Shown: positions 1-64,000 of the stretch, piece after piece
How positions within the stretch are numbered: the first letter of the stretch is position 1
Layout of the letters: each line of letters opens with the position of its first letter
Made by a program: the position numbers and the translations under genes
Notes under the pieces: generated by a model
The model's database searches: none
What the model saw: the letters and a program-made list of their open reading frames with translations, nothing else
What the model was told of the DNA's origin: nothing
Source of the DNA: an uncultured Alcaligenaceae bacterium
Lineage (GTDB): Bacteria > Pseudomonadota > Gammaproteobacteria > Burkholderiales > Burkholderiaceae_B
DNA length: 64,000 nucleotides
NCBI GenBank assembly: GCA_937908115.1
Contig: CALEQZ010000041.1
Location: 73,544-137,543, forward strand
Direction of reading: 5' to 3'

Positions 1-407
1 TGTTCAATCGGCTGGTGCTACAGCTGCCAATTCTATGGACCACCGACGTTTCGGTGTTTTGCTTCATTTGGTTGGCGCTGCTTAGTGCCAGCACGGCTGT
101 GCGCACCGGTGCCCATTTCCGCGTGACGGCCATCCTGGAAACGGCCCGGATGGCCGGTCGACCCCGGTTCGTGCTCGAACTGATGGCTTGGTTTGCCGTC
201 ATTGCTTTGTCGCTCGTGCTGCTGGTGTTGGGCGCAAATTTCGCACTCTCTGGTTTCCAGGAGCAATCTCCTGGCCTGGTCCTGCCGATGTTTTGGACGT
301 ATGTGGCCGTTCCCTTGTGCAGTGCAACGGCCTGCCTGTTCGCCGTTGAGCAGATGTGGCGGCTGTTGCGCAACGGCCGGCTCGCGGACACGCAAGGGGG
401 GCAATGA
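1..407 (+). CDS. TRAP transporter small permease (DctQ family), 5' end outside window
   Basis: ORF 15..407 is hydrophobic and open to the window edge. Its stop overlaps the start of a DctM-type gene, and a DctP-type gene follows. Confidence 0.8.
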   Translation, partial: FNRLVLQLPILWTTDVSVFCFIWLALLSASTAVRTGAHFRVTAILETARMAGRPRFVLELMAWFAVIALSLVLLVLGANFALSGFQEQSPGLVLPMFWTYVAVPLCSATACLFAVEQMWRLLRNGRLADTQGGQ

Positions 408-1699
408 TGGATCCGATCGCGGTTCTCTTCGGTTCGTTCGCCCTCATGCTGGTTTTAGGCGTGCCGATCGCATATTCGCTAGGGCTTTCGTCGGCCATCG
501 TGATGCTGATGCTCGATGTGCCGCTGTCGATCATCGCGCAAACCGCCTATCACGGCCTGGACAGCTTTGTGCTGCTTGCCGTGCCGTTCTTCATGCTGGT
601 CGGTGTACTGATGACTACCGCCGGACTGACCGACCGCCTGCTGGAGTTGGCACGCGCGATGTTCGGCCGGTCACGCGGTGCTACGGGTAAGGTCAACGTG
701 GTCGCCAGCTGCCTGTTCGGCGGCGTGTCCGGTTCGTCGGTCGCCGACGTTGCCGGTATCGGCTCGGTGCTGATCCGCGCCATGATCAAGGAGGGCTATT
801 CGCCCGAGTTCGCCGTGGCGGTTACGGCCGCCTCTTCGACCATAAGCATCATCCTTCCGCCGAGCATTTTCCTGGTCGTTTACGGATCCCTCGGGAACAT
901 CTCGATCGGTGCGCTCTTTCTGGCCGGCGTGGTGCCGGGGGTTCTCATCGCCGTCACGCAGATCGCGTACTGCGCCTACTTGGCCAGGCGCGACAACCAT
1001 CCGCGCGGAGAGCCCTTCAGCATCGTTCGCCTGCTACAGGCGCTGCGCCACGGAATCTTGCCTTTCGGCGTGACCGTCATCGTCATTGGTGGCATACGGG
1101 GAGGCTGGTTTACCGCCACCGAAGCCGCCGTCATCGCGGTGGTCTACGCGCTGGCGTTGGGTGCACTCGTCTACCGCAGCATCGGCGTGCACCGCTTCCT
1201 GCAGGCGTTGGGCGACGCCACGGAGTATCTGGGGCCGACGCTCTTTTGCGTGGCGATGGGCATGGTATTTGGCTGGGTGATGAGTTACCTGGACGTGCCC
1301 GCCCTGGTCGGCGAGTTGGTCCAGGGCATGGAGCTGCCAGCGACCATCGTGCTGCTGATGGTGATGATCCTTTTCGTCATCGTCGGCACGTTCGAAAGCG
1401 GCGTCGCCTCCATCGTGATCTTCCTGCCCATCATCCAGCCCATGACTATGGCGGTAGGCCTGGACCAGGTGCACGTCGGGATCATCGTGTGCACCACGCT
1501 GGCGTTGGGATTGATTACGCCACCCTACGGGCTGTGCCTGCTTCTTGCCGCCCGCATCGGAAATATATCCGTAGAAAAGGCCGTCGTTTCGCTGCTGCCC
1601 TGGATTGGAATTTTCCTGGCGGTGGTCGTGGCGATGGTGTTCTTTCCGGCCATTTCGCTTGCCCTGCCGCGATGGTTGGTCCCGGAGTTCATGAACTAG
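404..1699 (+). CDS. TRAP transporter large permease (DctM family)
   Basis: ORF 356..1699. The internal ATG at 404 overlaps the DctQ stop (ATGA). It is a polytopic membrane protein with a typical DctM N-terminus, MDPIAVLFGSFALMLVLGVPIAYSLG. Confidence 0.92.
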   Translation: MMDPIAVLFGSFALMLVLGVPIAYSLGLSSAIVMLMLDVPLSIIAQTAYHGLDSFVLLAVPFFMLVGVLMTTAGLTDRLLELARAMFGRSRGATGKVNVVASCLFGGVSGSSVADVAGIGSVLIRAMIKEGYSPEFAVAVTAASSTISIILPPSIFLVVYGSLGNISIGALFLAGVVPGVLIAVTQIAYCAYLARRDNHPRGEPFSIVRLLQALRHGILPFGVTVIVIGGIRGGWFTATEAAVIAVVYALALGALVYRSIGVHRFLQALGDATEYLGPTLFCVAMGMVFGWVMSYLDVPALVGELVQGMELPATIVLLMVMILFVIVGTFESGVASIVIFLPIIQPMTMAVGLDQVHVGIIVCTTLALGLITPPYGLCLLLAARIGNISVEKAVVSLLPWIGIFLAVVVAMVFFPAISLALPRWLVPEFMN

Positions 1700-1745
1700 G
1701 CGGGGCTGTTCTTGATAACCACTACGACATTTTCAGGAGACAGAC

Positions 1746-2759
1746 ATGACGACCGGAAGATCATTCTTGGCAAGGCTGGGGTTACTGGCTGCGGCTGGTG
1801 TTCTGTGCGCCACCGCGTCGCAAGCGGCCGTAACGCTGCGCATGGGCAGCGAGGAGCCCTTCGGCAATCCCCCGCGCGTGGCGGCGCAGTACGGCCTGGA
1901 TTGGTTGGCTGAAAACGCGGGGCCGCGTACTAACGGCGAGGTGCGCGTGCGGGTGCAGGGCAACGCTGCGCTTGGCCCAGAAAAAGAGCTGCTCAAGAGC
2001 GTGTCCTCTGGCGTCATCGACGCCTGCGTGGCGTCTCCTGGCAACGCCGCGGCGTTGGTGCCGGAGTTGCAGCTTTTCAGCGCGAGCTATTTGTTCTCTG
2101 GCTTCGACCACGTCCTCAACGTGTTGGAAAACGACGCCTTTTTTGATCGGTTGCAGCAGATTGTCCGCGACCGCAAGCTGGGCATGCAGTTGGCCGCCGT
2201 TTCCGTCACCGGTTCGCGCAACCTGTACAACCGGGTGCGCGTCATCAAGGAGATGGATGACATGCACGGGCTGAAGATGCGCGTCATGAACAGCCCCACC
2301 GAGACCAAGGTCTGGGGCACGCTGGGCATGATGCCGGCGACCATTCCGGCGCCGGAAATCTACAGCGCCCTGCAAAGCGGTGTGGTTGATGCCGGCGAAA
2401 GCTCCATTCCCGCCATCGTCGCCAACAAGTATTACGAAGTCGCGCCCAATATTTCGCTGACCCACCACCAGTTCAACCTGATGTTCTATTTCATCGGCGA
2501 CAAGGCGCTCGCCAAGGTTCCGGAAAGCGCACGCAAACCCTTGCTGCAGGCCTTCCGGGAAGCCGGGATGGTGCAGGCCAGGGCGGCCGTGAAGTTGCAG
2601 GAAGAAAACCTGGACTTTCTGCGTCAACGGTCCAACGTCACCGTGACGCCGATCGATACTGAACCATTCCGAAAAAAGCTGCAACCGCTCCAGGAGGAGA
2701 TCGCTGCCAGCTTCAAGATGCAGGACGTGCTCGAGCTGGTCCGCAAGGCGCAACCGTAG
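1746..2759 (+). CDS. TRAP transporter substrate-binding protein (DctP family)
   Basis: 337 aa with a signal peptide (LLAAAGVLCATASQAA) and AGGAGA upstream of the ATG. It shows DctP-like content (NSPTETKVWGTLGMMP, KYYEV) and sits directly after dctQM. Confidence 0.9.
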   Translation: MTTGRSFLARLGLLAAAGVLCATASQAAVTLRMGSEEPFGNPPRVAAQYGLDWLAENAGPRTNGEVRVRVQGNAALGPEKELLKSVSSGVIDACVASPGNAAALVPELQLFSASYLFSGFDHVLNVLENDAFFDRLQQIVRDRKLGMQLAAVSVTGSRNLYNRVRVIKEMDDMHGLKMRVMNSPTETKVWGTLGMMPATIPAPEIYSALQSGVVDAGESSIPAIVANKYYEVAPNISLTHHQFNLMFYFIGDKALAKVPESARKPLLQAFREAGMVQARAAVKLQEENLDFLRQRSNVTVTPIDTEPFRKKLQPLQEEIAASFKMQDVLELVRKAQP

Positions 2760-2772
2760 CGGGCCCGTGACG

Positions 2773-4296
2773 ATGCGCAGAAACAAAGTCATGTCGGCCC
2801 TCGAGGCCGTCTCAATGGTGCGTTCGGGTTGCACCTTGGCCGTGGGCGGCGCCGGTGGCGTCCAGGAACCGGATGCGCTGCTGGCCGCCTTGCTGGATCG
2901 CTTCCGGCAAACCGGCGAGCCGCGCGGGCTGACCGAGTTCCACCCCATACGCACCGGCGAAATAGAGGGAAGGGGAACGAGCATCTTCGGCGAGCCCGGC
3001 ATGCTGTCCTGCATGATAGGCGGCTCGCTCTGGCCCGCCGGGGTGCCGGCCATCATCCAACGCATCCATGATTGCGACATCGAGGCCTACAACCTTCCGA
3101 TAGGGATCATGTATGCGCTGCTGGAGGCAGCCGCTGCCGGCAGGCCGGGCATATTGTCCACGGTGGGCTTGGATACCTGCATGGACCCTTTGCACGGCGG
3201 CGGCGCATTGAACCGCATATCGACGCGCAAGCTGGTCGAGCGCCTATCCGTAGACGGGAAGGACTACCTGTTCTACCGTACGGTGCCCATAGACGTAGCG
3301 TTCATCCGCGGCACCGTGGCCGACACGGCGGGCAATATCACCATGGACGAAGAGCCTGCCCTGTGCGGGGGGCTGCTGCTCGCCCAGGCCGCGCGAGCCA
3401 ATGGCGGAAAGGTGATTGCCCAGGTTCGCAAGGTCGTCCCGTTCGGCTCGCTCGACCCACGCATGGTGCGCGTACCCGGCATCTTCGTCGACGCCGTGGT
3501 CGAGCATCCTGGGCAATGGCAGACCACCCATGTGCGCTATGACCCGACACTGGTCGGCCAGGCGCGGCGCGGCACCGACAACCTTGCCGAGGTTTCTGGG
3601 GCCAGCCGTCTCGTGCTGTTGCGCGCGTTGCGAGAAGTGCGCGACGGCGATGTGTTGGCGATCGGTTTCGGCCTGCCTGGCTACCTGCCTGCCGTGGCCG
3701 TCCAGGCCGGCCGCTACGACGCATTGACCTTCACAATCGAGCATGGGGTGGTTGGCGGAATCAACGGCTATGCGGCGGGCGGCAAGACCTTCCCGATGTC
3801 CCATGACCCCGAAGCCATCATCGACGCAGCCGACCAGCTGCGGGCCTATGCGGGCGGTGCGGTCGACTGCGCCTTTCTCGGGGTGGGCGAAATCGACGCC
3901 GAGGGCAATGTCAATGTCAGCAAGTTCGGCGACCGCATTCCCGGTTCCGGCGGCTTCATCGAAATCACGCAGGGCATACGCAAGGTCGTGTTCTGCACCG
4001 TCGTCGGTGACAACGGGCGGCGCAAATTCGTCCCGCGCGTGCAGCAGGTAACGTTTTCGGCCCGGCGTGCGCGCGCTGTGGGCCAGGAAGTGCTTTACGT
4101 CACCGAATTGGGGGTGTTCGTGCTCGGACAGGAAGGACTGGTCCTCGTAGAAGTCCCGGAAGGCGTCGACGTGCGCGCCGACGTGTTGGACAGAATCGGC
4201 TGCCCGGTGCGGGTGGCGGAGAACCTGGCCGTCAGCGACGGCCGCACATGGTCCGGCGGGGTGCTGCCGGACAAGCGCTTGGAGATCTACCGATGA
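2773..4296 (+). CDS. family I CoA-transferase, fused alpha/beta (acyl-CoA:acetate/3-ketoacid type, YdiF-like)
   Basis: ORF 2767..4296 with an ATG at 2773. Supporting motifs are N-terminal KVMSALEAVSMVRSGCTLAVGG, the Glu context FTIEHGVVGG, and EGNVNVSKFGDRIPGSGGFIEI. The stop overlaps the next start (ATGA). Confidence 0.85.
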   Translation: MRRNKVMSALEAVSMVRSGCTLAVGGAGGVQEPDALLAALLDRFRQTGEPRGLTEFHPIRTGEIEGRGTSIFGEPGMLSCMIGGSLWPAGVPAIIQRIHDCDIEAYNLPIGIMYALLEAAAAGRPGILSTVGLDTCMDPLHGGGALNRISTRKLVERLSVDGKDYLFYRTVPIDVAFIRGTVADTAGNITMDEEPALCGGLLLAQAARANGGKVIAQVRKVVPFGSLDPRMVRVPGIFVDAVVEHPGQWQTTHVRYDPTLVGQARRGTDNLAEVSGASRLVLLRALREVRDGDVLAIGFGLPGYLPAVAVQAGRYDALTFTIEHGVVGGINGYAAGGKTFPMSHDPEAIIDAADQLRAYAGGAVDCAFLGVGEIDAEGNVNVSKFGDRIPGSGGFIEITQGIRKVVFCTVVGDNGRRKFVPRVQQVTFSARRARAVGQEVLYVTELGVFVLGQEGLVLVEVPEGVDVRADVLDRIGCPVRVAENLAVSDGRTWSGGVLPDKRLEIYR

Positions 4297-5051
4297 AAAC
4301 AGGCTTGAAGGCCCGCATGGCCAAGGGCGAAAGACTTTACGGAATGTTCGTGATGTTGCCCTCGCCGGCTGTCGTGGAAATGGTCGGGTATGCCGGCTAT
4401 GACTACGTCATCCTGGACGGCGAACATGGGGCGGCCGGCACCGAAACATTGGAGAACCAGTTGCGTGCCGCCGACGCTGCGGGCATCTCGGCGCTGGTGC
4501 GCATTTGCGGGCAGACGCCAGCCGAGATCCTGCACGCGCTCGACGCGGGTGCGTGCGGAATCGTGGTGCCACACGTGCTGGATGCAGCCCAGGCGCGCGA
4601 TCTGGTCGCAGCTGCTCACTATCCGCCGCGCGGCCGTCGCGGCATGGCCACGACAGCACGGGCCGGCCGCCATGGCATGGTTAGCTTGGCCGAGCACCTG
4701 GAGACGGCCGCCCGCGAGATCATCGTCGTGGCGCAGATAGAGGACGCCGAGGCGCTGCCGCATGCGCGCGAAATCGCGGCGGTCGACGGCCTGGATGCCG
4801 TGTTCGTGGGGCCGGCCGATTTGTCGATGTCCATGGGGCATCCCGGCCAACCCGGGCATCCCGAGGTCGCCGCGGCCATCGACGAGGTGGCCAGGCAGAC
4901 GCGTGCGGCTGGTAAGGTGGCGGCGACCTTTGCCCGCACGGCGCAGGATGCCACGGCGCTGGCGCAGCGCGGCTTCCAGGCGATTTGCCTGTCGACGACC
5001 GCTGTGTTCTCGCAATGCCTGGTGGCGTTGGCCAAGGAGCTGCCGAAATGA
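4293..5051 (+). CDS. HpcH/HpaI-family aldolase (2-keto-3-deoxy/4-hydroxy-2-oxo acid aldolase type)
   Basis: ORF 4248..5051; the internal ATG at 4293 overlaps the upstream stop. HpaI-like motifs are FVMLPSPAVVEMVGYAGYDYVILDGEHG, VVPHVLDAAQARDLV and YPPRGRRG. Confidence 0.85.
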   Translation: MKTGLKARMAKGERLYGMFVMLPSPAVVEMVGYAGYDYVILDGEHGAAGTETLENQLRAADAAGISALVRICGQTPAEILHALDAGACGIVVPHVLDAAQARDLVAAAHYPPRGRRGMATTARAGRHGMVSLAEHLETAAREIIVVAQIEDAEALPHAREIAAVDGLDAVFVGPADLSMSMGHPGQPGHPEVAAAIDEVARQTRAAGKVAATFARTAQDATALAQRGFQAICLSTTAVFSQCLVALAKELPK

Positions 5052-6664
5052 GCAAGGGCATGTCGTCCTGCGGCAAGATTATGTCTGCCGAGCAGGCCGT
5101 TGCGCTCATTACCGACGGCGCCAGCGTGGCGGTGGGTGGCACCGGCCCCGTGCTCGAGCCAGATCTCGTACTGCAGGCATTGGAGCGGCGGTTCGTTTCC
5201 GAGGGCGCGCCGCGTAACCTGACGGTCGTCTCGCCCATGTTGCCTGGGGCCCGGCCTGGCGAAGGTGGGCTCAACACCTTCGCCCATGAAGGCATGCTTG
5301 CACGCGTGATCGGCGCGTCCTTTAGCATGTACCGCCATCCCAAGCTGCTCGAGCTGATCCGGCAGGAACGCTGCGAAGGCTACATCATCGGCATGGGTAC
5401 GATGGTGCAGTTGATGACGGCCGCGGCGGCACGCAAGCCCGGCGTGTGGACCACGGTCGGCATCGGCTCCTTCCTGGATCCGCGCGTCGAAGGCGGACGC
5501 ATGAACGCGCGCTCGTGCGCCGACATGGCGCAGGTGGTCGCAGTGTCCGGGCGCGAGCATCTGTTCTATCCAGTCATCCCCATCGACGTGGCCATTGTCA
5601 GGGGAACGACTGCCGACGAGAACGGCTACGTCAGCTTCGAGGAAGAACCCAATACCTTGGGCATGCTGGAGATCGCAGCGGCCGCCAAGGCATGCGGGGG
5701 AAAAGTGATCGTCCAAGTCAAGCGAGTGGCACGCGCCGGTAGCCTGGATCCGAAGCTGGTTCGCATACCCGGTCCGCTGGTCGACGCCATCGTCGTCCAT
5801 CCCGCCCAGAAGCAGCTATGCGAGTCCATGGCCGACCCGCTGCACGGCTGGAATCCCTTCCTGACCGGCACCCTCAAGGCAGACTTGAGCCGCATGCCAC
5901 CCTTGCAGGATCCCGTGCAGCGCATCATGATGCGCCGCGCCGCGCTGGCGCTGCGTCCCGGTGATGTCATCAACCTGGGTGCCGGGGTGGCCACCCAGCT
6001 GCCGCGCATCGCGCTGGAAGAGAACATCCTCGACCGGGTCGTATTCACCAACGAGCACGGTATTTTCGGCGGCTTGATGGCTACCGCGTTGGGCGGATCC
6101 TTCGTCCCGGCGCTCAATCCCGATGCCATCATGGATTCGGCTTTCCAATTCAATTTTTACGAGGGCGGGGGGCTGGACGTCACTTTCCTCGGCATTGGCG
6201 AAATCGACGCCGAAGGCAACGTCAACGTCAGCAAGTTCGGCCGCGAACTCAATGGACCGGGGGGCTTTAACAGCATTACCGAAAGGACGCCGCGGCTGGT
6301 CTTTTGCGGGTCGCTGACTTCGGGCGGACTGAAAGTCGCGGTCGAAAACGGGCGCCTGCGCATCCTCCAGGAAGGCAAGTACCGCAAGTTCGTGCCGCGC
6401 GTCGAGCAGATCACGCTCAATGCTGCACGCGCTCATCGGCAAGGGCAGCAGATCCTCTACATCACCGAACGGGCGGTGTTCCGCCGCGACGAACAAGGGC
6501 CGGTTCTCGTCGAGGTGGCGCCGGGCATCGAGGTGGCGCGCGACATCGCGCCCCACGTCGGTTTCCCGCTGCGCGTTTCCCCGGACCTCAAGGAAATGGA
6601 TCCACGGATATTTGCCGCAGGCGGCATGCAGCTTGCCCAGGCATTTTCAAAGGAGGACGTTTGA
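5048..6664 (+). CDS. second family I CoA-transferase, fused alpha/beta (paralog of 2773..4296)
   Basis: ORF 4985..6664; the ATG at 5048 overlaps the aldolase stop (ATGA). It aligns by eye with the first transferase (MSAEQAVALITDGASVAVGG, FTNEHGIFGG, EGNVNVSKFGRELNGPGGF). Confidence 0.85.
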   Translation: MSKGMSSCGKIMSAEQAVALITDGASVAVGGTGPVLEPDLVLQALERRFVSEGAPRNLTVVSPMLPGARPGEGGLNTFAHEGMLARVIGASFSMYRHPKLLELIRQERCEGYIIGMGTMVQLMTAAAARKPGVWTTVGIGSFLDPRVEGGRMNARSCADMAQVVAVSGREHLFYPVIPIDVAIVRGTTADENGYVSFEEEPNTLGMLEIAAAAKACGGKVIVQVKRVARAGSLDPKLVRIPGPLVDAIVVHPAQKQLCESMADPLHGWNPFLTGTLKADLSRMPPLQDPVQRIMMRRAALALRPGDVINLGAGVATQLPRIALEENILDRVVFTNEHGIFGGLMATALGGSFVPALNPDAIMDSAFQFNFYEGGGLDVTFLGIGEIDAEGNVNVSKFGRELNGPGGFNSITERTPRLVFCGSLTSGGLKVAVENGRLRILQEGKYRKFVPRVEQITLNAARAHRQGQQILYITERAVFRRDEQGPVLVEVAPGIEVARDIAPHVGFPLRVSPDLKEMDPRIFAAGGMQLAQAFSKEDV

Positions 6665-7143
6665 TGATAGCCAAACCGGAGCCCGTGGTGCTGGGCATGT
6701 GGTTCGAGGATTTCAAGGAAGGCGAAGAGCGCCTGTCGCCGGGCAGAACCATTACAGAAAGCGACTTGGTCGCCTTCGCAGGCCTGACGGGCGACTATAG
6801 CCAGGTCCATACCGACGAGGAATTCTGCAAGAAGACCGAGTTTGGCACGCGCATCGCGCACGGCCTGCTGGGGCTGTCGATCGCACAAGGCCTATGCTGG
6901 CGTACCAACTACACCCAGGGCACGGGCGTGGCGTCCTTGGCGTGGAACAAATGGACGTTCAGGCGGCCGATCTTCATCGGCGACACTGTCCGGGTGCGGT
7001 GGAAATTGCTGCACAAGCGCCCAAGCAACAGCAAGCCGGGCATGGGGATCATCACCGAGCACGTCGAACTGATCAACCAGAAGGGCGAGGTGGTGCAAGA
7101 CGGAGAGCACGTCACCATGGTTCGCAGGCGGCCCCATGAGTGA
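6664..7143 (+). CDS. MaoC-like (R)-specific enoyl-CoA hydratase/dehydratase
   Basis: This is the in-frame ATG at 6664 of ORF 6304..7143 and it overlaps the upstream stop. The 159-aa hot-dog fold sequence includes ESDLVAFAGLTGDYSQVHTDEEF and RIAHGLLGLS. Confidence 0.85.
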   Translation: MIAKPEPVVLGMWFEDFKEGEERLSPGRTITESDLVAFAGLTGDYSQVHTDEEFCKKTEFGTRIAHGLLGLSIAQGLCWRTNYTQGTGVASLAWNKWTFRRPIFIGDTVRVRWKLLHKRPSNSKPGMGIITEHVELINQKGEVVQDGEHVTMVRRRPHE

Positions 7144-7933
7144 ACTTGCTGAGTTCATCCATCTTGCCTACGAGTGCAGCGACGGCATTGCCACCCTGAC
7201 CTTGAACCGGCCGGAGGTGCTCAACGCCTGCAATCCCCGCCTGCATCGCGAAATCCAGGCGGCGGTCGATCGCGCCGAAGCCGACCCCCAGGTGCGGGTG
7301 CTGATCCTGCGCGGGGCGGGGCGTGCTTTCTGCTCCGGCTCGGACTTACGCGAGACCGGCGGCATGTACGGTGAAAAGGCGCGTCAGTACATCCGGCTGG
7401 ACTTCGCCACGAAGAACCGCGTGGCCACCTGTGCCAAGCCCGTCATCGCTGCGCTGCACGGCCACGTTGCCGGAGGCGGATTCGAACTTGCGCTGGCCTG
7501 CGACATCCGCATCGTGGCTGAGGACACGCTGTTCTCGCTGCCGGAAATCCGGCTCGGGACCATTCCGGGCGCAGGCGGCCTGCAGCGGCTGCCGCAGATC
7601 GTGGGGCTGGGCATTGCCAAGGAATGGGCCTTCAGCGGCCGGCGCATAGACGCCGCCGAAGCCTACCGAACGGGCCTGGCCAACCAGGTGCATCCAGCCG
7701 GCCAGGTTTTTGAGGCGGCACGCGCTTTGGCACTGTCGCTGGCCGAGCGCAATCCGCTGGCCTTGGCGCTGGCCAAGCGCGCCTTGGACCCCGAGCCGCC
7801 GGCAGCCGATGGATTGGTGGGCGCTTTCCACATGCTGGCGTCCCAGGCTTGCCACGACGCCGGGGATTTTTCGGTCAACACGGACCGCTACGTGGCGAAG
7901 AGGCACGGCGGGGAAAAGGAGGAGACACCATGA
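7136..7933 (+). CDS. enoyl-CoA hydratase/isomerase (crotonase family)
   Basis: 265 aa with crotonase motifs: LTLNRPEVLNA, RAFCSGSDL, AALHGHVAGGGFELALACDIR. Confidence 0.9.
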   Translation: MSELAEFIHLAYECSDGIATLTLNRPEVLNACNPRLHREIQAAVDRAEADPQVRVLILRGAGRAFCSGSDLRETGGMYGEKARQYIRLDFATKNRVATCAKPVIAALHGHVAGGGFELALACDIRIVAEDTLFSLPEIRLGTIPGAGGLQRLPQIVGLGIAKEWAFSGRRIDAAEAYRTGLANQVHPAGQVFEAARALALSLAERNPLALALAKRALDPEPPAADGLVGAFHMLASQACHDAGDFSVNTDRYVAKRHGGEKEETP

Positions 7934-8901
7934 AATCAACGTTCTTCGCACTTGCGTTGGCCGCAGTCATGGCCATGCCCATGGCGTCGGCATGCGCTCA
8001 GGATTGGCCGGCGCGTCCGCTGCAGATGATCGTCCCGCAGTCGCCGGGAGGTGGCGCCGACATTCTGGCCCGCGACCTGGCGGTGCGGCTGCAGCCCCGG
8101 TTGGGCCAGCCGGTGGTGGTCGAAAACCGCCCGGGCGCCGGCGGTGTGATCGGGACTGATTTCGTTGCAAGGGCGCCTGCCGACGGCTATACGCTGATGA
8201 TGGGCGCCATCAGCACGCACGGCATTAATCCGGGGCTGTATAAGAAGCTGCCTTACGACGCGATAAAGGATTTCGAACCCGTCGCACTAGTCGCCACCGC
8301 GCCGCTGCTGGTCGTGGTCAATCCCAAGCTACCCGTCAATTCCGTGGCCGAGCTCATTGCCGCGGCCAAGGCCGCGCCGGGCAAGCTGACCTACGGCTCA
8401 GCCGGCAACGGCAACTCCACGCACCTGGCGGGGGAGCTGTTTCGGTCCATGGCTGGGGTCGACATTCTTCACGTGCCGTTCAAGGGTGCGACGCCAGCCG
8501 AGGTCGGCCTGATGGGCGGACAGGTGTCCATCATGTTCAGCAGCATCCTGACGGCATTGCCGCACTCGCGCGAAGGGCGGATGCGGGCACTGGCGGTCAC
8601 CAGCACTAAGCGCTCGAGCGTGGCGCCGGATCTTCCCACCGTGGACGAAGAGGGCTTGCCCGGCTTCGACGTCAACCCTTGGTACGGCGTGTTCGCGCCG
8701 GCCGGTACGCCACCGGAGGTGGTTGCCCGATTGAACCGGGAAATCAATGACATCCTGGCCATGTCCGACATGAAAGAGCGGCTCGCCGGCCTGGGCGCCG
8801 AGCCAGGTGCCATGTCCCAGCAGGAGTTCGCCGCATACGTCCAGGCCGAAGTCAAGAAGTGGGCGAAGGTCGTCGCCGATGCGGGCGCGGCCATAGACTG
8901 A
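7930..8901 (+). CDS. Bug/TctC-family periplasmic solute receptor (copy 1 of 7)
   Basis: The ATG at 7930 overlaps the upstream stop. It has a signal peptide and the family hallmark [25 protein letters not shown], plus [12 protein letters not shown]. Confidence 0.9.
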
Positions 8902-8978
8902 ACGTTCCTGGGGGATGGGGGTTTTCACCGGCGCTGGCCCCCCGCGCCGGCTTCGTATCGGTTAACCTTCAACCTACG

Positions 8979-9632
8979 ATGAACAAACCCTATTACCCCC
9001 ATCCCATCATCGCCCGGGAAGGCTGGCCTTTTTTGGGCGGCGCAGTGGCGTTGGCCCTGGTCGTGACCGCCTGGTCGCCCTGGGTGTCGGTGCCGTTCTG
9101 GATCCTGGCGCTGTTCGTGCTGCAGTTTTTCCGCGACCCGCCGCGCATGGCGCCGGATTCGCCCAACGCCGTGCTGTCGCCGGCCGACGGACGCATCGTC
9201 GCCGTCGAGCGCACGACCGACCCGTACGCCGGGCGCGACGCGCTGAAGATCAGCGTATTCATGAATGTGTTCAACGTGCACTCGAACCGCTCGCCGGTCG
9301 ATGGCCACGTCGAGCATGTGCAGTATTTCCCGGGCAAGTTTTTCAACGCCTCGCTGGACAAGGCCTCGGCCGAAAACGAGCGCAACGCGATGGTGCTGCG
9401 CACCCCCAGCGGTCACCGCGTCACGGCGGTGCAGATCGCCGGGCTGGTGGCCAAGCGCATTCTTTGCTATGCCAAGCCCGGCGATGACTTGGCACGCGGC
9501 CAGCGCTACGGCTTCATCCGCTTCGGCTCGCGCGTGGATGTCTACCTGCCGCCGCAGGCGCGCCCGCGGGTGGCCTTGGGCGACAAGGTCAGCGCCACCA
9601 GCACGGTGCTGGCCGACCTGCCGACGGCCTGA
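8979..9632 (+). CDS. psd: phosphatidylserine decarboxylase proenzyme (short Asd-type)
   Basis: Internal ATG of ORF 8859..9632, 217 aa. It has N-terminal TM segments, a self-cleavage-type FGSRVDV motif, and sits immediately upstream of pssA. Confidence 0.9.
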
Positions 9633-9646
9633 CAGGAGAGGCGCGC

Positions 9647-10414
9647 ATGGCAAACCCGCATATGCGTGATCCGGAGCAACGCCACCGCAGCATTTACCTG
9701 CTGCCCAACGCGTTTACCACCGCCAACCTGTTCGCCGGCTTCTATGCCGTGGTGCAGGCGATGAACGACCGTTTCGAGGCGGCGGCCATCGCCATCTTCC
9801 TGGCCATGGTGTTCGACGGCATGGACGGGCGGGTGGCGCGGCTGACCAACACCCAGTCGGCCTTCGGCGAGCAGTACGACTCCTTGTCGGACATGACTTC
9901 CTTCGGTGTGGCGCCGGCGCTGGTCATGTACGAATGGATATTGCACGACCTGGGGCGCTGGGGCTGGCTGGCCGCCTTCGTCTATGTGGCGGGGGCGGCG
10001 TTGCGGCTGGCGCGCTTCAATATCAACATCGCGGTGGTCGACAAGCGCTTCTTCCAAGGGCTGCCCAGCCCCGCCGCAGCGGCCATCGTCGCCGGCTTCG
10101 TCTGGCTGGCAGTGGACAATAAGATGCCGCTGGACCGCGGCGTGCTCGCCTGGGCGGCGTTCGCGTTGACGCTGTATGCCGGCTGCGCGATGGTGTCAAA
10201 CGCGCCGTTCTACAGCGGCAAGTCCTTTGCGCTGGGGCGCAGCGTGCCGTTCTGGACCATCCTGGTGGTCGTTGCCGCCTTCGTGTTCATTTCCAGCGAC
10301 CCTCCCGTGGTGCTGTTCGTCCTCTTCCTCGCCTACGGGTTTTCGGGCTGGTTGATCTGGGTGTGGCGCTGGAACCGCGCCAAGCGGCTGCAGCAAGGGC
10401 GGCGCGACGCCTGA
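9647..10414 (+). CDS. pssA: CDP-diacylglycerol--serine O-phosphatidyltransferase
   Basis: It carries the CDP-alcohol phosphatidyltransferase motif DGMDGRVARLTNTQSAFGEQYDSLSD and is a multi-TM protein. Confidence 0.9.
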   Translation: MANPHMRDPEQRHRSIYLLPNAFTTANLFAGFYAVVQAMNDRFEAAAIAIFLAMVFDGMDGRVARLTNTQSAFGEQYDSLSDMTSFGVAPALVMYEWILHDLGRWGWLAAFVYVAGAALRLARFNINIAVVDKRFFQGLPSPAAAAIVAGFVWLAVDNKMPLDRGVLAWAAFALTLYAGCAMVSNAPFYSGKSFALGRSVPFWTILVVVAAFVFISSDPPVVLFVLFLAYGFSGWLIWVWRWNRAKRLQQGRRDA

Positions 10415-10440
10415 ATCCGGCGGGCGCGGCACGCCCGCGG

Positions 10441-10953
10441 CTACCACCACGACCAGCGGTCGTCGTCGAACATGGGGTCCGGGCCTGGGTGAAAGCGCGT
10501 GACGCGCTCGCCGTCGCGACCCATGTATACATACATCAGCGAATTCCACACGCCCGACTGGCGGTAGCGGTAGGCCCAGACCTGCTGGCGCGAGGACGGC
10601 AGCCCGACCTCGCTGACCTCGGCCGGCGGGCCGAAGGCGCACAGGACTCGTTCGGCCGTCCAGGTGCCCTGGCGCAGGCGCTCGAACGACGCATCGGTCA
10701 GCACGGGCTCGATGCCCTGGGTGCGTCCGTCGGGTGTGACGTCGGTGGCCCAGGCGTACTGGCCCATGGGCTGCTGCGACCAGATCACGCGCCGGCCGCC
10801 GTCGGGCAGGGGACAACTGTAGTTGGGGCGCCCGAATTGGGCTTCGACCTCGGCCAGTGGCGTGCCGGCCGGCAGGTCGGCCAGGGTGGTGCAGCCGGCG
10901 GCCAGGGCCAGGGCGAATAGGGCGCCGGCGTGGCGCGGCGAAAATAGGGACAT
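10441..10953 (-). CDS. hypothetical lipoprotein
   Basis: Internal ATG of ORF 10441..10980. The signal peptide has a lipobox (LALAAGC) and third-position GC is high. No recognised catalytic motif. Confidence 0.65.
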   Translation of the reverse strand: MSLFSPRHAGALFALALAAGCTTLADLPAGTPLAEVEAQFGRPNYSCPLPDGGRRVIWSQQPMGQYAWATDVTPDGRTQGIEPVLTDASFERLRQGTWTAERVLCAFGPPAEVSEVGLPSSRQQVWAYRYRQSGVWNSLMYVYMGRDGERVTRFHPGPDPMFDDDRWSWW

Positions 10954-11152
10954 TACCGTCTCCGGAAACAGGCGCGGCACGCCGGGCGGCGCTGGCGCAA
11001 CGCCTGGGGCGATTTTAGCGAATCGGCTATAATCCCACGGCTATTTCGGTATCCATACGTTTTGGCATTGTCGGCAGGGGTGTCCCAGCCGGTTCGTTTT
11101 TCCATCACGTCAGGGCGCCTCGGCCCTGTCGCCAGTCACAGAGGTTCATTAC

Positions 11153-11422
11153 ATGTCCGTTGCTGATATCAACAAAGCCGAAATCGTTGCGCAATTCCAG
11201 CGCGCAAAGGGCGACACCGGTTCGCCCGAAGTCCAGGTGGCTCTGCTCACCGCCCGCATCAACGAGCTGACCGAGCACTTCAAGACCCACTTGAAGGACC
11301 ATCACTCGCGCCGCGGCCTGCTTCGCATGGTCAGCCGCCGCCGCAAGCTGCTCGATTACCTCAAGGGCCGCAATCCCGATTCCTATCGCGCGCTGATCGA
11401 AAAGCTCGGTCTGCGCAAGTGA
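11153..11422 (+). CDS. rpsO: 30S ribosomal protein S15
   Basis: 89 aa with the unmistakable S15 sequence ([48 protein letters not shown]). A TATAAT box lies at 11039..11044 and a hairpin-containing leader lies upstream. Confidence 0.97.
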
Positions 11423-11450
11423 TCGCCGGGGCAGGCTCCCCATGATGCAA

Positions 11451-11491
11451 CCGTGGCCGGTGCGACATGCGTCGCAGCGGCCACGGTTTTT
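11451..11491 (+). terminator. rpsO-pnp intergenic hairpin with T-run (attenuating terminator or RNase III-type processing stem)
   Basis: CCGTGGCCGGTGCGAC-ATGC-GTCGCAGCGGCCACGG has one mismatch and is followed by TTTTT. It sits between rpsO and pnp, as in other proteobacteria. Confidence 0.75.
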
Positions 11492-11512
11492 CATTTGCAA
11501 GGAAGATTCGTC

Positions 11513-13666
11513 ATGTTCAACAAAGTGACCAAGTCGTTTCAATACGGCCAGCACACCGTCGTGCTGGAAACCGGCGAGATCGCTCGCCAGGCTTCCGGCG
11601 CCGTGCTAGTGTCCATCGAAGATACGGTCGTGCTGGCTACCGTCGTGGGGGCCAAGAATGCCAAGCCCGGCCAGCAGTTCTTTCCCCTGACCGTCGATTA
11701 CATCGAGAAGACCTACGCCGCCGGCCGCATCCCCGGCGGCTTTTTCAAGCGCGAAGGCAAGCCCTCCGAAAAAGAAACGCTGACTTCCCGCCTGATCGAC
11801 CGCCCGCTGCGCCCGCTGTTTCCGGAGGGTTTCTACAACGAAGTGCAGGTGGTCGTGCACACGCTGTCGGTCAATCCCGAGATCGATCCCGACATCGCCG
11901 CGATGCTGGGCGCTTCGGCGGCCCTGGCCATTTCCGGCATCCCGTTCAACGGCCCGATCGGCGCGGCCCGCGTCGGCTATGTCGACGGCCAATACGTGCT
12001 GAACCCGACCGCCAGCCAGCTCAAGTCGTCCAAGATGAACCTGGTCGTGGCCGGCACGCAGAACGCCGTGCTCATGGTCGAGTCCGAGGCCGAGGAGCTG
12101 TCCGAGGAAGTCATGCTCGGCGCCGTCGTCTACGGCCACGAACAGATGCAGGTGGCCATCGACGCCATCAATGACCTGGTGCGTGAAGCCGGCAAGCCCG
12201 AATGGGATTGGCAGCCGCCGCCGCGCAACGAAGCGCTGATCGCTGCGGTCACCGAGCTGGCCCGCGAAGGCCTGCAGGCTGCCTACCAAATCCGCCAGAA
12301 GCAGGAGCGCACCGCCAAGCTGCGCGAAATCTACGCCGACGTGCAGGCCCGGCTGGCTGCCCAGGCCGCCGAGCGCGGCGAGCCCGAACCCGATCCGGTC
12401 GCCGTCGAGGACATCCTGTTCAACCTGGAGGCGTCCATCGTCCGCACCCAGATCCTGAACGGCGAGCCCCGCATCGACGGCCGCGACACGCGCACGGTGC
12501 GCCCGATCAGCATCCGCCTGGGCGTGCTGCCACGCGCGCACGGCAGCGCGCTGTTCACCCGCGGCGAAACCCAGGCCCTGGTCGTGGCCACGCTGGGCAC
12601 CAAGCAAGATGAGCAGATCATCGACGCGCTCATGGGCGAATACCGCGACCGGTTCATGTTGCACTACAACATGCCGCCGTTCGCCACCGGCGAAACCGGC
12701 CGCATCGGCGTGCCCAAGCGCCGCGAGATTGGCCACGGCCGCCTGGCCAAGCGCGCGCTGGTTTCCCAGCTGCCCTCGCCGGAAGAATTCCAGTACACCA
12801 TCCGCCTGGTCTCCGAGATCACCGAATCCAATGGTTCCTCGTCGATGGCCACGGTTTGCGGCGGTTCGCTGGCCATGATGGATGCCGGCGTGCCGGTCAA
12901 GAACCACACCGCCGGCGTGGCCATGGGCCTGATCATGGAAGGTGGCAAGTTCGCCGTGCTGACCGATATCCTGGGCGACGAAGACCACCTGGGCGACATG
13001 GACTTCAAGGTGGCTGGCACCGAGCACGGCATCACCGCCCTGCAAATGGATATCAAGATCCAGGGCATTACCAAGGAAATCATGCAGGTGGCGCTGGCCC
13101 AGGCCCGCGAAGGCCGCCTGCACATCCTGGCCAAGATGCGCGAAGCCATCGAAGGGTCGCGCCAGCAGCTGTCGGCGTTTGCGCCGCGCATGCTTACCAT
13201 GAAGATCAACCCGGAGAAGATCCGCGACGTGATCGGCAAGGGCGGTGCCACCATTCGCGCCCTGACCGAAGAAACCGGCACGCAGATCGACATTTCGGAC
13301 GACGGCACCATCGTCATCTCCAGCGTCGACTTGGACCGCGCCCGCGAAGCCGAGCGCCGCATCGCCGAGCTGACCGCCGACGTCGAAGTCGGCCAAGTCT
13401 ACGAAGGCAGCGTGCTGCGCCTGCTGGACTTTGGCGCCATCGTCCAGGTGCTGCCCGGCCGCGACGGCCTGCTGCATATCTCCGAGATCGCCAACTACCG
13501 CATCGCCAACATCAACGACGTGCTCAAGGTCGGCCAGAGCGTGCGCGTCAAGGTGATCGAGGCCGACGACAAGGGGCGGCTGCGGCTGTCGGTCAAGGCC
13601 ATCGGCGGCATCGAACAGCAGGGCGGCCCGGCCGCGCCGGCTGCCGCATCGGCCCAGGGGCAGTAA
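11513..13666 (+). CDS. pnp: polyribonucleotide nucleotidyltransferase (PNPase)
   Basis: Internal ATG of ORF 11453..13666. It has the canonical N-terminus [27 protein letters not shown], two RNase PH domains, and KH and S1 domains at the C-terminus. Confidence 0.97.
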
Positions 13667-13747
13667 GGCGGGCCGGCGGCCTGCCCGGGTCCGCTCGCCT
13701 GGCGTGGCGGCCCGGGCCGATGTCCCGCCCTACGGAACTAGCATCGC

Positions 13748-13776
13748 GCGGCGCCTTCGGGCGCCGCTTGCTTTTG
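13748..13776 (+). terminator. rho-independent terminator downstream of pnp
   Basis: GCGGCGCC-TTCG-GGCGCCGC is a perfect 8-bp stem with a UUCG loop, followed by TTGCTTTTG. Confidence 0.7.
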
Positions 13777-13842
13777 GGTGGGTTAAAGTTGGCGCGCTGC
13801 CATGACGCCATCATGGTCGTCTGGCCATCGTACGGACCCGAC

Positions 13843-14589
13843 ATGCCGCATTCCGCCCGACCGATCGCTTTCCTGGCGCTGGCCCTGTTGGCTGGCTGCG
13901 CGGCCGGGCCGCCGCCCCAAGGCGGCAGCGCCGCCCAAGGGCAGGCCGGCATAGGGCCGCGCACCGAAGCGATGTCGGCCGATCAGTTGGCCCAGACCGA
14001 CTTCAACCGCACCCTGACCGTGGCCATGCGCGACAACCTGGCCAGCCTGAATACCTTGCTGGACAAGCTGTATCGCCGCAATCCCAGGGAATGGCGCAAG
14101 ACCGGCGCGGCCGGCCACGAGGCGGCGGTCAAAGCCGTGCGCCGGGCCATAGACAGTCGCCGGCCGCCTCCCGGCTTGGAGGGCCTGCAGGACGTGCAGA
14201 TCCTGGCGGTTGCCTTGGACCCGGCGTACCGCGGCGATCGCGTCGCGGCCTTCGTCTACGGCATGGCCGACACCGTTATTGCCGCCCATGACGGCAAGAC
14301 GCGCTTTTATGCGGCGGATGTGCTCGACGCGCAACGCGTCTACAACGCCGCGCGCAACATCGAAACGGCGGCCTGGCTGCTGGCCAGCCGGCGAGACGCC
14401 GAAGGGCAGCCCCTCTTGCTTGCCAACGAGATGTCCGCCGACGCGGTCAACCTGAGCTTCGAGCGCGAATTCGGCGCGATGATAGGCAGGCTGGACCTCA
14501 TCGCAAACCTGCTGGGCGAAAATACCCGTCGCATCGGCATCAATTACGCGCAGGGCCTGATGCTGTTCTCCTTCCTGCCCGTGCGCTGA
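13843..14589 (+). CDS. hypothetical lipoprotein
   Basis: In-frame ATG within ORF 12856..14589. It has a signal peptide with a lipobox (ALALLAGCAAG). The upstream part of the ORF overlaps pnp out of frame and is spurious. Confidence 0.65.
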   Translation: MPHSARPIAFLALALLAGCAAGPPPQGGSAAQGQAGIGPRTEAMSADQLAQTDFNRTLTVAMRDNLASLNTLLDKLYRRNPREWRKTGAAGHEAAVKAVRRAIDSRRPPPGLEGLQDVQILAVALDPAYRGDRVAAFVYGMADTVIAAHDGKTRFYAADVLDAQRVYNAARNIETAAWLLASRRDAEGQPLLLANEMSADAVNLSFEREFGAMIGRLDLIANLLGENTRRIGINYAQGLMLFSFLPVR

Positions 14590-14599
14590 CGGACGATCC

Positions 14600-15817
14600 A
14601 TGGTCGAACTCGCTGACATCCAAGCCGCCCGGCAGGCGCTGGCCGGACAGATCCAGAACACGCCTTTCGCGCTGTCGCGCACCTTGAGCGACATCCTGGA
14701 CGCCGAGGTCTGGCTGAAGTTCGAAAACCTGCAATTCACCGCCTCGTTCAAGGAGCGCGGCGCGTACAACCGCATGCGTCTGCTCGATCCGCAAGAGCGG
14801 CGCCAAGGCGTCATCGCCGTGTCCGCCGGCAATCATGCCCAGGGCGTGGCCTATCACGCGCAGCGCATGGGGGTGCCGGCAGTCATCGTCATGCCGCGCT
14901 TTACGCCCACGGTGAAAATCGCCAACACCCGGCGCTTCGGCGCCGAGGTCGTCCTGGCCGGCGACACTTTCGACGATGCCAAGGCGCGCGGCTTCGAACT
15001 GGCGGCCGAGCGCGGCCTGGTCATGATCCATCCGTACGACGACGCGGCGGTGATCGCCGGGCAGGGCACGGTGGCGCTGGAAATGCTCGAGGCCCAGCCC
15101 GGGCTGGACACCTTGGTCGTGCCCATCGGCGGGGGCGGCCTGATATCGGGCATGGCCACGGCCGCGCGCGCCTTGCGCCCGGACATACGCATCGTCGGCG
15201 TGCAGGCCGAGCGTTTCCCGGCCATGTATGCGGCCTGGCGCGGGCAAGAAATGGCCTGCGGCGCGCATACCATCGCCGAAGGCATCGCCGTCAAATCGCC
15301 CGGCGGGCTGACCTTGCCCATCGTCTCGCGGCTGGTCGACCGCATCGAGCTGGTCGGCGAAAGCGACATCGAGCATGCCATCGTCATGCTGCTCGAAATC
15401 GAGAAAACCGTCGTCGAAGGCGCCGGGGCGGCTGCGCTCGCGGCCTTGCTGCGGGCGCGCGCAGCCGGTGACGACAGCTACCGGGGCCGGCGCATCGGCC
15501 TGGTGCTATCGGGGGGGAACATCGATCCGCTGATGCTGGGCGAACTCATCGAGCGCGGCATGGTGCGCGCCGGCCGCCTGGCGCGCATCCGCGTGGCGCT
15601 GGATGACCTGCCCGGCGCGCTGGCGCGGGCCACGCATTTGATTGCCGAGGCCCATGCCAACATTACCGAGGTCCATCATCAACGGGCCTTCACCCTGTTG
15701 CCGGCCCAGAACGTCGAGGTCGAATTCGTCTTGCAAACTCGCGGGCCCGAGCACATCGAGCAGGTGATCGCCACGCTCGACGCGGCCGGGTTCAAGGCCG
15801 AAAACCACGATCATTGA
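14600..15817 (+). CDS. threonine ammonia-lyase (PLP-dependent, single C-terminal ACT-like domain)
   Basis: It has the PLP-lysine motif FENLQFTASFKERGA and a glycine loop, PIGGGGLISG. The 405-aa length fits the short form with a regulatory domain. Confidence 0.88.
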   Translation: MVELADIQAARQALAGQIQNTPFALSRTLSDILDAEVWLKFENLQFTASFKERGAYNRMRLLDPQERRQGVIAVSAGNHAQGVAYHAQRMGVPAVIVMPRFTPTVKIANTRRFGAEVVLAGDTFDDAKARGFELAAERGLVMIHPYDDAAVIAGQGTVALEMLEAQPGLDTLVVPIGGGGLISGMATAARALRPDIRIVGVQAERFPAMYAAWRGQEMACGAHTIAEGIAVKSPGGLTLPIVSRLVDRIELVGESDIEHAIVMLLEIEKTVVEGAGAAALAALLRARAAGDDSYRGRRIGLVLSGGNIDPLMLGELIERGMVRAGRLARIRVALDDLPGALARATHLIAEAHANITEVHHQRAFTLLPAQNVEVEFVLQTRGPEHIEQVIATLDAAGFKAENHDH

Positions 15818-16425
15818 TCGACGGCCGAATAGGCCTGCAGCAGCTTGGCCAGCCGGAACAGCCGCTCGCGGTGCAGCGTCTCGGCCAGCGGCTCTGCCGG
15901 GCGGCCCAGCGTCAGCGCGTCGGCCGGGGTGTCGGCCAGGGCTTGCAGTAGCAGCCCGCGGCGGCTGGCCCACCAGCCGGCGAGCAGCCGGTCGGGGTCG
16001 ATGACGGCCAAGCCGAACCGGCGCAGCTCCGTCCGGTTGAAATCCCGCACGTTCCACGTCACCACGCATGCCGGCGTGCCCGGGTGCCGCGCCAGCGCGG
16101 CCCTGCCTGCGGCCACGACGTGCCAGTCCTTGGGGTCGCTGTAGCGCAGCCCTTCCTTCCACGGTTCGACCTCGCCGCAGTCGGCGTCGGGAAACGCCGC
16201 CTGCATCGCCTGCCACTGCGCCTGGAGCGCCTCGGGGTCGGCTTGCCAGACGCGGGCGGCATTGCGCTGCCATTCCTGGCCGATGCGCGCGCTCCAGGCC
16301 GGGCGAAAGCAGCCTGCCGCGGCCAGGCGCAGCAGCAGCGGCCGCACGATGCCCGACATCAGCACGCAGGCATCTAGTACCGCGAGGCCGCCACCGGGCG
16401 GCGCGCCGTCGTCCCAGGCGGGCAC
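15811..16425 (-). CDS. PIN-domain protein (VapC-like putative ribonuclease toxin)
   Basis: This is the C-terminal two thirds of ORF 15811..16692. The proposed GTG start at 16425 lies 8 nt after the upstream gene's stop. PIN-like acidic positions are present (VLDACVL, SDPKDWHVVAA, VVTWNVRDF). The start codon is uncertain. Confidence 0.7.
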   Translation of the reverse strand: MPAWDDGAPPGGGLAVLDACVLMSGIVRPLLLRLAAAGCFRPAWSARIGQEWQRNAARVWQADPEALQAQWQAMQAAFPDADCGEVEPWKEGLRYSDPKDWHVVAAGRAALARHPGTPACVVTWNVRDFNRTELRRFGLAVIDPDRLLAGWWASRRGLLLQALADTPADALTLGRPAEPLAETLHRERLFRLAKLLQAYSAVDQ

Positions 16426-16433
16426 GGCGCGCG

Positions 16434-16772
16434 TCAGTTCAGTTCGCGGGCCCCGGGCGCGGCGTCTACGCCCAAGGCGTCCAGCGCCGCCTGGTAGGCG
16501 CCCGGGTTGGCGCACAGGAATACGGCGATATCGCCCGGGGAGACGTTTTCCAGCACCTCTTCGACCTGCTCGCCGGCCTGCGCCGCGCTGGTCACCGCCG
16601 CGGCATGCACGTCGGCGCCGCTTTCGAAGTCTTCGGGCGGAACGATCCCGGTGACCAGCTCCAGGTCGGGCTCGCCGACCACGACATAGCATTGGATTTC
16701 CATGTCGTCGACCCGGGTCTGCAGGCTGATGCCGTCCGGGGCGCTGCCCACTTGCCTGCTGATGATGCTCAT
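16434..16772 (-). CDS. small acidic hypothetical protein (candidate cognate antitoxin of the PIN gene)
   Basis: Internal ATG (MSIISRQ...) of ORF 16434..17207 with AAGGA upstream. It is 112 aa, strongly acidic, and has high third-position GC. No recognisable HTH, RHH or AbrB motif. Confidence 0.6.
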   Translation of the reverse strand: MSIISRQVGSAPDGISLQTRVDDMEIQCYVVVGEPDLELVTGIVPPEDFESGADVHAAAVTSAAQAGEQVEEVLENVSPGDIAVFLCANPGAYQAALDALGVDAAPGARELN

Positions 16773-16870
16773 GATGGCGTCCTTGCGTGGTAGAAGCGGC
16801 CGGCTTTGCGTGGTGTGGCGGCCGATGCGCCGCGTGCAGCAGGCGGCGTGCCTGGCGCGCCGACGGTGGA

Positions 16871-16904
16871 AAAAATCTTGCCGCCCCGTGTCATGCAGGG
16901 CAGG
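16871..16904 (-). terminator. possible terminator after tRNA-Leu(UAA)
   Basis: On the minus strand, CCTGCCCTG-CATGACA-CGGGGCGG forms a stem with one bulge and one G.U pair, followed by CAAGA and TTTTTT. Confidence 0.4.
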
Positions 16905-16906
16905 CG

Positions 16907-17251
16907 TGGTGCCCGAGACCGGAATCGAACCGGTACGGCCCTTGCGGGCCGAGGGATTTTCGTACCACTTCGGCTTTCGCCGCCGCCTGGGATGGGGCCA
17001 GGGCCCGCACCCAGGCGTTCGTGGTCTGGAGCACGCCTTCATCCTAGCCTTGCGGCCGTAGATGCCCGCCGTCTGCTCTCTACACCTTCCGGACCGCCGG
17101 GGCCGGCGGCCCGGCTTGGCTCGGCGTTGGCTCGCTGGCACGGGGGCCGCAGGGCTTTCGCCGAATTTGACGGGCGACACCCCGGGGATTTCTCCGCGGG
17201 GGCTCAAATTACCTTCAAGTCCCTTGTGTCTACCAATTTCACCACTCGGGC
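16907..17251 (-). tRNA. tRNA-Leu(UAA) interrupted by a group I intron (exon 1 17251..17217, exon 2 16960..16907)
   Basis: The exons join to an 89-nt type II cloverleaf: acceptor GCCCGAG/CTCGGGC, D arm GTG-AAATTGGTAGA-CAC, anticodon stem AGGGA/TCCCT with loop CU-UAA-AA, variable arm GGCCC-GCAA-GGGCC, T arm ACCGG-TTCGATT-CCGGT, then A73 and CCA. Confidence 0.87.
16961..17216 (-). ncRNA. group I intron (IC3-like, ORF-less, 256 nt) in the anticodon loop of tRNA-Leu(UAA)
   Basis: The intron follows exon U34 and ends in G. It starts GAAGGUAAUUUGAGCC and has a GAAA-capped hairpin. Core blocks GUCAAAUUCGGCGAAAG (17171..17155), CAACGCCGAGCCAAGC (17129..17114) and GGAAGGUGUAGAGAGCAGACGG (17090..17069) match, from memory, the Azoarcus tRNA-Ile and Anabaena tRNA-Leu intron cores. 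Confidence 0.85.
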
Positions 17252-17393
17252 ATGCGCGGGTGGCGCAAGGCCAGGGATTATGCCACGCCGGCCTGGGGCC
17301 TGGGCCAGGGGCAGGGTACGCCTGCGGCGAAGTTACGGGTTACAGTGTGCTGCGCGAACCACCCGCGGGGTCAATCGGCAGGAGACGATCGGA

Positions 17394-18869
17394 ATGAAGA
17401 CCTACAACCATTTCATCAATAACGAATACGTGGAGCCTTTGGACGGCGAATGGATGGACACGGTCAATCCCTACACCGGCAAGGCCTGGGCCAAGGTGCC
17501 CAAGGGCAGCGCCAGGGACGTGGACCGGGCCGTGCAGGCCGCCCGCCAGGCTATGACCAGCGGTCCGTACGCGCGGATGACGCCGTCCGAGCGGGGCAAG
17601 ATGATGATGCGCCTGGCCGACCTGGTCCAGGCCAATGCCGAGCGCTTGGCCGAGATCGAGGTGCGCGACAACGGCAAGCTGCTGTCAGAGATGCTCGGCC
17701 AGCTCAAGTATCACCCCGAATGGTGGCGCTATTTCGGCGGCCTGGCCGACAAGCTCGAGGGCGGGGTCGTGCCCATCGACAAGCCCGACCATTTCGCGTT
17801 CACCACGCAGGAGCCCGTCGGCGTGGTCGGCGCGCTGACGGCCTGGAACTCGCCGCTGCTTTTCATTGCCTGGAAATGCGCGCCGGCCATCGCCGCCGGC
17901 TGCTCGGTCGTGGTCAAGCCGTCGGAGTTCACGTCCGCCTCGACCCTGGAATTCGCCGCCCTGACCAAGGAAGCCGGCTTTCCCGACGGGGTGTTCAACG
18001 TGGTCACGGGCCTGGGCCCGACCGTCGGCGCAGCCCTGGTGGACCATCCGGACGTGGCCAAGATCACCTTCACGGGCTCGGACAGGACGGGGGCGGCCAT
18101 TTATGCCCAGGCTGCCCGAACCATGAAACGGGTCACGCTGGAGCTGGGCGGCAAATCGCCCAACATCGTCTTTGCCGACGCCGACCTGGACAAGGCTGCC
18201 GCCGGCGTCATATCGGGGATATTCGCTGCCACCGGCCAGACCTGCATCGCCGGCTCGCGCCTGCTGGTGCAAAACTCGATCAAGGATGCCTTTACCGAGC
18301 GCCTGGTGCAGCTGGGCCGCTCGGCCAAGAAGGGCGACCCGATGCTGCCGGATACCAACATCGGTCCGGTCACCACGCCCGCGCAATACCAGAAGATCCT
18401 CGATTACATCGATATCGCCAAGCGCGAAGGGGCGCGCTGCGTGCTGGGTGGCCAGCCCGCCTCCGACATGCCGGGCGGCCAGTTCGTCGAGCCGACCATC
18501 TTCGTCGACGTCACGCCCGGCATGCGTATCGCCCGCGAGGAAGTGTTCGGCCCTGTGCTGTCCATCCTGGGATTCGAGGACGAGGAAGAGGCCATCGCGC
18601 TGGCCAACGACACCATCTACGGCCTGGCCGCCGGCGTGTGGACCGAGAATATCGGCCGCGCCATCCGCATGTCCAAGGCGCTGAAGGCGGGCACCGTATG
18701 GGTCAACACCTACCGGGCGATCAGCTACATGATGCCTTTCGGCGGCATGAAGCATTCCGGCATCGGCCGGGAAAGCGGATTGGAGGCCGTGCGCCACTAC
18801 CTCGAGACCAAGAGCACCTGGATCTCGTACGCCGAAGGCGTGCCGGCCAATCCCTTCATCATGCGCTGA
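17394..18869 (+). CDS. NAD(P)-dependent aldehyde dehydrogenase
   Basis: In-frame ATG within ORF 16806..18869, 491 aa. ALDH motifs are FTGSDRTGAAI, the Glu site LELGGKSPNIV, and the catalytic Cys in FAATGQTCIAGSR. The upstream ORF part overlies the tRNA and intron and is spurious. Confidence 0.92.
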   Translation: MKTYNHFINNEYVEPLDGEWMDTVNPYTGKAWAKVPKGSARDVDRAVQAARQAMTSGPYARMTPSERGKMMMRLADLVQANAERLAEIEVRDNGKLLSEMLGQLKYHPEWWRYFGGLADKLEGGVVPIDKPDHFAFTTQEPVGVVGALTAWNSPLLFIAWKCAPAIAAGCSVVVKPSEFTSASTLEFAALTKEAGFPDGVFNVVTGLGPTVGAALVDHPDVAKITFTGSDRTGAAIYAQAARTMKRVTLELGGKSPNIVFADADLDKAAAGVISGIFAATGQTCIAGSRLLVQNSIKDAFTERLVQLGRSAKKGDPMLPDTNIGPVTTPAQYQKILDYIDIAKREGARCVLGGQPASDMPGGQFVEPTIFVDVTPGMRIAREEVFGPVLSILGFEDEEEAIALANDTIYGLAAGVWTENIGRAIRMSKALKAGTVWVNTYRAISYMMPFGGMKHSGIGRESGLEAVRHYLETKSTWISYAEGVPANPFIMR

Positions 18870-18882
18870 TAGGTCGCCCAAT

Positions 18883-18909
18883 GGCCGCGCGGTCGCGGCC
18901 CTTTGGGGG
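18883..18909 (+). terminator. terminator-like hairpin after the aldehyde dehydrogenase gene
   Basis: GGCCGCG-CGGT-CGCGGCC is followed by CTTTGGGGG, which is a weak T-tract. Confidence 0.35.
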
Positions 18910-19016
18910 CGTGGGGCTGGGTTGCCCGCCCGGGCGCGTGGCCAGCCGGTCGGGTGCATCGATGACGGTTATGCAGTACTGGAGTTGACGCAGTTCCTAC
19001 CCTGGAGGAAACCCGC

Positions 19017-20006
19017 ATGAAGACTCGAAAACAGGCTCGCGTTCGACTGTTTGCCCGCTGGTGCTGCGCACTGTTTGCATTGGCCTTGGCCGGCGCGGCG
19101 CATGCTGCGTCTTATCCGCAGCAGGCCGTCACGCTCATCGTGCCCTTCCCGCCGGGCGGCACGACCGACATCGCTGCGCGCACCATGGCGCAGGCCATGG
19201 AAAAGGCCCTTGGCCAATCCATCGTCGTCGACAACCGCGCCGGCGCCGGGGGCAACATCGGCATGGCCGCCGTCGCCCGTGCCAAGCCCGACGGCTACAC
19301 CATCGGCATGGGGACCATCGGCACGCAGGCGATCAATCAGTTCTTGTACAAGGACATGGCCTTCGACCCGGCGACGGACTTCGAGCCCATCGCCTTGGTC
19401 ATGAGCACGCCCAACGTCATCGCCGTCAATGCGCAGTCTGACATCCGAAGCATGCAGGACCTGGTCCGGGCGGCCAAGGCCCGCAAGCTGAGCTACGCCT
19501 CGCCGGGCGTGGGGTCTTCGGTCCACCTGACCGGCGCCCACCTGGAGCAGGAGCTGCGCGTGGAAATGCTGCATGTCCCGTTCAAGGGCGTGGCGGCCTC
19601 CATGCCGGCGCTTATCGGCGGCCAGGTCGATATCCTGCTCGATAACCTGCCCAGCACGCTCGCGCAGATCAAGGACGGCTCCAAGGTGCGCGGCATCGCC
19701 GTGACCTCGGCCGAGCGTTCCCCCTCGGTGCCCGACATCCCGACCGTTGCCGAAACGGCCGTGCCAGGGTTTTCGGTCACGGCCTGGTTCGCGCTTTACG
19801 CACCCAAAGGCACGCCGCGTGAAGCGTTGGACAAACTGATACAGGCGGCCAAGCAGGCGCTTGCGTCCAAGGACGTGCAGGATCGCTTCCAGGCACTGGG
19901 TGCGCAAGCCGGCAACCTCGCCGGCGAAGACTTGCGCGCGTTCGAAAAGGAAGAGCGCCAGCGCTGGGGCAAATTGGTCAAGGAGCGCAACATCGCGCCA
20001 AAATGA
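19017..20006 (+). CDS. Bug/TctC-family periplasmic solute receptor (copy 2)
   Basis: It has a signal peptide, SYPQQAVTLIVPFPPGGTTDIAAR, and YASPGVGSSVHL. Confidence 0.9.
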   Translation: MKTRKQARVRLFARWCCALFALALAGAAHAASYPQQAVTLIVPFPPGGTTDIAARTMAQAMEKALGQSIVVDNRAGAGGNIGMAAVARAKPDGYTIGMGTIGTQAINQFLYKDMAFDPATDFEPIALVMSTPNVIAVNAQSDIRSMQDLVRAAKARKLSYASPGVGSSVHLTGAHLEQELRVEMLHVPFKGVAASMPALIGGQVDILLDNLPSTLAQIKDGSKVRGIAVTSAERSPSVPDIPTVAETAVPGFSVTAWFALYAPKGTPREALDKLIQAAKQALASKDVQDRFQALGAQAGNLAGEDLRAFEKEERQRWGKLVKERNIAPK

Positions 20007-20061
20007 CCGGGGATGCAATCCGTTTTGTTTGGAAGGTAGATAGGTGAACGAGCTGAAATCG

Positions 20062-21609
20062 ATGAACGGGGCAGACAGCCTGTGCGACACCTTGTTGGCC
20101 AATGGCGTGGACGTTTGCTTTGCCAACCCGGGGACGTCCGAAATGCACTTCGTCGCGGCGCTGGACCGCAAGCCCGCGATGCGCTGCGTGCTCGGGCTGT
20201 TCGAAGGCGTGGTCACCGGCGCGGCCGACGGCTATGCGCGCATGGCCGACAAACCGGCCGCCACGCTCCTGCACCTGGGGCCCGGCATGGCCAACGCGCT
20301 GGCCAACATGCATAACGCCCGGCGCGCGGCCACGCCCATGGTCAATATCGTGGGCGACCATGCCACGCACCATCTTCGGCATGATGCACCCCTGCATACC
20401 GACATCGAAAGCCTGGCGCGGCCGATGTCCGACTGGGTGCGCCGCATCCGCTCGGCCGATGACGTCTCGCCCGCTGCGGCCGCGGCCATCGAGGCGGCCA
20501 CCGCTGCCCCAGGCGGCGTGGCCACGCTCATCCTGCCGGCTGACGCCGCCTGGCAGCCGGCCGTGCCGGGCGTGCACAAGGCAAGGCGGCAGGCGCCGCC
20601 GCAGGTCGACGAGGCCACGGTGGCGCACGCGGCGGCAGCGCTGCGCAATGGGCGCAAGACGGTCCTGCTCCTGTCGGGCAAGGCCCTGCGCGCGGGCGCG
20701 CTGGAAATCGCCGGCCGCATCGCCGCCAAGACCGGCGCCCGGCTGCTTGCGCAGCAGTCCAACGGCCGCATCGAGCGCGGCGCAGGCCGTGTCCCCGTCG
20801 AACGCGTGCCTTTCTCGGTCGATGCCGCCTTGCAGGCGCTGGACGGTACCGAGCAGCTCATCCTCGTCGGCGCCCGCGTGCCCGTGGCCTTTTTCGCCTA
20901 TCCTGGCAAGCCCAGCGTCTTGATCCCGGAAAACTGCCAGGTCATCACGCTGGCGCCGCCTTCCCACGACTTGCTCGATGCGCTGGAAAAACTGGCCGAC
21001 GCCGTCGGCGCCGGGCCCGCCGTGAAGGCTGTCGTCGCCGAGCGGGGCGACCTGCAGTTGCCGGCCGGCAAGCTCGACGCCAGCGCGGTCATCCAGGCCA
21101 TCGGTGCCCTGTGCCCCGACAACGCCGTCATCTGCGACGAATCGGTCAGCTCCGGCCGCGACTCATTCAAGTGGACGTGGAACGCCGCACCCCACGACTT
21201 CCTGCAGATCACCGGCGGCGCCATCGGCATCGGCCTGCCGCTGGCCACGGGCGCGGCCGTTGCCTGTCCCGACCGCAAGGTCATCCTCATGCAGGCAGAC
21301 GGCAGCGGGATGTACACCCCGCAGGCTTTGTGGACCCAGGCCCGCGAAAACCTAGACGTCGTCACGGTCGTATTCGCCAACCGCACCTACGCCATCCTGC
21401 GCAACGAGCTGCGCATGATGGGCGCGGGCGAGCCCGGCCGCAACGCGCAACGCATGCTGGACCTGGATTCGCCGTTCATCGATTGGGTCGGCTTGGCCAC
21501 GTCCATGGGCGTGGAGGCCGCGCGCGCAGAGGATGCGGGCCGGTTCGTCGACTTGCTGCGTGCGGCGCTGGCGCGCAAGGGGCCGTTTTTGATCGAGGCG
21601 GTGGTGTGA
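20062..21609 (+). CDS. thiamine diphosphate-dependent enzyme (acetolactate synthase large-subunit-like)
   Basis: ORF 20044..21609 starts with GTG, and the ATG at 20062 gives the family-typical N-terminus MNGADSLCDTLLANGVDVCFANPGTSEMHFVAALD. A C-terminal ThDP motif region is present (LMQADGSGMYTPQALWT...NRTY). Confidence 0.85.
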   Translation: MNGADSLCDTLLANGVDVCFANPGTSEMHFVAALDRKPAMRCVLGLFEGVVTGAADGYARMADKPAATLLHLGPGMANALANMHNARRAATPMVNIVGDHATHHLRHDAPLHTDIESLARPMSDWVRRIRSADDVSPAAAAAIEAATAAPGGVATLILPADAAWQPAVPGVHKARRQAPPQVDEATVAHAAAALRNGRKTVLLLSGKALRAGALEIAGRIAAKTGARLLAQQSNGRIERGAGRVPVERVPFSVDAALQALDGTEQLILVGARVPVAFFAYPGKPSVLIPENCQVITLAPPSHDLLDALEKLADAVGAGPAVKAVVAERGDLQLPAGKLDASAVIQAIGALCPDNAVICDESVSSGRDSFKWTWNAAPHDFLQITGGAIGIGLPLATGAAVACPDRKVILMQADGSGMYTPQALWTQARENLDVVTVVFANRTYAILRNELRMMGAGEPGRNAQRMLDLDSPFIDWVGLATSMGVEAARAEDAGRFVDLLRAALARKGPFLIEAVV

Positions 21610-21624
21610 GGGGCCTGGGGCCTA

Positions 21625-22460
21625 TCACAACTTGATCCATTCCCCGAGATGCAGGAACACCGTCGACACCCGCCGAAGATGCCGGGACTCCGGGTGCGTA
21701 AGCAGCCACAGCTCGGCATGGCAATCTTCCAGGGGGCCGGTCAAGGCGACCAAATCCTTGCGTATGCGGGCCAGGAAGACCGGCAGTATGCCTACGCCCA
21801 TGCCGGCAGCCACCATTTCCATGACGGTCAGTAAGCTGCTGACGCGATAGCGCGGCACTGCCCGGGGGTAATGGCGCTTGCGCCACAGCACGGACGGATG
21901 CTCCGGCAGCGTGTCGTCCGGCGCGATCCAGACGGCCTTGCCTGCCTCCACGTCCTTGTAGCGGATGCCACTGGCCTTGCCGGCATAGAGCGCCATCCGG
22001 ATCGGCCCAATGCGCTTGCCCACGAGGTGCTGCGGCGGCCGGATGGTGGCGCGCACCGCTATGTCGGCCTCGCGCCGAGTCAGGCTGCTCAGCTCATTGC
22101 CGGCATGCAGTTCGTACTCGAGCAAGGGATGCACGGTTGCAAGGCTGCGCAGCGCCGGAGTGATCAGCCCGTGCATGCAGGTGTCCGTGCTGGTGATCCG
22201 CACGGTTCCTGATACCTGGTCTGGCGTCAGCCGCAGGGCGGAGCGCGCCTGTTCGAGCTGCACCTCGACCTGTTCGGCATGTTCGCCAGCAGTTGGGCCT
22301 GGTCTGAGGGCAGGTAGCCTGCGCGCGTGCGCTCGAACAAGCGCTGGCCCAGCCCGCGCTCAATGCGGCGGATCGCACGAAAGACGGTCGAGGCGTCGAC
22401 GCCCAGGCGTTCGCCAGCGCCGGCCAGGGTGCCGGCACGCTGGTCCCTGGACGATTGCAC
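21625..22460 (-). pseudogene. LysR-family regulator, frameshifted and lacking a convincing N-terminus
   Basis: The effector domain is intact in ORF 21625..22263. The HTH (AGTLAGAGERLGVDASTVFRAIRRIERGLGQRLFERTRAGY) lies in another frame (ORF 22227..22460). The frames join only if one nucleotide is added near 22285 (..QLLA / EHAEQVEVQLEQA..). The HTH frame is closed by TAG at 22506..22508, and only a GTG is available as a start. Confidence 0.55.
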
Positions 22461-22473
22461 GCGCCGGGAGCCG

Positions 22474-22635
22474 GTGGTCGACGCGATCCTGGGCCGCGTG
22501 GTGCGCTATGTGGGCTGGCGCAAGTGCATGCGCTGTGGCCACCCGTTCTGGTCCGAGGACGTGCAGCGCCTGCGGCTGTGCACCGGCCAGCCCGACCGCC
22601 GGGGCTGCCGCAACCGGCAGGATGAGGGTTTCTAA
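22474..22635 (+). CDS. small Cys-rich hypothetical protein (possible zinc ribbon)
   Basis: This is the 3' part of ORF 22327..22635 from a GTG at 22474, with GGGAG just upstream. The sequence VDAILGRVVRYVGWRKCMRCGHPFWSEDVQRLRLCTGQPDRRGC has very high third-position GC, which argues that this frame is coding here. Confidence 0.35.
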   Translation: MVDAILGRVVRYVGWRKCMRCGHPFWSEDVQRLRLCTGQPDRRGCRNRQDEGF

Positions 22636-22721
22636 AAAGCCTGGCAGGGCACTGCATCCCTGCCGGCGTGCTGGACCGGGTCGAAGCGGGTAAAGCCGAT
22701 TTCCGTCATCGAACATGAAAA

Positions 22722-22811
22722 TGGCGGTGGGTCAGGGATTCGAACCCTGGAAGGGGTTGCCCCCTTGCTGGTTTTCAAGACCAGTGCCTTAAACCGCTCG
22801 GCCAACCCACC
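22722..22811 (-). tRNA. tRNA-Ser(UGA)
   Basis: The reverse complement is GGTGGGTTGGCCGAGCGGTTTAAGGCACTGGTCTTGAAAACCAGCAAGGGGGCAACCCCTTCCAGGGTTCGAATCCCTGACCCACCGCCA. It has anticodon loop CU-UGA-AA, a long variable arm, and T loop TTCGAAT. Confidence 0.93.
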
Positions 22812-22931
22812 GTGTCGCGGCGCGCCAGCATGGCGCGCCGGCTGTGTGTGCCTTAGCGCACTGGGCGCCCGCCGGCGGCCTGCGCCAAGAAGGGCGCATA
22901 ATAATCCATTTGACGTGAGGAGACCGAACCC

Positions 22932-23909
22932 ATGCGCGCGATAGAGATCTCGCAGCCCGGCGGGCCGGAAGTGCTGGTCCCCGTGGAGCGGCCGCGTCCC
23001 GAACCCGGGCCTGGAGAGGTGTTGATCAAGGTGTCGGCCGCCGGCGTGAACCGGCCGGACGTCGTCCAGCGCCAAGGCCGCTATCCGCCGCCACCGGGCG
23101 CATCCGACCTGCCGGGGTTGGAGATCGCAGGCGAGATCGTCGCCGGTGATGCGGCCGCGGGCGGCCTGCGCATCGGCGACAAGGTGTGCGCGCTGGTGGC
23201 CGGCGGCGGGTACGCCGAATATTGCGTGGCGCCCGCCCAGCAATGTCTGCCCATCCCCAAGGGGCTGTCCGAGGTCGAGGCAGCGGGCCTGCCGGAAACC
23301 TTTTTCACTGTGTGGAGCAACGTCTTTGACCGCGGCCGGTTGGCGCCGGGCGAGACCCTGCTGGTGCACGGCGGGGCGAGCGGCATCGGCACGACGGCGA
23401 TCCAGTTGGCCACGGCCCGCGGCCACAAGGTCTACGCCACTGCCGGCAGCGACGACCGTGTCCGCGCCGTCGAGGCGCTGGGCGCGGTCAAGGGCATCAA
23501 TTACCGCACCCAGGATTTCGTCGAGGAAATCAAGCGCGCCACGGATGGCCGCGGCGTGGACGTAATCCTGGACATGGTCGCAGGCGACTACGTCGGCCGT
23601 AACCTGCAATGCCTGGCCGACGACGGACGCGCTGTCATCATCGCGGTGCTGGGTGGCACCAAGGCGGCGATCGACGCCGGCCAGGTGCTGCGCCGGCGCC
23701 TGACCATCACCGGCTCGACGCTGCGCCCGCGCCCGGTGGCCTTCAAGGCCGCGATCGCACAGGCCCTGCGCGAGCAGGTCTGGCCGCTGCTGGAGCAGGG
23801 CAAGATCAAGCCCGTGGTGCACGCCACCTTCCCACTCGAGCGGGCCTGTGACGCGCATGCGATGATGGACGCGGGCGAGCACATCGGCAAGATCATCCTG
23901 ACGGTGTAG
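22932..23909 (+). CDS. NAD(P)H:quinone oxidoreductase (zinc-independent MDR family)
   Basis: 325 aa with MRAIEISQPGGPEVL, GEVLIKVSAAGVNRPD, and the cofactor loop LVHGGASGIGTTAIQLA. Confidence 0.9.
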   Translation: MRAIEISQPGGPEVLVPVERPRPEPGPGEVLIKVSAAGVNRPDVVQRQGRYPPPPGASDLPGLEIAGEIVAGDAAAGGLRIGDKVCALVAGGGYAEYCVAPAQQCLPIPKGLSEVEAAGLPETFFTVWSNVFDRGRLAPGETLLVHGGASGIGTTAIQLATARGHKVYATAGSDDRVRAVEALGAVKGINYRTQDFVEEIKRATDGRGVDVILDMVAGDYVGRNLQCLADDGRAVIIAVLGGTKAAIDAGQVLRRRLTITGSTLRPRPVAFKAAIAQALREQVWPLLEQGKIKPVVHATFPLERACDAHAMMDAGEHIGKIILTV

Positions 23910-24024
23910 TTCCGCGGCGCCCGGCCCGCGATTCGCTCCGGGGCGGGCGCTTGGCGCACCGCCTGGCCCTGGCCGGGCGCGACAGGATACAATACTGGGT
24001 TTGTCCCGATTTGTATCCTGACCT

Positions 24025-24774
24025 ATGAACGCAGAGTCCTCGCGCCGGCGGCTGGTGCTCGGCAATTGGAAGATGAACGGCAGCCTTGCCGCCAATGCCC
24101 GGCTGCTTGCCGACGTGCGTGCCGGCGCCGCACAGGCCGGCCAGTGCGAGATCGGCGTTTGCGTGCCATTTCCCTACTTGGCGCAGGCCGCCCAGGCGCT
24201 CGACGGCGGGCCGGTATCCTGGGGGGCGCAGGACGTCAGCGCCCACGCCAGCGGCGCCTACACCGGCGAGGTGTCGGCCGCCATGCTGACGGATTTCCGT
24301 TGCCGCTGGGTGCTGGTCGGGCACTCCGAGCGCCGGGCCATGCACGGCGAAACCGACCAGCTCGTGGCCGAGAAGGCCCGCGCGGCGCTGGCCGCCGGCC
24401 TGACACCCGTGGCCTGCGTGGGCGAAACCCTCGAGCAGCGCGAATCCGGCCAGACGCTGGCGGTGATTGAACGGCAGCTGGCGCCATTGCTGGCGCTGGG
24501 TCGCGACGACGTCGCCCGCATGGTGCTGGCTTATGAGCCGGTCTGGGCCATCGGCACCGGGCGTACCGCGTCGCCCGAGCAGGCCCAGGAGGTCCATGCG
24601 GCGATCCGCCAGGCGCTGGTCGACCTGGGGGCGCCGGACGTGCGCGTGCTGTATGGCGGCAGCGTCAAGGCGGCCAACGCCGCCAGCCTGTTTGCCATGC
24701 CCGATATCGACGGCGGCCTGGTCGGCGGCGCTTCCCTTGCGGCCGACGAATTCCTGCGCATCGCCGCAGCCTAA
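24025..24774 (+). CDS. tpiA: triosephosphate isomerase
   Basis: Supporting motifs are LVLGNWKMNGS, VLVGHSERR, AYEPVWAIGTG and LYGGSV. Confidence 0.95.
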   Translation: MNAESSRRRLVLGNWKMNGSLAANARLLADVRAGAAQAGQCEIGVCVPFPYLAQAAQALDGGPVSWGAQDVSAHASGAYTGEVSAAMLTDFRCRWVLVGHSERRAMHGETDQLVAEKARAALAAGLTPVACVGETLEQRESGQTLAVIERQLAPLLALGRDDVARMVLAYEPVWAIGTGRTASPEQAQEVHAAIRQALVDLGAPDVRVLYGGSVKAANAASLFAMPDIDGGLVGGASLAADEFLRIAAA

Positions 24775-24792
24775 AGTTTCCGGAGTCTTCGA

Positions 24793-25254
24793 ATGTCCTT
24801 GCTCCTTACCATCCTCCTGGTCGTCCAGGTCATCTCGGCGCTGTCCATCATCGTGCTCGTGCTGCTGCAACAGGGCAAGGGGGCGGACATGGGCTCGTCG
24901 TTCGGCAGCGGCTCGGCGGGCAGCCTGTTCGGCGCCACCGGTGCAGCCAATTTCCTGTCGCGAACCACCAAATGGTGCGCCGTGGTGTTCTTTGCCGCCA
25001 CGGCCGGACTGGCCTACATGGGGCACAACCCGGGCGGTGCGGATCACGGCGGCGTCATGCAGAACTATGACCGCTCGGTGCCGCAGGCACCCGCGGCGCC
25101 GGCCGCGCCCGACGCCAGCGTGCCCCAAGTGCCGGCGCCAGGCCCAGGCGCCGCGCCTGCCCAGCCGGACGCCCCGGTGCCCCAGGCTGCGCCGGCCCCG
25201 GCCGAGCAGCAGGCGCCGGCCCAATCCGGTGCTGCCGGCGAGACCAAGCAATAG
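24793..25254 (+). CDS. secG: preprotein translocase subunit SecG with a long Pro/Ala-rich C-terminal tail
   Basis: The N-terminal ~80 aa are typical SecG (LLVLLQQGKGADMGSSFGSGSAGSLFG plus a second TM). It lies downstream of tpiA and upstream of tRNA-Leu. Confidence 0.9.
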   Translation: MSLLLTILLVVQVISALSIIVLVLLQQGKGADMGSSFGSGSAGSLFGATGAANFLSRTTKWCAVVFFAATAGLAYMGHNPGGADHGGVMQNYDRSVPQAPAAPAAPDASVPQVPAPGPGAAPAQPDAPVPQAAPAPAEQQAPAQSGAAGETKQ

Positions 25255-25320
25255 CGTGATAAAATAATCGGCTCGCCAGGTCGAGTTGCGCAAAGCAGCC
25301 CGGCTGGCAGTCAAACCCAA

Positions 25321-25405
25321 GCCGTCGTGGTGGAATTGGTAGACACGCTATCTTGAGGGGGTAGTGGCGAAAGCTGTGCGAGTTCGAGTCTCGCCGACGG
25401 CACCA
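25321..25405 (+). tRNA. tRNA-Leu(GAG)
   Basis: GCCGTCGTGGTGGAATTGGTAGACACGCTATCTTGAGGGGGTAGTGGCGAAAGCTGTGCGAGTTCGAGTCTCGCCGACGGCACCA. It has anticodon stem CTATC/GGTAG, loop TT-GAG-GG, and a type II variable arm. Confidence 0.93.
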
Positions 25406-25446
25406 CAGGATTCAAAGGCCGGCGCCCGTCCGGCCAGCGCTTGAAG

Positions 25447-25486
25447 CCCGCCGTTCCCGTCCAGGGAAGGCGGGTTTTTCGTTTTT
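25447..25486 (+). terminator. hairpin with T-run between tRNA-Leu(GAG) and the convergent amidohydrolase gene
   Basis: CCCGCCGTTCCC-GTCCA-GGGAAGGCGGG has one bulge and is followed by TTTTTCGTTTTT. Confidence 0.6.
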
Positions 25487-26759
25487 ACTGCTGCCGCATC
25501 AGCCAATCGACGGCCACGTCCACGGCGTTCATGAAATCGGCGATGGTCATGGCTTCGCCAGGGTTGTGGCTGCCGTTTTCGTTGCGCACGAAGAGTAGCC
25601 CGATAGGCACGCCGGCCTCGCAAAAGACTGCCGCATCGTGCGAAGCCGGGCTGGCCAGTGGCATGGCCGGGATGCCGCGCGCCTGGGCGAGTGCGGCAAA
25701 TTGGTCGCGGATGGCGGGGTGCGCCTTGGCCACGGGTGCCCGGGTTTGTCGTCCCAGCTCGATGGTCACGCCGCAGCTGTCCTGCAGCGAAGCGACGATG
25801 CCCAGCACGGCTTCGTGCAGCGCCTGCACGTCGTCCTCATCGTAGGCTCGCACGTCCAGGCTGAAGGTGGCGCGCCCGCACACCTTGGTCATCGCCTCTG
25901 TAGCCGGATCGGTATGCAGTCGCCCGACGGTGAACGCCATGGGCCGCGAGTGGCTATCCCAGTCGCGCCAGAGTGCATCCAGTTCGGCAACGAAGCGGGT
26001 GGCTGCGACCAGCGCGTCACGGCGAAAGCGCCGCGGCAATCCCACGTGGGCGGTCTGGCCGGTCACGGTGACATGGGGATAGCGGAAGTTCCCAGGGATG
26101 CCCGTGCCTATGCCCAGGCAGGCGCCGGCTTCGACCAGGCTGGGTGCCTGTTCGATGTGGATTTCGATGAAGGCGCGGATGCGGGCCGGGTCGAGGAATG
26201 GCTGCCCTTGGATCAACGCGTCCGGATCGCCGCCGTAATCACGCATGTGTTCGGCAAGCGTGCGTCCTGTGTCGACGCGCCGGCATTGCAATGCGTCGGC
26301 AGCCAGCTTGCCCAGCGCCGCGCGGCTGCCAATGTAGGAGGTCTGGAACCAGGCGCTTTCCTCGGCGCGCACGCCCATGACCGTGACGTCGCAGGACGGC
26401 GTGACGCCTAGCTGGCGCAAGGCGGATACAGCGGCCAAGCCGGCGATCACGCCGGCGGCTCCGTCGAAGTTGCCGCCTTGTGCGACCGAATCCAGGTGGG
26501 ACCCAAACAGGATGGCCGGGGCGCCCGGGTTGCGGCCGGGCAAGGTCATGTAGGTGTTTAGCGCAGCATCGCGCTCAACGCGCAGGTCCATGGACTGCGC
26601 TTGGCCGGCCAGATAATCGTGGGCAAACTGCTCACCGTCGCCATAGGACGGCCGGGTGATGCCAGCCACAGGGTCGGCCGTGCGCGCCGCAAGCGTATCG
26701 AACCAGCGCTCCACCTGCGCACGCACCGCGGAGCGCACGGTCTCGTCATAAACCGCCAT
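25485..26759 (-). CDS. M20-family Zn-dependent amidohydrolase (hydantoinase/carbamoylase-type amidase)
   Basis: 424 aa with ILFGSHLDSVAQGGNFDGAAGV and GVRAEESAWF, as in allantoate amidohydrolase and N-carbamoyl-amino-acid hydrolase relatives. Confidence 0.88.
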   Translation of the reverse strand: MAVYDETVRSAVRAQVERWFDTLAARTADPVAGITRPSYGDGEQFAHDYLAGQAQSMDLRVERDAALNTYMTLPGRNPGAPAILFGSHLDSVAQGGNFDGAAGVIAGLAAVSALRQLGVTPSCDVTVMGVRAEESAWFQTSYIGSRAALGKLAADALQCRRVDTGRTLAEHMRDYGGDPDALIQGQPFLDPARIRAFIEIHIEQAPSLVEAGACLGIGTGIPGNFRYPHVTVTGQTAHVGLPRRFRRDALVAATRFVAELDALWRDWDSHSRPMAFTVGRLHTDPATEAMTKVCGRATFSLDVRAYDEDDVQALHEAVLGIVASLQDSCGVTIELGRQTRAPVAKAHPAIRDQFAALAQARGIPAMPLASPASHDAAVFCEAGVPIGLLFVRNENGSHNPGEAMTIADFMNAVDVAVDWLMRQQ

Positions 26760-26762
26760 GGC

Positions 26763-27746
26763 TTACTGGAACTGAACGCCGGATTCCTTGATGACCTTGC
26801 CCCACTTTTCGGTTTCCTTGGCGGCATAGTCCATCATGGCTTGGGGCGGGCCACCAATCACCTCGTCGGTGCCCAGCTTGATCAGCTGCTGGCGGATTTC
26901 GGGATCGTCAAGCAAGCCGTTGAACATGGCGGTGAGCTTGTCTGCAACGTCCTTGGGCGTGCCGGGAGGGGCAACTAGGCCACCCCAGGCCACGCCTTCG
27001 AAACCGGGCAGCCTGCTTTCCGCGACGGTGGGGAGGTCGGGGAACGACGGGGAGCGCTGCAGGCTGGTGACGGCCAGTGCACGCAGCTTGCCGGCGCGGA
27101 TGTGGGGGCTGATGCTGGTCGTGTTGTCGAACAGCGCGTCGACCGTGCCCGCGATGACGTCGGTGGTGGCCTGGGGGCTGCCGCGATAGGGGATGTGCAA
27201 CAGTTTGATGCCCGAAGTGGCGGCCAGCAGCTCGCCGGTCAGGTGCCCCGACGTGCCCTGGCCCGGCGATGCAAAGGTGACTTTGCCCGGGTTGTCCTTA
27301 GCGTAGGCGATGAAATCGTCGAAGGTCTTGATGGGCAGCGATGGATTGACCGCCAGCACATTGGCGACCTTCATGACGAAGGCCACGGGCACCAATGTCT
27401 GAGGATCGTAGGGCAGTTCCTTGAACGCCGTGCGGTTGATCGCCAGGGTGACGTTGTTGGCGTAGCCGATGGTGTAGCCGTCCGGGGCCGCGCGGTAAAC
27501 CGCGGTAATGCCCGGGATGCCTGAGCCGCCGGGGCGGTTTTCGACGACGAAGGTGTGGTTATGACGCTCCTGGGCTTTTTGGGCAAGGAAGCGCATCAGC
27601 GTATCGGGCGTGCCGCCAGCCGCCGACGGGACGATCAGCGTGATCGGGCGTTCCGGAAATTCGGCATGCGCGGAAAAAGCGGCCAGTGAGAAAAACATGC
27701 CTGCGGCCGACGCCAGGCGCAGGACGCGCTGCAGCAGTGACGACAT
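26763..27746 (-). CDS. Bug/TctC-family periplasmic solute receptor (copy 3)
   Basis: Internal ATG (MSSLLQRV..) of ORF 26763..27782. It has a signal peptide, FPERPITLIVPSAAGGTPDTLMR, and FASPGQGTSGHL. Its stop lies 3 nt before the M20 gene start. Confidence 0.9.
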   Translation of the reverse strand: MSSLLQRVLRLASAAGMFFSLAAFSAHAEFPERPITLIVPSAAGGTPDTLMRFLAQKAQERHNHTFVVENRPGGSGIPGITAVYRAAPDGYTIGYANNVTLAINRTAFKELPYDPQTLVPVAFVMKVANVLAVNPSLPIKTFDDFIAYAKDNPGKVTFASPGQGTSGHLTGELLAATSGIKLLHIPYRGSPQATTDVIAGTVDALFDNTTSISPHIRAGKLRALAVTSLQRSPSFPDLPTVAESRLPGFEGVAWGGLVAPPGTPKDVADKLTAMFNGLLDDPEIRQQLIKLGTDEVIGGPPQAMMDYAAKETEKWGKVIKESGVQFQ

Positions 27747-27800
27747 CGTGATTCCCCTCGATATTACATCGTGGATAGCCAATTTATGTTGAACGATCCG

Positions 27801-27813
27801 GAATGAATCATTC
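27801..27813. promoter_or_regulatory. palindrome in an AT-rich divergent promoter region (candidate operator)
   Basis: GAATGA-A-TCATTC lies between the divergent Bug/M20 and MlrC-like genes. The local AT-rich tract stands out in a GC-rich genome. Confidence 0.25.
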
Positions 27814-27863
27814 GAATCGTTTTATGATGATACACAACATTCGTTTCCGATCGGACCGCTGAA

Positions 27864-29375
27864 ATGACTGCTTTGTTCCGGGGCCGGCGCCCTCGCGTGG
27901 CCTATGCCGCCTTCAATACCGAGTCCGTCAGCTTTCTTCCCGTTTACTGCACGGTGCAGGATTTCGAGCGCGTGGCCCTGCGCGGCGCCGACATCGTCGA
28001 AAAGCTGCGCGGCACCAATACGGTTCCGGGTGGCGTCATCGAGGTGTTCGAAAATCAGGGCATAGAAATTGTGCCCATCGTCCATACGCTGCTGGGCGCG
28101 CTTGGGCCGGTCACCGACGAGGCGGTGGATTTTTACGCCGATGAGATCTGCGCTGCATTGCGCGCGCAAACGCCCGGCGTCGATGGCGTGCTGCTCTACC
28201 TGCACGGTGCATGCGCGGCCGACGCCTATCCGGACGTCGAGCGCCACATCATCGACAGAGTGCGGCAGGCGATTGGCCAGCGCATCCCGCTCGTGGTGGC
28301 GCTCGACTATCACGGCAACATCGACGCGGACACCGTGGCCAACGCCGATGCGGCGTTCGCCTATCACCAGTCGCCGCACATCGACATGGGCGACACGGGG
28401 CGGCGTGCGGCAAACTGCATGGCGCGCATGTTGGCCGGGGAAATCCGCCCAGCGATGGCGGTGGCCAAGCCGGGTGTGCTAGTTCCTAGCATTTTCAGCG
28501 CAACCAACTTGGAACCACTGGCCAGCCTGATCGCTGCTGCGCGCCGCATGGAAGCGCAAAGCAATGCCTACCTCGATATCTCCATCATGGCGGGGTTTTC
28601 GTATGCCGACGCGCACAACACTGGCTTTTCGGTGCTATGCGTGCTGGACGGGACGAAGGAACAGGCTGCCGCCATCGCGCAGCGCCTGGCCGATGACATC
28701 CGTGCCCAACGCCACGCACTGTACCGGCCCTTGAAGGTGTACCAGCTCGACGAGGCGTTGGACCGCGTGCAGCAAGGATTACCCCATGCGACGCGCCCGT
28801 ACCTGTTGCTCGAGCATGCCGACCGCATGAATGATTCGACCTACGTGCTGGCCGCGGTGCTCGAGCGCGGCTTGAAGAACGTCGCCGTGCCTTACTTGCT
28901 GGATCCTGCCGCGGCACAGGCCGCCTACGAGGCAGGGGAGGGCGCCGAGGTGACGCTACGGCTGGGCGGGCACAGCTCACCCAAGGCAGGGCCGACCCTG
29001 ACCGTCAATGCGGTGGTCGAGCGCGCCGGACCGATTTCCTACCGCGTGACGGGCAACTACCAGCGCGGCATGCCGGTCGACCTCGGCGTGACGGCGCTGC
29101 TGCGCGTCGACGGGGTTTCGATCAGCGTGGTCAGCCGCTTTGCCTTCGCGGTCGACGGAGATCCTTTCTACCTATTTGGACAGAAACCCGAAGATTTCGA
29201 CGTGATCGTGCTGCGGTCCAAGACGCATTTCCGCGACTTTTACGAGCCGCGCGTCGAGGAAATCCTCATCGTTGATACGCCCGATTACGGGCCGGCCGAC
29301 CTGACGTCTATCGATTACCGTCGGCTTGACCGGCGCGGGGTTTACCCATTCGACGAATCCGACGTGCCGGCTTGA
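27864..29375 (+). CDS. M81-family metallopeptidase (MlrC/microcystinase C-like)
   Basis: 503 aa. It shows the family-typical N-terminal RVAYAAFNTESVSFLP, the HGAC..D..E region (LYLHGACAADAYPDVE), and the C-terminal MlrC domain (VLRSKTHFRDFY). Confidence 0.85.
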   Translation: MTALFRGRRPRVAYAAFNTESVSFLPVYCTVQDFERVALRGADIVEKLRGTNTVPGGVIEVFENQGIEIVPIVHTLLGALGPVTDEAVDFYADEICAALRAQTPGVDGVLLYLHGACAADAYPDVERHIIDRVRQAIGQRIPLVVALDYHGNIDADTVANADAAFAYHQSPHIDMGDTGRRAANCMARMLAGEIRPAMAVAKPGVLVPSIFSATNLEPLASLIAAARRMEAQSNAYLDISIMAGFSYADAHNTGFSVLCVLDGTKEQAAAIAQRLADDIRAQRHALYRPLKVYQLDEALDRVQQGLPHATRPYLLLEHADRMNDSTYVLAAVLERGLKNVAVPYLLDPAAAQAAYEAGEGAEVTLRLGGHSSPKAGPTLTVNAVVERAGPISYRVTGNYQRGMPVDLGVTALLRVDGVSISVVSRFAFAVDGDPFYLFGQKPEDFDVIVLRSKTHFRDFYEPRVEEILIVDTPDYGPADLTSIDYRRLDRRGVYPFDESDVPA

Positions 29376-30270
29376 TCGTTTCGGGTGCGGGCGTCGCGTA
29401 GGCCCCCATGCTGGTGAGCTGGCCTTCGGCCTCCTCGAGCGTCTTGACCGCGTCCTTACCTGCGAGTGTCAGCAGTTGCTGTGCCAAGGCTTCGGCAGCC
29501 AGGATTCCGGCGGCGATCGACGGAAAAAACGATGGGCTGTCGACCGAAAAAAGTATGCTGCGGTCAGCACGTAGCGCTAGCGGTGACAGCGAGCTGTCGG
29601 TCAGCGCGACGACCGGGCAGCCGGCATTGGCGGCTGCATCCACGGTGCGCAATGCTTCCTGCGAATAGGGCGCGAAGCTGATCGCCAGCACGGCGTCGTC
29701 GGGCGACAGGCCTCGCAGCTCCATCTCCAGCGTGCCGGCCTCGCCCCGGATCAGGTCAACGGCGCCGCGAAACAGCCGGCACACGTACTGGAAGGCGAAT
29801 GCAATGGGAAAGCAGGCTCGAAACCCGGCGACGCGGATGACCTTGGCGCGGTGAAGCAGCCGCGCTGCGGCCGCGATGTCTTGGGTGGATTGATTGCGCA
29901 ATGCCTCGAGGTTGCGGTATTGCGCCTGCACGATCTCGTCGAGCAGGTCTTGCCTGCCGGAAATTCCGACCAGCTTGCGGGCGCGGACGGCATAGGACAG
30001 GTGGTTGTCGCGCAGCGCCTGGACGAACAGTGCGCGCAGCGACTGCCAGCCGTCGAAACCCAGCCGCTGCGCCAGCCGCACCAGCGTGGCGGGTTGCACG
30101 CCCGCGCGCGCGGCGATGGCGCGCATGGATGCCAGCGGGACTTCGTCGGGATTGTCAATCAGGTAGCGCAGCGCCAGCTGGTGCTGCGGGCTGAATTCAG
30201 CAAAGCGGTCACGGCAGAGCTTGCTGAGCTCGGCCAGTGTCCGGGGCGCGGCGTGGGATGCAACGGGCAT
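29308..30270 (-). CDS. MurR/RpiR-family transcriptional regulator (HTH_6 plus SIS domain)
   Basis: It has HTH SMRAIAARAGVQPATLVRLAQRLGFDGW and a SIS domain. Its Arg-rich C-terminal tail overlaps the convergent MlrC-like gene by 68 nt. Confidence 0.88.
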   Translation of the reverse strand: MPVASHAAPRTLAELSKLCRDRFAEFSPQHQLALRYLIDNPDEVPLASMRAIAARAGVQPATLVRLAQRLGFDGWQSLRALFVQALRDNHLSYAVRARKLVGISGRQDLLDEIVQAQYRNLEALRNQSTQDIAAAARLLHRAKVIRVAGFRACFPIAFAFQYVCRLFRGAVDLIRGEAGTLEMELRGLSPDDAVLAISFAPYSQEALRTVDAAANAGCPVVALTDSSLSPLALRADRSILFSVDSPSFFPSIAAGILAAEALAQQLLTLAGKDAVKTLEEAEGQLTSMGAYATPAPETIKPARRIRRMGKPRAGQADGNR

Positions 30271-30297
30271 GGCGATCGCCGGGGATCGGGGGCGCGG

Positions 30298-31026
30298 CTA
30301 CGCCGTCGACCCGCGCGCCTGGGCGATCAAGTCCCCGAGCTTGCGGATCTGGCGGCCCTGCTCGTCGAAGTTGGACGCATCCAGCCACTGCTCGTAGGCC
30401 TTGCGCAGCAACGGATATTCGCCGTCGATGATGGAATACCAGGCGGTGTCGCGGTTGCGACCCCGCGTGACCACTGCCTGGCGGAAGATCCCCTCGAACG
30501 TAAAGCCGTAGCGTTGCGCCGCGGCACGCGACGGGGCGTTGAGCGAATCGCACTTCCATTCGAAGCGGCGGTAGCCCAGGTCCTCGAAGACGAGCTTGAG
30601 CAGCAAGGCCATGACCTCGGTGGAAATGCGCGTGCGCTTCATGCGCGGCGAGTAGGTGACGCTGCCGACCTCGATGACGCCGTTGGGCGCGTCGATGCGC
30701 ATCAGGGCGAAGGTGCCCACGGCCTGGCCGCTGGCCAGGTCGATGACCGCGTGGTGCATGGGGTCGGTCAGCGGCGCGATGCGCTGCAAGTAGTCGCGGT
30801 ACGCTTCGAAGGAATCGAACGGTCCGGTAAACAGGTAGGTCCAGTCGCGTCCATCGGGCGCGTCCTGATGGGCCTGCCAAAGCTCGGCAGCATGGCGCTC
30901 GACGTCCAGGCGTTCGATCCGGCAATAACGGCCGGTCAGGGTGCGCCCGTCCGGCAGTTGCGCGCCGTTCCAGTGCGGCAGGGCGGCGCCGATGGGTTGT
31001 CCGAATTCGTTCAGTCTCGTCGTCAA
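30298..31026 (-). CDS. GNAT-family N-acetyltransferase (RimJ/RimL-like)
   Basis: 242 aa with the acetyl-CoA binding region GYRRFEWKCDSLNAPSRAAAQRYGFTFEG. Confidence 0.85.
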   Translation of the reverse strand: MTTRLNEFGQPIGAALPHWNGAQLPDGRTLTGRYCRIERLDVERHAAELWQAHQDAPDGRDWTYLFTGPFDSFEAYRDYLQRIAPLTDPMHHAVIDLASGQAVGTFALMRIDAPNGVIEVGSVTYSPRMKRTRISTEVMALLLKLVFEDLGYRRFEWKCDSLNAPSRAAAQRYGFTFEGIFRQAVVTRGRNRDTAWYSIIDGEYPLLRKAYEQWLDASNFDEQGRQIRKLGDLIAQARGSTA

Positions 31027-31057
31027 GGTGGTCTCCGGCGTTGGGTGGGCAGGCAGA

Positions 31058-31750
31058 TTATTCCAGACCGAGCATGCCGGCCAGGCTTTGTCCGGTCGGC
31101 GGCTGCACGAGCTGGATGTGTTGTTCCAACGCCTTCAGGTGCGCGTCCATTTCGGCGATGGCGTCGGCGACCCTGCCGCGCTCCAGGCAGTCCACGACGC
31201 GCGCGTGCTCCTCGTGCTCGCAGGTGGCGTTGCCCGGCGGCTGAAAGATCGCCACGATGAGCGAGCAGCGCGAGATCACCTCGTTCAGGTAGCGCTGCAG
31301 CATGGCGTTGCGCGATAGTTCGCCCAGGCGCTGGTGGAAGGCGCTGGCCAGGCGTGCCCATTGCGTTTGGTCGTGGCTGTGCATGGCTCGCCTTTCGGTG
31401 CGCAGTAGGCGCCGCAGCGAAGCGTAATCGCTCTTGGTGGCACGTTCGGCCACCAACGGCAGGATGGCCGCCTCCAGTGCGCGGCGCGTTTCGAACAGTT
31501 CGCCAATTTCCGCCCGGCTGGGCATGGCGACCATGGCGCCGCGATTCGGGCGCAGTTCCACCACGTGGTCGTGGGCGAGCCGCCGCAGCACTTTCTGCAC
31601 CAGCGACCGGCCGACGCCGAAAAGCTCGCAAAGCGCCGCCTCGGGCAGCTTGGTTCCCGGCTTGAGCCGCTGGCTCATGACGCTTTCGACCACCGCCGCA
31701 TAGATGCGGGTTTCCATGTCCTGCGCCGGGGCGTCGGCGGCCTGGCGCAT
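31058..31750 (-). CDS. GntR-family regulator (FadR/FCD subfamily)
   Basis: The wHTH is LPEAALCELFGVGRSLVQKVLRRLAHDHVVELRPNRGAMV, followed by a helical FCD domain. The start is ATG 31750, with an alternative at 31717. The rest of ORF 31058..32020 is an Arg/Ala-rich extension and is unlikely to be coding. Confidence 0.85.
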   Translation of the reverse strand: MRQAADAPAQDMETRIYAAVVESVMSQRLKPGTKLPEAALCELFGVGRSLVQKVLRRLAHDHVVELRPNRGAMVAMPSRAEIGELFETRRALEAAILPLVAERATKSDYASLRRLLRTERRAMHSHDQTQWARLASAFHQRLGELSRNAMLQRYLNEVISRCSLIVAIFQPPGNATCEHEEHARVVDCLERGRVADAIAEMDAHLKALEQHIQLVQPPTGQSLAGMLGLE

Positions 31751-31901
31751 TGCGTCCGGACGCACTTTGGGACGCCCGCGCGCCGGCCGCGCGGACGTGG
31801 CCGCCTGGCTGCGGGCGGCGCGCGTGGCGCGGCTGCTGGGGGTGGGGAGCTTGGCGGCTGGCTTCCTCATGAATGCGAGCGGTGGGCGCGATCGTCGCGC
31901 G

Positions 31902-33155
31902 CTATTGTGCCACCGCCGCGCCGGTCGCATCGTGCGCCGTGCCCGTGCCAAGGGCCGCGGCGCGTTGGCCGATTTCGCAGGCCAGGGCGATGAGCGCCTG
32001 GTCGCTGCCGGCCGGGCCAAGCAGCGATACGCCGCGCGGCAATCCGTCTGCGCCCAGGAATGGAATGCTGACTTGCGGCAGCCCGGCCAACCCGGCCAGC
32101 GACGTGATCCGGAAGGTCTGTGCGCGGATGCCGTCTATCGTGTCGGGGTCGGCGTCGCGCCGGGGCGGGGCGCTGGAAGCCGACGGCAGGATGGCGAAAC
32201 CGTCTTCGCCGAGCAGGCTGCGCAGTTCGGCGCGCAGCGTCTCTTGCAAGGCGGCTGCCGCGGCGACCTCGTCGATGCCGATGGCTGCAGCCGCTCGCCA
32301 GCGTCCCTCGATGGCTGCCCCAAAGCGCGGATGGGTGCGCGTGATCCAGTCGGCATGTGTGCGCCAGGCGTCGTATGCCGACAGGGTGACGTAAGTCCGT
32401 CGCCAGGTTTCCAGGTCGGTCGACGATGCCGGCTGCGTCGTCGCGGCAACGCCAAGGTAGTCCTCGGCCGCGGCGGCGACCCGGTCGACCAGCGGCTGGA
32501 ACTCGGCCTCGGCCTGTGCGCAGGCGTCCTGCAACACGACGGCGCGGCGCCATGCGCGCGGGCGTTCCGGGCCCAGGAGCACAGGGCCGACCCGGGCAAA
32601 GGTTTCGGCATGCGCTGCCAACCACGTGGCCGTGTCGAACTGTGGCGACAGCGGCACCAACCCAGCTGAGGACACCCTTGCATGCGTGGTGCGCAGGCCC
32701 CATAGCCCGCAGTAGCTCGCCGGCACGCGCGTCGAGCCGCCGGTGTCCGTGGCGAGCGCAAAATCGCACAGGCCTGCGGCCACCGCCGAGGCCGACCCGC
32801 TGGATGATCCGCCTGGCACGTGGTCAGGCGCGCGACTGTTGAGCGGCGTGCCGTAGTGCGCGTTGTCGCCGTGGATGCTGTAGGCCAACTCGTCGGTAAT
32901 GGTCTTGCCCACGAGTTCGGCGCCGGCCGCAAGCAGGGCATGCACGGCCGCGCTGTGCGAGGCGGCTGGCGCATGGGTGGCCAGCCAGTCGGGGTTGCCC
33001 GCGCCGGTGGTGCGGCCGGCGACGTCGAACAGGTCCTTGGCGGCAAAGCGCAAACCTTCCAGCGGGCCGCTGGCGTTGGCGGGCAAGCGAAAGCGTCCGT
33101 GCGGTACCCAGGCGCCGGCGGTGTCTTCGAACGGCAGGGGGAATACGGTGGTCAT
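31902..33155 (-). CDS. amidase (amidase-signature family)
   Basis: It carries the AS signature GGSSSGSASAVAAGLCDFALATDTGGSTRVPASYCG and the catalytic Lys context FAAKDLFDV. Confidence 0.9.
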   Translation of the reverse strand: MTTVFPLPFEDTAGAWVPHGRFRLPANASGPLEGLRFAAKDLFDVAGRTTGAGNPDWLATHAPAASHSAAVHALLAAGAELVGKTITDELAYSIHGDNAHYGTPLNSRAPDHVPGGSSSGSASAVAAGLCDFALATDTGGSTRVPASYCGLWGLRTTHARVSSAGLVPLSPQFDTATWLAAHAETFARVGPVLLGPERPRAWRRAVVLQDACAQAEAEFQPLVDRVAAAAEDYLGVAATTQPASSTDLETWRRTYVTLSAYDAWRTHADWITRTHPRFGAAIEGRWRAAAAIGIDEVAAAAALQETLRAELRSLLGEDGFAILPSASSAPPRRDADPDTIDGIRAQTFRITSLAGLAGLPQVSIPFLGADGLPRGVSLLGPAGSDQALIALACEIGQRAAALGTGTAHDATGAAVAQ

Positions 33156-33162
33156 CGGGCAA

Positions 33163-34092
33163 TCATCCTTCCAAGGAAAATAAGGTATCGACGTGGCGGC
33201 AGATCTCGCCCGGCGTGGTGATCCACACCTGGCCGGGCGCGCGGTGCGACGCGATGTGTGACAGGGCGCGCCGCAGGTGGCGCAGGCGGTAGGGCTGGCC
33301 GACCAGGTAAGGGTGTAGCGCGATGCCCATCACCAGCGGCTGGCGCTGCGCCTGCACCAGCATCTCATCGAAGTGGTCGATGATGAGCTGGGCGAAGTCC
33401 TTGCCGTCCATTTGGCGCGTCACGATCATGGGGATGTCGTTGACTTCCTGCGGGTAGGGTACCGACCACAGGGTGCCTTGGCGCGTGCGCATGCGCACCG
33501 GCTGATCATCGTGGCACCAATTCAGCGTGTAGGCGTAACCCGCCTCGGCAAGCAGGTCCGGTGTGCTGGACGATTCGGCGATCCACGGCGACAGCCAGCC
33601 TCGCACCGCTGCGCCACCCGCCTGCGCGAGCCGGTCGCGGCAGTAGCGCAGCAATGCCGCTTCGTCGGCTTCGGAAAATCCGCCCTGGTGCTGCGAATTG
33701 GTGTGGCCGTGTCCGATCAGCTCGTCGCCGCGCGCAACGAACGCGTCGATGACTTCCGGGCAATGGTCCAGGATGGCGGTGTTGGCGATGACGCCGGCTG
33801 GCATGCCCAGCGTATCCAGTAGCTCCAGGCAGCGCCAGGCGCCGACGCGGTTGCCGTATTCGCGCCAACTGTAGTTGAGCACGTCGGGCTCGCCCCATGC
33901 CGCGCCCAGCCGAGCGCCCATGCCGGTGCCCCATGCAAAGTGCTCGATGTTCAGGCCGATGTAGACGGCCAGCTTGCAGCCTTGCGGCCAGTCGTAATGC
34001 GGACGCCGGGTGATGGCGCTGTATTCGAACCGTCCGTGCGAGGGCAGGGGCCCGAACGCCGGCTTGTCCGCAGGCAATACCGGCGTGCTCAT
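33163..34092 (-). CDS. polysaccharide deacetylase-family (CE4) hydrolase, PuuE-like
   Basis: Internal ATG (MSTPVLPAD..) of ORF 33163..34350 overlaps the upstream stop (ATGA). It is 309 aa with CE4-like HGHTN and the WPQGCKLAVYIGLNIEHF pattern. Confidence 0.85.
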   Translation of the reverse strand: MSTPVLPADKPAFGPLPSHGRFEYSAITRRPHYDWPQGCKLAVYIGLNIEHFAWGTGMGARLGAAWGEPDVLNYSWREYGNRVGAWRCLELLDTLGMPAGVIANTAILDHCPEVIDAFVARGDELIGHGHTNSQHQGGFSEADEAALLRYCRDRLAQAGGAAVRGWLSPWIAESSSTPDLLAEAGYAYTLNWCHDDQPVRMRTRQGTLWSVPYPQEVNDIPMIVTRQMDGKDFAQLIIDHFDEMLVQAQRQPLVMGIALHPYLVGQPYRLRHLRRALSHIASHRAPGQVWITTPGEICRHVDTLFSLEG

Positions 34093-34532
34093 GGCTGCGC
34101 CAGCCCGGCCTGCACCAGCAGCCATTCGGCGCTGTCGTTCCAGACGTCCATTTCGGTAATCAGCCCGTCGCGCAGCACATAGCGGTCGACGTAGCGGTTG
34201 CCTTCGAAAGGCGTGCCGTCGGGCCATTCGCCGTATAGCGTGCCCCGGTTGTAGACCACCGCATGCGCAGGCGTGACGCCGACCACGACGTCGGTGGATT
34301 CGAAGCGTTTCTTCACCCAGCGGTAGCGAGATTGATTGAAGGCCGTGCACTGCGCGGGGTCGGTCATCTCGCGCCCGCCGGTAAAGCGGATCCGCAGCGT
34401 CGGCGCAACAAACTGCCGGGCCGCCTGCGGGTCGGGCTTCATCAACAGCGTCAGGTAGGTATCGACGATGTCCCGGGCGGCTGCAGCGGCATCATGCACC
34501 GCTTCGGTGTCCAACTTTGGTGCGTTCGGCAT
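34089..34532 (-). CDS. NTF2-like/SnoaL-like small protein
   Basis: Internal ATG (MPNAPKLD..) of ORF 34089..34670, 147 aa. Composition and length fit a SnoaL-type fold. It is the first gene of the amidase operon. Confidence 0.65.
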   Translation of the reverse strand: MPNAPKLDTEAVHDAAAAARDIVDTYLTLLMKPDPQAARQFVAPTLRIRFTGGREMTDPAQCTAFNQSRYRWVKKRFESTDVVVGVTPAHAVVYNRGTLYGEWPDGTPFEGNRYVDRYVLRDGLITEMDVWNDSAEWLLVQAGLAQP

Positions 34533-34547
34533 GTTTGCTCCTGAATC

Positions 34548-34564
34548 TGCACTACCAAGGTGCG
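34548..34564. promoter_or_regulatory. NtrC-type enhancer-like palindrome
   Basis: TGCACT-ACCAA-GGTGCG compared with the recalled consensus TGCACC-N5-GGTGCA. It lies about 170 nt upstream of the sigma-54-like promoter and 16 nt from the divergent gene start. Confidence 0.45.
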
Positions 34565-34717
34565 CAAAAGAACGGCAGGTTGGTTCGGCGGCAGGCCCAG
34601 AAAGCGGGAATTTTTGTCGCCGAAACGACACATTTTTTGTCGTCAATAAATACTGCTGGATTGTGGGCAATAAAACAAGTGCCCGGTACGCCCAAAATGC
34701 CGTGCGGCGGGCAGGGT

Positions 34718-34732
34718 TGGCATGCCATTTGC
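34718..34732 (+). promoter_or_regulatory. sigma-54 (-24/-12) type promoter for the LIV-type ABC operon
   Basis: TGGCAT-GCCAT-TTGC has GG and GC 12 nt apart and matches TGGCAC-N5-TTGC. It is 69 nt upstream of the ATG at 34801, with an AT-rich tract between it and the enhancer-like site. Confidence 0.5.
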
Positions 34733-34800
34733 TTGTGGTTGGACGTCATGGGTCGGGTCGTTTCACCCAACCGCCACCGATACCCCAGGGGAGAACGTCA

Positions 34801-35985
34801 ATGCCTTGCTTGAAACGCCGCACTTTCCTTTCAGTCGCGCTCGCCTTGTCGTGCGCGGGATGGGCGGGCGCCGTATCGGCCGCCGAGCCGATCAAGATCG
34901 GCCTGATCACTGCGCTGTCTGGCCAGTCCGCGTTGGCGGGCGAAGCCATCACGCGCGGCATGCAGGTGGCCATCGACGAAATCAACGCCTCCGGCGGACT
35001 GCTGGGCGGGCGCAAGCTCGAACTCGTGCGCCGCGACGACGAAGCCAATCCGGCCAAGGGCGTGGTTGCTGCGCGCGACCTCATCTACAAGGAAAAGGTC
35101 GCCGTCATCTTCGGCGGCTTGGACACGCCGGTGTCGCTGGCCATCGTCCCGCTGGTCAACCAGGCCAAGAAACCCTTCATGGGACCGTGGGCGGCAGGCA
35201 CGCCCATCACCAAGAACGGCGCCGACCCCAACTTCGTGTTCCGCGTTTCGGCGGTAGATGAAATCGTCGACCAGGGCATGGTCGATTACGCGATCAAGAC
35301 CTTCGGTGCCAGCAAGTTTGGCCTGATCATGGTCAACAACCCCTGGGGGGAATCCAACGAGAAAGGCTTGGTGGCTGCGCTCGCAGCCAAGGGCATGCAG
35401 CCGGTCGGCAGCGAAAAATTCGAGGCCAACGATGTCGACGTGGTGCCGCAATTGAGCCGCCTGAAGGCGGCCGGCGCCGACGCGCTGTTTATGGTCGGCA
35501 ACGTCGGACCGTCGGCGCAGGTGGTCAAGTCGCTCGAGCGCATGGGCTGGCAAGTCCCGGTGGTGTCGCACTGGGGGCCGGCGGGCGGGCGCTTCAGCGA
35601 GCTGGCTGGGCCGCGCGCCAAGGACGTGCACTTCGTGCAGACCTACAGCTTCTTCGGCAAGCAATCGCCCGTGGGCGAAAAGGTCATTGCCGCCCTCAAG
35701 GCCAAGTATCCGGACGTCAAGGGGCCTGAAGATATTTCTCCGGCCGTCGGCGTGGCCAACGCCTACGACGCCATGCACCTGACGGCACTGGCCATCGCCA
35801 AGGCTGGCTCGACCGACGGGGACGCGATCCGCAAGGGCTTCTACGAGATCGGCACCTACCAAGGCCTGATCAAGACCTACGACAAGCCCTTTGCGCCGGA
35901 CAGGCACGACGCACTCGCCGCCGACGATTACGTCTGGGCGCAGTTCATCGACGGCCGCATCCTGCCGGTCGGCTTGAATCCATGA
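34801..35985 (+). CDS. ABC transporter substrate-binding protein (LivK/branched-chain amino acid or amide type)
   Basis: In-frame ATG within ORF 34468..35985. It has a signal peptide followed by EPIKIGLITALSGQSALAGE, as in Leu/Ile/Val-binding-protein relatives. Confidence 0.9.
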   Translation: MPCLKRRTFLSVALALSCAGWAGAVSAAEPIKIGLITALSGQSALAGEAITRGMQVAIDEINASGGLLGGRKLELVRRDDEANPAKGVVAARDLIYKEKVAVIFGGLDTPVSLAIVPLVNQAKKPFMGPWAAGTPITKNGADPNFVFRVSAVDEIVDQGMVDYAIKTFGASKFGLIMVNNPWGESNEKGLVAALAAKGMQPVGSEKFEANDVDVVPQLSRLKAAGADALFMVGNVGPSAQVVKSLERMGWQVPVVSHWGPAGGRFSELAGPRAKDVHFVQTYSFFGKQSPVGEKVIAALKAKYPDVKGPEDISPAVGVANAYDAMHLTALAIAKAGSTDGDAIRKGFYEIGTYQGLIKTYDKPFAPDRHDALAADDYVWAQFIDGRILPVGLNP

Positions 35986-35998
35986 CGGGCGGACAGCG

Positions 35999-36877
35999 AT
36001 GCAAGTGCTGGCCGCGTTGATCAGCGGACTGGGGCTGGGCAGCATGTACGGTCTCATGGCGCTGGGCTTTCACATCACCTACTCGGTATCGGGCACCGTC
36101 AACTTTGCGCAGGGCAGCTCCATGATGCTGGGCGCGGTGCTGTGCTTTACCTTCGCTCAGACGTTGGGCTGGCCGATGCCGTTGGCCATCGCGCTGGCGC
36201 TGCTGGCCTGCGCGGCCTACGGCCTGGTGGTGGAAATCCTTGCCGTGCGCCCCTTCGCCAGCCGGGATTCCAACGCCTGGCTGATGGCCACGGTGGCGTT
36301 GGGCATCGTCCTGGACAACGTGGTCATGCACACCTTCGGCAGGGAACCGCGCAGCCTGCCCTCGCCGCTGGCGCGCGCGCCGATCGAGGTCGCCGGGATG
36401 GGCCTGGGCGTTTATCCGCTGCAGATCCTGATTCCGGTCCTGGGCCTGGCGTTGGCTGCCTTGCTGCATAGGGTGGCGCGGCGCAGCCGCTGGGGCACGG
36501 CATTGCTGGCGGTCACGCAAAACCGCGATGCCGCGCGGCTGATGGGCATCCCGATCAAGCGGGCGATCGCCGCGGCCTTTGCAGTGTCGACCGTGCTGGC
36601 CGGCATCGCGGGCGTGTTGATCGCGCCGCTGTTCAACGTCAATGCCGACATGGGCACGATGTTCGGGCTCAAGGCGTTTGCCGTGGCGATTTTGGGTGGC
36701 ATCGCCAGCGCCTGGGGCGTGGTGCTGGCCGGCTTGATCTTTGGTGTTGCCGAGGCGATGGTTACGGTCTCCCTCGGTTCGGGCTATACGCAAATCATCA
36801 CATTCGCGCTGGTCATCGCCGTGCTGGCGTGCAAGCCCAACGGCTTGTTCGGGCGGGCGGAGGTCAAGAAAGTATGA
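35999..36877 (+). CDS. branched-chain amino acid ABC transporter permease (LivH type)
   Basis: 292 aa. The polytopic sequence LGLGSMYGLMALGFHITYSVSGTVNFAQG is typical of LivH. Confidence 0.92.
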   Translation: MQVLAALISGLGLGSMYGLMALGFHITYSVSGTVNFAQGSSMMLGAVLCFTFAQTLGWPMPLAIALALLACAAYGLVVEILAVRPFASRDSNAWLMATVALGIVLDNVVMHTFGREPRSLPSPLARAPIEVAGMGLGVYPLQILIPVLGLALAALLHRVARRSRWGTALLAVTQNRDAARLMGIPIKRAIAAAFAVSTVLAGIAGVLIAPLFNVNADMGTMFGLKAFAVAILGGIASAWGVVLAGLIFGVAEAMVTVSLGSGYTQIITFALVIAVLACKPNGLFGRAEVKKV

Positions 36878-39378
36878 ATCGCGGCCTGCTGGCCGGCGTG
36901 GCAGTGGCAGCCGCGCTCGGCCTTGTCCTCGCGCTGACGCTCAACAGCTATTACGTGTTTGTCCTGGCCACCATCGCGCTGGTGGCTATCGTGGGCATCG
37001 GCCTGAACGTGCTGCTGGGGCTGACCGGCCAGGTATCGTTCGGCCATGTCGGCTTCTATGCGGTCGGCGCGTACGCCGTGGCCATCCTCACCACTGGCGC
37101 AGGATGGAGTTTTTGGCCGGCCTGGGCCGTGGGCACACTGGCCGCGGCGGCGCTGGGGGCGCTGCTGGCGCTGCCGGCCTTGCGGGTCAAGGGGCCGTAC
37201 CTGGCGATGGTGACGATCGCCTTCAGCTTCATCGTCCAGCATGCCGCCGTCGAGATGCGCGATGTGACCGGCGGGCAGAACGGCATCATGGGCGTGCCCG
37301 CGCCGGCGCTACTGCCCGGCTGGGGCGCCGAGCAAGCCATCGCGGTGCTGGCGATCATCGTGGCGGCGTTGCTGGTGCTCGCCTACGCGCGCCTGTCCGG
37401 TGGCGTCTGGGGCGCGGCCATGCGGGCCGTGCGCGACACGGAAACGGCAGCGGCTTCGATCGGGCTCAATCCCCTGGCGATCAAGACGGCAGCCTTTGCG
37501 CTGTCAGCCGCTGCGGCCGGCCTGGCAGGCGGACTGTTCGCGCCGCTGTCGGGATTCGTCACGCCCGACACGTTCAGCTTCATGCAGTCCATCCTGTTCG
37601 TGCTGGTGGTCGTCGTCGGCGGCGCGGGCACGGTGGCGGGCCCGATAATCGGCGCGCTCGTGGTCGGGGCGCTGCCCGAGCTGCTGGCCTCGCTGGAGGC
37701 CTACCGGCTGCTGCTTTTCGGCGCGCTGCTGCTGGTCGTGCTGTGGGTGGCGCCGGAAGGCGCGGCCGGCATGGTGCGCCAGGCCCTGCGGCGCCAGCCT
37801 GCGCCGCGCCTGCCCGACGACGGGGCGCAAGCTGCCGCCGCGCCGGGCGATGCGCTGGCGCAGCGTTCGCGCGCGCAGCTGCGGGCCCGTGGGCTGGGCA
37901 TGACCTTCGGCGGGGTCAGGGCGGTCGCGGACCTGGACGTGCAGATCGCCGGCGGCGCCGTCACCAGCCTGATCGGCCCCAATGGCGCCGGCAAGACGAC
38001 TGCGCTGAACATGCTCAGCGGCTTCTACCGCCCCACGGCCGGCGAGTTCGAACTGGCTGGCGCCGATGGGCGGGCCCGGGCGCTGCGCGGCCTGCCGGCG
38101 CATGCCATCGCGCGCGCCGGCGTCGCGCGCACCTACCAGACGTCGCAGCTGTTCGGCAGCCTGAGCGTCGAGGACAATGTCCTGCTGGCCATGTCTTGTG
38201 GCCGGCTGGGGCCGCTGTTCGGCACGGCGCGGCTGGCCGACCCGCAGGCCCGTGCGCGCGCCCGCGCGCTGCTGGCTTTTTGCGGCTATCGCGGCGCGCC
38301 GCAGGCATCGGCCTCGGGGCTGGCGCACGTTGATCGCAGGCTCGTCGAGATCGCACGCGCCCTGGCAACCGACCCGGACGTCCTGCTGCTGGACGAACCG
38401 GCCGCCGGACTGTCGCGCGAGGACAAGGACGCGCTCGCGGCGCTGCTGGCGCGCATCGGCGCGGCCGGGGTGGGCGTGGCGCTGGTCGAGCACGACATGG
38501 CGCTGGTCATGGGCATTTCGCACCACGTGCTGGTGCTGGACGCCGGGCGCCAGCTGGCCTGGGGCAACCCGCAGCAGGTGCAGCGCGATCCGGCCGTGCG
38601 CCAGGCTTACCTCGGGGAATCGCTGCAGGCCAGGCCCAGGCCGCGCGCGCCGTCGGCCGCCCTGGCGCCCGAGATGCTGGCGGTGGCCGACCTGGTGGCC
38701 GGCTACGGCGCAGAGCCCGTGCTGCACGGCGTCAGCCTGCAAGTGCGCAAGGGCGAGACGGTGGCGCTGCTGGGCGCCAACGGCGCGGGCAAGTCCACGC
38801 TGATGCGCTGCCTGGCAGGGCTGCATGCCGTCCAGTCGGGCGCCATGCATCTGGACGGCCACGCGCTGGAGCGGCGCGGCGCCGAGGGCGTCGTGCGGCT
38901 GGGCATGGTCCTGGTGCCCGAAGGGCGGCAGGTGTTCCCGGAGCTGTCGGTGCTGGACAACATCCGCCTGGGCGGCTTTTTGCACCCGCAAGGCCGCGAG
39001 GAAAGGGTGCAAACCATGCTGCGGCGCTTTCCCCGCCTGCGCGAGCGGCAGCATCAGCGCGCCGGCCTGCTGTCCGGGGGTGAGCAGCAGATGCTTGCCG
39101 TGGCCCGCGGGCTGATGGCCCTGCCGCGCGTGCTGCTGTTGGACGAGCCGTCGCTCGGACTGGCGCCCAAGGTGATCGCCGAATTGTTCGCGTCGCTGGA
39201 CGCCTTGCGCAGCGAGGACATGACCATCGTCCAGGTCGACCAGATGGCCGGCCTTGCGCTGGCCCTGGCCGACCGGGCCTACGTGCTGGAAAACGGCTGC
39301 ATGGTGGCCGAGGGCAGCGCAGCAGAGATCGCCGCCGACGAAAGCCTGGCCGAGGCCTACCTGGGGGGCCACGCCTGA
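36874..39378 (+). CDS. fused LivM-type permease, LivG-type ATPase and LivF-type ATPase (single 834-aa polypeptide)
   Basis: The ATG at 36874 overlaps the LivH stop (ATGA). It has an N-terminal polytopic LivM domain ([19 protein letters not shown]), a first Walker [10 protein letters not shown], a second Walker [10 protein letters not shown] with signature LSGGEQQML, and no stop codon between the modules. Confidence 0.88.
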
Positions 39379-39426
39379 AGCGGGCGCGGGCCGTCGCCCG
39401 GCACGGCGCTGCAGGCGCGCAAGCGG

Positions 39427-40185
39427 TCAGTGCGCGAAGTAGTGCATGCCGCCGTCCACCGGGATCACCGCCCCGGTGATGTAGGCGGCCAGCGGCGAGC
39501 ACAGGAAGGCGGCCAGGTTGCCCAGGTCTTCGGGTTCGCCGAAGTGGCCGATGGGGATGTTGGCCTCGATGAATGCCTGGCGCGCTTCGTCGGTGGGGTA
39601 CAGGCGGGCCAGGATCTGTTCGCTGTTGATGCGCCCGGGCGCAATGGTGTTGACCGTTACGCCTTCGCGCGCCACGTCGCACGACACCCCCTTGGCCCAT
39701 ATGTGCACGGCGGCCTTGGCCGCGCTGGCGGCGTTCAGGCTGCGCGGCTCCATCGAGCCGCTGATGTTGACGATGCGGCCCCAGCCGCGCGCGCGCATCC
39801 CCGGCAGCACGGCGTCGGTCAGGCGCCTGACGGCGGTGAAGTTCAGGGCCATGGCCTCGTCCCAGGCATCGTCGCCGGCATCGACGGGCAAGGGGCGCGA
39901 CCCGCCGGCGCAGTTGACCAGGATGTCGACCTGTCCGAGGCCTTGCACGGCTTGGCGCGCGATGTCGCCCGGCCCATCGGCCTGAGTGACGTCGGCGCCG
40001 ATGACCAGCGGCCGGTGGTGGCCGGCCGCCGCGATCTCGTCGGCCAGGGCCTGCAGCCGGTCGGCCCGGCGCGCCGTGATGGCCAGCCGCACGCCTTCGC
40101 GCGCCAGGCAGCGGGCGATGCCCGTGCCGATGCCGGTGCTGGCGCCGGTGACGATGGCGGTTCGGTTGGCGATATGGAGGTCCAT
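39427..40185 (-). CDS. SDR-family oxidoreductase
   Basis: 252 aa with TGASTGIGTGIA, NCAG, and a catalytic S...K region (Y replaced in context AAKAAV). Confidence 0.88.
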   Translation of the reverse strand: MDLHIANRTAIVTGASTGIGTGIARCLAREGVRLAITARRADRLQALADEIAAAGHHRPLVIGADVTQADGPGDIARQAVQGLGQVDILVNCAGGSRPLPVDAGDDAWDEAMALNFTAVRRLTDAVLPGMRARGWGRIVNISGSMEPRSLNAASAAKAAVHIWAKGVSCDVAREGVTVNTIAPGRINSEQILARLYPTDEARQAFIEANIPIGHFGEPEDLGNLAAFLCSPLAAYITGAVIPVDGGMHYFAH

Positions 40186-40243
40186 GGCGCAAGGGCTGGG
40201 CGCGAAGGCGACGCGCCCATTATAGGTGCGCCCGGCGCGCCTG

Positions 40244-41203
40244 CTAGTCCACGGACATGCCGGTCAGTTCCACCACTTCGGCGTACTTCTTGATCTCCTT
40301 GACCAGGAAGTCGGCCAGTTCCTGCGGCGTGCTGCTCTGGGCGTGCGCCGCCTGCGTGGCCATCAGCTCCTGGAAGGGCTTGGACGCGACCGCGGCCCGC
40401 ACCGCCTTGTTCAGGCGCTCGACGTCATCGGCCGCCAGCTTGGCCGGGCCGAAGACGCCGTACCAGGACGAGAACTCGAAGTCGGGGATCCGGTCGGCGA
40501 TCGGCGGCACGCCGGGGAACTCCTTCAGCGGCTCCAGGCTGGTGACGCCGAGCACCTTGATCGCGCCCTTCGGCACCGACAGCACGTTGGCCGCGGCATT
40601 GAACATCATGTCGATGTGGTTGCCCAGCAGGTCGACCTGCGCCGGGGCCGCGCCCTTGTACGGCACGGTGCGGATATCGACGCCTGCGCGGGCCTTGAAC
40701 ACCTCGGTGGCCATGTGCAGCGACGACCCCAGGCCGCCCAGGCCGGCGGTGTACTTGCCCGGATTGGCCTTGAGCGTGGCCATCAGTTCTTCCATGTTGT
40801 TGGCGGGGAAGTCCTTGCGCACCGCCAGCACGCTGGGCACGGTCGCCAGCAGCGAGATGGGCGCAAAGTCCTTGACCGGATCGTAGGTCAGGTTCTTGTA
40901 CAAGCTGGGGTTGGCCGAAAAGCTCGTGTAGCTGACCAGCAGGGTGTTGCCGTCCGGGGCGCTGCGGGCCACGTGCTCGGCGGCGATGTTGCCGGCTGCC
41001 CCGGCCTTGTTCTCGACCACGACGGTGCGCCCGAGCTCGTCGGCCATGCCCTTGGCCAGGCTGCGCGCGACCAGGTCGGTGACGCCGCCCGGCGAGGCGC
41101 CGACGATAAGCCGGATGGGCTGGTTCTGGGCAAGCGACGGCAGCGGCGCCAGGGCGAGCGTGGCCGCGATGGCGGCAAGGGCGGTACGGCGGGTATGGTG
41201 CAT
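40244..41203 (-). CDS. Bug/TctC-family periplasmic solute receptor (copy 4)
   Basis: Internal ATG (MHHTRRTAL..) of ORF 40244..41227. It has a signal peptide and QNQPIRLIVGASPGGVTDLVAR. Confidence 0.9.
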   Translation of the reverse strand: MHHTRRTALAAIAATLALAPLPSLAQNQPIRLIVGASPGGVTDLVARSLAKGMADELGRTVVVENKAGAAGNIAAEHVARSAPDGNTLLVSYTSFSANPSLYKNLTYDPVKDFAPISLLATVPSVLAVRKDFPANNMEELMATLKANPGKYTAGLGGLGSSLHMATEVFKARAGVDIRTVPYKGAAPAQVDLLGNHIDMMFNAAANVLSVPKGAIKVLGVTSLEPLKEFPGVPPIADRIPDFEFSSWYGVFGPAKLAADDVERLNKAVRAAVASKPFQELMATQAAHAQSSTPQELADFLVKEIKKYAEVVELTGMSVD

Positions 41204-41242
41204 GGCGAACCTCTCTCTTGAAGACAAAGCTGGGGAAACGGA

Positions 41243-42445
41243 CTACCAGGCCGCCTGCAGCAGCTGCAGGGCGGCCTCATGGGTGACGGGCGGGCCGGGG
41301 TTGAAGTGCAACCCCCGGTCGCCCAGGACGTGGTCTGCGACTGCCGGCAGAACCGCGGCGTCCAGCTGCGTGTCGCGCAGGCGCATCGGCACGCCGATGG
41401 CCGCTTGCAGGCGCACCACGGCTTCGATGGCGGCGTCGGCGGCGGATTCTTCGCTCTGGCCCGCCTCTTCCACGCCCAGCGCCTGCGCTGCCAGGCGCAG
41501 GCGCGCCGCAGCCGCGGGCCGGTTGAACCGCATGACGTGGGGCAGCATGATGGCGTTGGCGTCGCCGTGCGACACGCCGCCGAGCGCGCCCAGGCAATGG
41601 CATAGCGCATGGTGCAGGCAGGGGCGCGCATTGACCAGAGCCATGCCGCTGAGGTGCGAGCCGTACAGCACCTCCTCGCGCGCCGGGACGCTGGCGGGAT
41701 CGCGGCGCACGGCAGGCAGGCCGCGCGCCAGCAGCCGGATGCCTTCAACGGCCAGGGCGTCCGATACCGGGTTGTGCTGCCTGCTGTACAGGCTTTCGAC
41801 GCAATGGGCAAGCGCGTTCATCCCGGTGCCCAGCATCAGCGCGGCGGGCACTTCGGTGTTGGCCTCGGGGTCGAGGATGACCGTGCGGGCGGCCACCTTC
41901 GGGTCGCGGAAAAGCAGTTTGCGTCCGGCGTCGTCGCGTATGCCCAGGCCGGGCGTGACCTCTGCCGCCGACGCAGTGGTCGGTACCGCGATGATGGGCA
42001 GCTTGGGCTTGTCCAGCGCAGGCGCCTCGAGTTTGTCGGGCGGCGTGAAGCGGGTGGCATGGCGCGCCAGCGGTCCGCCTTCGGCCAGCAGGATGGCGAC
42101 CGCCTTGGCTGTGTCCGATACGCTGCCGCCGCCCAGCGCCAGCAGCAGATCGGCCTGCGCCTGGCGGGCCTGCCCGGCCACGCGCTCGACCAGGCCCACG
42201 CCCGAATGCGGCGTCACCTCGTCGAACACCCCGGCCAGCAGCGGGCCCAGCGCCTGCCTGACCCGCGCGGCCGTAGCGCTGGCCGCGGTCGTCCTGCCCA
42301 TCAGCAGCAGCACGCGCCGGCCGCCCAGCCGGCGTACCTCGTCCGGCAGCAGGGCCAGCGACCCCGCTCCCATCACCACGCGCGCGGCCAGGCCGTCGTG
42401 CGTCATTGTCCGTACGGCGATTCCGGTATTGCTGTCTGCCTGCAT
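41243..42445 (-). CDS. iron-containing alcohol dehydrogenase family (maleylacetate reductase-like)
   Basis: Internal ATG (MQADSNTG..) of ORF 41243..42529, 400 aa. It has GGGSVSDTAKAVA and the His cluster ...HALCHCLGALGGVSHGDANA. Confidence 0.88.
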   Translation of the reverse strand: MQADSNTGIAVRTMTHDGLAARVVMGAGSLALLPDEVRRLGGRRVLLLMGRTTAASATAARVRQALGPLLAGVFDEVTPHSGVGLVERVAGQARQAQADLLLALGGGSVSDTAKAVAILLAEGGPLARHATRFTPPDKLEAPALDKPKLPIIAVPTTASAAEVTPGLGIRDDAGRKLLFRDPKVAARTVILDPEANTEVPAALMLGTGMNALAHCVESLYSRQHNPVSDALAVEGIRLLARGLPAVRRDPASVPAREEVLYGSHLSGMALVNARPCLHHALCHCLGALGGVSHGDANAIMLPHVMRFNRPAAAARLRLAAQALGVEEAGQSEESAADAAIEAVVRLQAAIGVPMRLRDTQLDAAVLPAVADHVLGDRGLHFNPGPPVTHEAALQLLQAAW

Positions 42446-42571
42446 GGCCTGCTCTTCATCTTTATAGTCGTTGGCACGGCGCCTTGCGGCGCGCGCCGGT
42501 TCCCCCGCCGGGGGCCGACGCCTTCGCAACGGGCGAGGGCGCCGGTCCGGGTCGTTGCTGCGGTATGCGCG

Positions 42572-43081
42572 TCAGGCTCTCCTGCCCAGCCGCTGCAGCG
42601 TGTATGCCTCCAGGCCGCCGGCCTGCAGGATGGAAATGATGCCAGCCGGCGTGGGCGTTACCTTCAGGGCGGTTTCCTGCCCCGGCAGCCGCGCCAGGCC
42701 CTGGGCGAGGTCCAGCTCCAGCCGGTCCCCGGTCTGCACGCGCGGCGGCACTTCGGGGCAGATGACGCTGGGCAGCCCCAGGTTGATGGCGTCGCGCTCC
42801 CAGGCCGCTGCAAAGCTCTGGGCCACCACGCCGCCCAGGCCCATGGCCTTGAACGCGCCGACCAGGCCTTCCAGGTGCTTGCCGGTGCCGAAGGCCCGCC
42901 CGGCGACGATGATGTCGCCGGGCCGGGCGCGCGAGGCGAAGTCCGGCATCACGTCCTCCAGCACGTGGGGGACCAGCTTGTCGAATTCGCCGGCGCGCAC
43001 CATGCCGTCGTACTTGCCCGAAAGAAAGTAATTGCTGGTGACGTTGTCGCCGAACTTCCAGACCGTACCTTTCAATATCAT
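42572..43081 (-). CDS. aconitase-family hydro-lyase small subunit (LeuD-like)
   Basis: 169-aa swivel domain with KFGDNVTSNYF and IIVAGRAFGTGKHLEG. Confidence 0.88.
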   Translation of the reverse strand: MILKGTVWKFGDNVTSNYFLSGKYDGMVRAGEFDKLVPHVLEDVMPDFASRARPGDIIVAGRAFGTGKHLEGLVGAFKAMGLGGVVAQSFAAAWERDAINLGLPSVICPEVPPRVQTGDRLELDLAQGLARLPGQETALKVTPTPAGIISILQAGGLEAYTLQRLGRRA

Positions 43082-44361
43082 GCCTTGCCTCCGGTATCGC
43101 CGGCCCGCTGCGCCGGCGCGCTGATGCGCCCCGCAACGGCCGAGGCCGCCACCACGGCTGCGTTGGCCAGGTAGATCTTGGCCGTGCTGCTGCCCATGCG
43201 GCCAGGCCAGTTCTCCACCGATCCGGTGATGCAGACTTCGCCGTCGTCGAGCAGCAGCGGCGACTGGTTGCCGTAGAAGCAGGCGCCGCAGCCCGGCGTC
43301 GTGACGGTCGCCCCGGCGCCGACGAAGGTGGCGATCAACCCTTCCTCGGTCGCCTGCGCCATCACTTCGGAGGAAATGGGCGTGACGACCAGGCGCACGC
43401 CCGGATGCACCTTGCGCCCGCGCAGCACGTCGGCCGCCAGGCGCAGGTCGTGCATGCGGCCCGACGAACAGGAGCCGATGTAGGCCGCGTCGATGCCGAC
43501 GCTCCCGACGGCATCCAGCGGCTGGATGCGGCTGGGGTCGTCCGGTCCGGACACCAGCGGCTGGAAACTGCCGAGGTCGTATTCGCGGGTCTCGACGTAG
43601 TCAGCATCCGGATCGGCCTGCACGGGCTCGTAGCCTTGCCGCACACGTCCCTTCAGGTAGGCCTGCAGCACCGCGTCGTGCGGGAAGACCATGGTCAGCG
43701 CGCCCATGTGCGGCGCGCCGTTGGCCACGGCCATGCGCACGTCCAGGGGGATGGTATTCACCCCGGGCCCGTCGAACTCCAGCACCCGGCCTTCGGCCAC
43801 GCCCGCCAGGTCCTGCATCAGGCGGAAATAGATGTCCTTGCCCAGCACGCCGGGGGGCAGTTCGCCGTTCAGGACGATGCGGATGCATTCCGGCGCGCGC
43901 AGCCACATGTCGCCGGTGGCCATGATGTAGGGGATGGCGTCCAGGGTGGCGACCGCAAAGCAATTGAACGCCCCCAGCGTCGGCCCCTGCGTATCGGCGG
44001 CCGCGTACACCGTGCCGGGCAGCACGTAGCCGTGCTCGGCCGGTATCTGGTGCGATAGCCCGTGGCGCCCGATGTCGTAGACGTTTTCCACAGGGATGTC
44101 TTGCCTGCGCGCCCACGACCGGATCATCGGGAAGTTGCCGACGCCGTCGCCCAGGTTGCGGTACAGGTGGTCGAACGTGATGACCACGCGCGACGGGTCC
44201 CATACCTTCAGGCCGTTGCTGTCGAAGAACCGTATCCAGTGCCGGAAGTTGCTGGAATCCATCAGCGACACCGTCTGCACGCTCGCCCACAGGAAATCCC
44301 CGCGCGAGACCGGGCGGCCGGCCGCCCGGGACAGGATTTTTTCGGACATCGTCTGGCCCAT
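43078..44361 (-). CDS. aconitase-family hydro-lyase large subunit (LeuC-like)
   Basis: Internal ATG (MGQTMSEKIL..) of ORF 43078..45216, 427 aa. It has Fe-S ligand contexts (IGSCSSGR, PGCGACF). The stop overlaps the LeuD-like start. Confidence 0.88.
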   Translation of the reverse strand: MGQTMSEKILSRAAGRPVSRGDFLWASVQTVSLMDSSNFRHWIRFFDSNGLKVWDPSRVVITFDHLYRNLGDGVGNFPMIRSWARRQDIPVENVYDIGRHGLSHQIPAEHGYVLPGTVYAAADTQGPTLGAFNCFAVATLDAIPYIMATGDMWLRAPECIRIVLNGELPPGVLGKDIYFRLMQDLAGVAEGRVLEFDGPGVNTIPLDVRMAVANGAPHMGALTMVFPHDAVLQAYLKGRVRQGYEPVQADPDADYVETREYDLGSFQPLVSGPDDPSRIQPLDAVGSVGIDAAYIGSCSSGRMHDLRLAADVLRGRKVHPGVRLVVTPISSEVMAQATEEGLIATFVGAGATVTTPGCGACFYGNQSPLLLDDGEVCITGSVENWPGRMGSSTAKIYLANAAVVAASAVAGRISAPAQRAGDTGGKA

Positions 44362-44396
44362 GGGGCTATCTCCTCGCATCCCTTTGGGTCGTGGCG

Positions 44397-45281
44397 CTAC
44401 GCGGCGTCGGTCGGGAACCGCGCGCTCCATTCGTTGAATTCCGGCAGGCCAGCCAGCGCGTTGATTTCGTCGAACCCGGCAAAGGCGCCCAGCGAGCCCT
44501 GCACGCTGCCCGACGCGGCCAGTTCGCGCAGCACGTTGCGCTGCGCAGCCACGCCGGCCAGCAGCAGGATGGACGGATGGATGACCATGGAAAAGCCGCG
44601 CTTGCCGGCTTCCTCGGGCGTGACCAGGTGGCTGAGCTTCTTGAGCATGACCGACATGGGCAGCATGACGGTGGGCTTGCGCGCCGCAGCGGCGATCGCG
44701 CGCATTTCCTCTTCCGAGGAAATGTCCAGCACCATGGTCACGTCCGCGCCTGCGTCTTCCCAGGCGGCCAGCCTGCGCAGCGCCTCGTCCAGGCCGTGCA
44801 CGCCCAGCGCATCGGTGCGGCCGATGATGACCATGCCGTCCGGGTCGCGGCGGGCGGCCGCCGCGGCGCGCAGCTTTTGCTGCATTTCGTGCACCGGCAC
44901 CAGCTCCTTGCCGGCAATGGCCGCGCAGCGCTTGGGCGTGATCTGGTCTTCCAGCTGAATGGCGGCGGCGCCGGCCTGCTCCAGGGCGCGGACCGTCTCC
45001 ACCACGTTCGGTATGCCGCCGTAGCCCGTGTCGGCGTCGACGATCAGCGGGATCGACACGGACTGGGCGATGCTGCGGGCGCGCTCGACGACGTCGGCCA
45101 TGGCAAGGATGCCGATGTCGGGCTTGCCGCAGCTGGCGGCCACGCAGAACCCCGACATATAGGCGGCCGGAAAGCCCAGGGACTCGATCAGCCGCGCCCC
45201 CATGGCGTCGTAGCACCCCGGCGCCATGGCGGTCTGCGGGCCGGATATGAGTTCTCGAAGACGTTTACCTGGCGACTGCAT
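44397..45281 (-). CDS. isocitrate lyase/PEP mutase-family enzyme (methylisocitrate/dimethylmalate lyase-like)
   Basis: 294 aa with PLIVDADTGYGG, AAIQLEDQITPKRC and IIGRTDA. Confidence 0.88.
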   Translation of the reverse strand: MQSPGKRLRELISGPQTAMAPGCYDAMGARLIESLGFPAAYMSGFCVAASCGKPDIGILAMADVVERARSIAQSVSIPLIVDADTGYGGIPNVVETVRALEQAGAAAIQLEDQITPKRCAAIAGKELVPVHEMQQKLRAAAAARRDPDGMVIIGRTDALGVHGLDEALRRLAAWEDAGADVTMVLDISSEEEMRAIAAAARKPTVMLPMSVMLKKLSHLVTPEEAGKRGFSMVIHPSILLLAGVAAQRNVLRELAASGSVQGSLGAFAGFDEINALAGLPEFNEWSARFPTDAA

Positions 45282-45320
45282 CGGAGGATCTCCAAAAAGT
45301 ATTGGTGTGGCGGGCGGGGT

Positions 45321-46310
45321 CTACTCGTTGGCCTTGATGCCCGCGTCGGCGATGAATTTTGCCCAGCGGGCGCGCTCGGACTTGATGAATGCCGCGAACT
45401 CCTGCGGGCTGCTCCCCTTGAGTTGGTAGCCCAGGGGAGTGAGCTTTTTGGCGACTTCCGGCATGGCCAGCACGGCGTTGAGCTCGGTGTTCAGGCGTTC
45501 GACGATGGCCGGGGGCGTGCCCTGGGGCGCCAGCAGGCCCAGCCAGGGCGCAAACTGGTAGTTGGGGAATCCCGATTCGGCTACCGTGGGTACGTCCGGC
45601 ACCAGCGCCGACCGGGTGGCGTCCGTGACGGCGAACGCCCGCAGCTTGCCGCCGTTGACCAGGGGCAGGGCCGACGGCAGGGCATCGAACAGCACCTGGA
45701 TATGGTCGCCTTGCAGGTCGGTCAGCGCGGGGGCGCTGCCCTTGTAGGGGATTTGCGTCATCTGTATGCCGGCCAGCTGCTTGAGCAGTTCGGCCGCCAG
45801 GTGGGCGCCGCTGCCGTTGCCGGTCGCGCCGTAGTTCAGCCGGCCGGGACGGGACTTGGCCAGGTCGATGAGCTCGCGCAGGTTGTTTGCCTGCACCTTG
45901 GGGCTGACCACCAGGATGAGCGGGGTGGTGGCGATGCGGCCTATCGGGGCGTAGTCCTTGACCGGGTCGTAGGGCAGGTCCTTGTAGAGGCTGGGATGGA
46001 CCGCCAGGGTGCTGAAGTAGCCCATCAGCAGCGTATAGCCGTCGCCCTCGGCCTGCGCCGCGACCCGGTTGCCGACGATGCCGCTGGCCCCGGGGTGGTT
46101 TTCGACGATGACCGTCTGCCCCAGCCGCTCGGACAGGCGCTCGGCGACCACGCGGCCGAGAATGTCCACCACGCCGCCGGGAGGATAGCCCACGATCATG
46201 CGCACGGGCTTGGTCGGGTAGTCCTGCGCCGAGGCGGGGGCCGTGGCTGCGAATCCGACGGCAGCCAAGGCGGCGGCTGCGATGCAACGGGCAAAGGGCT
46301 GCTTTCCCAT
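45321..46310 (-). CDS. Bug/TctC-family periplasmic solute receptor (copy 5)
   Basis: Internal ATG (MGKQPFARC..) of ORF 45321..46370. It has a signal peptide and QDYPTKPVRMIVGYPPGGVVDILGR. Confidence 0.9.
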   Translation of the reverse strand: MGKQPFARCIAAAALAAVGFAATAPASAQDYPTKPVRMIVGYPPGGVVDILGRVVAERLSERLGQTVIVENHPGASGIVGNRVAAQAEGDGYTLLMGYFSTLAVHPSLYKDLPYDPVKDYAPIGRIATTPLILVVSPKVQANNLRELIDLAKSRPGRLNYGATGNGSGAHLAAELLKQLAGIQMTQIPYKGSAPALTDLQGDHIQVLFDALPSALPLVNGGKLRAFAVTDATRSALVPDVPTVAESGFPNYQFAPWLGLLAPQGTPPAIVERLNTELNAVLAMPEVAKKLTPLGYQLKGSSPQEFAAFIKSERARWAKFIADAGIKANE

Positions 46311-46323
46311 AGTTGTCTCCTGT

Positions 46324-46512
46324 GTTCTGTCTGAAAGAACTATTGTTCTGTTTGATCGAATTATTCCCACAGGACACCGGAACTGTCAAGAAGGATTTCC
46401 CATGCGTTCCGGGATTGTCCGATGTGTGTTCTTTCGTCTGCACCGCGTCATTGACTTGCGCGAACTTAGGCATTTATTCTAATAACAGAATATATGTTCT
46501 GTTTAACAGAAC
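46324..46512. promoter_or_regulatory. AT-rich divergent control region with repeated GTTCTGT/ACAGAAC motifs
   Basis: GTTCTGT occurs at 46324..46330, with AGAAC at 46336..46340 forming GTTCT-N7-AGAAC. GTTCTGTTT is at 46345..46353 and a degenerate GTTCTTT at 46428..46434. AACAGAA-TATATG-TTCTGTT spans 46484..46503, and the perfect palindrome GTTCTGTT-T-AACAGAAC spans 46496..46512. TTGACT lies at 46451..46456 with a -10-like TATTCT at 46475..46480, 18 nt downstream of it. Confidence 0.45.
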
Positions 46513-46627
46513 AATGACGATCGGCACCGGAAACGCTGCAAGTCCGTCCTGCTCATGGGCGGCGGCGCGCACGCAGACGGACCAGGCCGGCAGCCGGGCT
46601 GCCGGCGATTCGCATAAGGAGGCAGTC

Positions 46628-47617
46628 ATGCAGCAGACCAAGGACCCCGCGGCCTGGACCCGGGAAAGCGTGGGCGGCAAGCCGGGGATTACGGTGACGC
46701 TTGAGGAGGCGCATCTCTCGGAGATCGAATCCATTCTGGCGCGCACCCGCGGGCGGGCGTTGCAGGAGATCGAGCGCGAGGACTTCGCCGCCCCCCAGCT
46801 CAACGCGCTGCTGGCCGGCGTGCGCAAGCTGCTGCTGCGAGGCCCGGGCGCGGTGCTCATCGACGGCGTGACGCCGGAGCGCTTCCGTCCCGAGGATTTC
46901 GAGAAAATCTTCTGGGGCGTCGGCACGCATCTGGGCCGGCCTGCGGTGCAGAGCATGCGCGGCGACCGGCTGGGCTATGTGCAGATGGAGACCGACACCA
47001 ACACGACCGGCCGGGGTTCGCGCAGTTCGGCCGAGCTGTATCCCCATACCGATGCCTTTGAGCTCGTCGGCCTGATGTGCGTGCGCAAGGCCGAGTCCGG
47101 TGGCCTCAGCCGCCTGGTCAGCGCGCTGGGCGTGCACAACGAGATCCTGCGCACGCGCCCGGAGCTGATGCCGGCGCTGTATCGCGGGTTTCCCCAGGCG
47201 GTCTTCGAGGCCAAGTTCTCGGCACAGCCGGTCACGCCCTACGACATCCCGGTGTTCTCCTGCGTGGAGGGCTACGTGAGCTGCCTGTACAGCCGGCTGT
47301 TCATCAACGCAGCGGCCGAGAAACTGGGGCGTCCCCTGCCCGACGACCTCGTCGAGGCGCTGGACTACTTCGAGCAATTGAACAACGGCGACGTCTACGG
47401 CATGGATTTCCTGCTGGAGCCCGGCGAGATGCTGTTCTGGAACAACTACGTGGTCCTGCACGCGCGCACCGCATTCAAGGACACGCCAGAGCATCGCCGG
47501 CTGCTGCTCAGGCTGTGGCTGGACGTGACCCCGGGCAGGCCGGTCGTCCCGCCGCTGGCCGCGCACGGAATGCTGTACGAGCGCCTCTACCGCGATGCCG
47601 CGGCGGCGCAAGCCTGA
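46628..47617 (+). CDS. TauD/TfdA-family Fe(II)/2-oxoglutarate-dependent dioxygenase
   Basis: In-frame ATG within ORF 46313..47617, 329 aa. It has the HxD facial-triad context LYPHTDAFE and a distal His in VVLHART. Confidence 0.88.
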   Translation: MQQTKDPAAWTRESVGGKPGITVTLEEAHLSEIESILARTRGRALQEIEREDFAAPQLNALLAGVRKLLLRGPGAVLIDGVTPERFRPEDFEKIFWGVGTHLGRPAVQSMRGDRLGYVQMETDTNTTGRGSRSSAELYPHTDAFELVGLMCVRKAESGGLSRLVSALGVHNEILRTRPELMPALYRGFPQAVFEAKFSAQPVTPYDIPVFSCVEGYVSCLYSRLFINAAAEKLGRPLPDDLVEALDYFEQLNNGDVYGMDFLLEPGEMLFWNNYVVLHARTAFKDTPEHRRLLLRLWLDVTPGRPVVPPLAAHGMLYERLYRDAAAAQA

Positions 47618-47627
47618 AGGAGCGCGC

Positions 47628-48416
47628 ATGGATACTGACCTGAAAAGCCGGCTGGATGCCGGCGTGCCCGTGGTGGGCTCGCTGGCTTTCCTGCCCAGCG
47701 CCGACCTCGTGGAGATCATGGCCCTGGCGGGATTCGATTTCGTCATCATCGACCAGGAGCACAGCCCCAAGAACTGGGAGACCGTCACCCACATGATCCG
47801 CGCGGCCAGCCTGCGCGGGGCGACGCCGCTGGTGCGTGTGCGCGAGAACGCCGAAAAGGACATACTCGGCGCGCTCGAATCCGGCGCCGGAGGCATCGTG
47901 GTGCCATTCGTCAATGATCCGGCCGACGTGCGCCGGGCCGTCGACGCCATGCGCTACCCGCCCGAAGGCCGGCGCGGCAGCTGCAGCGTCACCCGCGCCG
48001 CCGAATACGGCAGGCTGCGGCCCGTGTTCCTGGAGCATTGCCGGCAGGTCAACCGGCGTCTGCCGCTGTTCGCCCTGATCGAGGATGCCGCGGCGGTGCG
48101 CAACATCGATGCCATCGTATCGGCCGATACACGGCCGGACGTGCTGATGATAGGCCGCTCGGACCTGGCTTCGTCGCTGGGCCGGCCCGGGCAGGTCGAG
48201 GACCCGGAAGTCCTCGCCGCGACGCAGCGCGTCATCGAGGCCGCCCGCAATGCCACGCCCGCCATCCCGGTCTGCATGGTCGTCTACGGCGCGGACGAGG
48301 CGGCGCGCTGGCTCGGGGACGACTGCCGAGTGCTGTGCTATCCGTCGGACTCCGCGCTGTTCATGGGCGCCGCGCAGGCGGCCGTCGCCGCCATCCGGCA
48401 GGGCGCGGGGGCCTAG
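47628..48416 (+). CDS. HpcH/HpaI-family aldolase (second copy)
   Basis: Internal ATG of ORF 47595..48416. Supporting motifs are LPSADLVEIMALAGFDFVIIDQEHS, VVPFVNDPADVRRAV and YPPEGRRG. Confidence 0.88.
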   Translation: MDTDLKSRLDAGVPVVGSLAFLPSADLVEIMALAGFDFVIIDQEHSPKNWETVTHMIRAASLRGATPLVRVRENAEKDILGALESGAGGIVVPFVNDPADVRRAVDAMRYPPEGRRGSCSVTRAAEYGRLRPVFLEHCRQVNRRLPLFALIEDAAAVRNIDAIVSADTRPDVLMIGRSDLASSLGRPGQVEDPEVLAATQRVIEAARNATPAIPVCMVVYGADEAARWLGDDCRVLCYPSDSALFMGAAQAAVAAIRQGAGA

Positions 48417-49906
48417 GCGCCCGCCAGCGCGAGCAGCCGCCGCAGCACGCCGGGCAGCGCTTCGGCCAGGTCTTCGGCGATCAGCCCGGGGCCGGCCGCC
48501 TGGCCGCATTCGCCATGCAGCCATGCGGCCGCGCACGCCGCTTCGAAGGCGTCCATGCCTTGCGCCAGCAGGCCGCCGATGAAACCGGCCAGCACGTCGC
48601 CGGTCCCGCCGCTGGCCAGCCAGGCTGGCGCGTTGGCGTTGATGGCCGCACGGCCGTCGGGCGCGGCGATGACGGTGTCCGCGCCCTTGAGCAGCACCAC
48701 CGCCTTGCTGCGGGCCGCCGCCCGGCGGGCACGGGCCAGCTTGTCGCCGGAAGCGTCGAACAGCCGTGCGAACTCCCCCTCGTGAGGCGTCAGCACGCAG
48801 GGGGCCTGCACGGCGCGAAAGAGTTCATCCGGCGCGTCGGCAAAAGCGGTGATGGCGTCCGCGTCCAGCACGGTTGCCCGGCGCGCGCCCAGCGCCGCCA
48901 GCACACAGCGCCGCGTCTGCTCGCCGGTCCCTGCGCCCGGGCCGACGATGGCCGCATTCTTGCGCACGTCGGACAGCAGCGCCTGGAAGCCGGCCCATCC
49001 GTCGATGGGGCGCACGATCACGCTGGCCAGCGCAGCGGCGTAGACCGGCCAGGCCGCCGCGGGGGCGGCCAGCGTGACCAGGCCGGCGCCGGCGCGCTGC
49101 GCCGCCCGGGCAGCCAAGCGCGCCGCGCCGGTCATGGCCTCGCCGCCCAGCACCAAAGCGTGCCCGCGGCCGTACTTGTGGCCGTCGATCGCGGGCCACG
49201 GGTAACCCTGCAGCCAAAGTGCCGGGCCGTTTTCGAACGTGTCGGGCCCGACTTCTTGCAGCGCCTCGTCGGCAATCCCGATGTCCGCGATGACCAGCTC
49301 GCCGCACAGTTGGCGGCCCGGCATCAGCAAGTGCCCGGGCTGCTTGCGGAAAAAGGCCACCGTCACCTCGGCGGGTACCGCCACGCCGCGCACGTGTCCG
49401 GTGGCGCCGTCCAGCCCGCTGGGCACGTCCACCGCGCAGACCGGGATCTCGCGTTGCTTGACGGACTGCAGCATGGCCGCAGCGGTACCTTCGACTGGCC
49501 GGGACAGTCCGGCGCCGAATATCGCGTCGATGACCAGGCCGGCCCCGTCCAGCACATCCGGCGTAAAAGGATCGATGTCGCCGCGCCAGCGTGCCGCCAT
49601 GGCTGCGGCGTCCCCGGCCAGCCGTTCCACGCTGCCCAGCAGGGCCAACCGCACGGGCCAGCCGGCTGCGGCCAGGCAGCGCGCGGCCACGAACCCGTCG
49701 CCGCCATTGTTGCCCGGGCCGCATAGCACGACCGTCTGGCGAGGGGCCCAGCGCTCGCGCACGGCCTGCGCGACGGCACGGCCGGCCGCTTCCATCAGCG
49801 GCAGGGTGCCACCCAGCCTCCGGGCAGCGTGCCGGTCGGCATCCCGCATTTGGGCGGGAGTCAGTACGGCGCACACGCGCGGGTCCGTTTCAAAGGGCTC
49901 GGTCAT
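48413..49906 (-). CDS. nnr: bifunctional NAD(P)H-hydrate epimerase / ADP-dependent dehydratase
   Basis: 497 aa with an N-terminal YjeF_N domain (VLCGPGNNGGDGFVAAR) and a C-terminal carbohydrate-kinase-like domain (GGTGDVLAG). Confidence 0.9.
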   Translation of the reverse strand: MTEPFETDPRVCAVLTPAQMRDADRHAARRLGGTLPLMEAAGRAVAQAVRERWAPRQTVVLCGPGNNGGDGFVAARCLAAAGWPVRLALLGSVERLAGDAAAMAARWRGDIDPFTPDVLDGAGLVIDAIFGAGLSRPVEGTAAAMLQSVKQREIPVCAVDVPSGLDGATGHVRGVAVPAEVTVAFFRKQPGHLLMPGRQLCGELVIADIGIADEALQEVGPDTFENGPALWLQGYPWPAIDGHKYGRGHALVLGGEAMTGAARLAARAAQRAGAGLVTLAAPAAAWPVYAAALASVIVRPIDGWAGFQALLSDVRKNAAIVGPGAGTGEQTRRCVLAALGARRATVLDADAITAFADAPDELFRAVQAPCVLTPHEGEFARLFDASGDKLARARRAAARSKAVVLLKGADTVIAAPDGRAAINANAPAWLASGGTGDVLAGFIGGLLAQGMDAFEAACAAAWLHGECGQAAGPGLIAEDLAEALPGVLRRLLALAGA

Positions 49907-49922
49907 GGCCGGCCGGTCGCGC

Positions 49923-50897
49923 TCAGGTCTTGACGTTGCGGGGGCTGCCCGCCCAGAAGGCCTCGATGTTGTCGATCAGCTGGTCGGCCAGTGCCTGCAC
50001 CGCCTCGTCGCTTGCCCAGGCCACGTGCGGCGTGAGGATGAAGTTGGGTGCGTCGGCCAGCTGTTCGAACGGGTGCCCCGCCGGCGGCGGTTCCTGGCTG
50101 ACCACGTCGAAGCCGGCGCCAGCGATCTGGCCCGAGCGCAGCGCCTGGACCAGTGCCTGCTCGTCGACCAATCCGCCGCGCGCGGTATTGATCAGTAGGG
50201 GCTTGCGTGCCATCAGCGCGAATTCGCGCTCGCCGATGAGGTTGCGCGTCTGCGGCGTCAGCGGGCAATGCAGGGTGATGATGTCGCTTTGCCGCAGCAC
50301 CTCGTCGAGCGGCGTGTACAGCGAACCCATGCCTTCACGGCCTTTATGCGCGGCAAAGAGCACGCGCAGCCCCAGCGCCCGCCCGATGTCGGCGACCGCG
50401 CGGCCCAGCGCGCCGTCGCCGATGATGCCCAGCGTCGAGCCGCGCAGGTCCCGTATGGGGTAGTCGAAAAAACAGAATTGGCCCGCTTGTTGCCAGCGCC
50501 CGGCCTTGACCGCCTGATGGTAGGCGAACAGGCTGCGGCGCAGCGCGAAGATGAGCGCAAACGTATGCTCGGGGACGGTGTTGACCGCGTAGTTGCGGAT
50601 GTTGCTGACGACGATGCCGCGGCTGGCGCAGGCGGCCAGGTCGATGTTGTCGGTGCCCGTGGCAGCCACGGCGATCATCTTTAGGCGCCTGGCTGCGGCG
50701 ATCGTCGCGGCATCGAGCCGCACCTTGTTGACGATGACGATGTCGGCTTCGGCGATCCGTTCGGCGGCCTGATGCGGCGCCGTCGACCCGTATACCTCCA
50801 TCTCGTGCGCAAACCCCGGCGGGCGCAGCCGCGTCTGGGGAGAGATCGTATCCCGGTCGAGAAAGACGATCCGGGGGATGGAGGCATCGCGGGTCAT
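49923..50897 (-). CDS. D-isomer-specific 2-hydroxyacid dehydrogenase (glycerate dehydrogenase/hydroxypyruvate reductase-like)
   Basis: It has the NAD loop GIIGDGALGRAV, the catalytic context INTARGGLVDE, and TPHVAWAS. Confidence 0.9.
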   Translation of the reverse strand: MTRDASIPRIVFLDRDTISPQTRLRPPGFAHEMEVYGSTAPHQAAERIAEADIVIVNKVRLDAATIAAARRLKMIAVAATGTDNIDLAACASRGIVVSNIRNYAVNTVPEHTFALIFALRRSLFAYHQAVKAGRWQQAGQFCFFDYPIRDLRGSTLGIIGDGALGRAVADIGRALGLRVLFAAHKGREGMGSLYTPLDEVLRQSDIITLHCPLTPQTRNLIGEREFALMARKPLLINTARGGLVDEQALVQALRSGQIAGAGFDVVSQEPPPAGHPFEQLADAPNFILTPHVAWASDEAVQALADQLIDNIEAFWAGSPRNVKT

Positions 50898-50914
50898 GGT
50901 CGGGGCATTCCTCT

Positions 50915-51886
50915 TTACTGGGCCGTCAGGTAACCGGAAAGCTTGTCCACCGTTGCCTGCGCACGCTTGACCGTTTCGCCGAAGGCTTCGGGGGAATTGC
51001 CCACCGGCTGCAGCAGCAGCGGCTTGAGCACCTTCATCACTCCCGGATCCTGGCCGGCCAGGCGCATGCCGTCGGCGATCTTCTTGACGACGTCATCAGG
51101 CGTGGCCGACGGCACGAATATACCGTACCAGTTGCTTGTGAACTCGACTTCGCTCAAGCCCGATTCGCCGTAGGTCGGGACATCCGGGACCTCGGGCAGG
51201 CGATCGTCGCCCGACAGTGCCAAGATCTTCATCGAACCCGATTTGTGGTGCGGCAGCACCGAAGACAGGCCCGTGACCACCATCGTGACGTGGCCGCCGA
51301 TGATGTCGTTGACCGCGGCCGACGTGCCGGCGTAGCGGACGTTGGTCATCTTGTCCTTCAGGCCCATCTTTTCGACCAGGATGGTGCCGGCCAGCAGCGT
51401 GAAGGGTTCGCCGCTTGCCCAGCTGCAGTGTGCCTTGGCGTCGCCGCATGCGCGCTTGAGGTCGGCGATGGACTGGATGTCGGTGCCGCCCTTGACGACA
51501 ATGCCGGTCGGTCCCGACGCCAGCATGCTGACCGGCCGCAGCGCCGTCAGCGGATCTGCGTCCAGCGACTTGTGGATGTACTTCAGCGCGGCGATGGCAG
51601 GGATGGAAATCAGCAGCGTATAGCCGTCGGGGTTGGCGCGCATGACCTGGCGGGTGGCGATCATGCCGTCGGCGCCGGGCTTGTTTTCGACGATGACCGG
51701 TTGCTTCCAGTATTCGGACAGGAAGTTGGCGGTGGCCCGGGCGACGTTGTCGCTGCCGCCTCCGGGCGAATAGGGCACCACCAGCGTCACCGGCTTGTCG
51801 GGAAAGCCGGCTGCCTGTGCGGTGGCGGCGGCGCCGGCCAGCGCGAACGCCGGCACAAGGATGGCGGTCGATATCCAGTGTTTCAT
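50915..51886 (-). CDS. Bug/TctC-family periplasmic solute receptor (copy 6)
   Basis: It has a signal peptide and FPDKPVTLVVPYSPGGGSDNVAR. Confidence 0.9.
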   Translation of the reverse strand: MKHWISTAILVPAFALAGAAATAQAAGFPDKPVTLVVPYSPGGGSDNVARATANFLSEYWKQPVIVENKPGADGMIATRQVMRANPDGYTLLISIPAIAALKYIHKSLDADPLTALRPVSMLASGPTGIVVKGGTDIQSIADLKRACGDAKAHCSWASGEPFTLLAGTILVEKMGLKDKMTNVRYAGTSAAVNDIIGGHVTMVVTGLSSVLPHHKSGSMKILALSGDDRLPEVPDVPTYGESGLSEVEFTSNWYGIFVPSATPDDVVKKIADGMRLAGQDPGVMKVLKPLLLQPVGNSPEAFGETVKRAQATVDKLSGYLTAQ

Positions 51887-51960
51887 GAGTGTCTCCTTCT
51901 CTTCTCCGTTGATGGGGTGGCGGCCTGGCCGCCGCGGCGTATGTCCCTAGGGGTGGGAAC

Positions 51961-52833
51961 CTAGGCCGCGTACTTGGCTTCGGCGGCGGTGTACTGGTCC
52001 AGGCCGACGAACCGGTTGAACTCCTCGAAAGGCGTGAGCCGGTCGGCGATGGCATTGGTCGAACAGCCTTCGCGCAGGAAGGTTTCCATCATTTCCTTGA
52101 CCGCCTTGTGCATTGCCAGCATAGGCTCGACCGGGCATAGCGCAAAATCAAAGCCGATGTCATGGATCTCCTTCAGCGACAGGTATGGGCTCTTGCCTGA
52201 GCGCACCATGTTGAACAGGATGGGCTTGCCCAGCGGCTTGAGCGCGCGCACCAGTTCGCGCATCTGGTCGACGCTTTCCAGCGCGTCGGCGTACAGCCCG
52301 TCGGCGCCCACGGCGGCATAGGCCTTGAGCCGGTCAATCGCGTCAGACAGCCCGGTCACCGCAATGGCGTCGGTGCGCGCCACGACGAAAAAGTTGGGAT
52401 CGGTGCGCGCATCCAGCATCGCGCGCAGCTTTTGCTGCATTTCTTCCTTGGACACTAGCTGCTTGCTGGCGAAGTGGCCACATTTCTTGGGCACGGCCTG
52501 GTCTTCCAGGTGCAGTACCGATGCGCCGGCTTCCTGCCACAGCTGTATCGTGCGCTGCGCATCGAGCACGCCGCCGTAGCCGGTGTCGGCATCGGCAAAC
52601 ACCGGCACGCTGGTCACGCGGCAGATGCGGCGAATGTGTTCGAACATTTCGGTCTGCGACAACAGGCCGACGTCGGGCTTGCCGGCAACGGTGGCCGAGG
52701 CGACGAAGCCACTGACGTAGATGGCCGGCGCACCCGCCTGTTCGGCCAGCATGGCGGTCACGGCATCGTGCGCGCCCATGCATACGAAGGGCGGTTGCTT
52801 GAGCAGCTCTCGGAATTTTTCAGAACGGGTCAA
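51961..52833 (-). CDS. isocitrate lyase/PEP mutase-family enzyme (second copy)
   Basis: ORF 51961..52899. The preferred TTG start at 52833 is preceded by AGGAGA (52839..52844) and gives MTRSEKFRELL... Motifs are VFADADTGYGG, LHLEDQAVPKKCGH and VVARTDA. Confidence 0.85.
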   Translation of the reverse strand: MTRSEKFRELLKQPPFVCMGAHDAVTAMLAEQAGAPAIYVSGFVASATVAGKPDVGLLSQTEMFEHIRRICRVTSVPVFADADTGYGGVLDAQRTIQLWQEAGASVLHLEDQAVPKKCGHFASKQLVSKEEMQQKLRAMLDARTDPNFFVVARTDAIAVTGLSDAIDRLKAYAAVGADGLYADALESVDQMRELVRALKPLGKPILFNMVRSGKSPYLSLKEIHDIGFDFALCPVEPMLAMHKAVKEMMETFLREGCSTNAIADRLTPFEEFNRFVGLDQYTAAEAKYAA

Positions 52834-53016
52834 CGCCGTCTCCTGCAGTGAAAAAGGTGGAAGCTCACCGATGATATCGATAACATGATTGGCCGGCAAG
52901 GACGAGCGTCAGGGTACGTGTGGGGGCGAATGCTTGCACGGCTTGGCGTAGAATCCGGCGCCAACGATCGTCACGGGCAGCGTCCCGGACGACGGCAATG
53001 CCAAGGGGATGCGGCA

Positions 53017-54033
53017 GTGGGACGAAAATCGGCCGGTGCGGAAGTGTCGATGAAAGACGTGGCGCGTCTCGCCGGGGTGTCGGCGATGACCGTGTCGCGC
53101 GCGATGCGTGCACCTGATACCGTCGCGCCGGCCACGCTCGAGCGCGTGCGCCGCGCCATCGCGCAAAGCGGCTACGTACCCAACCGCGTGGCGGGCAGCC
53201 TGTCGTCGAACCGTACCACCCTGGTGGCGCTGATCGTGCCCAGCCTGCGCAACGCGCTGTACGCCGAAATGATCCAGGGCATGTCGGACGTGCTGATGAA
53301 GCACGACTTCCAGTTGATGATCTCCGACAGCGGTTATAGCCTGCAGCAGGAGGAAAAGCTGATCGCCGCCTATGTCGCGCAGCGCGTCTGCGGCATCGTG
53401 CTGCATAACACACGCCACACGCCGCAGGCCGTGCGCATCCTGAAAAACAGCGCGCTGACTTGCATCGAGACCGGCAACCTGGTTGCTAATCCCATCGACA
53501 TTTCGGTCAGCTTTTCCAATTACGCCGTGGGCGCGGCGATGGCCGAGCACTTGGCCGGATTGGGCTATCGGCGCATCGGTTTCGCCAGCCTGCCGGTGCG
53601 CGGCAACGAGCGGCTGCGCGAGCGGCGCAAGGGATTCCTGACGCGGCTGGCCAAGCTGGGCATCGCCGTGCGGCCGGAGCTGGTGCTGGAAGTCGGCCCG
53701 GGCCTGGAAAGCGGCTCGCGCGCGCTCGCCCGCATCGTCGAGACCGATCCCAAGGTCGACGCGGTGTTCTTCGCTGGCGACGTGCTGGCTGCCGGCGCGG
53801 TCTTCGAATGCCAGCGCAGGGGGTTGGATGTGCCGGGCCGCATCGCCGTGGCAGCCTCCGACGACAACGACTTGATGCAGCACATGATTCCGCCGCTGAC
53901 GACCGTGCGGTTTCCGCGCTACGAGATCGGCGTACGCAGCGCCGAACTCATCGTGGCTCGCGCCATGGGCCAGGAAGTCGGCGTGCGCACCGTCGACCTG
54001 GGCTTCGAAGTCATCCGGCGCGGCAGCACATAA
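53017..54033 (+). CDS. LacI-family transcriptional regulator
   Basis: The GTG at 53017 has AAGGGGA upstream, with an alternative ATG at 53050. It has HTH MKDVARLAGVSAMTVSRAMR plus a periplasmic-binding-protein-like domain. Confidence 0.88.
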   Translation: MGRKSAGAEVSMKDVARLAGVSAMTVSRAMRAPDTVAPATLERVRRAIAQSGYVPNRVAGSLSSNRTTLVALIVPSLRNALYAEMIQGMSDVLMKHDFQLMISDSGYSLQQEEKLIAAYVAQRVCGIVLHNTRHTPQAVRILKNSALTCIETGNLVANPIDISVSFSNYAVGAAMAEHLAGLGYRRIGFASLPVRGNERLRERRKGFLTRLAKLGIAVRPELVLEVGPGLESGSRALARIVETDPKVDAVFFAGDVLAAGAVFECQRRGLDVPGRIAVAASDDNDLMQHMIPPLTTVRFPRYEIGVRSAELIVARAMGQEVGVRTVDLGFEVIRRGST

Positions 54034-54213
54034 GCGTGCGCCGCCGGCCGGTGCCATGGGGTCCCCCGCCGGTGCCCTGTCCGCCGTGGCACGCGGCGGG
54101 CAGGGCATGGTTCTGCTGCGCATGAACCGTCTCCCTTTTTATTGTGGTGGTAGCGTTCCCATTGGGAATCGCACAGGATGATGGTAGCGATAACATCGGC
54201 CGCCCGCAAATCA

Positions 54214-54245
54214 GCGATTACCCGATGTGGCGATTACCCGATGTC
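54214..54245. repeat. 16-nt tandem direct repeat (2 copies)
   Basis: GCGATTACCCGATGTG / GCGATTACCCGATGTC are adjacent, in the convergent LacI/LysR intergenic region. A related GCGATAACATCGG lies at about 54187..54199. Confidence 0.6.
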
Positions 54246-54302
54246 GCGGCCTGCCTAGCGGCGCCGTGCGCGATCCAGCAGGCACCGTGCGCGAAGGCGG
54301 CG

Positions 54303-55190
54303 TTACGAGAAGGCCTGCCGCACCGCCTCGAAGGCGGCGCGGATCAGCGGCTCTTGCCGGCGCGAAGCCAGGCAGATGAACGACAACTCAGTGTGTATGG
54401 CCAGGCCGTCGACCAGCGCCAGTCCGCTGGCCTGGGATTCACGCAGCGCCACCGAGTCGCGCGCCAGCGACAGGCCGACGCCGGATCGCACCAGGTCCAG
54501 CATCGACGCTTCCTGGTCGACTTCGGCTACCGTGCAAGGGGTCACGCCCAGCGCGGCGAACTTTTCCGACAGCAGGCGATGGTGCACGGAGTCCTGAGGG
54601 GTCCAGATCCAAGGCAGCGCCGCGATGCGCCTCCAATCCATGCCTTGCACGCGGGCTCCCCAGCCCTTGGGGGCGATGACGCGGTAGGAAAACGGGGTCA
54701 GGGGCGTGGCGTGCAGTGCCGGCCGCCCTTTTGGCCGGTCCACGGGCCCCAGGAAAAACCCCGCATCCAGCTCACCGTCCCGGACCTGGCGCGCCACCCA
54801 GCCGGACATGCCGTGCGACAGCTGGGTGCGCACCTGCGGGTGGTGCGAGACCAAGTGCTGCAGGGTGCTGCCCAGCCGGATGAACTCGGGGTTCAGGATG
54901 GTGCCGATACGCAGCCGCCCGCGCAGGGCTTGGCCGAGCGCGCCTGCGTGGCGGTGAAATTCGTCCAGCGCATCCAGCACCCGTTCGGCCGCCGGCAGCG
55001 CCGCGCGCCCGTCATCGCTCAATTCCAGCCCGTGGGGCGTGCGGGAAAACAGCGTCAGCCCGAGGGATTCCTGCAACGCTTTGATTTGCAGGCTCAAGGC
55101 GGGCTGCGTCAGGTGCAGGCGCTGCGCCGCCCGGGTCAGGCTGCCCTCTCGGGCCACGGTGACGAAAGTGCGAAGGTGCTTGGTATCCAT
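54303..55190 (-). CDS. LysR-family transcriptional regulator
   Basis: It has the N-terminal HTH MDTKHLRTFVTVAREGSLTRAAQRLHLTQPALSLQIKALQESLG and is divergent from the GMC oxidoreductase gene. Confidence 0.92.
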   Translation of the reverse strand: MDTKHLRTFVTVAREGSLTRAAQRLHLTQPALSLQIKALQESLGLTLFSRTPHGLELSDDGRAALPAAERVLDALDEFHRHAGALGQALRGRLRIGTILNPEFIRLGSTLQHLVSHHPQVRTQLSHGMSGWVARQVRDGELDAGFFLGPVDRPKGRPALHATPLTPFSYRVIAPKGWGARVQGMDWRRIAALPWIWTPQDSVHHRLLSEKFAALGVTPCTVAEVDQEASMLDLVRSGVGLSLARDSVALRESQASGLALVDGLAIHTELSFICLASRRQEPLIRAAFEAVRQAFS

Positions 55191-55214
55191 GGCGCCGCCG
55201 GGACGGCTGCAGTG

Positions 55215-55227
55215 ATATCAGCGATAT
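55215..55227. promoter_or_regulatory. LysR-type T-N11-A-like palindrome
   Basis: ATATC-AGC-GATAT lies 25 nt upstream of the LysR start, in the divergent region toward the GMC gene. Confidence 0.3.
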
Positions 55228-55410
55228 TTATACCCTCCTTTTCGACAAGTCATTGGACAGCGCGCCGTTTCGGCGACAAAGTGTGCACCGCATCACCGCC
55301 GCCGCGGCGTCCCCTTGGGCCAGGGCCGGACCCGCAATAAGATTGCGCCAGGCTGCGACGGCAAACACCGTCAACGCCCCGTGCGCGGGCCATGCAGGAA
55401 GAAAAAAGCC

Positions 55411-57006
55411 ATGGAGACATACGACTACGTCATCGTCGGCGCCGGTTCGGCCGGCTGCGTATTGGCCAACCGCTTGAGCGCCGATCCTTCCACCAGCGTC
55501 CTGCTGCTGGAGGCAGGCGGCCCGGACAACTATCACTGGATACACATCCCGGTCGGCTACCTTTATTGCATCGGCAACCCGCGCACCGACTGGATGTACC
55601 GTACCCAGCCCGAGCCCGGCCTGGGTGGGCGGTCCATCATCTATCCGCGCGGGCGCACGCTGGGCGGCTGCTCTTCGATCAACGGCATGATCTACATGCG
55701 CGGCCAGCGCGAGGACTACGACGAGTGGGCCAGGCTCAGCGGCGACGACGGCTGGCGCTGGGACGCCGTGCTGCCGTATTTCAAGCGCAGTGAGGACTAC
55801 CACCGCGGCGCCGACGACATGCATGGCGCAGGCGGCGAATGGCGCGTCGAATCGCAGCGGCTGCGTTGGGACATCCTGGAGGCCTTCGCGCAGGCGGCAG
55901 CCGAAACCGGCATCCCGCGTGTGCAGGACTTCAACCGGGGCAATAACTTCGGCGTCGGCTACTTCGAAGTCAACCAAAAGTCGGGCTGGCGCTGGAACAC
56001 TTCGCGCGCCTTCCTGCGCCCGGTGCGCAAGCGGCCCAACCTGCGCGTGGCCACGGGTGCGCACGTCGAGCGCTTGCTGTTCGACGGGACGCGTTGCGTC
56101 GGGGTGCGGCTGCGCGATGGCCGCGAAATGCGTGCCCGGCGCGAAGTCGCGCTGTGCGCCGGGGCGGTCAACACGCCGCAGTTGCTGGAGCTGTCCGGCA
56201 TCGGCGAGCCGGCGCAGCTGCGCGAGGCGGGCATCGAGGTTCGGCATGCGCTGCCCGGGGTGGGCGAAAACCTGCAGGATCACCTGCAGCTGCGCGTCGT
56301 GGTCAAGGTCTCGGGTGTACGCACGCTTAACCGCATCGCCTCGTCCTGGCTGGGCCGCATCGGCATTGGCCTGGAATACCTGTTGCGCCGCACAGGCCCG
56401 ATGAGCATGGCGCCATCGCAGCTTGGCGTATTTGCCATGTCGGACCCGTCGCAGGCGCGACCCAACGTCGAGTTCCACGTCCAGCCGCTGTCGCTCGGGG
56501 CCTTCGGCGAGCCGCTGCATACTTTCGACGCCTTCACCGCCAGCGTCTGCAACCTGCGGCCCACCTCGCGGGGCAGCGTACACATCCAAAGCGCCGACGC
56601 CGCCGATGCGCCGGTGATCGCGCCCAACTACCTCAGTACGCCGGAAGACAAAAAAGTCGCCGCCGACTCCATACGGCTGGCCCGGCGCATCATCGGCGCC
56701 CCGGCGCTGCAAGAGTACCAGCCGCAGGAATGGCTGCCCGGCCCGGAGGTCCAGTCCGAGGAGGCGCTCATCGAAGCCGCCGGAAAGATAGGTACGACCA
56801 TCTTCCACCCGGTCGGCACCTGCGCGATGGGCACCGACCCGGATGCCGGCGCGGTGGTCGACGCGCAGCTGCGGGTGCACGGCCTGCAGGGCCTGCGGGT
56901 GGTCGACGCCTCCGTCATGCCGGTCATTACGTCCGGCAACACCAACTCGCCCACCATCATGATCGCCGAGCGGGCCGCCGATCTCATGCGCCAATCCGCC
57001 GCCTGA
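55411..57006 (+). CDS. GMC-family FAD-dependent oxidoreductase (choline dehydrogenase-like)
   Basis: In-frame ATG within ORF 55315..57006. It has the FAD fold YDYVIVGAGSAGCVLANRLS, GMC signature 1 region GGCSSINGMIY, and a C-terminal HPVGTCAMG. Confidence 0.92.
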   Translation: METYDYVIVGAGSAGCVLANRLSADPSTSVLLLEAGGPDNYHWIHIPVGYLYCIGNPRTDWMYRTQPEPGLGGRSIIYPRGRTLGGCSSINGMIYMRGQREDYDEWARLSGDDGWRWDAVLPYFKRSEDYHRGADDMHGAGGEWRVESQRLRWDILEAFAQAAAETGIPRVQDFNRGNNFGVGYFEVNQKSGWRWNTSRAFLRPVRKRPNLRVATGAHVERLLFDGTRCVGVRLRDGREMRARREVALCAGAVNTPQLLELSGIGEPAQLREAGIEVRHALPGVGENLQDHLQLRVVVKVSGVRTLNRIASSWLGRIGIGLEYLLRRTGPMSMAPSQLGVFAMSDPSQARPNVEFHVQPLSLGAFGEPLHTFDAFTASVCNLRPTSRGSVHIQSADAADAPVIAPNYLSTPEDKKVAADSIRLARRIIGAPALQEYQPQEWLPGPEVQSEEALIEAAGKIGTTIFHPVGTCAMGTDPDAGAVVDAQLRVHGLQGLRVVDASVMPVITSGNTNSPTIMIAERAADLMRQSAA

Positions 57007-57110
57007 CCCACCCTCCCGGCGCGGCATGGCCGCCGTGCGCCGGCACGCCGCTTGCTGCACGGCCGCCGCGCCCGGCAATCCGTCCGGGCGCGCCTATCGG
57101 GAGGTTAGTC

Positions 57111-58013
57111 ATGTTTGCACACAATAAACGCCTGCAGTACACGGTCCGGGTCGGGCAATGCAACCCCGGGCTGGCCAATCTGTTGCTGGAACAGTTCGGC
57201 GGGCCGCAGGGAGAATTGGCCGCAGCGTGTAGATATTTCACGCAGGCCATCGCCGAAGACGATCCCGGCCGCAAGGACATGCTCTTTGACATCGCCACCG
57301 AAGAGCTCAGCCACCTGGAGGTAATCGGCACCCTGGTCGCCATGCTCAACAAGGGTGCCAAGGGGGAACTGGCCGAGGCGACCCTGGCCGAAGCCGACCT
57401 CTACCGCAGCCTGCAAGGCGCAGGCAACGACTCGCATGTCACGCAGATCCTTTACGGCGGCGGCCCCGCGCTGATCAATTCCGGCGGCCAGCTCTGGAAC
57501 GCCGGATATATCGACACCATCGGCGACCCGTCGGCGGACCTGCGCTCGAACATTGCCGCCGAGGCGCGAGCCAAGATCGTCTACGAGCGCCTGATCAACG
57601 TGACCGACGATCCGGGCGTGAAGGAAGCGCTGGGCTTTCTCATGACGCGCGAGATCGCGCACCAGCGCTCCTTCGAAAAGGCGCTGTATTCCATGCAGCC
57701 CAATTTCCCGCCGGGCAAGCTGCCGGGCGATCCACGCTTTGCCAGCGTGTACTTCGACATGTCACAGAGCGACGATCCGCAGGACGAGTTGCGCGGGCCG
57801 TGGAACAGCGACGCCAACTTCGAGGTGGTGTCCGAGCGCAGCCAGCAATGCGCCGTCGACGGCGGCGACGGCAACGCCACGGTCAAGCTCGACGCCAAGC
57901 AGAAAAAGGCCTTGCAGGCGCTGGTGTCGCGCACGGCTTCCGACCCGGAGTCCGACCCCGTCACCGGCGCCGAACTGGGCAGCGGCGAAGCCTTCGACCC
58001 CGAGGACCGCTAG
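57111..58013 (+). CDS. manganese catalase family protein
   Basis: In-frame ATG within ORF 56730..58013, preceded by GGGAGG. It has LLEQFGGPQGELAAACRYFTQA, IATEELSHLEVIG and REIAHQRSFEKAL, which are di-Mn ligand contexts. Confidence 0.9.
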   Translation: MFAHNKRLQYTVRVGQCNPGLANLLLEQFGGPQGELAAACRYFTQAIAEDDPGRKDMLFDIATEELSHLEVIGTLVAMLNKGAKGELAEATLAEADLYRSLQGAGNDSHVTQILYGGGPALINSGGQLWNAGYIDTIGDPSADLRSNIAAEARAKIVYERLINVTDDPGVKEALGFLMTREIAHQRSFEKALYSMQPNFPPGKLPGDPRFASVYFDMSQSDDPQDELRGPWNSDANFEVVSERSQQCAVDGGDGNATVKLDAKQKKALQALVSRTASDPESDPVTGAELGSGEAFDPEDR

Positions 58014-58149
58014 GCGCGACCCGGCCAAAGCAAAACAAAATTTCTTTCTGAACAAGAGGGAATGAAGTCTTTGCGCGTATCGGCATGCCAATAATGGGGC
58101 CGCGGCCGGTCTACGGCCGGCCCCACTATACCGATACGAGGAGACTTCG

Positions 58150-59157
58150 ATGGATGCATTCCTTTCCCGGGCGCGGCGGCGCCTGCTGGCAGGCGGCATG
58201 GCGCTGGGCCTGGCCGGTGCCCTCGGCCCCTGCTTGGCGGCGGCCGCCGCCGACTATCCAACCAAGTCCCTGCGCATGGTCATCCCGTATCCGCCGGGCG
58301 GCGCCACCGACGTGGTCGGGCGGGTGATGGCCGAAGCCCTTTCGGCTGAGCTGGGACAACAAGTCGTCGTCGAAAACCGGGGCGGTGCCGGCGGCAACGT
58401 GGGCGCCGATGCGGTGGCGCGCGCCGAGCCGGATGGCTACACGGTGCTGATGGGGGCAATCACCTCGCACTCCATCATGGCCACGCTGGAAAAAGACCGC
58501 ATTTCCTACAAGCTGCTCGAAGACCTGACGCCGGTGTCGACCATCGCCGCGGTGCCGCTGGTCTTCGTGGTCAACCCCAAGCTGCCCATCCACTCGCTCA
58601 AGGATCTCATCGAGTACGCCCGCGCCCACCCAGGCGAGCTGACCTACGCATCGTCGGGCGCCGGCGCGCCGCAGCGCATGGCTGCCGAGCTCTTCAAGCG
58701 CCAGGCCGGGGTGGACATGCTGCACGTGCCGTATCGCGGCAGCGGCCCGGCCATGACCGACCTGGTGGGCGGCCAGGTGCTGACCATGGTCGAGACCGTC
58801 CCCGCTTCGCTGTCCTTCATCAAGGCGGGCAAGCTGCGCGCGCTGGCGGTGACCACGCCCGAGCGCATCTCCATGCTGCCCGACATGCCCACCGCGGCCG
58901 AAGCCGGCCTGCCGGGCTTCGAAGTGGCGTCCATGTTCGGGTTGTTGGTCCCGGCCGGCACGCCCGCGCCCATCGTGCAACGGCTCAACACGGCTACCTC
59001 GGCGGCCCTGCAGAAGCCGGAAGTCAAGGAAAAGCTGCTGCAGCAGGGCGCCTACGCGGTGGCCCCGCACTCGCCGGAGGATGCGGCCAAGCGGCTGCGC
59101 GCCGAGGTCGAGAAATGGGCGCAGGTCATCCAGGATGCAAAGATCACCGCCGATTAG
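58150..59157 (+). CDS. Bug/TctC-family periplasmic solute receptor (copy 7)
   Basis: It has a signal peptide, DYPTKSLRMVIPYPPGGATDVVGR, and YASSGAGAPQRM. Confidence 0.9.
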   Translation: MDAFLSRARRRLLAGGMALGLAGALGPCLAAAAADYPTKSLRMVIPYPPGGATDVVGRVMAEALSAELGQQVVVENRGGAGGNVGADAVARAEPDGYTVLMGAITSHSIMATLEKDRISYKLLEDLTPVSTIAAVPLVFVVNPKLPIHSLKDLIEYARAHPGELTYASSGAGAPQRMAAELFKRQAGVDMLHVPYRGSGPAMTDLVGGQVLTMVETVPASLSFIKAGKLRALAVTTPERISMLPDMPTAAEAGLPGFEVASMFGLLVPAGTPAPIVQRLNTATSAALQKPEVKEKLLQQGAYAVAPHSPEDAAKRLRAEVEKWAQVIQDAKITAD

Positions 59158-59203
59158 TCGCGTATCCTTCCCTTCGCTTCAACAACAGCCCGGCAAGACA
59201 TTC

Positions 59204-60985
59204 ATGGCAGATCCCAAGAAACCCGCCGGCCGGCCGGCCGGATCCGACGCGCCCGGCGGCATGCGCCGGGGCCTGACCAGCTACGGCGACAGTGGATTTT
59301 CGCTGTTCCTGCGCAAGGCCTTCATCAAGGGCGCGGGCCTGACCGACGACGCGCTGGACCGGCCCATCATCGGTATCGCCAACACCGGCAGCGGCTACAA
59401 CCCCTGCCACGGCAACATGCCGCAGCTGGTCGAGGCGGTGCGCCGCGGCGTCATGCTGGCCGGGGGCCTGCCGGTGGAGTTTCCGACGATCTCCGTGCAT
59501 GAAAGCTTCGCCGCACCCACCAGCATGTTCCTGCGCAACCTCATGTCCATGGACACCGAAGAGATGATCCGCGCCCAGCCGATGGACGCGGTGGTGCTCA
59601 TCGGCGGCTGCGACAAGACGGTACCCGCGCAGTTGATGGCGGCGGCCAGCGCCAACGTGCCGGCCATCCAGCTGGTGACCGGTTCGATGCTGACCGGCGC
59701 GCACCGGGGCGAGCGCGTCGGCGCCTGCACCGATTGCCGCCGCTTCTGGGCGCGCTATCGCGCCGACGAGATCGACGACCAGGAAATCGCCGAGGTCAAC
59801 GACAAACTGGTCGCCAGCGTCGGCACCTGTTCGGTCATGGGTACGGCCAGCACCATGGCGTGCATCGCCGAGGCGTTGGGCATGTCGGTGCCGGGCGCGG
59901 CCTCCCCGCCGGCGGTCACTGCCGACCGCATGCGCATCGCTGAACAAACCGGCGCGGCCGCCGTGCGCATGATCGCCCAGGGCCTCACCCCGCACCGCAT
60001 CCTCACGCCCAAGGCGTTCGAAAACGCCTTGCGCGTGCTGTTGGCCATAGGCGGATCGACCAACGGCATCGTCCACCTGACCGCCATCGCCGGGCGCCTG
60101 GGCATACGCGTGGACCTGGAAGCGTTCGATCGCATCGGCCGCGAAACCCCCGTGCTGGTGGACTTGAAGCCATCGGGCCAGCACTACATGGAAGACTTCC
60201 ACAAGGCCGGGGGCGTGCGCGCGCTGCTGCGCGAGCTGCGCCCCTTGCTGCACCTGGACGCGCTGACCGTCACCGGCCGCACCTTGGGCGAGGAACTCGA
60301 CGCCGCCGGGCCGCCCTTCCAGCAGGACGTCATCCGGCCGTTCGACCGGCCCGTCTACGCCCAGGGCGGCATCGCAGTGCTGCGCGGCAACCTCGCGCCG
60401 GGCGGGGCCATCATCAAGCAATCGGCCGCCACGCCCGCGCTGATGGAGCACGAGGGCAGGGCAGTGGTCTTCGAAGACCTCGAAGACCTGGCCGCCCGCG
60501 TGGACGACCCGGACCTGGACATCACCGCCGACGACATCATGGTGCTCAAGCACATCGGGCCGCGGGGCGCGCCCGGCATGCCCGAGGCCGGCTACATGCC
60601 GATCCCGCGCAAGCTGGCGCGCGCCGGGGTCAAGGACATGGTGCGCATTTCCGACGGCCGCATGAGCGGCACCGCGTCCGGCACCATCGTCTTGCACGTC
60701 ACGCCCGAGTCCGCGGCTGGCGGTCCGCTGGCGCTGGTGCGCACCGGCGACCGCATCCGGCTGAGCGTGTCCGGGCGCCGGCTGGACCTGCTCGTGGACG
60801 ACGCCGAGCTGGCCCGCCGCGCCCAGGCGTGGAAGCCGGCGCCGCCGCGCCAGGAGGACGAGCGCGGCTACCGCAAGCTATTCCTGCAAAGCGTGACCCA
60901 GGCCGACCAGGGCTGTGATTTCGACTTCCTGCGCCATCCCCGCGAGCAGGGCAGCACGCCGGTCGGCAAGCCCGGCAAGGGCTAG
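59204..60985 (+). CDS. IlvD/Edd-family dehydratase (sugar-acid dehydratase-like)
   Basis: In-frame ATG within ORF 59081..60985, 593 aa. Supporting motifs are PIIGIANTGSGYNPCHGN, LIGGCDKTVPA, TCSVMGTASTM and SDGRMSGTASG. Confidence 0.92.
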   Translation: MADPKKPAGRPAGSDAPGGMRRGLTSYGDSGFSLFLRKAFIKGAGLTDDALDRPIIGIANTGSGYNPCHGNMPQLVEAVRRGVMLAGGLPVEFPTISVHESFAAPTSMFLRNLMSMDTEEMIRAQPMDAVVLIGGCDKTVPAQLMAAASANVPAIQLVTGSMLTGAHRGERVGACTDCRRFWARYRADEIDDQEIAEVNDKLVASVGTCSVMGTASTMACIAEALGMSVPGAASPPAVTADRMRIAEQTGAAAVRMIAQGLTPHRILTPKAFENALRVLLAIGGSTNGIVHLTAIAGRLGIRVDLEAFDRIGRETPVLVDLKPSGQHYMEDFHKAGGVRALLRELRPLLHLDALTVTGRTLGEELDAAGPPFQQDVIRPFDRPVYAQGGIAVLRGNLAPGGAIIKQSAATPALMEHEGRAVVFEDLEDLAARVDDPDLDITADDIMVLKHIGPRGAPGMPEAGYMPIPRKLARAGVKDMVRISDGRMSGTASGTIVLHVTPESAAGGPLALVRTGDRIRLSVSGRRLDLLVDDAELARRAQAWKPAPPRQEDERGYRKLFLQSVTQADQGCDFDFLRHPREQGSTPVGKPGKG

Positions 60986-60988
60986 CCG

Positions 60989-61894
60989 CTAGCGCCGGTC
61001 TGCCGCCGCGTCTTTGCCCGCGGCGGCGGGAAACACCTTCTGCGCCTCTTCCAGGAAGGTGCGCGCCAACAGCGCCCGCGGGCCGTGCGTCTGCCAGACC
61101 AGGCCGATGCGCCGCACCGGCGCTCGCCCCGGCAGCGGAATGCGCGCCAGCGCGTAATTGGCCGACCACATGGACGACCAATCCGGCAGCAACGCCACGC
61201 CCAGGCCTTGGTCGACCAGCGCGGCAATCGCCATCAATCCGTCGATTTCCAGGCGTTGCTGCGGCACGATGCCGTGGTCGCGCAGGTAGCGGTCGGCCAG
61301 CTGGCCGCCCAGCACCGACCGGTCATAGCGGATGAAAGGCTGGGTGCGCAGCAGCTCGTGGGCGTCGCGCCCCTGCATCGAAAGCGGCGCAACCACCACC
61401 AGCGGTTCCTCCATGATGGCTTGCCACGAACACGTCTTGGCGATGGCGAACTGGGGCTCGACCACGATGGCTGCATCGAGCTCGCCCACGCCCACGCGCC
61501 GGCACAGGTCGACCGACGCGCCGGGCATCACGAATACCGACAATTGCGGATAGCGCTCGTAGACCCGCTTGAGCACCGGCGGCAGCACGCTGGTCATGGC
61601 CGACACGAACACCCCCAGGCGCAGCTCGCCGAAGGGCATATCGTCGCTGGCCAGCGCCGCCAGGTCGCGCGCATCGCGCAGCAGCGCGCGCGCCCGGTCC
61701 AGGATGCGCATGCCTGCGTCGGTGGGCCGCACCGACCGGCCGGCGCGCTTGACCAGCGACAAACCCAGGGTCTGTTCCAGCGCCTTGACGCGCGCGGCCA
61801 CCGCCGTCGGCGTCAAGTCCAGCCGCCGCGCGGCCTGCGCGTACGAGCCGCTTTCGACGACGGTGACGAAGCTTTGCAGGTAGCGGACATCCAT
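60989..61894 (-). CDS. LysR-family transcriptional regulator
   Basis: It has the HTH MDVRYLQSFVTVVESGSYAQAARRLDLTPTAVAARVKALEQTLG. Confidence 0.92.
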   Translation of the reverse strand: MDVRYLQSFVTVVESGSYAQAARRLDLTPTAVAARVKALEQTLGLSLVKRAGRSVRPTDAGMRILDRARALLRDARDLAALASDDMPFGELRLGVFVSAMTSVLPPVLKRVYERYPQLSVFVMPGASVDLCRRVGVGELDAAIVVEPQFAIAKTCSWQAIMEEPLVVVAPLSMQGRDAHELLRTQPFIRYDRSVLGGQLADRYLRDHGIVPQQRLEIDGLMAIAALVDQGLGVALLPDWSSMWSANYALARIPLPGRAPVRRIGLVWQTHGPRALLARTFLEEAQKVFPAAAGKDAAADRR

Positions 61895-62007
61895 GGCCTG
61901 GCCTGTTGCGGAAGAACGCCGGACGCGCCGTCCGGGCCGGCCGGGGCGTTCACGGACAGGCCGACACTATGGCCGCAAAAGGCCGGGCGGTCAAAGCCGG
62001 CTGTCGG

Positions 62008-63303
62008 TCAGTCGCCAGCAGCGGGCGCTGCAGGCATGCGGCCGGGCAGCGGGCGCACCGGCACCAAATAGCTGGCATCGAGCTGCTGCAGCGAAGACAA
62101 GCCCAGCATGCCCATGTCCCGGTCGATTTCCTGGCGCAGCAGCGAGATGGCGTGGTCCACGCCGGCGGGCCCGGCTACGGCGGCCGCGTAGTTGAAAGGA
62201 CGGCCGATGAACACGCACTGCGCGCCCAGCGCCAGCGCCTTGGCCACGTGCGTGCCGCGGCGCACGCCGCTATCCATCATGACCGTCATGCCGCGCGCGG
62301 CCTCGGCGATCTCGGGCAGTACGTGCACGGGCGAGGCCGCGCCGTCGAGCTGGCGCCCGCCGTGGTTGGAAACGATGATGCCATCCATGCCGTGCCGGCG
62401 CGCGATCGCCGCGTCGCGCGCGTCCAGGATGCCCTTGATGATCATCGGCCCGTCCCAGCGGCGCCGGATCTTGGCGATGTGCTCCCAGTTCAAGTAGGCC
62501 CGCTCCGAAAGGTCGCGCAGCACCTTGGACGACAGAATGGGCGCGCCGCGCGTGGCGTAGTTGTTCTCGAAATGCGGCATCCCGTGGCGCACCAGCGTGC
62601 GCAGGAAGGTGCCGACCAGCCAGCGCGGATGCGACAGACCGTCCCAGGCCAGCCGCAGGCTGGGGCGCAGCGGCGTGGAAAACCCCGCGCGCACGTTGTT
62701 TTCGCGATTGGCGCTGACCGGCGTGTCCACCGTGATCACCAGCGTCTGTACGCCGGCGCGCGCCACGCGGTCGATCAGTGCATCGATCTGCGCCGGGTCG
62801 CCCGGCAGGTATGCCTGGAACCACGTCCCGGGGGCGCGTTCCATGACCTCTTCCAGGCGGATCAGCGACGATCCGCTCATGATGGCTGGGATGCCGGCGC
62901 GTTGCGCGGCCTCGGCCAGCACGATGTCGCCGCGGTATGCGGTCAGTGCGCTCAGGCCCATGGGCGCCAGCCCGAACGGGCTGCTGTACCGCTTGCCGAA
63001 CAGTGTCACGCTCTGGTCGCGGGCGACGGCCCCGGTCAGCACCCGCGGCTTGAAGCCGTAGGCGTCGAAAGCTTCGCGGTTGTCGCGCGCGGATAGGTGG
63101 TCCTCCACCGCGCCCGACACATAGCCAAAAATGGGCCGCGGCAGGCGGCGGCGCGCATGCGCCTCGAAATCAGCCAGCGACAGCACCTTGCGCAGCAGGC
63201 GCGGCGCCGGACGCGCGCCCTGGGCCGCTTGCGGCACGGCGCCGGGAACAGTGGCGGGGTCGGATATACGGGCGGACGAATCAGGTTGCGGTATTACGGC
63301 CAT
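62008..63303 (-). CDS. FMN-dependent alpha-hydroxy acid dehydrogenase/oxidase (L-lactate/mandelate dehydrogenase family)
   Basis: Internal ATG of ORF 62008..63381. Supporting motifs are SPFGLAPMG, GIIVSNHGGRQLD and GAQCVFIGRP. The N-terminal region is long and the exact start is uncertain. Confidence 0.85.
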   Translation of the reverse strand: MAVIPQPDSSARISDPATVPGAVPQAAQGARPAPRLLRKVLSLADFEAHARRRLPRPIFGYVSGAVEDHLSARDNREAFDAYGFKPRVLTGAVARDQSVTLFGKRYSSPFGLAPMGLSALTAYRGDIVLAEAAQRAGIPAIMSGSSLIRLEEVMERAPGTWFQAYLPGDPAQIDALIDRVARAGVQTLVITVDTPVSANRENNVRAGFSTPLRPSLRLAWDGLSHPRWLVGTFLRTLVRHGMPHFENNYATRGAPILSSKVLRDLSERAYLNWEHIAKIRRRWDGPMIIKGILDARDAAIARRHGMDGIIVSNHGGRQLDGAASPVHVLPEIAEAARGMTVMMDSGVRRGTHVAKALALGAQCVFIGRPFNYAAAVAGPAGVDHAISLLRQEIDRDMGMLGLSSLQQLDASYLVPVRPLPGRMPAAPAAGD

Positions 63304-63566
63304 CGCACGGACACAGGGAAAAGCCAGGCTTGCAACTCTAGCGAGTCTGGCGGGTGGAATAAAGCGACAAGACTTCACCAAGTTCGATCGCTTTTATCGA
63401 AGATGTTGCGCGCCGCCATGGCGGCATGCGGCCTTACGGCTGCGTTCGCCGGATCCGGCGCGCCAGCGCAACACTTGCGCGAGGCGGCCACGGCCGTTTC
63501 CGCCCGGAGTGTGGTCACTACAATGCACGCATCGCGGGGCGTGCCGCCCCGGGGGTGGAAAATCTG

Positions 63567-64000
63567 ATGCGCAAAAGCATGTCCGGCATGCCTGGCGGGT
63601 GGCGCGCGACGCTGGCCGTGGCCTGCGCTGCGGCCCTCGGCCTGGCGGCCGCAGCTGGGCAGGCGCAGGTGCTGCGCGTGGGCGTGCGCGAGGCGCCCGG
63701 CCCGTTGGACCCGTTGCGCGCCGGCACGCTGTCGGCGCGCATGGTCTTGGCGTCGCTGTGCGAGCGGCTGGTCGAAATCGACCCGCAGCTGCGCATCGTG
63801 CCGGGCGTGGCGCAATCCTGGGAATGGAGCGCCGACGGCCGGAAACTGACTTTTTCCTTGCGTGCCGGCGCGCGATTCCACGACGGCGCGCCGCTCGACG
63901 CCGCGGCGGTCAAGGCCAACCTGGACCGCATGCGCCATGCGCCGGAAAGCGCGGCGCCTGGCCGGCTGCATGGCATTGCCGAGGTCGTCGCGCCGGGTCC
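63567..64000 (+). CDS. ABC transporter substrate-binding protein, family 5 (peptide/nickel type), 3' end outside window
   Basis: This reading frame is open to the window end and is not in the ORF track. It translates as MRKSMSGMPGGWRATLAVACAAALGLAAAAGQAQVLRVGVREAPGPLDPL...SWEWSADGRKLTFSLRAGARFHDG, with GGGGGTGGA upstream. Confidence 0.8.
   Translation, partial: MRKSMSGMPGGWRATLAVACAAALGLAAAAGQAQVLRVGVREAPGPLDPLRAGTLSARMVLASLCERLVEIDPQLRIVPGVAQSWEWSADGRKLTFSLRAGARFHDGAPLDAAAVKANLDRMRHAPESAAPGRLHGIAEVVAPG

Follow-up and report, generated by a model that had tools for sequence, protein, structure and literature searches.

The window analysed in this work, a stretch of 64,000 nucleotides from an uncultured Alcaligenaceae bacterium, very probably carries on its minus strand a functional tRNA-Leu(UAA) gene that is interrupted between nucleotides 34 and 35 by a 256-nt, ORF-less group I intron of subgroup IC3 and is spliced as proposed below. 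The cloverleaf is split in the anticodon loop (CUU|AAAA), the intron has homologues with a conserved and covarying structure, and the nucleotides of its core are intact. The coordinates of all features are given in Table 1.

A tRNA-Leu(UAA) gene in two exons

The two exons, proposed in a first-pass annotation to join into tRNA-Leu(UAA), do so: ARAGORN calls the spliced 89-mer as a tRNA-Leu(UAA) with 7 bp in the acceptor stem, 7 nt in the anticodon loop and a long variable arm, and the product aligns over its full length with annotated tRNA-Leu of E. coli genomes (77.5% identity, E 5e-9). The sequence quoted for the split gene in that annotation is identical to the DNA. No promoter for the split gene passed the consensus scan.

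Standard tools overlook this gene, as had been predicted. Neither default ARAGORN nor the Rfam tRNA model reports a tRNA at the locus, and the intron option of ARAGORN returns a "tRNA-Ser(gga)" with a 254-nt intron, which is a mis-spliced product. Because of this wrong call, the splice sites were enumerated independently, with U or C allowed as the nucleotide ahead of the 5' splice site and G required at the omega position, and the spliced product was validated by ARAGORN. Two ORFs cover the intron and both are read-through artefacts: 16434..17207(-) extends a downstream 112-aa gene in the upstream direction, and 16806..18869(+) extends an aldehyde dehydrogenase gene. The intron is thus covered by spurious ORFs only, as first described, and a homing-endonuclease ORF is absent from its 256 nt.

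Table 1. Coordinates of the split tRNA-Leu(UAA) gene and of the helices of its intron in the 64,000-nt window
Feature	Position	Strand	Description
5' exon of tRNA-Leu(UAA)	17251..17217	minus	35 nt, ends ..GGGACUU; acceptor 5' strand, D arm, anticodon-stem 5' strand, C32 U33 U34; from ARAGORN on the joined exons and match to annotated tRNA-Leu
U34	17217	minus	last nucleotide ahead of the 5' splice site
Group I (IC3) intron	17216..16961	minus	256 nt, begins GAAGGUAAUUUGAG, ends GUGGUACG; omega-G at 16961
3' exon	16960..16907	minus	54 nt, starts AAAAUCCC.., ends ACCA; A35 A36, anticodon-stem 3' strand, long variable arm, T arm, acceptor 3' strand, A73; same basis as the 5' exon
Encoded CCA	16909..16907	minus	part of the 3' exon
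Intrinsic-terminator-like hairpin	16871..16903	minus	8 pairs, then a T run; begins 4 nt past the encoded CCA; consensus scan only
P1	17203..17219	minus	exon CUU (17219..17217) and intron GAA (17216..17214) with internal guide UUUGAG (17208..17203)
Splice-site wobble U34.G in P1	17217/17205	minus	alignment and structure of the window intron
P2 hairpin	17180..17201	minus	9 pairs, one C.C mismatch, GAAA tetraloop 17192..17189
Catalytic core P3-P4-P5-P6-P6a-P7-P8	17026..17176	minus	full-length match of model R1 at exactly these coordinates
P3	17174..17169 with 17070..17065	minus	structure alignment
P4	17164..17159 with 17126..17121	minus	structure alignment
P5	within 17155..17130	minus	simple hairpin with an internal loop
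P6	17120..17118 with 17086..17084	minus	structure alignment
P6a hairpin	17114..17089	minus	structure alignment
P7	17080..17074 with 17033..17028	minus	bulged A at 17079
P8 hairpin	17064..17040	minus	GCAA loop; UCUACG/UAGGA motif, resembles a tetraloop receptor
P9 domain	16965..17024	minus	P9 CCAC/GUGG, 17024..17021 with 16968..16965
P9a	17017..16984	minus	extended hairpin; structure alignment and MFE fold
P9b	16982..16971	minus	CGGC-GAAA-GCCG, GAAA loop 16978..16975

The group I core and its structure

Sequence criteria confirm that the RNA interrupting the anticodon loop of tRNA-Leu(UAA) is a group I intron of subgroup IC3. A covariance model (R1) was built from 12 curated published bacterial tRNA introns, leaving out the window intron and its subfamily; the seeds are Ile, Arg, fMet, Thr, Met, Lys and Ser tRNA introns plus two tRNA-Leu seeds from outside this subfamily, Sel1 (taken as cyanobacterial) and Ncf2 (host unspecified). 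R1 has one match in the 64-kb window, 17026-17176(-), at full length with 84.9 bits and E 1.3e-19, a result far beyond chance. Together with the intact helices, the omega-G and the split cloverleaf, this match upholds the initial call of a group I intron inside tRNA-Leu(UAA).

The first-pass annotation had also named the Rfam model RF00028 (Intron_gpI) as a check on this call. That match is indeed absent, both from the whole window at the gathering score and from positions 16800-17350 at E<=10. Its absence does not refute the group I call, because the same model failed on all eight homologous introns used as controls: none reached the gathering score, and two gave sub-threshold matches (37.8 and 26.3 bits). 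The failure reflects the poor sensitivity of RF00028 and is not evidence against group I membership. The Rfam seed used by Williams holds no bacterial sequence (Williams 2020, bioRxiv 10.1101/2020.01.27.920355).

All helices of the P3/P7 pseudoknot core, with P3-P4-P5-P6 on one side and P7-P8 on the other, form in the window intron, and P7 has its bulged A and its G-binding pair. Compensatory changes are found in P3, P4, P5 and P8; P7 does not vary within the subfamily and shows a double compensation when compared with Azoarcus. The features of IC3 introns are present: a compact core without P5abc, GAAA loops on L2 and L9b, and a receptor-like motif in P8. The two GAAA-capped hairpins noticed at first sight are now assigned as P2 and P9b, and by analogy with related introns their loops would dock into P8 and P5. 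The observation that the intron follows a U, ends in G and contains several known core motifs holds in full, and the omega-G column is invariant in 112 sequences. Folding of the single sequence by minimum free energy (MFE) recovers P2, P6a, P9, P9a and P9b with a modest z-score of -2.3; it prefers non-native pairings in the core, does not recover the pseudoknot and is uninformative on that part of the molecule.

The alignment of 112 distinct homologues supports this structure. A model of 65 pairs has 96.6% of its cells paired, against 31-42% in slid controls, with both-side changes in 29 pairs, and not one of 500 shuffles reaches any of the measures. P2 shows both-side changes in 8 of its 9 pairs. 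The U.G pair suggested earlier for P1 at the 5' splice site is present as U34.G and is supported across the homologues, where 69 sequences have U.G at this position, 43 have C-G and none leaves it unpaired; the two exon pairs are invariant. Every family-invariant column is kept by the window intron, among them the omega-G, both strands of P7 and the segments J6/7 and J8/7. Its P8 motif, UCUACG/UAGGA, is a non-canonical variant of the family consensus CCUACG/UAUGG. P8 also has a private compensatory change from C-G to U-A at 17062/17042. The P6a and P9a arms are longer than in most relatives, including the introns of the Williams classes.

These data also bear on whether the locus could be a dead tRNA gene, disrupted by a decaying group I remnant that no longer splices, a reading that we consider very unlikely. 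Decay does occur in the family: L062 (a Dyella MAG) and L095 (Caballeronia) have a truncated exon and a mutated P7 3' strand, with additional damage to the P9b loop in the former and to P3 in the latter. The window intron is itself divergent; it lies on a long branch, its closest relative among the matches listed reaches only some 75% identity across the entire fragment, and P2 has a C.C mismatch. However, it shows no such decay. The family-invariant core positions, the cloverleaf, the encoded CCA and the terminator-like hairpin are all intact, the helix differences are mostly compensatory, and intact relatives that were tested score 70.5-109 bits with R1, a range that includes the score of the window intron. 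In addition, the locus is kept in related genera, and an identical copy is present in five independent metagenome assemblies. A functional gene remains by far the better reading.

Relatives of the intron and its inheritance

The first-pass annotation regarded a tRNA-Leu(UAA) intron as taxonomically unusual in an Alcaligenaceae-like genome. This claim of rarity fails, because the same intron family occupies the same site in at least 115 species of Beta- and Gammaproteobacteria, with identical splice-site geometry and intact introns in tRNA-Leu genes (the scan used one genome per species, and all family counts are lower bounds). The species of the window is not itself among the 120 genome matches listed. 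At least 71 of the introns belong to the tRNA-Leu(UAA) type, in which U precedes the 5' splice site, and at least 44 to the tRNA-Leu(CAA) type, in which C does. Alcaligenaceae account for at least 19 carriers, in Achromobacter, Bordetella, Castellaniella, Kerstersia and Pusillimonas. Intron length ranges from 213 to 278 nt in the family, and the median of the UAA type among the matches listed is 227 nt, against 256 nt in the window. Members from Pseudomonas and Stutzerimonas (L029, L044, L046, L063, L069 and L092) measure 216-233 nt. One pattern match, L035, was rejected as an intact split tRNA-Leu gene, as it has no match to R1. In L131, L132, L133 and L135 a simple pattern check detected no recognisable exon ends, and L056 and L110 are genuine introns truncated by the end of the locus.

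Proteobacterial tRNA-Leu introns have been catalogued as classes Leu.3Ug and Leu.3Cg, with Bba346.Leu.3Cg as seed (Williams 2020). Removing the window intron from CUU/...g/AAAA leaves a valid tRNA-Leu, as in class Leu.3Ug, and the same catalogue bears out the earlier statement that the insertion site is the classical one of the cyanobacterial tRNA-Leu intron. Bba346 has 86% core identity with the window intron. It shares the insertion point in the anticodon loop, the omega-G and the P7 of the subfamily (GAGAGCA/UGCUCC, not GAGACUA/UAGUCC), and J8/7, P9 and P9b are near-identical; it differs in its host, tRNA-Leu(CAA), and in the C before the splice site, which gives C-G in P1 in place of the canonical U.G.

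The kinship with the Azoarcus tRNA-Ile(CAU) intron (Aol6.Ile2.5Ug), recognised at the outset, is also real: core identity is 80%, with the Azoarcus seed being one contributor to R1. Both introns are IC3 without P5abc, with a GAAA loop on P2, a GAAA hairpin in the P9 domain and the P3/P7 pseudoknot, and the P4, J6/7 and P7 5' segments are nearly identical. The Azoarcus intron, for which crystal structures exist, lies in another tRNA and follows loop position 5 instead of 3. In P7 the window intron has a compensated change from CU/AG to GC/GC; it also has an extra P9a/P9b domain, and its P8 motif differs from the CCUAAG/UAUGG of Azoarcus.

The cyanobacterial and plastid tRNA-Leu(UAA) intron (Anabaena/Nostoc type) was compared through a single seed, Sel1.Leu.3Ug, taken as cyanobacterial. 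It resembles the window intron in host tRNA, site (CUU/../AAAA), U-1, omega-G, IC3 architecture and lack of an ORF, and differs in being A+U-rich, in its peripheral elements and in its core, whose 65% identity is the lowest of the 13 seeds. The shared insertion site does not imply that the cyanobacterial intron is the closest relative. The kinship suggested by the first reading is therefore not sustained, and sequence comparison points to a weak link at most with the cyanobacterial/plastid lineage.

A gammaproteobacterial example may already be on record. Vepritskiy et al. in 2002 reportedly described a 231-nt group I intron in the tRNA-Leu(UAA) of a subsurface Pseudomonas isolate, SMCC D0715, said to have a CCUACG...UAUGG motif in P8. 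That motif equals the consensus of the present family, in a host of a different class, and from this motif only we take the SMCC D0715 intron to be in the same subfamily as ours. Nothing specific on proteobacterial tRNA-Leu introns was found in PMC3984707 or PMC11835236.

In the Alcaligenaceae the intron seems to descend vertically and to keep a fixed place in the chromosome. At least four of the carriers in this family have it at the same locus as the window. Synteny with Achromobacter and Bordetella is kept, the flanking genes being about 66-87% identical (83-87% to Bordetella/Achromobacter in the pnp region) and the tRNA with its intron 78-81%; synteny and the identity of the pnp region place the host close to these two genera. 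A neighbour-joining tree from 219 intron columns was used for description only, because so few columns are too short to resolve vertical from horizontal descent.

These observations make it extremely improbable that a betaproteobacterium recently acquired the tRNA-Leu(UAA) intron of cyanobacteria or plastids by horizontal transfer, even though the insertion site equals that of the cyanobacterial intron. The core is closer to the proteobacterial Leu(CAA) and Azoarcus Ile introns than to the cyanobacterial seed, the divergence of the syntenic copies is like that of the flanking genes, UAA and CAA carriers alike abound in the Beta- and Gammaproteobacteria, and the G+C content of the intron (70%) matches that of the host (67%). 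The bearing on the ancient-versus-mobile debate, raised in the first-pass annotation, is weakened accordingly: the intron belongs to an Azoarcus-like proteobacterial lineage and is not a stray cyanobacterial element.

Proposed splicing, mobility and meaning

By analogy with what biochemistry has shown for the introns of Azoarcus and Anabaena, the gene would be transcribed as one precursor ending at the hairpin and T run just past the CCA. The intron would fold into P1-P9, with the guide UUUGAG on the exon end CUU and the U.G wobble at the 5' splice site, which a free guanosine held in P7 would attack. The omega-G would next occupy the P7 pocket, and the 3' OH of U34 would attack the 3' splice site, while the guide UUU (17208..17206) would hold the first AAA of the 3' exon in a putative P10 formed after the first step. 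Ligation would yield the 89-nt tRNA and set the intron free, presumably by autonomous self-splicing.

A genuine but non-autonomous group I intron, needing a protein cofactor or an RNA chaperone for efficient splicing in the cell, is an unlikely alternative to this autonomous pathway, though less so than a dead gene. Chaperones or dedicated cofactors assist several group I introns, and an RNA of 70% G+C whose MFE fold favours non-native core pairings could need one. Against this, the intron has the compact IC3 architecture, the two GAAA loops and the receptor-like motifs of the Azoarcus intron, which self-splices efficiently without protein; moreover, no cofactor gene is conserved beside the intron across the hosts compared, whose flanks differ.

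The intron type is already known, and the present copy is ordinary and nothing new in kind, because its site is classical for tRNA-Leu group I introns and its subfamily, catalogued in 2020, abounds in public genomes. The gene is a useful reminder for annotation all the same: it escapes ORF callers, default ARAGORN, the Rfam tRNA model and Rfam Intron_gpI, and therefore the genome could be scored as being without a UUA decoder.

Within the Alcaligenaceae the lineage is vertically stable; outside this family there are signs of horizontal exchange. Between Lysobacter concretionis (L043, Gammaproteobacteria) and Ottowia beijingensis (L071, Betaproteobacteria) the exons are identical, the introns agree at 97%, and more than 5 kb of shared DNA, which includes trbI/trbG/trbL-like genes, agrees at 93%. 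Other cross-order pairs have the intron-bearing gene in common and unrelated flanks, and in five IMG/VR contigs this gene lies within about 1.4 kb of one end of the stored stretch. Integrative/conjugative elements and prophages may adjoin, and perhaps target, the intron-bearing tRNA-Leu gene. It is conceivable, though doubtful, that the whole tRNA-Leu gene hitch-hikes on such elements between classes or, as a second possibility under the same doubt, that the sole UUA decoder of Alcaligenaceae is ribozyme-dependent. The window copy itself looks vertically inherited and is nothing special with regard to either idea. If hitch-hiking is true, it would give group I introns a route of mobility without a homing endonuclease; if the UUA decoder of Alcaligenaceae does depend on a ribozyme, its supply would be conditional.

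The split tRNA-Leu(UAA) gene and its intron

The minus-strand reading of 16700..17450 agrees exactly with the exon and intron sequences quoted in the first-pass annotation, and ARAGORN, run on the in-silico spliced sequence, recognised the joined exons as the proposed 89-nt tRNA-Leu(UAA), with an acceptor stem of 7 bp, a long variable arm and CUUAAAA as its 7-nt anticodon loop. The 89-mer aligns end to end with E. coli genes annotated as tRNA-Leu (77.5% identity, E 5e-9). As had been predicted, standard finders overlook this gene: in the window, default ARAGORN reported only tRNA-Ser(UGA) and tRNA-Leu(GAG), the Rfam tRNA model only tRNA-Ser, and neither found the split tRNA-Leu(UAA). With its intron option, ARAGORN proposed a "tRNA-Ser(gga)" with a 254-nt intron at 16907-17251, a shifted solution with the wrong anticodon stem, which was rejected; the identical metagenome copies of the locus (L001-L005) are mis-spliced to tRNA-Ser(gga) in the same way. 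The intron has no room for an ORF, as was also claimed, and the ORFs listed over it are read-through extensions of the neighbouring 112-aa and aldehyde dehydrogenase genes.

The supplement of Williams (2020; bioRxiv 10.1101/2020.01.27.920355) provides 26 bacterial introns in a Stockholm alignment that was curated by hand and carries a consensus structure. From 12 of these seeds we took the core, which extends from P3 to the 3' strand of P7, and built a covariance model, R1. The seeds are introns of tRNA-Ile (Azoarcus-type), Arg, fMet, Thr, Met, Lys and Ser and of two tRNA-Leu (Sel1 and Ncf2), both outside the subfamily of the window's intron; Bba346.Leu.3Cg, the sole seed of that subfamily, was left out on purpose. 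The 12 cores were realigned (alignment A2) and 26 base pairs were transferred with a row-by-row check, giving 139 positions. Searched against both strands of the 64 kb, R1 gave a single match, at 17026..17176 on the minus strand, spanning the model from end to end with 84.9 bits (E 1.3e-19). This score is in the family range, because full-length introns at the related loci tested score 70.5-109 bits. The R1 search shows that the insert is a group I intron of the bacterial tRNA type (IC3). The first-pass annotation had read the sequence correctly and had given the element its correct name.

The check proposed for that call was the Rfam 15 Intron_gpI model (RF00028), which gave no match at gathering score over the whole window and none at E<=10 over 16800..17350, an outcome that at face value would speak against the call. 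As a positive control, RF00028 was run on eight loci from other genomes with clearly homologous introns. None of the eight reached the gathering score of 50 bits; two gave sub-threshold matches (L039, 37.8 bits; L117, 26.3 bits), and the other six (L007, L010, L048, L069, L098, L011) had no match at E<=1. Because no homologous control passes and none of the 12 sequences in the Rfam seed used by Williams (2020) is bacterial, the negative result is a property of the model and not of the sequence, and the intron call stands. Seeding the model with bacterial tRNA introns raised the yield by 20% (Williams 2020). Annotation that relies on Rfam will systematically overlook this intron subfamily.

Fold, integrity and proposed splicing

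Threading the window onto the curated structure gave the helices listed in the table, with U34.G as the wobble pair at the P1 splice site. The intron alignment, A1, holds 112 distinct sequences, the window included, and 65 pairs were counted. Standard pairs fill 96.6% of the cells, against 31-42% in a control in which the 3' partners were slid by 1-3 columns. Deriving the structure from the window row gives the unslid register an advantage, but with so wide a gap and so many pair types this is immaterial. Both-sided changes occur in 29 pairs (439 cells), and none of 500 column shuffles reached any of five measures. Covariation is heavy in P2, P6a, P9a and P9b, with few compensatory events in P3, P4, P5, P8 and P9. 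P7 is invariant in the subfamily and, compared with Azoarcus, doubly compensated (ACUA/UAGU to AGCA/UGCU).

Features of the split gene, other tRNA genes and decayed relatives (window coordinates unless a locus is named; helices by threading)
Feature	Position	Strand	Details
5' exon, tRNA-Leu(UAA)	17251..17217	minus	GCCCGAGTGGTGAAATTGGTAGACACAAGGGACTT
Intron	17216..16961	minus	256 nt; start GAAGGTAATTTGAG, end GTGGTACG
3' exon, tRNA-Leu(UAA)	16960..16907	minus	AAAATCCCTCGGCCCGCAAGGGCCGTACCGGTTCGATTCCGGTCTCGGGCACCA
P1	17219..17214 with 17208..17203	minus	exon CUU + intron GAA with internal guide UUUGAG
P2	17201..17180	minus	9 pairs, one C.C mismatch, GAAA loop
P3	17174..17169 with 17070..17065	minus	CCCGUC/GGCGGG
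P4		minus	UCGGCG/CGCCGA
P5	within 17155..17130	minus	hairpin with internal loop
P6		minus	GCC/GGU
P6a		minus	hairpin, 11 pairs
P7	17080..17074 with 17033..17028	minus	G(A)GAGCA/UGCUCC, A bulged
P8	17064..17040	minus	GCAA loop; UCUACG/UAGGA motif, tetraloop-receptor-like
P9 domain		minus	P9 CCAC/GUGG; P9a long; P9b CGGC-GAAA-GCCG
omega-G	16961	minus	
tRNA-Ser(UGA)	22722-22811	minus	uninterrupted, ordinary; standard tools
tRNA-Leu(GAG)	25321-25405	plus	uninterrupted, ordinary; standard tools
Decayed copy	L062:2860-3370		Dyella MAG
Decayed copy	L095:2630-3155		Caballeronia mineralivorans

All family-invariant columns are present in the window, which also carries a private compensatory change in P8 (C-G to U-A). 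It has none of the signs of decay seen in the Dyella and Caballeronia copies, in which the 5' exon is truncated or the anticodon stem mismatched and the 3' strand of P7 is mutated, with further damage in the P9b loop (L062) or in P3 (L095). In neither of these did ARAGORN find a tRNA, even after splicing attempts.

Directly observed are a split but otherwise perfect tRNA-Leu(UAA) gene, homology to curated group I introns, a P1-P9 fold that is conserved and covaries, intact splice-site nucleotides and a conserved syntenic locus. By analogy with the Azoarcus and Anabaena introns, guanosine would attack at the U.G pair of P1, and omega-G would then enter the P7 pocket. After the first step the guide UUU may base-pair with the AAA that opens the 3' exon, forming P10, and P1 and P10 together would guide exon ligation. 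The two GAAA loops would dock and stabilise the fold, and the anticodon stem of the exons would have to form.

Proteobacterial relatives

Over the core, the window shares 86% identity with Bba346.Leu.3Cg and 80% with the Azoarcus-type tRNA-Ile seed; the figure is 70-79% for the seeds from Arg, Lys, Thr, Met, fMet and Ser tRNAs, and 65% for the tRNA-Leu seed Sel1, which we take to be cyanobacterial. On these core identities, the intron is assigned to a proteobacterial, Azoarcus-like lineage, despite an insertion site that, as first proposed, is that of the classical cyanobacterial/plastid tRNA-Leu intron. A 231-nt tRNA-Leu(UAA) intron of a subsurface Pseudomonas, reportedly described by Vepritskiy and co-workers in 2002, is said to carry CCUACG...UAUGG in P8; the same motif is the consensus of the window's intron family in A1, and several Pseudomonas and Stutzerimonas introns are among the relatives listed.

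One scan of species-representative genomes with the subfamily-specific J6/7-P7 string AAGGTGYAGAGAGCAGAYGG gave at least 120 matches. Among the 120 listed, 115 are intact split tRNA-Leu genes, two are truncated where the stored locus ends (L056, L110) and two are the decayed copies; in the last, L035, no intron was detected. Intron lengths range from 213 to 278 nt, and the window's intron, at 256 nt, owes its place among the longer ones to its P6a and P9a arms. The intron interrupts at least 71 tRNA-Leu(UAA) genes (36 in Gammaproteobacteria, 35 in Betaproteobacteria), all listed with CUU before the intron, G at its end and AAAA after it. In at least 44 other genes (23 in Gammaproteobacteria, 15 in Betaproteobacteria and six in hosts of class not named) it lies in tRNA-Leu(CAA), all listed with CUC, G and AAAA. 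The CAA type is "Leu.3Cg", the class that Williams (2020) singled out because a C precedes the splice site. In this type (L007, L018, L070, L086 and 40 others; at least 44 species) the position in the loop is as in the UAA type and the predicted splice-site pair of P1 is C-G, not U.G, with C-1 in all of the at least 44 listed.

The intron had been considered taxonomically unusual for Alcaligenaceae; this does not hold, because at least 19 members of the family carry one among the matches listed. The UAA type occurs in Achromobacter pulmonis, A. dolens, A. ruhlandii, A. animicus, A. spanius, A. kerstersii and three further Achromobacter strains, Bordetella genomosp. 13, a Bordetella MAG and Castellaniella sp. 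S9. The CAA type occurs in Bordetella tumbae, Achromobacter sp. F4_2707, Kerstersia gyiorum, Castellaniella ginsengisoli, Pusillimonas caeni, a Pusillimonas MAG and one further Alcaligenaceae strain. The window intron is a regular member of an abundant, already catalogued class.

Two side observations concern the wider family. A P8-loop insertion of ~17 nt (CAAAGCGGTAACACGCG-like; A1 columns 194-215) is found both in some CAA-type introns, mostly betaproteobacterial (L007, L018, L028, L057, L086, L100, L113), and in some gammaproteobacterial UAA-type introns (L077, L078, L101), a distribution suggestive of recombination between the types or of an extension already present in their ancestor. 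The MAG CAVPTW01 has two different UAA-type intron-bearing tRNA-Leu genes (L020 and L033; 233 and 230 nt) on separate contigs; either the gene is truly duplicated there or the bin is mixed.

Possible mobility and mode of inheritance

In a neighbour-joining tree of 219 intron columns, too few to be decisive, beta- and gammaproteobacterial hosts are interleaved. Exons are identical, and introns 97% identical, between Lysobacter concretionis (Gammaproteobacteria) and Ottowia beijingensis (Betaproteobacteria), which also share a block of >5 kb at 93% identity (L043:2935-8000 and L071:342-5411; also L009, L013). The block begins ~200 nt upstream of tRNA-Leu(UAA) and reaches trbI, trbG (CagX-like) and trbL-like conjugation genes; the usual uvrC, pgsA, tRNA-Gly and tRNA-Cys neighbourhood lies upstream of it. 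Here the tRNA and intron seem to be at or inside the end of an integrative-conjugative-element-like element. Stutzerimonas stutzeri and a Luteibacter likewise have identical exons and 97% identical introns in unrelated flanks. Where hosts of different orders are compared (L063 with L084; L053 with L109), exons are 100% and introns 97-98% identical, with flanks unrelated on at least one side. Such cross-order pairs indicate that tRNA and intron were exchanged horizontally, or converted, as one whole unit. On five contigs of the viral IMG/VR collection (L127, L128, L130, L134, L136) the intron-bearing tRNA-Leu(UAA) lies within ~0.2-1.4 kb of an end of the stored stretch, which may not be the contig end; this is where it should lie if it borders integrated prophages. 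Judged from these comparisons, which concern other hosts and do not touch the window's own copy, the data suggest that tRNA-Leu genes travel whole, introns included, with integrative elements.

At the window locus, a terminator-like hairpin with a T run begins 4 nt past the encoded CCA. No promoter passed the consensus scan; TGGCATAAT, ~26 nt upstream of the tRNA 5' end, is possibly a promoter element. Immediately downstream of the tRNA, at 15811-16772 (minus strand), are a PIN-like gene and a 112-aa ORF; the former matches PF13470 faintly when searched in the identical metagenome copies. The two are conserved together in the Achromobacter and Bordetella loci (66-70% identity) and may be toxin and antitoxin.

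Genes at the locus are arranged as pnp, PALP-family enzyme, PIN-like gene, small ORF, tRNA-Leu and aldehyde dehydrogenase. Order and intron are identical in five metagenome contigs, and a sixth stops short of the tRNA. The pnp-side order recurs in diverged form in Achromobacter kerstersii, Achromobacter sp. ESBL13, A. pulmonis and Bordetella genomosp. 13, where the flanking genes are ~66-87% and the tRNA plus intron 78-81% identical, a pattern that places the window in Alcaligenaceae and fits vertical inheritance of the intron-bearing gene at a fixed locus within this family.
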